A DNA stretch of 63,986 nucleotides, filler included, from Octopus bimaculoides (GCF_001194135.2; 6 parts of 6 records of this genome joined end to end with filler, not necessarily neighbours in it); one strand, 5' to 3'. Shown: positions 1 to 63,986, counted from the first letter of the whole stretch. Numbers and translations are program-made. Notes: generated from the sequence alone by a model not told the origin.

Positions 1-44
<44 letters not shown>

Positions 45-310
45 GTGTGTGTGTGAAGAGAAAGAGTAATGATGCGTGTATATATGTAATTCTTTAGTTA
101 AAGTCAGAATTAGTTGGTTAATGTTTCGGCTGAGTCAACTGGGCCAGGTGGGATCATATGTTGAGAGATCCTAAAGCCTGTGAGACCACAGAAACATCAC
201 TGACGATGTACTTCAGAGCATCCGTGAAGTGTATCTCATATGCATATAATATCAAAAAATGTGTTAACTTTGAGATTCAATGCATTTGTGTCTATCTAAA
301 GTGCTGTTCC

Positions 311-393
<83 letters not shown>
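311..393. repeat. (TAG)n microsatellite
   Basis: Perfect trinucleotide array. Confidence 0.98.
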
Positions 394-594
394 ATTTCCC
401 TACTGTGTATTAATCTTGGTAAGTGCAAAGTTTTGTTACTACTTTTTAATAGATTCGTCAGCATTCTCATTGTTCTTTGTATCCCCTCTCGTATCTAATT
501 GGACATCATTAAGAGATACGGTTAAAAATATTATTACTATTTTATTACGATTGTTATTGCTATTGTTATACACACAGACAAATGCGAACATCCG

Positions 595-651
<57 letters not shown>

Positions 652-1414
652 CTGTTGCTTTTTGTATACGATTGTTGCGTTCGTCATGATATTCCAGTAT
701 TATTTGTGTAAGTGCAAAAATGTTCAACCACTGATTGGTTGGCAATTCTCAATCTTTTGTAACTCTAGTTGAAGTCAGTTGATTGACTGGTTAATGTTTC
801 GGCTAATCCTTTGTTGCTTCCCTTGTCTTCTACCAGCTTGTTAATTGGTTCCCAAGATATGCAAGAATACTATATATATATATCTGTATATATATATATA
901 TATACGAACATACACACAAGAGTACAAAAGTAATTTGAAGCTATAAGATAGTTCGACGTTTCGATTTGTAGTCCTTCATCAAGAAAATTCAAAGTATTAA
1001 AATGTAATCAAGACTTTTGTGAGTGTGATAAATTTTTGATTATTTGTTTCCTAATTTGGCTGGTCCATTTAATATTTAATTAGTTGAAGACCTTTCTTGT
1101 TAGATTAATTAATACAAGAACTGTTTTATCCAGTATAGCATAACTAAGACAGCTATCCTGACAGCTGTAACATATTTGGCTCATATACCTCCAGTAGCGT
1201 GTGGTGTACTTCTTTACATTTTCGTCTGTGTCGACGAGGATGTAATATGGTAGTTTCTCCGATAAGCAAATGTTACGTAATTCTCCTCTGTGGGTGTGCT
1301 ATTAAAGCATTTTTATGGCAGTAACCCAGCACAGCCACAGTAATAACTAGAAATAGTAAAATTGTAGCCTATTTACTATTTAATTAAATTTTTATTCAAA
1401 ATTAGACTATTTCA

Positions 1415-1461
<47 letters not shown>

Positions 1462-1565
1462 GTCGTTTGCTGCTTGCTTGCTCGCTCGCTTGCTTGTTTG
1501 CTTGCTCGCTCACTCGCTTGCTTGCTTGCTTGCTTGCTTGTTTGCTTGCTTGCTTGCTTGCTTGA
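1415..1565. repeat. (GCTT)n imperfect microsatellite
   Basis: Tetranucleotide array with GCTC and GTTT variants. Confidence 0.97.
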
Positions 1566-2723
1566 TTCTTGGTTGGGTCATTGGTTCGTTGGTCCATTGG
1601 TTGCTTGGTTAGTTGCTACGTTGGTGCGTTGCTTGGTTGAATTGTCGGTGATCAATTGTTTTTCTTTTTACTATTTGGCAAGATTGTTATAGGGCTGATA
1701 GATGAAATGCTGCTCAGGTTAGGTTAGTTAGGTTTGTTATTAATGTCTCTTTATTTTGTGTAAAAGATTGTTCACTTACTGGCTGGTTATTGGTTGTTAG
1801 CAGATTTATGCATTGCTTCAAGAGCTAAATGGAATAATTGTGTATTTTCTCACTTCATTTTGTCATATAATTAATGGCTTCATCTCTTTGCGAGTTGATT
1901 GCGAAGGTAAGTGTGATTGTTCGAGAATATAAGCTACATTGGTCAAATTGTTGGCTGGTAGCTTTGGTATTTCATTTGGTCCTGGTTTACTTTCTTGCTT
2001 TCCTAAAGAAATCCTCTAATACCTTTTTCGATCAGTTCCTTGTTTTGACAAATGCTCACATAGTCAGTTGTTCGGTTGGTCAACTGTTCAAATGACCAGT
2101 ATTTTGCTCGTAGGTAGATCAGATACTTCCTTGGTCAGCTACATGGTCCCAATCATTTTGGTATATGTATATATATATACGTATACGGATGGTAGGTCTG
2201 TTGTTTGGTACTTAATTCTGTGACCTGAGGGGTACTTGATTGAATGAATAATTGTAACATTGTTCTTTAATTAGTGAATTGCGTTGCTGGTTGGTGCTTG
2301 CTGAATTGGTTAATTTCATTGCGTTGGTCGTTCACTCATTTAGTTGCTTAGTGGTTGTCAGGCAGATTGTCTTCTGTATTCATTAGTCAGATGTTACTAA
2401 GCCTAGAGAATCAACAAAATGACCAATGGACGACCGAGTAAGTGTAATTAAGAACAAATGTATGAAACTATGAATGCTGAAATTAGGTGTGGGAATCCGA
2501 ATGAATGCTGCCTTGTTGTTTTTGATCTTAGTTTCAAAACAGAAATTTTGAAATAAATTATAGAAAGGAAACAAAACAAAATATAAATAAATGAGGAAAA
2601 AACCCATTCAAGATGAAAAATAAAAGAAATAACAGAACCATACAGAAACGAAACAGTTACATATAAAAACAAATCTTAATTTATATGTTAATTAGGTTTG
2701 TATGCATCTTTAAAAATTTCCTG

Positions 2724-2775
<52 letters not shown>

Positions 2776-3353
2776 GAGTCTCTAAGCAAGGCACCTAACC
2801 ATGAGCCGAATGCTATTTGATACTTTTTTTTTGTATTAAATATACTGATAATTACTTTTACCTTACTTATTATATTTGTCATGTTGTTATTGTTGCTCGT
2901 TCTACAATTCATTGCCACTTCACTAGTAATACATTAACACTCTGCCGGTGTCTGTTAATTTTTCGCTTGGATTCCTAATTTCAGAAATATGTTTAAATAT
3001 ATGCAAATACATATTCACATATGCACACACAGCTATGCAGCAGTTTATTAAAATAAATGTACACGTGCGCATCTTGATTGCTTTGTTTACAGTTAGCTAT
3101 CTCCTCAATCTACTGTTTATATTTTTGCTGTAGCTGTAAATGTGCAATTTTTCTTTTACTATTTAGCTGTTAATGTCGTTATTGCTGATTCGTGTAGCTA
3201 TTCCTGCTTGTTGTTGATAGCTTTGTTGCTTTGTTGAAGATCTTGTTAAAGAAATCTTCTTTACTCTTATTATTTTTTGACAGTTAAAAAATTATTCCAC
3301 TGAGCGCAGCCGATTATTTTAAACATATGTCTGTCTGTCTCATTAACTGAATG

Positions 3354-3389
<36 letters not shown>

Positions 3390-4057
3390 AGTGAGTAAAC
3401 GTAAATATATCAAGATGCTCTCCTTATAATGAAATTTATTATTTTATTTTAATATCGTTGTCTGGCTTGCTGGAGTGATTTCACAACGACTAAATGTATA
3501 TTTGATAAGAAAGAAATTCCTTGATTGGCTTGAGGAAAAGCAAATATGACTAAACAATAATCATATTATGTTATATCATATTATATTTTATTACATTATA
3601 TTATAAGACACATACAGTGCTTGTCCATTTGCAACAGCATCGGTGCATGTATCTATGTGTGAATGCGCTATGTGTTTTTGTTTACCCTGCGAATGTGTGC
3701 GTCTGTGTATTTCTATATGCCTATTTACAAGAGAAAACTATCTTGTATTTAAAACTAAGTGTTATTTGAATGTCTGGAAGCGAATTTGTGTCACTGTGTG
3801 TGATTGCGATTAAAAGAAACATGACTTTGCGGGACGGCAAGGAGTGAATGCATTTGAGTATAAACATGTATAGAATATAAGCATTAACGTCAACTTACAT
3901 GCGCAAATATGTGTACATGTGCTTGTGTTTATATAGGTTTTCTCATTAAGTGTATATATGTTTGTGTGTGTATATATACAAACATATATATATATATATA
4001 TATATATTTATGTATTTATATATATATATATTTATATATATATATATATAAATATAT

Positions 4058-4129
<72 letters not shown>

Positions 4130-5926
4130 GTCAAAAGATTACGATTGTGTATGCGTGTTGTTTAGTACACCTATAAATGTGAGTGTATGTCTGAAAATCA
4201 GAAGATATATTTAAATGTGAACAGAAAGGGAAGAATTAAAGAGGGAAGCAAGAATAAAAAATAAAAGGGGCATACAGTTTGTATATCACAGAAAAAGATG
4301 GGGAGAGAGCAACTTAGACAGATAATACGATTTACAGAGAAGGAGAATCAGAGGTAAAGAGGGTGAGAGAGAGAACAATGACGAGCGTTAATCAAAACAA
4401 AAGATGAAAAATTACTATAAATCGCTGATAGGCAGAAATATTGAAACGAGGTATAAGTAGTCTATATGCATTAGTTGCACATGACTTTTGTTTATATTCT
4501 ATATAATCTTTTTCTTTTAAAAATGCACTTTGCCTTAACCTGTTTACTAGCATCAGTAATGCTCCCACAACAAACTACATAAAATGAATATACATATAAA
4601 ACGTATTATGTTACTTATATATTTTTAAAATACGTATATATACATATATGCATACATATTTTATAAAAACAGTTCGACAAAACCTTCCCAAAACAAAAAA
4701 CAACGTACAAAGAATAAAACGAAAAGAAAATAAATACACTAATAAGGCAACACACCGACAACCACGACGACACGAACGTGTAATTACTGCTGTCTATGAG
4801 TAGAAACAACTTGGAGCAGCACGCTTCTTTCTTTAAGCCTCGTTATCACAGCCTTATTTACTTTTCTCCGTATAACTAACATCTTTAGTTGGCAATATTT
4901 TACACACCTTAGTGCAACTGGCAGGTTGCACCTTACACTTTACACTATCATACATATCCTTTTCACTCAGATTAGCAACAACAAGAACAACAACTTACTG
5001 CATGCAGTCTGACTAATCTATAATGATTTTTTTTTCCTTTCTGTGTTTTGGTTTTCCTTCGGGGTTTTTAAGGGAGGTGGGGGTTCATTTTTTTTTTCTA
5101 TTTTGTTTTAATTTCTTTTTCTACACATTTTTATCTTGGGTTATTCCTGATTTCACTGTTCTCTATCTCTTATTCCACTCACCCACACATCACACTACTA
5201 CTACTACTACTACTACTATAACTACTACTACAACTACTACTACTACTACTGGTTCCTATCTATTTCTGAAATACATCTCTATATTTCATTCCGTTGTCGA
5301 TGTCATCTTCACCATCATCATCATCATTATCATCATCATTGTCGTCTTCGTCGTTGTCGTCATCGTCGTCATCATTATCAATAACAACATCGTTAAAAGA
5401 ATCAACAGTAACGAAGTCTTGTCATTATTTTCTAAAATCATTAGTAGTATTATTATTATCATTATTAGAAGTAGAGCTATCGTTACTTTTATTTATAACA
5501 CTTATTTCTTTTTTACATTTAATGATTTATTTTTTACCTGGCTTCCTCTCCTCTCTAAAATCACTCATGTTTCATTAAACACACTAGCACGCACGCTATA
5601 TATATATATGTATGTGTGTGTATGTGTGTGTGTGTATGTGTGTGTGTGCGTGTGTAAGTGCGTGATGTGAGCATGAGTAAATACATACACATGCAGGATA
5701 TCTATGTACATATACATACACGCATTGAACTCTACTCATTAATGTCAGAATATTCTTGTTTATATTATCAGCATTGCTATTCTAGTTATTTATTCCAGTT
5801 ATCTCATTATCTGTCTGTCAATCAATCTATCTGCAACACTATTCATTTCTGTGTATATAACTAACTGAAGATGTATATCATTAGATCCATAGTCAATACT
5901 GCGTACATACATACGTATATATATAT

Positions 5927-5977
<51 letters not shown>

Positions 5978-6394
5978 TGTGTGTGTGTGTGTATATATAT
6001 ATGCATATATATGCATATATATATATATATATATATATNNNNNNNNNNNNNNNNNNNNNNNNNNNNNNNNNNNNNNNNNNNNNNNNNNNNNNNNNNNNNN
6101 NNNNNNNNNNNNNNNNNNNNNNNNNNNNNNNNNNNNNNNNNNNNNNNNNNNNNNNNNNNNNNNNNNNNNNNNNNNNNNNNNNNNNNNNNNNNNNNNNNNN
6201 NNNNNNNNNNNNNNNNNNNNNNNNNNNNNNNNNNNNNNNNNNNNNNNNNNNNNNNNNNNNNNNNNNNNNNNNNNNNNNNNNNNNNNNNNNNNNNNNNNNN
6301 NNNNNNNNNNNNNNNNNNNNNNNNNNNNNNNNNNNNNNNNNNNNNNNNNNNNNNNNNNNNNNNNNNNNNNNNNNNNNNNNNNNNNNNNNNNNNN

Positions 6395-6442
<48 letters not shown>

Positions 6443-7406
6443 TGTATGTGTCTGAGTGTTGGTGTGCGCATGTTTATACATATGTGTTTCATCGAGAGGG
6501 AATATTCACATAAATTGATACGATGTGGATTCATGGCGATATCTCATGTATTCCACACAATGTAATCAGTTCCTTCCAGCATCCTTGTTGATTCGCCAAT
6601 GATATCGGAAACAACGGTTTTCCATGTGTAACAATTGGTGTATGCATGCATAAATATACCTACACACTCAGACACATATGTACACAAACGAAGATAGTTA
6701 TACAGTGCTACACTCGCAGCCATCACATATGCACATATATATATGATAAATATATACTTAATACAAATATACATTTACAAGTACATAAAAGTATGTAGCT
6801 ACATTCGATATATGCCACAGATGCAGTATTAAATTAAAATAGTTATCTGTGCATCACACTTAACCCAAACAAATTGTTGAAAGGTAATTTACTGCAACAT
6901 TTGTCAATAGATAACGTCTCTTATTTATATGATCTGTTCCAAATCTCAATATATAACGAAGAGAAACGAATATCGTCGCAGCAGCGGCCAGGGAGCACTC
7001 CTGCGTGTACTCACTGCCAGCTACATGCCTAGATGAGATTTTCGTCGTCTCAGAAATATATGAAACAAATAAATGAACATTCATTGTTATTGTGAATAAC
7101 CACCCAGCTGAATAAAAATCCGTTATATGCAATAGATGGCCTAGTTGGGCGACAAACATATACGCTTTTCGTGTAGAAGCCAGCGGATGTTTGAAAACAG
7201 TAGGAAGGGTGGACAGGGAGGTTTTGGATTATTATTCTCTTTTTTTTTTTGCGTTAAGAAAATTGTAGACTGGTAGTACTGCGTGGTCAGGATCACGTAA
7301 ATCACCGCGCTGAGAGTTTCTGTGGTACAGACGTCGCTTGAAAAGTGTTTTGTACAATAACATGTAAGAATAGTATCAGAAGGAAATAAGATTGCACAAT
7401 GGGGAG

Positions 7407-7476
<70 letters not shown>

Positions 7477-8261
7477 GTGTACAAAGAATGAGAGCAAAAG
7501 AGAAACAGACAGACAGGCAGAGACGGAAACGCCGGACGAAATGCTATATTGCAAAGTATTTCGTTTTGTTCTGCAGCAACACTGCTATTTCGCCTTCTTG
7601 CATGTCCATGTTAATTATCTGGTAATCAATCCTTAACCAATCCTACAAAATTTCTTACCAGAAAAACAATTTTGTTAGTAATCCTTTATGTAGATTAATC
7701 AGCAATAATATCCTAGGTTTTATTATTTTACCACTAAAACATTAACTAGTTTTAAATAATAGTGTCTCTGCCAAAGGCTGTTTCAACAATTTCAGTAACA
7801 AACGTTATATTTTCTTCTCAGTCTAATTTTATATCAGAATTCTAACTCTGCGAGACAAACTGCTTCTCGTTTCTAATTTCATTTTCATAAGTAAATTTGA
7901 TATCATGATTAATATGCTTGGAAGGAAAACCTTTTCAAGTCTTTGATAACTTATTCTACGTTAAAAAGAATTAAGGTTGATTTCGAACTGGTGGGCTTTC
8001 TACAGTAGAGTAACTTTTTTTTATTTTGAAATTTAAGTGGTTTATACTATGTCCTAGTTCCAGTTTCAATTAATTACCAGAAATTGTAAGCAAGGTTTAT
8101 ATTTACCTTACAACAACTGATCTGGCTGTCTGCAGTCCAAGTTCAGATCCTAACGAGATTGTTAACTTTGCTGTTATTCTTTCCGAAATGGTCATGCTGA
8201 AACGCTAATTTTTCTTCACAACTGCAACTAGTGTATGATGCTTTGAAAATGTGCTCTCTTA

Positions 8262-8545
8262 GAGCGTGGAAATGCTCCAACACACCCTGCTAATGTGATC
8301 CAGCGCAAGCTTGAGAAACTTGATGGGATAGAAGTGCTCCCTCATCCTGCCTACAGTCCAGACATTGCACCATCAAATTACCACTTTTCCGAGCTATGAC
8401 TCGTTTTCTCCCCATTGCAGCAACATTGATGAGGTTGAAAACGGGCACAGGGAGTGTTTTGGGGTTTTTTGCCTCTAAATCAATCAAATGGTAAAAGCGT
8501 GGTTTCGGCGCAACGATAGCAACAGACAACAGAATATGATGGGAT
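8262..8545 (+). mobile_element. Mariner transposase C-terminal remnant
   Basis: Translates as GNAPTHPANVIQRKLEKLDGIEVLPHPAYSPDIAPSNYHF, matching the mariner HDNA..H and YSPDLAP motifs. It is frameshifted downstream. Confidence 0.9.
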
Positions 8546-9311
8546 ATATTTTGTCGAATAAGGGCTTTTCATATGTAATTGAAAAAGACTTATAACTGAG
8601 CCTGGTATATATATATATATATATATATATATAGGCATACATACATGTATGTATGTATGTNNNNNNNNNNNNNNNNNNNNNNNNNNNNNNNNNNNNNNNN
8701 NNNNNNNNNNNNNNNNNNNNNNNNNNNNNNNNNNNNNNNNNNNNNNNNNNNNNNNNNNNNNNNNNNNNNNNNNNNNNNNNNNNNNNNNNNNNNNNNNNNN
8801 NNNNNNNNNNNNNNNNNNNNNNNNNNNNNNNNNNNNNNNNNNNNNNNNNNNNNNNNNNNNNNNNNNNNNNNNNNNNNNNNNNNNNNNNNNNNNNNNNNNN
8901 NNNNNNNNNNNNNNNNNNNNNNNNNNNNNNNNNNNNNNNNNNNNNNNNNNNNNNNNNNNNNNNNNNNNNNNNNNNNNNNNNNNNNNNNNNNNNNNNNNNN
9001 NNNNNNNNNNNNNNNNNNNNNNNNNNNNNNNNNNNNGATGATGCTTTAGACATAAAAATCTGAAACAAAATTTTTAAAATTTTAAATTTACGGAAGTTGA
9101 TTATAATAAAATTGATTCAAAACCTCTCCCCAAATTGTTTATCTAAATTTTCTAAACAAAATCCCAATCTACGAGTAGTACATTGAAAACTCATCCCTTC
9201 AAAATTTCGGGAAATAGCGTGTATTCTTCAGCAGTTTATAAGAAAATCTGAGGCTAATCATCTCTTTCTCTCTTTCTTTATTTTCATAAGTGTGTATGTG
9301 TATATGTGTGC

Positions 9312-9390
<79 letters not shown>

Positions 9391-12300
9391 GAGAGAGGGA
9401 GAAATGAAAATGAGTTAGCGTGCGAACATCCACGATATTAAACCAACACGGGGTGTAATTTTGTCTGTTTTGTTAGATTTTTTTTTCAAATATACTGTGT
9501 GGTAAGATTAAGATATGTGAAATTCATGATCTTTTAAGTTGTACTAAAAGTTTCATGCACTATTTAAAATTTAACTTGCAAGGAATGCAACATGTGAATG
9601 TATTTCGACGAGTTATAAATCGAACTACTATAATAAGGATTTTCATTATGTTTTCTATTTCATTCCATAGTTAAGGTTGTTAAAAGCAGAACATGATCGT
9701 ATATCGGTGCAAAATAATATCATAGCCTGTTTATGTTGTAACGCGACACAAATCATAAGTCTGTTTTTATTTCTTGCTCATAGACTTTACCATATTTACC
9801 GAAGCCTTTTCTCTGACATACTTAGCATATACACGATGTCGATAGCCAGTTACTGCAGTATTTGGCCTAATATTAGATGTCTTATGAATCGCTGCATTAA
9901 AAACACAATAAATATAAGCAAGGTCATAACAGGTGTTAATATTAGAAGTTCATAAGGGATGTTATCTTATCGCAAATACCACAGTCAATGGATTATCGAG
10001 AGTGGATATATTTTAAGTATGATACATAAATGGCTATTTCATTTGAATAATTTCTCATTTGTGTATACCGGAGTTTTCTTTCTTTATCTCACCTGCCAAA
10101 TCAAGAAGCAAATTCTTCCACGTAGTCGCCCATCCTGCTATAATTAGTAGCATCATTTTCTTCAAGAGACCATTTGTAATGTAATCCTAAATAGACCTAA
10201 AACGATGGGATTCAGGGATCAATGGCTTTTGTTGATAGGTCTTCTGGTGCTAAACAACACACACTTTTATTAGGCGTACAAAAATATTGTAAATGAAGGG
10301 CCTAATAGATATGAAAGGGATGGAGTCTATAGCTAAAATATTAACTCGTACCATGCAATTACTCCACAGTTATGTATTTACATAATCACAGTCACCTATT
10401 TGGATAATTGATGCTCCCGGATGAAATACACTCAATGAAAGGTCTATTCTATCCGTTTTAACTGGGTTAAGCAAGAACAAAATTACAATCAATACTGGTG
10501 TAAAAATAAATGTAAATCTATGTTTTCATACACTTTCATCATTCAAAGACATTGAGATGTTTTCTTAGCTTAAAATACTCGAATTACAGATACTAATTTG
10601 ACACTACATAACCTAAATTAAGAGGAGGTTACAACAATCATTCTTCTTCGGTTAGATGTCTTCAGAAGTGCTTGATATTCTATTTTAATTTCTACTGATA
10701 TCTATTTCACTTCACCTAAATCGTTAATTTTATGTGGAGACAGTGTGAAGCAGATTTTACAGCATAAGAACAACTCATGCACATGTAATCTTCTAACACA
10801 TTTAGGAAAGTCTATACTATCACAGTTAATCATCTGAGATACAAAATTCATAATAATTTGAAGTAAAAAACATATCATTGTGCTTTTTTTGCTTGTGATG
10901 TATTAATCAGTTTATATAAAGAAGAGAATCCAAGTGAAAGTTTACATACGCTTGAAACAGAGACACAACAACTCAAAAAATTTGATTGACGGAAACCAAA
11001 TCCACAGATTTGAGGACGCTTATCATCTTTACAACATATGTATATCGCTGAGCTATTGGATAGTCCAACAAATTTATTTCTCATGCATAAGGATTTATCA
11101 TAAAATAACGATCACAAAACCTGAGATATAAGGTACACAAATGGTGTGAGATCTAGGTGTTTGATGTTCTAAGTTCATGTGTCTGATAAAGTAATTGAAA
11201 GTAACATGTGATTGTCAAGTAAGAAATTTAACGTTACTTTGTCGAAATTAATTATCTCATGATTGACTGTAAGGAGTCAAATTTTTGAGGCTGTGTTCAG
11301 ACGAGATTATATGTGTTTATTGCTTTCAAGCGCATGAAATTAAATGGTTAACATTGGGAGTCGAAATCGAGGAGATACAAGTATCAGTAAAATACAGAGC
11401 TAGTCAATTAATAATTGTGTCCTTACCTTGTAAAAGTGTGTTCAATTTTCGTTTGTTATTGGAATATGATAAAAGAGCTCACATTTTAGCTCCGCTCCAA
11501 CGAATTATAACCTAAAGAAATTGTTTGGTATATATAGAGAGCATATGGTGTAAAGTAGTAGATCGTATATATTCACATGCATCTAGCCAATTCATCATTG
11601 CAGAAAGCATATCATTCTTTATTCTGAAACCTTTGAAAAGGTATTTGCTTTTGTTAGTCGAGTGTGAAATTGATTTTCCAATTCAATTAATTTAATGAAT
11701 TATTTACTACTACATTAAAGTAAAATATAGCAATACAAAGAAAATAGAAAAACAATTTTAACTAAGGAAAGTTCACGGTTAACGATTACCGTTGTTTTTC
11801 TAGCCACAATCTAGAACAATGGTTAATGCTAAGCGGATATTTGGGTCGTACATAGAAATTGTACATAATTTATGTTACACGTATGAATGTTGTGTTGGGT
11901 TGTGCGTGCAATTCGGATTGCTCTATTTATAAATTGTATTGAACTGTGCATAGAATTGAGATAGTTGTATAAGTTAACGAAAGTGTGATTGAAAAGGAGT
12001 AGAAAATAATTTTATACTGCTTCCTATTACTTTCCGAACAGGTATTATTTAATAATTTTTTATTTGTATTATTAAAATTTGTTTAACTTTGTTGTATAGA
12101 TTTATTTTTACATTTTGTTATTGTTTTCTTCTTCGTTTCTTAATCGTGATTAAAAATAATATTCAAAACCATTTTAAAGAAAACCAATTATGTAAAATAT
12201 TAATGGAAACAGTTTAAAATCTGGAAGTTGCATCACATCGATAATAAGTGTTAAACGTTTTCAAATACTTTTCACAGAAAAAAAACTTAGCAATGGGATT

Positions 12301-14386
12301 AGTGAGATACAATTGTAATTATCCATCATATTTCAACTATTTGCAAAAAATTTGAAATCTAATTAAAACGGTGAAAATAACGCTACAAAAGCTGCTAGAA
12401 TAAAACAGAAATAATATAATNNNNNNNNNNNNNNNNNNNNNNNNNNNNNNNNNNNNNNNNNNNNNNNNNNNNNNNNNNNNNNNNNNNNNNNNNNNNNNNN
12501 NNNNNNNNNNNNNNNNNNNNNNNNNNNNNNNNNNNNNNNNNTATATATATATATATGCGCACGCGCGTGTGTCTGTGAATGTATGTATGTATATGTGTTT
12601 GTGGGCGAGCGTGCATCCATGTGTGCAATTTATTCGATGATTTCAGGTTTGTAGTTACATTAGAGATTAGTTATAAGGAAACAGGAAAAAAATCACCGTT
12701 TACGATAAGCATTGCCATCAGTCCCAAATTGGTAACATTCGAATCAAAACTCACTTGACCCTATACTAACTTGTTATAATGACTTTTGCGATTCTCAACA
12801 ATGGTTAAAATTTATCCACAAATTTATTGCTGTTTCAAAACGAATTAAAGTGTACTGCAATATTTACAAACATGTAAGAAAAGTAATACGTAAACACAAA
12901 TATTTTTGTGATTTGTTATTAAAAGTTAACTAAAACAAAATCGTTAACCTCATTTCATTTCGAACGTTTAGCAATTAGACTATTATTATGAAAGAAGAAA
13001 ATATGTGAAATATAAAAAACAGCTATATGAATAGCTGCTTGGCTTTCTGTCATACATGTGTATATTGTTAGTAATTTATTTCGCAAACCTGCATAAAACT
13101 TATTTCATTGTTTTGCTTTCTCAATGCATGTTTAGACACGTGTGTGACTGAAGTGGCAAGGAAGCAAATCATTATTAATATAACTTATAGACATGTACTT
13201 TTTTATTCCCCTATTTTCTCTGAAGACAGTCTCACGTACACACACACACAGACACAAATACACACGTGCACAAGCATCAGGTGCGCATATATAATAGAAA
13301 GTGAAACTGGGTAGATATTAAGGTTTAACTTTACATCTGAGACTAGTGAAAATAAAGCAATATCTATGTAATCAGGAAAGTTTCAGCATCATTTACATGT
13401 TACGGCTGGAATATTTTCTGTTTCTACTAGATACTTTTTTGGTGACTGAGGGAGACAGTTGATGACATCGACCCTAGTACTCAACTGTTACTTATTATAT
13501 CGACCCAAAAGGATGAAAGGCGTAGTCGACGTCAGTGGAATCTGGATGACTCTGCCTCACTGTTGACAACAATCACACGATTATATTTCGTTTTGATATA
13601 TATTTGTCTGCAGTGCCTGTGAAAGAATCTAAGTTAAAGTTAGGTAGCATCTGCAACGTAAGTGGTAAGTACCTAAAAACAATAAGAGTCTACCAAATAT
13701 CTTTTCGTATGTTACTAATTTAAACTTTTTATAATTACTTTCTGTCCTTAGTCTACTATAAATTCTCTTCTTACGCAATATCATATGGCTTTTTTTTTAT
13801 TTTACGCTTTGTAAAAAGAGAAATGATAGCTTCCATAACTTTTTTCAGGGCCTCCTGAACTGTGCTGAGAAAAGAAGTAGTTATTCTCCAGATGGAGTTT
13901 TAGCCAGTATTACTCTTTCACAGCCAATTGAGTTTGTGATAATTTTTCGACCAATGGAGGATCGCCTCCTTGGAGACAAAAGACAAGAAATATGATATAA
14001 TAAAATGAGATGACAATTGTACGTTAATAATAGAATTACTATTAAAAAAAGTTAAATAATAACAATATCTTAACAAATTTTAAGAAAAACATACAATGAA
14101 CTGAAATGACAGTTATGTTAGTAACTAATTGTCAATAAAAAACATTAATTAATACCAATATTAAAATATTATAAAAAAACCTTCAGCGGATTAATCATGC
14201 TGGATGTAAGGGGGACAATCAATTCCTGACAGTTACCTCCCTTTTTAACGTAACCCAGGAAAGGGAGTTTTCTTCTCCCAGAGAGCCCATTACTCATTAT
14301 GTGAAAAATTTTATGAGTCTAAAACCGTCTCTAGAACATATCAGAAGTTATGCGGGTTTGCACGCACACGTATACAACCTCACTTT

Positions 14387-14430
<44 letters not shown>

Positions 14431-14605
14431 NNNNNNNNNNNNNNNNNNNNNNNNNNNNNNNNNNNNNNNNNNNNNNNNNNNNNNNNNNNNNNNNNNNNNN
14501 NNNNNNNNNNNNNNNNNNNNNNNNNNNNNNNNNNNNNNNNNNNNNNNNNNNNNNNNNNNNNNNNNNNNNNNNNNNNNNNNNNNNNNNNNNNNNNNNNNNN
14601 NNNNN

Positions 14606-14644
<39 letters not shown>

Positions 14645-16047
14645 AAGACTACTTTTCAAATGGCATCGCTTCAGACTCCTGATATATTTAATATATCACA
14701 TGATAATTTGGGGGATATATGTGACCACTCCAAAAAATAACAAGTTACCTCCTGGAATAAAACGGATTTATAAACATTTTAACATATTTTCCCAGAAGAA
14801 CAGATTTAAGTAACGCTATGAAAATCCATTATCATAATTATTATCAACATTAGAAAATATTTTCTAAAACAACATAGACATAACTAGCATCTTACAAAAG
14901 ACAAATTACGTTACCGACTACATTTATTATCTTGTATAAATATTTACACACGACATGCATACAAAAACATTGGCACCACACAAGGATATAGAAACTAATA
15001 TTAAAATACGGTAAAATATATTGAGCACTAACTCACATATCATTAGACAAAATAAGCAAACGATGTTAAATGATTCATCATCTATATCAGCAACGTCTGC
15101 ACACCCTACTCTTTCTAATTGAAATGAATGGCAAACTGCAGAAAAACCAGTATATATCTACACGTATAGACGTACTGCAAAAACCATATACGCGACATAG
15201 CAGCTAAATATATATTTACGAGCCAGAGAACCTTTATGTGGTTTCTCGAAGTGCAAAAAAAACAAACAATAGCAGTCAAATCTCTTTTAAATCATAATCA
15301 GCCGACAGCAGAAGAGAAAGGACACTCATTATGCAGTCCAAACATAAGATATTTAGGGGTGGACCGTTTATAATATATAAAATGTGTTGGGTACTTATAT
15401 CTGCTGACATCACACTCACTTACATATACACACACACGCACACTCAAACGAATACACAGATACACAGACACACACATACATACATACATACATACTTACA
15501 TACATACAAAAATACACTGTTATTGAAATTCCAATGAAGGAAACTTGGATCTAGGTTAGAGACCGGTTCCTTCTCTATTGGCAAGAAATCTTGAAATAAA
15601 CTGAATAATGACATACATACATATAAATTGATTATGTACCCAGGCGGTAATTCAAATCTTACTATCGCGCACACATCTGAACAAACGAAAGAACCTAATC
15701 AATTACAGCCATAAGATTGTCAGAACATTGAGGATCTCTTATAAATAGGCCTTGGAAGTAACTTAATCAAACTCTTCGGAAGGGATTCTCTAAATCTATA
15801 CTCTATTAACACACGAGGCTTCCAATTTTAACCATCCATTTCTCACCTTAACTACCTGACATGTTTCTATTTCACTTATTCAATTTGTTTCTAAAATATT
15901 TGTGCCTGATGGCCATATTCCCCCTCTCTCTCATCTCACTCTCTCTCTCTCTCTCTCTNNNNNNNNNNCTCACTCTCTCTCTCTCTCTAACTATCTATAC
16001 TTGTATATATATATATTTGATAATCTGTACCAACAGCAACAACAACG

Positions 16048-16104
<57 letters not shown>

Positions 16105-16204
16105 ATAATACTTGCGAAAAACAAGTGTCATTTTGTAATTATACGTATCTATGTCCGTATGCACGTGTATATATGTATATCCATACATATGTATGTGAGT
16201 GTAT

Positions 16205-16365
16205 GTCAGGCGTGGCTATTTGGATAAAGCTTCCTTCACAATCACATAGTTCCGATTTCAGTCCCACAACGTGACAACTTGGGCAAATGTCTTCTACTAT
16301 AGCCTCGGGCCCACAAATGCCTTGAGAGTGGATTTGGTAGACGGAAACTGAAAGCCCGTCGTATA
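16205..16365 (+). mobile_element. SINE family A 5' half
   Basis: Head through TTGGGCAAATGTCTTCTACTATAGCC to GGAAACTGAAAGCCCGTCGTAT. Confidence 0.8.
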
Positions 16366-30172: not shown

Positions 30173-30615
30173 TGTTGTTAGCATTTTTTCTTTATGTTTT
30201 AGTTTGGTTTGGGTTTTTTTTCTAAATGACGGAGACTTGAATTTCGTTTAACATAAAAAATATAATAATAACTAATCAACCAAACAAATAAACAAGGAAA
30301 CAAAAGAAATCAAAAGTAAAACAGAGATGGGTGGGGTTGACGGGGGTAAACGTGGAAACAACGTGAAAACAAAATGCAAAAAAAGAAATAAAACGAGGAA
30401 GACAAAAGATCTTGGTAAAGGAATATGTATATAAATAAAGTCGGTGAATATTGAGAACTCCGTGGTCTGAACTCAATTTTCTCCCATAAATCTTATGACT
30501 TGTCATCTCACACAGCTGCGGAGCAAATGTTTTAAATAGACTCCCAGCTGTTTAAAAGGAGAGAAAGAATGACAAAGAGAGAGGTGCAGAGAGGGAGGGA
30601 AGGAGGGAACTATTC

Positions 30616-30651
<36 letters not shown>

Positions 30652-31532
30652 CATGCATGCATACATACATACATACATACGTACATAACCAAACAGATAG
30701 AAGAAAGCAGAGTTAGTCAGGCAGGCAGACAGATTGACAGATACATAGAAATTTATATACATAGATAAACGTACACATGTATATGCATCTCTGTGTGTTT
30801 GGGTGTGTATGAGAGAGAGTGAGAGAGAGGGAGAAGGAGAGGGATGGAGAGAGAAGGAGAGAGACATACAATCACATACACACACACACTTGTCTACGAT
30901 TCCCCAATCAACAAATCAATGATTCACTATATTTATATCGACGGTGAGGATGTCAGGGATAGTCTAACTGGACGAAACAAATACCACACGAATTATTGTT
31001 ATTCGGAAACACTAGTTTTTCAGTCTCTTCGGTGGTCAAAAGATACACATACACACATACGTATATACAAGCAAAGACAGACAAGGGGGTTAAATCGATT
31101 ACATCGACCCCAGTGCTTCACTGGTACTTAATTTATCGACCCCGAAAGGATGAAAGGCAAAGCCGACCTCGGCAGAATTTGAACTCAGAACGTAGCGGCA
31201 GACAAAATACCGCTAACGATTCTGTCCGATCGCCGCCTGAGACGGGATTAATATTGGCATGAAATTTTGGTACAGCAAATTCGGAGCAAGGAGTAAGTCA
31301 ATGACATCAACTCCAGCATTCAGCTGGTACTTATTTTATCGATTGGAAATTTGCCGTCTATGCCTGCAAATTATAAACAATAAACAAAAGTATAATTTAA
31401 AAGTCATTGTTAAAATTTGTCATCATTTCCATACAAGCAATAAAGACTACCGCCACACCTGTGGCGTTAGCAAGCGTCCTCTCTTGTGTACACCTGGGTG
31501 TACATGTGAGAGTGCATGTGTAAATGGTTGCA

Positions 31533-31593
<61 letters not shown>

Positions 31594-32201
31594 ATGTGTG
31601 CGCTGCATTCAATTTTGCTGAATCGTAGCAAAGAAATCGTTGAAAAAGTGTTAGTAAAACAAAAGAGGCAATCATTAGACAGGACTTGAGAAGTAACAAC
31701 GAAAGATACAGAAGGTTTATTTTTGCCGCTAGACACACAACACTGTACAATTGATGACAAGTGTATTACCAAAACATGCTCCAGTGATGCATAACCATTG
31801 CACCGATGGCAGTCAACCGTGTCACTTCAGACACCCTCTGCTCCAGTTTTGTACATCCTTGTAGACTGCTCTCGAGAGGCATCACTGCCAGGCTGGAAAC
31901 ATGATAGCTTCCCTAACTCGGCTGTCGTATTACGCACGCACGCACGCACGCGCGCACGCAGACACAGGCGTGCGCACACATACTCACACACAATATACAT
32001 ACATATATGTGCATGAGGACGAATATACGTATATGTGCTTTTGCATTACTCTATCATCACGCGCACACATACACATATATACATATATATACACATATTT
32101 TTTAATGCAGGCACACAGATATATATATATATATATACACATACAAATATACGTACATGCACACACACACACTCACACACTCACACACACACACACACTC
32201 T

Positions 32202-32235
<34 letters not shown>

Positions 32236-32669
32236 TATACACACACGCGTATCACCACCACCACCACCAACAACAACAACACCACCATTGTTTCCGTTGG
32301 CGAGTTGTAAGCAGTGACAGAAACAGAGACAAACACAGTCAGACAGACAAACAGACAGACTGACAGACAGACAAACTGACAGCAGTGACAGGAAGAGGTG
32401 GTGGAGCGAAGCAGGGTGTTAATGTTCGTGTACGCTAAAGTGCTTGTGTTTGAGTGTGTGTGTATTCATAAATATATGAATATATATATNNNNNNNNNNN
32501 NNNNNNNNNNNNNNNNNNNNNNNNNNNNNNNNNTTAATTAATTAANNNNNNNNNNNNNNNNNNNNNNNNNNNNNNNNNNNNNNNNNNNNATATATATATA
32601 TATATATATATAATATAAGTAATATATATATATATGCATATATATATGCGTGTGTGTGCGTGTGTGTAT

Positions 32670-33050
32670 GCATATATGGGTACAGGACGTCACAAACAGT
32701 AAACAACATGAAATACGAGAACAAGTGATTGAATACGCAAACAACGAGAGAAACAAATGGAAAACAGGACAAGAAACATAAAGAATGACCCTTCATCAGT
32801 TGTCAGCTGCCTATCTACTTCTCATTTCGAGCATTGAACGACAATATGAGTCTTCGAAGGCAGATGCTCCCACAAAAGCCAAAATAAAATTTGGGATTTA
32901 TGGAGGGTCAAAGTTGGTAACAAAAACAGGACATTGGAGACATACAAGGAAATCGAACGAAGACAAACATGGAGGGTCGTTAGACCAGACGAAGGTGAAA
33001 TAGCGTATGCTGGAGAAATATTTTCTTTGACAAGAAAAAAGATTGAAGAG
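32670..33050 (-). mobile_element. Interspersed repeat, possibly Penelope-like; diverged copy at about 17100-17400
   Basis: The two copies share the block AAATGGAAAACA..ACATAAAGAA.GACCCTTCATCAGTTGT..ATTTCGAGC. The minus strand carries CTGATGAAGGG. The class assignment is inference. Confidence 0.45.
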
Positions 33051-33118
33051 AGAGAAAGAGAGAGATAGAATACGTTCAACTTTCATTGGTTTGTACACTC
33101 ACGCATATCTATGTATAC

Positions 33119-33167
<49 letters not shown>

Positions 33168-33350
33168 CATACATACATACATACATACACACGCGCACAC
33201 ACATACATGTAGAAATAAGCAATACTACTTCCTCGTTTTCGACTCCAAATTTTTGCATACACAAGTGTGAGCGCGCGCGTGTTCGTGAGAGAAAGGGAAG
33301 TGACAGATGGAGTTCAATGACTCATGTGTCAATTTTATTTACATCAAATT

Positions 33351-33461
<111 letters not shown>

Positions 33462-33967
33462 CGAGAAAGAGAGAAAGGGAGAGAGAATTTATAGAGTGGA
33501 ATGGTTGAATATTATTTTAAGCTTAAATAATAACCAATTAAGGGAAAAGAGACGAAATAATTGATTGAAGCTGATTCTAAATTCTAAATTAGGAAATCTG
33601 CTAACAAGAAACAAAGCAATGCTAAAGCGAAATACATTAAGTGTACAATTTTTATTCATGACCAGATGAGAAAAAAAAATTGAAAAATGGTTGATATATT
33701 AATAGTTGAAGTTGTGTTTGGTAAATAATTGAAAATTTAGAAGAAAATTTAAAACGAATGTGAAGACATCTGACATAATTGAGGTGATGTGTCAGAAATG
33801 GAAGAGCAAATAGCAAAATTTAAACATGCTCATTTAAGGCATTTCAACTTGACATTTTCTTCGTATTTATTCCACCTGGAGTCGATAAAATAAATCCACC
33901 CATAAAAGCTTCAAAATTAACGTGCAGCTGGCTGAATAAACCACAGACACGAATAACCCTTAACGTA

Positions 33968-34660
33968 CAGCCTTGGCCAAAAGTATTAGGGCACTCCAAT
34001 GTTTTGGGGTTCTGCTATCTCAATGTTAATGGAACTCGTGCACATGGTAGATTATGGTATATTTCACAATATACATTAGTTTTAATATCTGGTTGACCCT
34101 CCTTTAGCATCAATTACCGCTTTTATATTGTACTGTACAAATGCAACCAATTATTAGTAAGACCAACGTCCAAAATTAACTTGATTATTTCAGAGTTTTA
34201 TGCTAAAATACGTTGTAGATACAGTCAATAAACAGTAAAATGCTTAAAACAAGGGAGTTGAGTGAGTGTGAATGAGGTCAAATCGTAGCTCATCAAGTGT
34301 CTCAAAGGCAAATTGCTCAGAAGATTAAATGTTCTCAATGTGCAGTGCAAATGACTTTCAAGCGCTTCAGAGAGACAAAAGATGTGAGGACAATACAAAG
34401 AACAGGTAGAGAAAAGGTTACCACTTCGTGATGACAAATCCATCATCCGTCAGTCGAGAAACAGGAGAAAAGCATCGTCGGAGCTCTGTGCGAACTTCAA
34501 CGAGGCAAGTACTTCTTAAAATATCAACCAGAACTGTTAGAACAAGGCTTGTAGAGTATGGTCTGAAAGCCATAAAGCCAGGAAGAAGCCATGGGTTTCT
34601 GAAGCGAATATGGAAAAACGTCTTCAGTGGGCCAGAAACCACTCAAATTAGGCCATTTCG
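33968..34660 (+). mobile_element. Tc1-family element, 5' TIR plus decayed transposase N-terminus
   Basis: TA followed by CAGCCTTGGCCAAAAGTATT, a Tc1-like TIR. Broken frames give TT.RDDKSIIRQSRNRRK, ISTRTVRTRLVEYGLKA and RLQWARNH. Confidence 0.85.
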
Positions 34661-36491
34661 TTCTCTCCCATTTTTTTTCTCTCAACTGTTTCTGTCGAAG
34701 AACTCGGAAAGTCAAACATTTTTCCATTCTTGCGGAACATCAATCTCACCTGTCTTCGCCGTTTGTTTTCTGTAAATTTTGAATTATATATATATGTACA
34801 TACATTATATNNNNNNNNNNNNNNNNNNNNNNNNNNNNNNNNNNNNNNNNNNNNNNNNNNNNNNNNNNNNNNNNNNNNNNNNNNNNNNNNNNNNNNNNNN
34901 NNNNNNNNNNNNNNNNNNNNNNNNNNNNNNNNNNNNNNNNNNNNNNNNNNNNNNNNNNNNNNNNNNNNNNNNNNNNNNNNNNNNNNNNNNNNNNNNNNNN
35001 NNNNNNNNNNNNNNNNNNNNNNNNNNNNNNNNNNNNNNNNNNNNNNNNNNNNNNNNNNNNNNNNNNNNNNNNNNNNNNNNNNNNNNNNNNNNNNNNNNNN
35101 NNNNNNNNNNNNNNNNNNNNNNNNNNNNNNNNNNNNNNNNNNNNNNNNNNNNNNNNNNNNNNNNNNNNNNNNNNNNNNNNNNNNNNNNNNNNNNNNNNNN
35201 NNNNNNNNNNNNNNNNNNNNNNNNNNNNNNNNNNNNNNNNNNNNNNNNNNNNNNNNNNNNNNNNNNNNNNNNNNNNNNNNNNNNNNNNNNNNNNNNNNNN
35301 NNNNNNNNNNNNNNNNNNNNNNNNNNNNNNNNNNNNNNNNNNNNNNNNNNNNNNNNNNNNNNNNNNNNNNNNNNNNNNNNNNNNNNNNNNNNNNNNNNNN
35401 NNNNNNNNNNNNNNNNNNNNNNNNNNNNNNNNNNNNNNNNNNNNNNNNNNNNNNNNNNNNNNNNNNNNNNATATATATATATATATATACAGAAAGAGAG
35501 AGGGGGAGTTGAATAGTTGAATATTATTTTAAGTTTAAATAATAACCAATTAAGGGAAAAGAGACGAAATAATTTATTGAAGCTGATTCTAAATAAGTTC
35601 CGGTGCTCAACTAGTACTTATTTTATCGACCCAGAAAGGACGAAAGGCAAAGTCGGCCTCGGCGGAATTTGAACTCAAAACGTAAAGACAGACGAAATAC
35701 TGCTAAAAAAAAACATTTTGTCCCATGTGCTAACGATTCTGCTAGCTCGCCGCCTTAATGCTGCTAAATAATGATGATAAAAAAATATGAAAACCTCTAG
35801 AGTAAAGAAATAAGCTCTTGGCTATGTGAAAATTGTAGATCTCAGTAAGTAGGTCAATAGACGGAAGACATTAAAAGGTGTTGTAAAAAGGCAACGCATG
35901 ACAACGTTAGGCCAAGAGGCAACTGATATCACACTGAGGTTTCATCATGATATCGTTCGAATACATTTTCCTACTAAAACCAAAAGTTAAAACGTTATCC
36001 TACAACAAAATGTATAACAATTTTTATGTCAAAGACGATTGCTTGTCATGACGAGTTTTCGTGACATCGTTGAGAATTACCATTTTCCTAAACCAAAGCT
36101 GTGTGCAACCTTTTATCACATAGCAAACTAGTAAAACGCCAGCTCTTGACAAGATAACAATCTCCTCTTTGATGACCTTTTGAACTTTCATGTCGCGTCT
36201 GATGATTTCGCACGAAATGGTATTTTTGCTAACTCAATTTCTGTCACAGATTAAATAAGTGATTATGATTATTGCTAGACATTTTTTATCTTTTGTTATC
36301 AATACACATATGTACACACACACACATACACACACTCTCTCACACTCACACACAGGAAGATATTAAATGGAGGGTGAGAAAGAAATGATAAGGAGAGCGA
36401 AGCAGGGAGAAAAGTGATGGAAAATGTATTTGTTGTCATATACATATATAGGCATGTTATATATGTGCAAATATATAGACATGCGCGCGCA

Positions 36492-36541
<50 letters not shown>

Positions 36542-37102
36542 TAGTCATAGAGGCACAAACTGTGTGTGTGTGTATGTGTGAAAAAATGCACAAATTGGGT
36601 GGAAATTTCCTGTGTTTATGCCGAACAACAATGAAGTCAAACAACCTATATAATATACAAAGCAAGTGGCAACTGTAGTTACAGAAATAATGGTAGGCGT
36701 GGTAGCGGCGGCGTTGGTAGAGGCGTGCTGATGCTGATAAAGAAGAAACGAATAAATAAATATGTAAACAAAATATCGAGTTCATGACCTTTAAGTGCTA
36801 CAGAATACATAAACTACGATATTGTTAGTATTAAACCAAGGTATTGTTAATAGTAGGAGAGAAGAAACTGACGTGAAATTTGCGAAAATGTTATCAGAGA
36901 AGAAAAGAAGTGTCAGATTAAATTCTTTAGTCTCATGGAAAGGGGGGTAGCAAAATTGGGGGGGAGGNNNNNNNNNNNNNNNNNNNNNNNNNNNNNNNNN
37001 NNNNNNNNNNNTTAATTAATTAANNNNNNNNNNNNNNNNNNNNNNNNNNNNNNNNNNNNNNNNNNNNATATATATATATATATATATATATATTGAATTT
37101 AT

Positions 37103-37137
<35 letters not shown>

Positions 37138-40018
37138 AAGAATTAAAAAGAAGCTGAAAAATTGATACAGAGATGATTCGAACCTCGTACCCATTGCCTA
37201 CCGGTTGATCACGTGGATTGGGTTCAGTATTTTGTGCATTTCTATTGTTTTAAATGGTTTGGTTGCTTAATGTTGTTTTAAGAAGGTTGTCCATGATTAT
37301 TACGTTGTTTTGCTTAGTTTTAATTAATGTCATTTTAATCTTCGCCGTTAACACGGCAACTATACACATACACACACATATATATATAAAACACAAACAA
37401 ACGACAACCCGGATTGATTAGCGAAGTCATCCAATCAGAATAGGACAAACCGAACGCATTGACATCCTGCGTGAAGTGATTTAACCACAAGGATAAAAAA
37501 AAAAAGGTGTATATGACCAAAAACGACAACCAGATATTATAGTGAAACATATGAATGAAAATAGAGTGACCAACAAATTAGCCAATGAAACGATGGCAAC
37601 CACTGAGAATGTCTTAATAAACAGCGGTTATAAAACTGCCAACGAAAAATTATAACACAAACAAAATAATGAAGCTGATCTAATATGTATACACACACAC
37701 GCACTATATATATATATATATATATATATATNNNNNNNNNNNNNNNNNNNNNNNNNNNNNNNNNNNNNNNNNNNNNNNNNNNNNNNNNNNNNNNNNNNNN
37801 NNNNNNNNNNNNNNNNNNNNNNNNNNNNNNNNNNNNNNNNNNNNNNNNNNNNNNNNNNNNNNNNNNNNNNNNNNNNNNNNNNNNNNNNNNNNNNNNNNNN
37901 NNNNNNNNNNNNNNNNNNNNNNNNNNNNNNNNNNNNNNNNNNNNNNNNNNNNNNNNNNNNNNNNNNNNNNNNNNNNNNNNNNNNNNNNNNNNNNNNNNNN
38001 NNNNNNNNNNNNNNNNNNNNNNNNNNNNNNNNNNNNNNNNNNNNNNNNNNNNNNNNNNNNNTCTATCTATCTATCTATCTATATATATATATATATATAT
38101 GTATATAAATGGAGTTAAACGCAGTTGTTATTCAAATTCTTTTACTTCCGACACATGTTTCAAAGATATCACTGATATTATTCCAAAGAAATAAAGTGGT
38201 GTAAAACAATGTAATCTTCTCTTCAGGGAAATGAAGAAATGAAACTCGTCAATAAGACATTTTAACAGAAAATGATGGATATGTATAGTGATTAAACTTT
38301 AGTTCATATAAGTGATATCTATCATTATATATAATTTAAACATTAATTTTCTTCTTACATTTCATATTTACTAGATATATCTTTTTCCAATTCTATACGG
38401 TTTTATTTAATATACATATAGTTATATACCTCTCATTTATTTGTTTTTTTTTCTTTCCTTTACCCCTCCTCTTTCTATAGGCTACCTTTGACGTTATATC
38501 CTCTAACGTTTTTTGGAAACAAACTTAATAGCGTTCAGTGAATCATATCATATCCCTATGAAAAACAATCACACAATATCAATCTATGGATAATATATAC
38601 AACAGAACCCCCATACATAAAGAAACTAAGGACCATTTAATAAGATTAACTCCACGAGAACTAGAAATTCCTTGAAGGACAACTTAGAACCCTGAGAACG
38701 CAAGATACGAAAGGTTCACAGTCAAGAAATGCATCAAACATATATATCCATCATCAGCTGCCTAACGTACATCATTATGGTTTCGACACTTGGTAGTACC
38801 ATTCACTTCAGCGGTATCAGCAGCGTTAAAAACATAAACAATGCCAAGAAATTAATTGACAAGAGACCAGTGTGAAACGTTAGCGCAGTATATCAATTAC
38901 ATCTATACCTGCTTCATGTTGCAAATACAAACATCAAACCTCAAACATAAATGGTTACATACCTATAGTTAAGTACACATACACATTATATAAATATTTG
39001 TAGCGATTCTGTCGCAAACGGAAAGAACCACAATTAAAGTAAGCAACACAATACACCAAGTAAAAAGTAGAATATTTTATTTAATGAGAAAGTCTTATTC
39101 TGTTTCAATCATAGAGAATTCATTCGAAAGTGGAACAGCTGTTACGATTATTAACTGCATATATTTTAATCCTTAAACGGCGGACAACAACAACTGATGT
39201 TTCAAAAAAATGTGTAAAAAGATACGGCTTTCATCACTTCATGCCCGAATCGTCAACTTCGTCAAATGCTTCTAAGCGTTCGCTGCTCTTTTCGGTGGGG
39301 GAAATGGAATCGCAATTGGACGATTACACAGCGATGAAGAAAAATTTTTACTTTCCTTCATCATCATGTAAGGCGGACTATGATGAAAATGAAGATGAGG
39401 ATAATGACGATGATGCTGTATCTAGATAGCATAGAAGAAAGTGATGCTTCCATAAGTTCTGGGTAGAAAAAGTGCATCGATCTTTCCCCATTCATTTGAC
39501 AACAACAATGTAGGAATCTCAAATGAATTTATGCTCATAGCGAATGCAAAAGAAAAAGAATATTTTACGGCACCTTTTGACAATGTAACTGTAAATTTTA
39601 TTGCGTAAGACGTTAACAGTTATTGAAGTTTTAGTAATTATTTAAAATGAAAATAAGTGTAAAAATTACCCCAAAGGAAAATATATTTTTTGTCCGTTTG
39701 GTACACCCATTCAGTCAGCCCTTCTCGCCATAAAAATGTTAATACTTTAACTCCTGTGGTTTATTTACAGATTTATTGCTTAGATTATTATTTCTTCCTT
39801 ATCTTATTTATATAAGTGTAGCCAACATGACTACCTACATAGGCCAGCTACGCATTTAGCTTGAAGTTGTATGATTGTGCATTAGTATATGATGAAAGTA
39901 CACACGTAGACTGTAAATTCACTCTCACATTATATCTCTTATCCGGTACTCCGGATAAGAGAGAGAATATAGATTGTATAAATGGACATATGTATAAATC
40001 TCACTTGTTACATTTCAG

Positions 40019-40127
40019 CTGACAACTCAACGAAGAACGCCAGTGCTGTAGTGGAACAGAATGGAAACAAAGGCACCGACTATGTTGTGGAAATGTTGAT
40101 GGTAGCTGATTCTTCTATGTTTGATTA
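40019..40127 (+). CDS. Exon of reprolysin (M12B) ADAM/ADAMTS-like metalloprotease; start of catalytic domain
   Basis: Acceptor catttcag|CT and donor TA|gtaagt; phase 1 to 2. Translates as DNSTKNASAVVEQNGNKGTDYVVEMLMVADSSMFD(Y). YVVEMLMVAD matches the first beta strand of M12B domains (YVELLVVAD-like). Confidence 0.9.
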
Positions 40128-40718
40128 GTAAGTAGTCATCTTGAAATAATAATAATAATGATAATGATTTCAAATTTTTGCCACAAGGGCAGCTTGGGGA
40201 GGGGATTAAGTCGATTACATCGACCCTAGTGCGTAACTAGTACTTATTTAATCGACCCCGAAAGGATGAAAGGCAATTTATCATGTGGAAATTTGTCAAA
40301 ACTGCAGCCGAACTGGAACATTAGTATCATTGGCTTTTAGGGATTAATCCAATCTAGAACTTCACCTGATGATATCGACACAAGACTTCTTTAGTGAGCA
40401 TTGCTCAATTCAAACCCCCTTAATCATAAAAAAATAGGTCAATCAGGTAACGTCGGGATTACTATCTATGGATCGGTATCCCAACTATTACTCTATACTA
40501 ATTAGAGCCAGGTATTTGACGATCTGTTTCTATCTGTATAGCAGAAACAGTCCTGTTCAGGAACCTCTCTATTATATCTGGAGCAAGCTACTATTCACTT
40601 ATTAGCATATACTAGTACAAGCCGTTATGCTCCTGTAGTTATATACCAGAGTAAGCCATTATACACATGTGGAGTTTATAAATCAACTATGTTTAACTGT
40701 GCATCTCTCATATTTCAG

Positions 40719-40812
40719 TTGGGTCAATCAAAGTGAATCGTTGGACAGCAAAGGGAAAATTGTAGAAGCCAGACGATCGCTTGTCGAATATTTCATCTTC
40801 TTATTGAACGGA
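40719..40812 (+). CDS. Exon of ADAM/ADAMTS-like metalloprotease
   Basis: Acceptor tatttcag|T and donor GGA|gtaagt; phase 2 to 0, matching both neighbours. Translates as WVNQSESLDSKGKIVEARRSLVEYFIFLLNG. Confidence 0.88.
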
Positions 40813-41867
40813 GTAAGTGCAGTAAACGTCCTCTCTTTACTAGAGTCACCTTTTTTTTTATGTTTCATTTTTAATCAAATTTCACACCATTAAAGACCCA
40901 CAATAAACGACTCATGACATGTTTGCTAGTTTAAAGAGCAACTCTTACACATCAAAGTTTATTAATAAACTGATGAACTAAGCATAGAATTAGTGAAGTC
41001 TCACTATTCAAAAATAGCAGATTCTTCAAATTTGCGTTATTCTCCAATTTCTTAGATAAATTTTAGTCATAGAAATACATTTTCAATTTCACGGAATTTT
41101 AAAAGATTTTAGAGACGATATTGAAGTTAAATCTTAACTGGATCGATCTTACTGATCTTGGAAACCCTAAAGATCATTGAAACACTTCTTTATCTTCACA
41201 AAACTCTGGACCCATCTGTCGTATAAATATTTATATAAATATTTATTGGTTTTCAGGCGGGATGTCAGTCTTACATCGTTATATAAATGAGACGTGGCCC
41301 TTAGATTCTTATTTATATTTTAAATAAGTAGTTCTATGCCAGTGTCTGGCCACAGTTTGAAGGCAAAAGTTAAGTGATCCCTGATGTGTCTATAAAAAAA
41401 TTAAACTAGATAGTTTAATCTTCATTCCGAGGTCATGAAGGTTCTAGTTTAATCACGGATTTTACAAAATAACTAGCATTTAGTTACAGCCACACAAAAT
41501 ATATTTTAATAAACACAGAACCATAACTCTGTGTACACAGAAAGCAAGCTGTATCAAGTACTAAGAAAGCTTGTTGCTTGTTTGTTCTTCGCTGGTAAGA
41601 ACAAAGCTTCTAAGACGTATGGAGAAATTTGGAGGATTTTTTTGGTGCAATGGAAGAACGTCTGTCATATTTACACAAGATGTAGGTTCAAGTCGCACAG
41701 ATAGCCTTCGACGATGTCCATCCAGTGGTTTTTTAAAACCCAGTATCTACATGCTTTTATTTATAGCTTTATCTATTTCGAGTGCCGTTATTAAAAACGA
41801 TTAATTCTATATGTCACGAAGTTTCTAAATTCTTACGACATAAACATTTCTTTCTTTAATATTTCAG

Positions 41868-41948
41868 GTGGACATTAAATATAACCAACTGTCAACGTTG
41901 GCCGACTACAACATTCGTCTGACTTTGGCTGGAATTGTGATTGCGGAG
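41868..41948 (+). CDS. Exon of ADAM/ADAMTS-like metalloprotease
   Basis: Acceptor atttcag|GTG and donor GAG|gtaatt; phase 0/0. Translates as VDIKYNQLSTLADYNIRLTLAGIVIAE, matching the M12B pattern VDxxY...IxLxLxxIxI. Confidence 0.9.
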
Positions 41949-43049
41949 GTAATTTTGATCCGAAGCCAATCTGAATACCCATTTTATCGTCCACTTTCTG
42001 GTGAATTCCCTAAATTGTATGACGTAGGCACTGGGAAATCGAATACGTAACCTGGTTTCGCTTTTTGCTTGAATTCACTACACATTTGGTTGACTTTATT
42101 CCTCTTCAAAGCTGAAGATTTATTAGTTTCGTCTCAGTTATAATTTATCATTTTTTTGTTTGCCTTTCCATCTCCACCATCAAATTCATTTCTTTAGTAA
42201 TCTTTCTCATCAATTTCTGTCTTCAATTTCTGTTTATACGGTGTGTGGATGTTGATTGGATAGACACAGCGGGTAGATATTGATGAAATGGAAACAACGT
42301 CTATATGTTGATGGTAGAGATGTATTCATTGTGTTTGTCTATGAAATCAAACTATATGTTTTTCCGTATTAATCTAGTAAACATCAACACGCTGTATCTA
42401 TCTAGTTATCATATACATACTGCATCTACTCACACAGAATCAGCGTACTGCTTCTTTTATCATCCACTACATGCAATATTTAACCAGTCAATATTTAAAA
42501 TACTGTCGATCTATGCAATCAAAATCGACATATTATGTCTATCCTGTCAACACACACACACACACACACATACACACACACACACACACACACATCCAAA
42601 ATGGAGCCGGATTACCATCATTCCTTATAAGTGGATCACTTGAAAATTGCAAACTAATGACATGAAACCTGAAGTTATATCGAAAATCCATAACTATAGA
42701 ATATACATATTTATAAATTCGCATACTGTTTCTAAGTAATCAAATACTCACACATTGTACATATGCAGCCAGCATCTTGCTCGCAGTAACCGATTGTCAA
42801 CATCTACACACTAACCGTTAAATCAACATATATGTATCCACTGTTTCTATGCCATCAGCATGAATACTGCATCGGAAGTAGTGAACATTCATTTATTTTA
42901 TCCATTCAGCATCTGCATCTTGTGTCTATCAGGTCAACGCCTAAACACCATATCTTAACAGTCGCTGTGTCTCGGCAGTCAACATCTAACAATAACTACC
43001 CACTGTTATCAGTGTACGCATTCTATGCCAGCAGTTCTTAATCCTTTTT

Positions 43050-43214
43050 AATATCCGAGCCAGATCCAAAACGGATTTTTTTAGGGGTCGGCACCCAAAA
43101 AATTAAGACATAAGTCAATTAAAGAAATTTTTTTTTAATATTTATAGAGGGAGGGCAATCGGAGGCCGTCGGGGACCGCCTGAAGGATGCTTGGGACCGC
43201 GGTTGAGAACCGCT
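43050..43214. mobile_element. One-ended hAT/Charlie-like MITE remnant
   Basis: Ends in GGGACCGCGGTTGAGAACCGCT, a typical Charlie-type terminus. The other TIR was not found. Confidence 0.5.
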
Positions 43215-43381
43215 CTTTTCTGCATTGTAGTCCATTTAATTCATACAACGTTACAACAACCAGATGAACTTAAAAATAACAAAATATGTCAGCTAGACTT
43301 AATGAACAGACGACCTAAGTTTTTGCATCTACGAAGCCGTTTTATCGTAATCAGTCGGCAGCCATGTCTGAAACAGAACGG

Positions 43382-43433
<52 letters not shown>

Positions 43434-43547
43434 GTCTCGCTCATATTTTGTTGCTCTTGTTCTGTTTTGTGTTTTAAAAAGCTTTTTTTTTTGGTTCTTT
43501 TCTGCTTCCGTACCACCGATGTTGCAGCTATAAAGATTGTTATTATC

Positions 43548-43583
<36 letters not shown>

Positions 43584-44707
43584 CCTCTTCGTTTTTTGTG
43601 ATTTTGATGGATATTTTTATGTTAGTCTTTGTTATTATCGTCGTCGTTGCCTTTCCTCCTCCTTTTCCTCCACCTCTTTCCTTTTGAAATCGTTAGAAAA
43701 AATACCTTGTGGTATTTCTTTTGGCACTTCATTTTTTGAGTTGAAATTACTCTCGGTAAACTTTACCTTTCATCCTTCCAGAATTGGTAAAAATAAGACC
43801 CCAGACAAGGACCGGGGTGGGGTGGGTTTGGTGTAAAACGCCCGACACCATCCCCTCTCAATTTCTGACCTTTTTCTTCGTAAGAAATCAAAGGTCAGCA
43901 GATTGATATAGAATGGTTATTTATTCCAGTTTGTGCGTTCTGAGTTCCAATTACAGGAAAGTCGATTTTACCTTTCGTCCTGATCGATAAAATAAAGTAA
44001 CAATCATTTGCTGAGATCGATATAATTGACCTCCCCTTCTGGCTTTGCTTTTTCGTCTACTGAAGAAATTTCCAACGCGATGGCGTAGCGGAACCGTTAA
44101 GTCGTTGGGCAAAATGCCATGCGATGTTTAATATCGGGTCCTTATGATATATTTTTAAGTTCAAATCGTATCGGCTTCAACTGAATCTTAACGTTCAGTT
44201 AATATCCGTACATTAATACCAGTAATATACTGCGTCTTCGACTCAGTAGACTCTATATCTTCACCTACAGAAAGGTTCCTGTATTCTTTTCTACTCTAGG
44301 AACAAGGCCCGAAATATTGCCGGGAGGGGGCCAGTCGAATACATCGACCCAGTGCGTAACTGGTACTTAATTTATTGGACTCAGAACGCAAAGACAGACG
44401 AAATACCACTAAGCATTTCGCCCGGCGTGCTAACGATTCTTATTACTTTATTGCCCACAAGGGGCTAAACATAGAGGGGACAAACACGAACAGACCACCA
44501 TCACTAGTACCACCATCACTACAACCACTTACCATCACCACCACCACCACCATCAGCATCATCCTCGCTAACAACCCACCACGGTCACGGCCACCACATT
44601 ACCACTCCCACCACTACCCCCCTACTAACATCATCACCATCACCGCCACCACTACCACCACCACCACCACCACCACCACCACTTCATGTTCTACGTTATG
44701 ATTACAG

Positions 44708-44853
44708 GACAGAAACGCCAGTTCTTGGACATTCGCAGAAACAGGTTTCCCTGCCAAAACACTTGATGCCAAAATGACGCTGGAACTGTTCTCAGAATGG
44801 CAGGTGACTCAGGACCTATTACCAGCCAAAGACCATTCTGTACTCTTCACCAG
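44708..44853 (+). CDS. Exon of ADAM/ADAMTS-like metalloprotease (last exon located)
   Basis: Acceptor attacag|GAC and donor AG|gtaagg; phase 0 to 2. Translates as DRNASSWTFAETGFPAKTLDAKMTLELFSEWQVTQDLLPAKDHSVLFT(R/S). TLxxFxxW and DHxxLFT are M12B motifs that lie upstream of HExxH. Confidence 0.92.
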
Positions 44854-44989
44854 GTAAGGTCACGCTCCTTGTTTGCATTTGCTCTTATTATAAACCGCAA
44901 TCCCCTGGTTCCAGGTTCTACCCACAGTGAGTCACATTAGCAAGTATGTGTACGTGTACATATACATGTATTTCTCTTCTGTATTTGAA

Positions 44990-45712
44990 TTCTTATTTTG
45001 AAAATGGAGCTGGTTTCTAATAAAGATACAAAGCCCCGATTCTGGAATGGAGATAACGAAAACTACGTCGCATTTTAAACCTGAGAAAAGTCTTGCAGAG
45101 TTTTACTGTTCCACTTACAGATCGTATTTGTGATGTGCGGATCAGTTGGTTGATATCTCTTTCTGAAAATCCAAGCTGATTCAGACTGATAGTTAGGCAT
45201 TTACTGATAAAACCAAATGCGCCTATTATTATTGGTGTAAATGTTAATCTGTAATCCGGATATAGAAGCTGAAGGTTTCGAAGCAGTTGTCCGTGGTTAT
45301 CTCCCTTCTCTTTAATTTTCAAGACAACAATATCCGGCCTGTTATGCTTACATTTGATAGATGTTTTGATGGCAATGTTCCGTCAGTTTTCCTTGTGCTG
45401 GTATTTGTGTACGTATTCAATAACAGTGGGGATTCTCTACAATTATTCCAGAACGGTCTTTTTTTCCGAAATGGCATTGTATATTGTTTTTGCGACAACG
45501 TCACGTCTTATAGGGAGGTGGTACCTTGATGGCATTTTGGGGCAGATGCTAATCACATGTATAATGTCTTCTACAGAAATATCACATGATCTATATTTTT
45601 GGTTGCATCTTGGAACTCCAAGAGCTTCACTGTCTCTTTTGTTGATTAGATATTTAGCAGTAATCTCCTGTTCTTGGATTGCAAGTGCACAGAGTAGAAA
45701 AGAATATATAGA
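44990..45712 (-). mobile_element. R4/Dong-like LINE 3' end (CCHC plus restriction-like endonuclease)
   Basis: Peptides AIQEQEITAKYL, VEDIIHVISICPKMPSRYHLPIRRDVVAK and FTPIIIGAFG...GTVKLCKTFL. Confidence 0.85.
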
Positions 45713-45744
45713 TCTATATATATATATACATACGTATATATACT

Positions 45745-45945
45745 CTAGGGCCAAGGTCCGAAATTTTGTGGGAGGGCCAGTCGATTAGATCGATCTTAGT
45801 ATGCAACTGGTACTTAATTTATCGACCCCGAAAGGATGAAAGGCAAAGTCGACCTCAGCGGAATTTGAACTCAGAACGTAACGGCAGACGAAATATCGCT
45901 AAGCATTTCACCAGCGTGCTAACGTTTCTGCCGGCTCATCGCCTT
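45745..45945 (-). mobile_element. tRNA-derived SINE family B (central GCCTTTCATCCTTTCGGGGTCGATAAA domain)
   Basis: B box GAGTTCAAATTCC plus a conserved central domain. Other copies lie near 13450-13540, 31085-31237, 35600-35755, 40170-40280, 43690-44050, 44290-44440, 51760-51940 and 53630-53720. Confidence 0.88.
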
Positions 45946-45957
45946 CCCATATATATC

Positions 45958-46340
45958 GTGGCACTCTGTCGGTTAAGATGACAAGGGTTCCAGTTGACCC
46001 GGTCAGCGGAACAGCATGCTCGTGAAATTAACGTGTAAGTGGCTGTGTACTCCACAGACACGTGTACCCTTAACGTAGTACTCAGGGCAATTCAGCGTGA
46101 CACAGTGTGTGACAAGGCCGGCCTTTTGAAATACAGGTATAACAGAAACAAGAAGAAAGAGTGAGAGAAAGTTGTGATGAAAGAGTACAGCAGGGTTCGC
46201 CCCTCCCACACACTGCCGTCGTCTCGTGGAGCTCTAGGGGATTTGCTCAATAAACACTCACAACGCCCGGTCTGGGAATCGAAACCGCGATCCTATGACC
46301 GCGAGTCCGCTGCCCCTAACCACTGGGTCATTGCGCCTCC
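45958..46340 (-). mobile_element. tRNA-derived SINE family C, full length
   Basis: The reverse complement starts GGAGGCGCAATGACCCAGTGGTTAGGGGCAGCGGACTCGCGG and contains GGTTTCGATTCCC. It is colinear with 50384-50770 and with a partial copy at 17648-17860. Confidence 0.9.
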
Positions 46341-46584
46341 CTACAGTTGTATTACACTGCTCCTTTCCACCTTTTCTCTACTGCAACCTATCACCTCTTC
46401 TTTCCTTAATCCTTTTCTATTCCTTTCACCTTCAATCCAAACTGATATTTAACATCAACCATGCCTCTGTCTTTTCTCACCATTCACTACATTCACCTCG
46501 ACCCCAAATTCTAACCATCCGTTGCTCTCCTCTCACACTCTCATGAACTTCCTCATCCACTTTTCCCAATCCTCTTTTCTTTTG

Positions 46585-46952
46585 TTTCTGTCATTAGACT
46601 GTGGCCATGCTGAGGCATCACCTTGAAGAATTTTTAGTCAAATGAATCGACCCTAGTACGTTTTTTTAAGCCTGGTATTTATTCTATCAGTTTTTTTTCC
46701 CAAACTGCTAAGTTAAGGGGATGTAAGTATACCAACACAGGTTGTCAAGCACTGGTGTAAGACAAACACAAAGACACACACACGCATATACAAAGGGCTT
46801 CTTTCTGTTTCTGTCTACCATATCAACTCACAAGGTTTTGGTCACTCTGAGGCTATAGAAGAGGACACTTGCCCAAGGTGCCATGCAGTGGGACTGAACC
46901 CAGAACCATGTAGCTTGGAAGCAAGCTTCTTACCACACAGTCACACCTGTCT
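46585..46952 (-). mobile_element. Diverged SINE family A copy
   Basis: Colinear with 26970-27382, with many substitutions. Confidence 0.8.
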
Positions 46953-47367
46953 CTATTCTCTCTGATTATCACCTTGTTACCGTAAAGCTGTACCCAACAC
47001 CTTCTTACCACCATATTTATCTCTCTTTCTAACTTCTTCCACCCTTATGTATTGCAGGGTAACCTTTCAACACCTCTTTCTGTCTTTGTATCCTACTTTA
47101 GGCTCCTTGACACCTGGTACAAAGCCACTTCCAATTCAATCCCAAGAACTCATCTTGCAAGTTGCTTAGTAACTTTACTACTGCCGGTTTCACAACGGAA
47201 AAAGCACTCAATACATTCTGTATAGTGGTTAGCATTAAAAAGGGCATCCAGCCATAGAAACTAAGCCAAAGCAGACCTGCAGCTCACACAATTTCATCAA
47301 ACTGTCCAACACATGCCAGTGTGAAAGACAAATGATGATAATAATAATAATAATAATGAATTATATA

Positions 47368-47690
47368 CAGGGTGCAATGGGTAAATTGTTGCTATTTTAT
47401 ATTTCCAATTTCACACATGTGTATTGTTTGCTTTAGATTTTGTTAACTACACAGTATAGTAGGGTCAGTTGGGCACTATGACACAATTCACTCTGCCAGA
47501 AATTTGGAAATGACATGCTGTACTGCTTGGCATTTGCACCAGAAGTTCCAATGCAAACAGATGCTGAACACACAGAACAACCAATGATTTGCCATGTCCC
47601 CAAAACATACCGAAAGTGATAAAAATCAAACATCCAGTCAACATCATGGTGTTTGGAGTGATTACTAGTGTTGGCGACGTTATGCCTGCC
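47368..47690 (+). mobile_element. Internally deleted Tc1/mariner (DD37D/maT-like) remnant
   Basis: TA followed by a CAGGGTGCAATGGGTAAATTG end. The peptide KHPVNIMVFGVITSVGDVMP resembles the KHPxxVMVWGxIxxxG motif. Confidence 0.7.
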
Positions 47691-47732
47691 TGATAAAAAT
47701 GAGTACCACTAGTGGAGGCGCATCGCTTAGTG

Positions 47733-48032
47733 CAGGGGTTTTCAAACTTTTTGACTTGCGGACCCCTTTTTTATATTTCAGGCTTTACCTTAGGGACCCC
47801 CTTATAAACGCTTATGAAATTTATACATAAATATTTGCTTAAAATAACATATATTTTTACATTTATTTATTTAACAGTATTTAACAAATAGGTTTATTGT
47901 CAATTAAAAGATTTTGATTAAAAAACATATATAAAATCAAATTGCCCATAAAAAGTATTTGCTGTTCACGAACCCCCTGTCTTGTCCTTGCGGACCCCCT
48001 GTGGTCCACGGACCACAGTTTGAAAACCACTG
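47733..48032. mobile_element. 300-bp hAT (Charlie-like) MITE with 8-bp TSD
   Basis: TIRs are CAGGGGTTTTCAAAC and GTTTGAAAACCACTG. The TSD GCTTAGTG lies at 47725-47732 and 48033-48040. Confidence 0.92.
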
Positions 48033-48671
48033 GCTTAGTGGTTAGGGTGTTGGATTCACAACTGTAAGATTGTGGTTTCACTCTCTGAACGGAGCAGTCT
48101 GTTGTGATCTTGAGTAAGCCACTTCATTTCATGTTGCTCCAGTCCTCTCAGCTTTAGAAATGAGTTTAGCCTGGTGAGGGATGGGCTCTTCCAGGCTTTT
48201 TCACCTTAGATACGCTGCATGGTTGCAGCACCCCCAACAACCCCAAAGCAGTTAAGGGACTTGTCATTGTCAGGTAGCCCATTGCCCCCTCATCTTCCAT
48301 TTTCTGCTGCTTTATTCCCACTACTTTTTAACTTTCTTTTCCTTTCTTATCTCTCTTTCTTCTTGTTTCTTTGTATTGAAATAAACAATTAATAGCCATG
48401 CCTCATGTAGAATACATTAACAAGTTTAAAGCACCTGGTTGTGTCTGCACAAATGAAACAGTATAAATGAGATGTGTCTATTTACTTTTGAAATGTCTGT
48501 GAACAAGTGCTGGTAGTACAATAACGAAACTGATGCAGTTTGCACTGGAGAGCAGTTGGTGATAGATAGGGCACCTATCTTTGTTCATCTGTAAGAGAAA
48601 AAAGAAACATACATGCTGGTTTGGTTTAGGTTGGGTTGGACAGGCCTCGGTGCTTGTCCAACTCAAATTAG

Positions 48672-49460
48672 TATGGAGGCACAGGCATTGCTGTGTGGTA
48701 AGAAGCTTGCTTCCCCCGCAGGTGGCCGCTGAGGTAGTTACCCGTACCACCATTAACACGGTCAAGGCCACCTGCAATGAATTGAGTTATTTATACTTTA
48801 CTAACGAAGTAGATTACAACATGGACTCTTGGCTGATGGCAGTATCAGGTATGATGATGGAGAATTATTGATTGTAAATTGATTATTGACTGTAAATTAA
48901 TTGTAACCATAGTGAACAAAGGTTTTCGAGGGGTTACCGATCGGTGGGCATCAGTGTCCCTCTCATTTTTCATCTATGTCATCCTCATTTTGTCATTAAT
49001 GTTTCTGTCCAGCCCTAGCTTCTGCTAATCTTTGTAATGCCTAAATGGCAAATTTCATGAAATATAGAAGCTTGCTTCCCAACCACAGAGTTCTGGGTTC
49101 AGTCCCACTCCGTGGCACTTTGGGCAAGTGTCTTCTACTATAGCTTCCAACCAAACAAAACCTTATGAATGATTTTGGTACACAGAAACCAAATGAAGCC
49201 CATTGTATATATATATATATATATATATATTATTTGTGTGTGTGTGTGTGTCCTTGTGTCTATGTTTATATTCCCACCAGCATCACCACTTGACAACTGC
49301 TACTGGTGTGTTTATGTCCCATTAACTTAGCAGTTCAGTAAAAGAGACTGATAGAATAAGTACCAGGCTTTAAAAAATAAGTCCTAGCGTTGATTTACTT
49401 GACTAAGATTCTTAAAGGTGGTGCTCCAGCATGGCAACAGTCTAATGAGTAAAAAGATAA
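48672..49460 (+). mobile_element. Diverged SINE family A copy split by the 48716-49065 insert
   Basis: The head lies at 48672-48715 and the body resumes at 49066 and continues to GGTGCTCCAGCATGGC near 49430. Confidence 0.8.
48716..49065 (+). mobile_element. 350-bp insert with 15-bp TSD inside a SINE; probable 5'-truncated CR1/L2-like LINE 3' end
   Basis: AGAAGCTTGCTTCCC is duplicated at 48701-48715 and 49066-49080. AEVVTRTTINTVK resembles the CR1 C-terminal LPxEVVxAxxxNxFK motif. A TGCC-TAAAT-GGCA stem-loop lies near the 3' end. Confidence 0.6.
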
Positions 49461-49517
49461 GATTATGATGATGACGACGATAATGATGAATACTTTCATT
49501 GTCCTTTACACAAATAG

Positions 49518-49637
49518 TTTGCCATTACATGGGTGAAGATCACAATGCAGGACCCATTCCTGACACAACATGTATATGTCAACTAAATGGCACTGTTACT
49601 TGTGGAAATAAGCTTTCAGAAGAAGTGGATGACCCAG
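49518..49637 (+). CDS. 120-nt phase 1/1 exon, 4-Cys VWC/FN1-like module 1
   Basis: Acceptor ctttacacaaatag|TT and donor G|gtaagc. Translates as CHYMGEDHNAGPIPDTTCICQLNGTVTCGNKLSEEVDDP. Confidence 0.8.
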
Positions 49638-49742
49638 GTAAGCACTCAAAGTTATCAAATTGCACACATTGGTCTCAACCAAAAGAGACAAGAAGGGGAC
49701 AAGCTGACTGAATTGTTAGCACTTCAAACTGAAATACCTATC

Positions 49743-50014
49743 TGTTATATGTACTGTTGGACTGTTGGATTTGTTTGTTGTTCGTTTGAGGTCCTGTGTT
49801 TCAATGTAGTTCGTCTGAGGTCCCTGTTTTGTTGTTGTTTTGTGTGACTGTCAAAGTAAAAGGTTATTGATATATATGGCGAGGACATGATTCTTGTTTA
49901 TTAATAACGAACATTCGGTGAGTGTGTTTTGTATGTAATTAGTAAATAAATGTAATAACTAAGTTGTACAACTCGTTGTCTTTTCTCTGCGAGTCCCCCG
50001 AGAGGAATACAACA
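49743..50014 (+). mobile_element. Solo LTR, 272 bp, 5-bp TSD CTATC
   Basis: TGT...ACA termini, internal AATAAA, and CTATC on both sides (49738-49742, 50015-50019). It is homologous to 56981-57244. Confidence 0.88.
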
Positions 50015-50194
50015 CTATCAGCATTTAATAAAGTTCTATATTTAAGAGATGAGGAATTATGTACATTATTTACATTTGACAGATATTTGTCCTCATCTTG
50101 TTTGTTGTTAACACAAGAGTGTAGTGGGTGCTTTTTACGTGCCACCGGCACAAGGGGCCATAGGAGCTGGCTTTGACCACAATCGGATGGTGCT

Positions 50195-50875
50195 TTTTAT
50201 GTGCTGTTTCACAAAATTTTTCAAATTCACAAGACACAAATTGTGTTCCATTGTCAGGTACTATCTTGTCTGGGATGCCACATCTTGCAAATAAATCATG
50301 TAAAAACTTCATCACAACTGAGGAGGTTGGTTTTGTACACTTTCAAATTTCAGACCATTTCAACAAACTATCGGCTACAACTACGTAGTTGTTGGCACTC
50401 CGTCACTTATGACGTCGAGGGTTCCAGTTGATCCGATCAACAGAACAGCCTGCTCGTGAAATTAACGTGCAAGTGGCTGAGCACTCCACAGACACGTGTA
50501 CCCTTAACGTAGTTCTCGGGGATATTCAGCGTGACACAGTGTGACAAGGCTGACCTTTTGAATTACAGGCACAACAGAAACAGGAAGTAAGAGTGAGAGA
50601 AAGTTGCGGTGAAAGAGTACAGCAGGGTTTGCCACCATCCCCTGCTGGAGCCTCGTGGAGCTTTTAGGTGTTTTCATTCAATAAACACTCACAATGCCCG
50701 GTCTAGGAATCGAAACTGCGATCCTATGACTGCGAGTCCGCTGCCCTAACCACTGGGCCATTGTGCCTCCACAACTAAATAGTAGGAACCGTTTAAATGA
50801 TCAGCAAAATCCATGTGTGTTCTCAACCACAGAACATCTACTTTTGAACAAGGTTTACTTTTATCCTGGGCAATT
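50195..50875 (-). mobile_element. Ty3/Gypsy integrase fragment interrupted by a SINE
   Basis: With the SINE removed it reads WLRTHMDFADHLNGSYYLVVADSLLKWSEI..TSSVVMKFLHDLFARCGIPDKIVPDNGTQFVSCEFEKFC, the rve core. Confidence 0.88.
50384..50770 (-). mobile_element. SINE family C, full length, TSD ACAACTA
   Basis: ACAACTA at 50377-50383 and 50771-50777. It is inserted in the Gypsy integrase fragment. Confidence 0.9.
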
Positions 50876-50889
50876 GTTTTATTTCTGGA

Positions 50890-51700
50890 TGGTCTTCATA
50901 CCAGTTCTTAGGGTGTGAGATGCCATAGTGGCGGCATATCATCCATGCAAGTATTGGCCAACGTGATCATGCCTGGTTTTATATTCTGTAAGGGCAAGGA
51001 CTGAGCAACCAACAACAATGTGGTCAATACTCTCAAGATTGTCATTGCAGAGTCTACAATTTGAGTCTACCTCATTGTGTGTGACATTAGCTTGATACTT
51101 CCAGGTGAGGGGAGACTCTGGTCTCTTGCTACTAAGATGAATCCTTCTGTTTCAGCTTTCAAACCAACACTCTTCAGCCACTGATGGGTTCTTCTTACAA
51201 CTACATCAGCTCATTTGGGGCATTGCCCATGAAATGGTTTTTCTTGCTACAATCTTGATATTTCCTTCAAGCTCTCCTGTTTGGCTTTTGTTTTACACGG
51301 TTTACTGCCTTAGTGGGTGGTGTCTCCTCCTTATCATAATCAGGGAGGTTAAGCTCCGGTCTGTATTTATATGCCTCCTTTGAGATTGAGTGCAGTTTCT
51401 TACCCTGTTCGTGTTGCCTTACCAGCTGTATCATCGAGACGGTGTTACTTTGGATGTACATTTGAAGTCCTATCGTGGTCGTTTTACAGGACATTTCAAG
51501 CTGGATTAGACCTCCAGACCTCCGGCGCCTCCCTTTCATGGGAGATAGAAACTGTGGACGTTTGATTTTGGGTGGTGCATCCTGTTTAGTGTGAGCAGTT
51601 TTCTGGTCTTTATGTCCATATGCTGGAAATCATTCAGATTCCAACTGATGACATTAAAGCCAGACTGGACAACTGGTACCACCAGGCAGTTTATAGCTGC
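50890..51700 (-). mobile_element. R4/Dong-like non-LTR retrotransposon fragment (post-RT region and CCHC finger)
   Basis: Decayed peptides KPFHGQ, WLKSVGLKAETEGFILVARDQSL and CRLCNDNLESIDHIVVGCSVLALTEYKTRHDHV. Confidence 0.85.
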
Positions 51701-51944
51701 AATTCTATTCTGAGAGTTCAGTTCAGTATTATTCTGATATGTCTACAATATTCTTTCCTGATCTCTCAGCGACATTTCATCCATCCCTATGTTCTGAGTT
51801 CAAATTCCATCAAAGTCAACCTTGCTTTCATCCTTATGGGGTCGATAAACTGAGCATCAGTGAAATCCTGGGGTCAATGTGATTGACTTACCCCACTCCC
51901 TCCAAATTTCAGACCTTGGGCCTATAGTAGAAAGGATTGATCGT

Positions 51945-52355
51945 TGTCACAGCACCAGCTATCTGGCTTCCGTGCCAGGGGAATGTAAATAGCACCATTT
52001 GAGCGTGATCGTTACCAATGTCGCCTTCCTGGCACTTGTGCCAGTGGCACGTGAAAAGACTTTCGAGCGAGTTCGTTGCCAGTACCGCTGGACTGGCTCC
52101 CATGCAGGTGGCACGTAAAATACACCATTTTGAGTGTGACCGTTGCCAGTACCTCCTGACTGGCCTTCGTGCCAGTGGCATGTAAAAGCACCCACTACAC
52201 TCTCGGAGTGGTTGGCGTTAGGAAGGGCATCCAGCTGTAGAAACTCTGCCAAATCAGATTGGAGCCTGGTGTAGCCATCTGGTTTCACCAGTCCTCAGTC
52301 AAATCGTCCAACCCATGCTAGCATGGAAAGCGGACGTTAAACGATGATGATGATG
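51945..52355 (+). mobile_element. Retroposon with four ~65-nt internal repeats, V-domain-like motif and (ATG)n tail
   Basis: Tandem double-hairpin units, then GGTTGGCGTTAGGAAGGGCATCCAGCTGTAGAAA, then GTTAAACGATGATGATG. Related tails occur near 47230-47340 and 53020-53100. Confidence 0.7.
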
Positions 52356-53094
52356 ATGGTGAATGCCTCTGGAAAAACCAGTAATCTGGAAAGGAATTGG
52401 AACTGAAGATTCCAGAGAATCGATGTGGTTCCTGCATATTCATTTTCCTTTGATTTTCTCATAATACTGTCTGTTATGAAATACCAAAGAGTCTCATCGT
52501 ACTTACATGACCACAAGAACCGATCAAACCTAACAACCAACCCCAATAGCAACAGAAAGAAGAACTACAGCAACCAATACTCTGAGTCTCCACATCAAGA
52601 AGGCTCAGAGCTAGAAGAGAGAAGGAATACTAGCTCTTTACTGACTACTCTTACTGACTTTGACATTGAATATCATTCTGGTATTAGCATTTTCAACCTT
52701 CGTCTATTTGCATTAGCCTTCATCTTTCTCTGACCTACACCTTCAATCCGACTTAAACTAAAGCCCAGTGTAAAGGTCAAGGTATGGGTTAGGCTCAACT
52801 TTAGCATAGCTTTAAACCGAAACCAAACCATGGCCGTTGAAACTTGCTCTAATCATCACCCGTCTCTCACCTTCACCGTAAACCCTCTTTTGAGCCATAT
52901 TCTTATCTTCAGTTTGAGTCCTGCTCTGGTTTGTCTTGAACCTTACCTTATCTTCATACTAGCAATGTGAAGACATGGTTGGTCTTGGCAAAGTATTGGC
53001 CTTGCTTTGAAAGATGAAAGTTGGTGATAATAAGGGCATGCAGCTGTAGAAATTCTGCCGCAATGGATTTCATACAGGCATGGAAAGCAGACAT

Positions 53095-54391
53095 GATGAT
53101 AAGGAGGAGGAGGTGGGGAGCATAAGAGTATAACACAATTGTATTAATGCATATACAGTGAAATAGGTACAGTGCATGGCAGAGCCCTACAAATTCCCAC
53201 CAACACTCAGTGTGTAAAGTGGCAGTCTTATACAGCAGACCCAAAAATACTGCCTTCTGTAAAAGTATTACCTGGAGCAGAATTTGCTAGTGTGTTATTT
53301 GTGTGTGTGTGTGTGTTTCTTTTGAGTCAAATTTTGACTACCTTTATTTCTTTCTGAACCTTTCAATCACTGTACATCCCAATCATTAATTTATTATAGA
53401 TGATTGTCTTTACAAAGGAAAGTTCTATGGAGTCGGGCCTCTTGAGGGAGGAAACTGTACTTGTACAGAGACTGGTTATGTTAATTGTGTGGAAACGCCT
53501 CAAGATGACCCAATTCCTGGTAAGTAATTGAGTTTTTCTCTCCATCTGATGTTCTAACACTTCTGCCAGGCTGGTACCTTAATAAAAATGGTTATCATTT
53601 CTACAACTGACACAAAGCCAAAATGTTGGTAGAAAGTGGGTTGGTCGATTACAACAATCCCAGTGATCAACTGGTACTAATGAAAGGCAAAGTCGACACT
53701 TGCAGAAACTGAACTGAAGACATGAAGAGACACACATATATATATACATGTTTGATGGACTTCTTTAAGGATGGGTGGGAGAAGCTGTAAAGAAGATAGG
53801 ATGGTTGTGAAAGGGTGCCAGAGTAAGACCTGAAAGAACACGGAGAGGGGATGAGGAAAGTTGATGCAGATGAGGAGGATACCTTATATAATGGTGGCTG
53901 GACATAGCTGGGAAGAAGATAAGATGGTTGCAAAGGGGTGTCAGATGGAACAAGGAGAGGGGATAAGGACATAAATACAACAATGAGCGTTAGATAAGAT
54001 ATGTCACATGATGAGGAGGAGGAGGTAGGGTAGAGGGGGATGAGGGGGTGCATAAGAGTAGAACATAACTTTATTAATGCATGTACAGTGCATGGCAGAG
54101 CCCTACAGATTCCCACCAACACTCAGTGTGTAAACTGACAGTCTTATACAGCAGACCCAAAAATGCAACCTTCCATAAAAGCATTGCCTGGTGCAGAATT
54201 TGCTAATGTGTTATTCGTGTGTGTGTGTGTGTGTGTGTGTTTCTTTTATGAGTCAAATTATGACTACCTTTATTTCTGGACCTTTCAATCACTGTACATC
54301 CCAATCGTTAATTTATTATAGATGATTGTTTTTACAAAAAAGAAAGCCCTATGGAGTCGGGCCTATTCCAGGAGAAAACTGTAATTGTACA
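53095..54391 (+). repeat. Local tandem duplication: 53095-53470 vs 54009-54391
   Basis: The shared intron block GCATGGCAGAGCCCTACA..CCCACCAACACTCAGTGTGTAAA..GCAGAATTTGCTA..CAATCACTGTACATCCCAATC runs into the module exon in both copies. Confidence 0.92.
53400..53519 (+). CDS. 120-nt phase 1/1 exon, 4-Cys VWC/FN1-like module 2
   Basis: Acceptor ttattatag|AT and donor G|gtaagt. Translates as DCLYKGKFYGVGPLEGGNCTCTETGYVNCVETPQDDPIP. Length, phase and Cys spacing are the same as module 1. Confidence 0.85.
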
Positions 54392-54394
54392 TGA
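54322..54394 (+). pseudogene. Frameshifted, truncated duplicate of the module-2 exon (pseudo-exon)
   Basis: Same acceptor context as module 2. Reads DCFYK, then a +2 A insertion, then RKPYGVGPIPGENCNCT and TGA. Homology stops there and no donor is present. Confidence 0.8.
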
Positions 54395-54519
54395 GCAAAC
54401 ACAAAAATCAAGTCCGCAGACAACTTCGTCTATAAAACACTGGAACGTGCTAGTAGCGTTCCGCAAACCGAAACTCATGTATAAAAACTCAAAACAACCA
54501 AATCATTAATTTATTATAG

Positions 54520-54626
54520 GTTACTGTATTTACGATGGTGAGTCCCATGAAGTCGGCCCTATTCGGGGGGGAAGCTGTAATTGTACAGAGGGTGGTGAAG
54601 TTGTGTGTAAGGAAAAAGTTGAGTAA
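54520..54626 (+). CDS. Probable terminal exon, 4-Cys module 3, ending in TAA
   Basis: Acceptor ttattatag|GT, phase 1. Translates as YCIYDGESHEVGPIRGGSCNCTEGGEVVCKEKVE*. An alternative phase-1 donor T|gtaagg after 54606 cannot be excluded. Confidence 0.78.

Positions 54627-63986: not shown

Follow-up and report, generated by a model that had tools for sequence, protein, structure and literature searches.

Exons of an apparently unannotated Octopus gene, probably for a secreted protein of four-cysteine modules, with exon duplication and decay

Within a window of 63,986 nucleotides of Octopus bimaculoides DNA (GCF_001194135.2; the whole stretch that was analysed, six parts of the genome joined end to end with filler), an initial annotation made from the sequence alone picked out three exon-like segments, each encoding a short module with four cysteines, and read them as part of an unrecognised gene for a small, secreted and possibly lineage-specific protein built from half-VWC or FN1-like modules. 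The locus raises the question of whether these segments belong to a working gene, which of them enter the mRNA, and to what protein family the modules should be assigned. We regard it as quite probable that they lie in the internal part of an unannotated gene, a member of an Octopus-restricted family of probably secreted four-cysteine-module proteins, and that the locus has undergone exon duplication and decay.

Three reading-frame segments (E1, E2 and E3; Table 1) are present where they had been placed, and E1 and E2 have canonical splice sites and are exactly 120 nt long. AG acceptors stand before all three segments, and GT donors follow E1 and E2. When a strict regular expression for the four-cysteine motif was run over positions 37068-57966 in six frames, only E1, E2 and E3 matched, all on the plus strand, and the motif was contained in 0 of 200 Markov shuffles. 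The initial annotation placed these three modules correctly and overlooked a fourth copy, E2', now truncated and with a shifted frame. No copies in the piece except these four were found by tblastn with all modules. The symmetric phase-1 exons that had been described are seen in the window and also throughout the O. vulgaris relative introduced below.

Table 1. Features of the module-exon locus, in positions of the whole window.
Feature	Position	Strand	Description
E1	49518..49637	+	120-nt phase-1/phase-1 module exon, expressed (VCHYMGEDHNAGPIPDTTCICQLNGTVTCGNKLSEEVDDP)
Intron 1	49638..53399	+	3762 nt, GT...AG; contains SINE-like repeats
5' flank unit of E2	53115..53399	+	Duplicated at 54045-54321; repeat families D5, D7, D18, D19
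E2	53400..53519	+	120-nt phase-1/phase-1 module exon, expressed (DDCLYKGKFYGVGPLEGGNCTCTETGYVNCVETPQDDPIP); donor G/GTAAGT
Inverted satellite unit copy	53794..53940	-	Pairs with 54717-54863
Second copy of 5' flank unit, acceptor tract included	54045..54321	+	
E2'	54322..54391	+	Pseudo-exon, 85% identical to the 68 nt at the start of E2
Inserted sequence interrupting ancestral exon	54392..54498	.	Contains multicopy repeat (~54404-54503)
E3	54520..54626	+	Duplicate module exon (GYCIYDGESHEVGPIRGGSCNCTEGGEVVCKEKVE, then stop); without RNA support
Ancestral exon 3' flank, then satellite unit	54627..54863	+	Homologous to flank in species B and O. vulgaris

Transcription gives the first answer. The junction 49637/53400, which had been proposed from the sequence, is found in RNA-derived contigs from three runs of the same species (X25, X18 and X20). 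E1 is covered by RNA contigs of X25 (depth 310), X18, X19 and X20 that end at the edges of the exon, and E2 occupies positions 422-544 of the X25 contig and is also present in X18 and X20. A word-indexed search with the spliced 115-aa product gave no candidate, and neither E1 nor E2 is contained in any protein among about 15 billion, so that the segment, which is real and spliced, is also apparently unannotated, as had been supposed; a word-indexed protein search with a 12-module alignment gave no match. After E2, the X25 contig (805 nt, depth 310) leaves position 53519 for ATGTATATACAAAG..., a sequence absent from the piece, and the exon following E2 in the dominant transcript is a fourth module exon outside it (G-CIYKEQRIP...), the first residues of which match the module motif (CIYKEQRIP versus CLYEGIFYPIGP). 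The exon before E1 in the mRNA ends in ...TATLIDNSTK and is located upstream of the piece; a search of the window found neither exon fragment. The gene extends past both ends of the piece, and the idea of a small protein is not supported: upstream the transcript includes 301 nt or more, downstream it has one further module or more, and the relatives measure 392-436 aa. Expression is strongly specific to the run: X25 reaches a depth of 310, and three deep raw RNA runs show none at all, which makes these three uninformative on E3.

The only relatives detected are predicted, uncharacterised proteins of O. vulgaris (CAI9741643.1 / A0AA36BWR9, 392 aa) and O. sinensis (LOC115225789, isoform X2, 436 aa), and a literature search found LOC115225789, A0AA36BWR9 and CAI9741643 mentioned in no paper. 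In the literature on other cephalopods, a paper on the argonaut eggcase reports 'kielin/chordin-like' VWC proteins to be abundant. Both relatives carry one module per phase-1 exon; P0002 and P0005 contain four to five GP modules, and their N-terminus is the hydrophobic, signal-like MNFVFILSTLLVICGLRYAGG; a secreted product, as proposed, is plausible because the relatives begin in this way. With phmmer, P0002 is matched at E=7.7e-6 over query residues 2-115, and in the O. vulgaris exon map most junctions of its gene are phase 1 and every module lies on its own exon. A HMMER scan of 1.84 billion representatives gave four matches, from which only an Octopus protein was kept; the other three, bacterial leucine-rich-repeat proteins, matched 'GPIPDLS' and were discarded. 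With protein matches in Octopus alone, the family looks lineage-restricted, in line with the initial annotation. Across 12 aligned modules the C, G-P, C-x-C and C positions are invariant. The window gene shares with LOC115225789 and CAI9741643.1 the four-cysteine GP module C-x4-G-x3-P-V-G-P-I-P-x-T-x-C-x-C-x7-C, at 35-48% identity per module, together with acidic or proline-containing linkers. It differs from them in having G/A/E-V/A-G-P where they have P-V-G-P, in its highly diverged linkers and first loop, and in the extra, partly decayed exon copies. Judged by these sequence features, the window modules belong to an Octopus GP-module family with the repeated pattern C-x4-G-x5-G-P-[IL]-x4-C-x-C-x7-C. 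The 5' exons of the window gene, which would encode the N-terminal signal peptide and CxxCxC module of this family, are located outside the piece.

Orthologous exons are present in two other octopods, O. vulgaris and a sister species here called B, and their comparison explains the state of E2' and E3. O. vulgaris has one exon at the site (L001:89884-89976; module match 89883-89981), whose 5' flank is of the E2 type and whose 3' flank is of the E3 type; it is the DNA-level homologue of the E2/E2'/E3 region, and the 5' flanks of E2 and E2' and the 3' flank of E3 are 74-78% identical to its flanks. Orthology to LOC115225789, to which a tandem paralogue is the alternative, would be based on the flank homology of this one exon. 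Species B conserves E1 in its genomic DNA and splices it in RNA to a single intact 96-nt exon, with an upstream junction of phase 1. One of its genomic contigs has a canonical donor and combines the 5' part of E2' with the 3' part of E3, jumping from 54391 to 54601. In O. bimaculoides the two copies of the 5' flank unit are 87-94% identical. E2' carries a 2-nt insertion near 54336, which shifts its frame and is lacking in species B, and it is truncated at 54391, next to the insert, at which many differing contigs stack in DNA runs and which is missing from the species B contig. The ancestral GT donor of E3 is now TT at 54619-54620, and the reading frame runs on into a TAA (54624-54626) that derives from the old intron (gtaagTAA). 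The ancestral donor is retained in O. vulgaris (ACG/GTAAGT) and in species B, where G at 54619 and A at 54621 give G/GTAAGT. E3 is a species-specific duplicate with a dead donor. The history that these comparisons suggest is that an ancestral single exon at the position of E2 was duplicated and rearranged in O. bimaculoides and that E2 took over, in which case the original exon site would now be split between the frameshifted, truncated E2' and the dead-donor E3.

The three-exon model in which E1-E2-E3 form a small 3' end, and E3 is the true last coding exon (ending ...KEKVE before the stop), thus finds E3 in the role of a decaying copy, and we consider it very unlikely. E3 does retain an open frame, four cysteines and a good acceptor, and the RNA contigs record presence only, which leaves room for E3 serving now and then as an alternative last exon; but in the dominant transcript E2 is followed by another exon, located outside the piece, the second proposed junction, 53519/54520, has no support in RNA contigs, and words from E3 occur in no indexed RNA run, against four runs for E1. 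The stop codon stems from former intron, laid open by the species-specific change of GT to TT, and no canonical AATAAA was seen in the ~130 nt after it. An origin of the exons as frames open by chance, or within a transposable element instead of a host gene, has a far smaller, indeed negligible, probability. The introns are rich in repeats, and intron 1 contains an integrase-core (rve) fragment at 50070-50315 (E=1.4e-4, under the Pfam cut-off), yet this fragment lies inside the intron and on the minus strand, opposite to the exons; the exons themselves are single-copy, the motif count is far above chance, and the O. vulgaris positional homologues lie within a multi-exon gene whose product has a signal-like N-terminus. 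We reject both a transposable-element origin and chance frames because the RNA is spliced, at the exact exon edges in two species, and the exons are orthologous.

A remaining alternative concerns the modules, which could be bona fide VWC (or FN1) domains of a true kielin/chordin-type BMP regulator. In the modules as in the first subdomain of VWC (PF00093; chordin, crossveinless-2, NELL, collagen IIA), C1, G, the aromatic residue, C-x-C, G-x-V and the last cysteine follow each other at matching distances, and the module is predicted to be all-beta: AF2 models its 30-residue core at a pLDDT of ~90, with four three-residue DSSP strands and a two-residue bridge. Profile similarity to that subdomain is weak and in the correct register (hhalign P=0.0016, probability 16%); it scores 18.5, where column shuffles average 9.6 +/- 2.0 and 0 of 300 reach that value, and the N-terminal module of P0005 aligns to the first half of VWC with P=1.3e-4 and a probability of 54%. 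UniRef calls the O. vulgaris relative 'Kielin/chordin-like protein'. Against this, hhalign probabilities of 16-54% are low, and in Pfam neither the window protein nor P0002 matched VWC, SVWC or MSMB even at E<=10, nor did the spliced product match fn1, the product and P0002 giving noise only. Searched against PDB sequences, the product, the module profile and P0005 gave noise or no match. Foldseek with a single-module AF2 model (pLDDT 82) listed no VWC, every match having E>=4.8, and among the non-significant, noise-level matches of a two-module model (pLDDT 67) were NELL2 (E=1.6), CV2 VWC1 (E=4.4) and FN1-11 (2ec3, E=7.4); the best E-value from both models was 1.4. The window modules have only four cysteines versus ten in VWC, CxC takes the place of CxxCxC and GP that of the conserved Trp region, and the second subdomain and CCxxC are missing throughout. 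We therefore hold true VWC or FN1 membership, and with it a BMP regulator of this type, to be unlikely. The half-VWC reading of the initial annotation fits the weak, in-register likeness to the first subdomain; membership of the VWC or FN1 families is not supported. Since no Pfam, PDB-sequence or Foldseek match is significant, we infer, rather than observe, a fold like that of the VWC first subdomain with two disulfides per module.

Two other small cysteine-rich families invite comparison with the GP modules. In FN1 modules, which are typically encoded by symmetric phase-1 exons, the four cysteines form the pairs 1-3 and 2-4 and the beta fold has 2+3 strands; the window modules are likewise small four-cysteine beta modules of similar size, with no significant sequence or structure match to FN1. 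SVWC proteins have eight cysteines and one domain per protein. The window gene differs from those of arthropods in its multi-module architecture, its taxon and the lack of a Pfam SVWC match. The likeness lies in the kind of protein, since SVWC proteins such as arthropod Vago are small, secreted, cysteine-rich derivatives of VWC, lineage-expanded and often fast-evolving (PMC13115929, PMC11515477).

Under the reading of a modular Octopus-restricted family, its proteins are strings of ~30-residue, four-cysteine, beta-rich modules (C-x-Y-x-G-x5-G-P-I-x4-C-x-C-x7-C), each on one symmetric phase-1 exon and joined by acidic, proline-containing linkers. E1 and E2 are the exons in use, with the mRNA entering from an upstream exon and leaving E2 for a downstream module exon. 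Such a protein may act in extracellular binding or as a matrix component under diversifying selection, with specificity carried by the variable first loop and the linkers and with module number shifting through exon birth and death. The description gives octopus annotation a real transcribed gene that it apparently lacks, defines a compact cysteine module family seen so far only in Octopus, and catches exon-level turnover in progress, with an exon duplicated, the new copy in use and the old one broken. No long-standing question hinges on the gene; families of this kind are candidate lineage-specific secreted effectors, and a minimal module could help to show how VWC-type domains become reduced.

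The rate of change of E1 fits this picture. Between O. bimaculoides and species B, 16 of 120 nt differ in E1 against 5 of 111 nt in its flanks (Fisher p=0.022), a divergence three times that of the flanking intron; pN is 0.146 and pS 0.104, values that describe one 39-codon exon with its sequence rebuilt from listed differences. All cysteines of E1 are unchanged, as is its GPIPDTTCICQLNG core. Our reading of the sequences is that of a lineage-restricted, rapidly evolving, probably secreted modular protein. More tentatively, a VWC domain may have been reduced in Octopus to a free-standing four-cysteine mini-module, in a family specific to this genus that evolves by birth and death of single exons and whose first loop and linkers are under positive selection. 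If so, its very strong expression in a single transcriptome of low complexity might mark it as the product of a secretory gland, the candidates being a saliva or venom, mucus or adhesive, egg-coat or matrix protein, and the module would be a new cephalopod effector scaffold. As for the surrounding DNA, the repeats of intron 1 are multicopy in the O. vulgaris locus, and the satellite unit forms there a 123-nt x 16.7 tandem array directly downstream of the orthologous exon.

The three four-cysteine module segments of the piece (37068-57966, from NC_068984.1) are genuine: when its six frames are scanned for the motif with a strict regular expression, the matches are exactly E1, E2 and E3, and none of 200 first-order Markov shuffles contains a match. 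The initial annotation had placed all three correctly, E1 and E2 each being 120 nt long with AG/GT borders. In an index search, E1 was found in four small Octopus bimaculoides RNA runs that hold exon words only. In an 805-nt contig from run X25 (depth 310), positions 302-423 correspond to E1 and positions 422-544 to E2, and because the two are contiguous, 49637 is joined exactly to 53400; the same junction occurs in shorter contigs of runs X18 and X20, and an X19 contig covers E1. Upstream of E1 the X25 contig reads ...CACAGCTACGTTGATAGATAACTCCACTAAAG, in frame ...TATLIDNSTK with a phase 1 junction, and past 53519 it reads G-ATGTATATACAAAGAACAAAGAATACCATT, giving Gly-CIYKEQRIP, which is the beginning of another module and not E3. 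Both flanking sequences are absent from the piece, so the gene extends past both of its ends, barring an upstream exon hidden in the assembly gap at 37732-38061, a run of 330 N where one could lie.

The gene first proposed here thus holds for E1 and E2 with their junction, but its second junction, 53519/54520, finds no support: the abundant transcript leaves E2 for an exon outside the piece. With another module after E2 and sequence beyond both ends the protein is not the small one envisaged. E3 words occur in no indexed RNA run, and the interval 54474-54662 lacks RNA contigs altogether. E2 too has zero depth in three deep raw RNA runs, so the gene is not expressed there and these runs are uninformative on E3. 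At 49599 the abundant X25 contig has T in place of C, a within-species polymorphism that changes Thr to Ile in E1.

Module exons and repeat-derived features (positions in the window unless marked L001, a 92-kb O. vulgaris locus with homologous module exons)
Feature	Position	Strand	Details
E1	49518-49637	+	120 nt; AG before, GTAAG after; VCHYMGEDHNAGPIPDTTCICQLNGTVTCGNKLSEEVDDP
E2	53400-53519	+	120 nt; AG before, GTAAG after; DDCLYKGKFYGVGPLEGGNCTCTETGYVNCVETPQDDPIP
E2'	54322-54391	+	fourth exon copy, from repeat analysis
E3	54520-54626	+	acceptor present, frame runs into TAA; GYCIYDGESHEVGPIRGGSCNCTEGGEVVCKEKVE (stop)
Integrase core fragment	50070-50315	-	Pfam rve, partial; open frame; E=1.4e-4, below gathering score
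Two related open frames	45017-45322 and 55763-55978	both -	common motif ...P(I/V)(I/V)IGA(F/L)G...(K/L)..L
SINE-like repeats	46572-46949, 49065-49457, 55256-55587, 45779-45957, 55991-56156, 56217-56378		
O. vulgaris module turnover sites	L001 71995-72084 and 80430-80534 / 81964-82155		

The E2-containing unit at 53115-53550 repeats at 54045-54391 with 87-94% identity, and the second unit holds E2', which the initial annotation had overlooked. In this copy a 2-nt insertion shifts the frame, and the exon ends abruptly after ...TGTAATTGTACA; between this point and E3 lie a 107-nt insert carrying a multicopy repeat and then a short acceptor tract. Identity between E3 and E2 is 73%, and where E2 has its donor (G|GTAAGTAATTGAG) E3 has G-TTGAGTAATTGAG; the E3 stop codon is the TAA of what used to be intron. 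A satellite unit flanks the rearranged region on both sides in inverted copies, at 53794-53940 and 54717-54863. The unit is 123 nt long, with one copy per orientation in the window; in O. vulgaris 16.7 copies (98% matches) are arrayed in tandem at L001 90106-92158, directly 3' of the homologous exon.

In the sister species (organism B), whose introns differ by about 5%, E1 is present in genomic DNA (X28) and is spliced straight to ATGATTGTTATTACGAAGGACTGTACTATG... in RNA (X26, X27). The organism B genomic contig for that exon matches E2' in its 5' flank and first part, omits 54392-54600 and resumes in the 3' part of E3 and its flank. It is without the 2-nt insertion, and the bases G at 54619 and A at 54621 give it a canonical G|GTAAGT donor; the single exon rebuilt from these data is 96 nt and encodes DDCYYEGLYYGVGPIQGAKCNCTERGLVCEEG. 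O. vulgaris likewise has one exon at this site (L001:89884-89976, DGCSYDNVDYPVGPFPGGICIC...), with an intact donor and with flanks of E2 type on the 5' side and E3 type on the 3' side. Since both species have a single intact exon, it is in O. bimaculoides specifically that the exon was duplicated, E2' truncated and the E3 donor lost, and the copy in use there is E2. Module turnover is also seen in the O. vulgaris locus, where one module copy (DTCFHVLCYSVGPIPDTECNC) is degenerate and two tandem module exons are nearly identical to each other; the gene model annotated there stops short of two more module exons, at 83113 and 89883.

Between the two sister species, E1 shows 16 differences in 120 nt, against about 5 in 111 nt of the flanking intron (Fisher p=0.022), and 10 changes in 39 residues (pN 0.146, pS 0.104), values that come from one short exon with the organism B sequence rebuilt from listed differences. 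Every cysteine and GPIPDTTCICQLNG are kept, the changes being located in the first loop and the linker. This divergence points to relaxed or diversifying selection acting on a fixed scaffold. In organism B a C>G change at 49511 makes a new AG acceptor 6 nt upstream, which is used in RNA, and E1 is longer by 6 nt, or two added residues, Glu-Ile.

When 1.84 billion protein representatives were scanned in full with HMMER, there was one genuine match (E=7.7e-6), the O. vulgaris hypothetical protein CAI9741643.1, which carries the UniRef name 'Kielin/chordin-like'. Three other matches were bacterial leucine-rich-repeat proteins, matched through 'GPIPDLS'. A word-indexed search for relatives of CAI9741643.1 returned only isoform X2 of the uncharacterised O. 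sinensis LOC115225789. Both proteins begin with MNFVFILSTLLVICGLRYAGG, hydrophobic and signal-like, followed by an N-terminal CxxCxC module and then four or five modules with the invariant Gly-Pro, for example FCLHGGERFPVGPIPNTNCNCTANTSVVC; in the O. vulgaris gene every module has its own exon and the majority of exon junctions are in phase 1. Neither E1 nor E2 is contained in any protein of the collection, with zero hits below 1e-10, so the gene is apparently unannotated in O. bimaculoides, and a literature search found no paper naming either relative. This adds a new and apparently unannotated member to a so far uncharacterised family of Octopus proteins, whose mini-module is derived.

The modules had been read as half von Willebrand C (VWC) modules, corresponding to the first VWC subdomain, which is like fibronectin type I (FN1). 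When a 12-module profile was compared by hhalign with five VWC domains (collagen IIA, chordin, NELL2; sequences verified from PDB chains), the match was in register (P=0.0016, probability 16%), pairing C1 with C1, C-x-C with the last two CxxCxC cysteines and C4 with VWC C5, with the G and aromatic positions aligned as well. None of 300 column shuffles reached its score (18.5 vs 9.6 +/- 2.0), and the N-terminal module of P0005, the other relative of the O. vulgaris/O. sinensis pair, aligns with the same VWC half (P=1.3e-4). AF2 models a single module confidently as all-beta (pLDDT ~90 over residues 1-30; strands 2-4, 7-9, 19-21 and 27-29), and in a two-module model the linker is disordered. The defining VWC features, namely ten cysteines, a second subdomain and a Pfam match, are lacking. 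Pfam matched neither the window product nor CAI9741643.1, PDB sequence searches gave no match, and Foldseek gave no significant one, listing CV2 VWC1, NELL2, VWF D'D3 and an FN1 module at E=1.4-7.4 only. The half-VWC description is therefore reasonable but unproven, and the resemblance to VWC is weak.

We infer secretion, the disulfide pattern and function alike. The protein is probably a secreted, strongly tissue-restricted chain of disulfide-stabilised mini-modules on flexible acidic linkers, which would serve as an extracellular binding or matrix protein, its specificity carried by the variable loops and its module number altered through exon duplication and loss. Abundant 'kielin/chordin-like' proteins have been reported from the argonaut eggcase (bioRxiv 10.1101/2021.07.10.451900), which gives a lead only.

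Among the remaining features, the integrase core fragment is a retroelement fragment within intron 1, and the two related open frames, which have no Pfam match, look like tails of one unclassified mobile-element protein. Long GTT/TGC-type microsatellites at 43191-43836 create spurious poly-Val and poly-Cys open frames. The 92-kb O. vulgaris locus contains 10-20 copies of each SINE-like repeat, 70-90% identical, and repeats of this sort together with (TG)n tracts explain why every RNA and DNA run has very high depth at 49321-49446 and 54188-54293.
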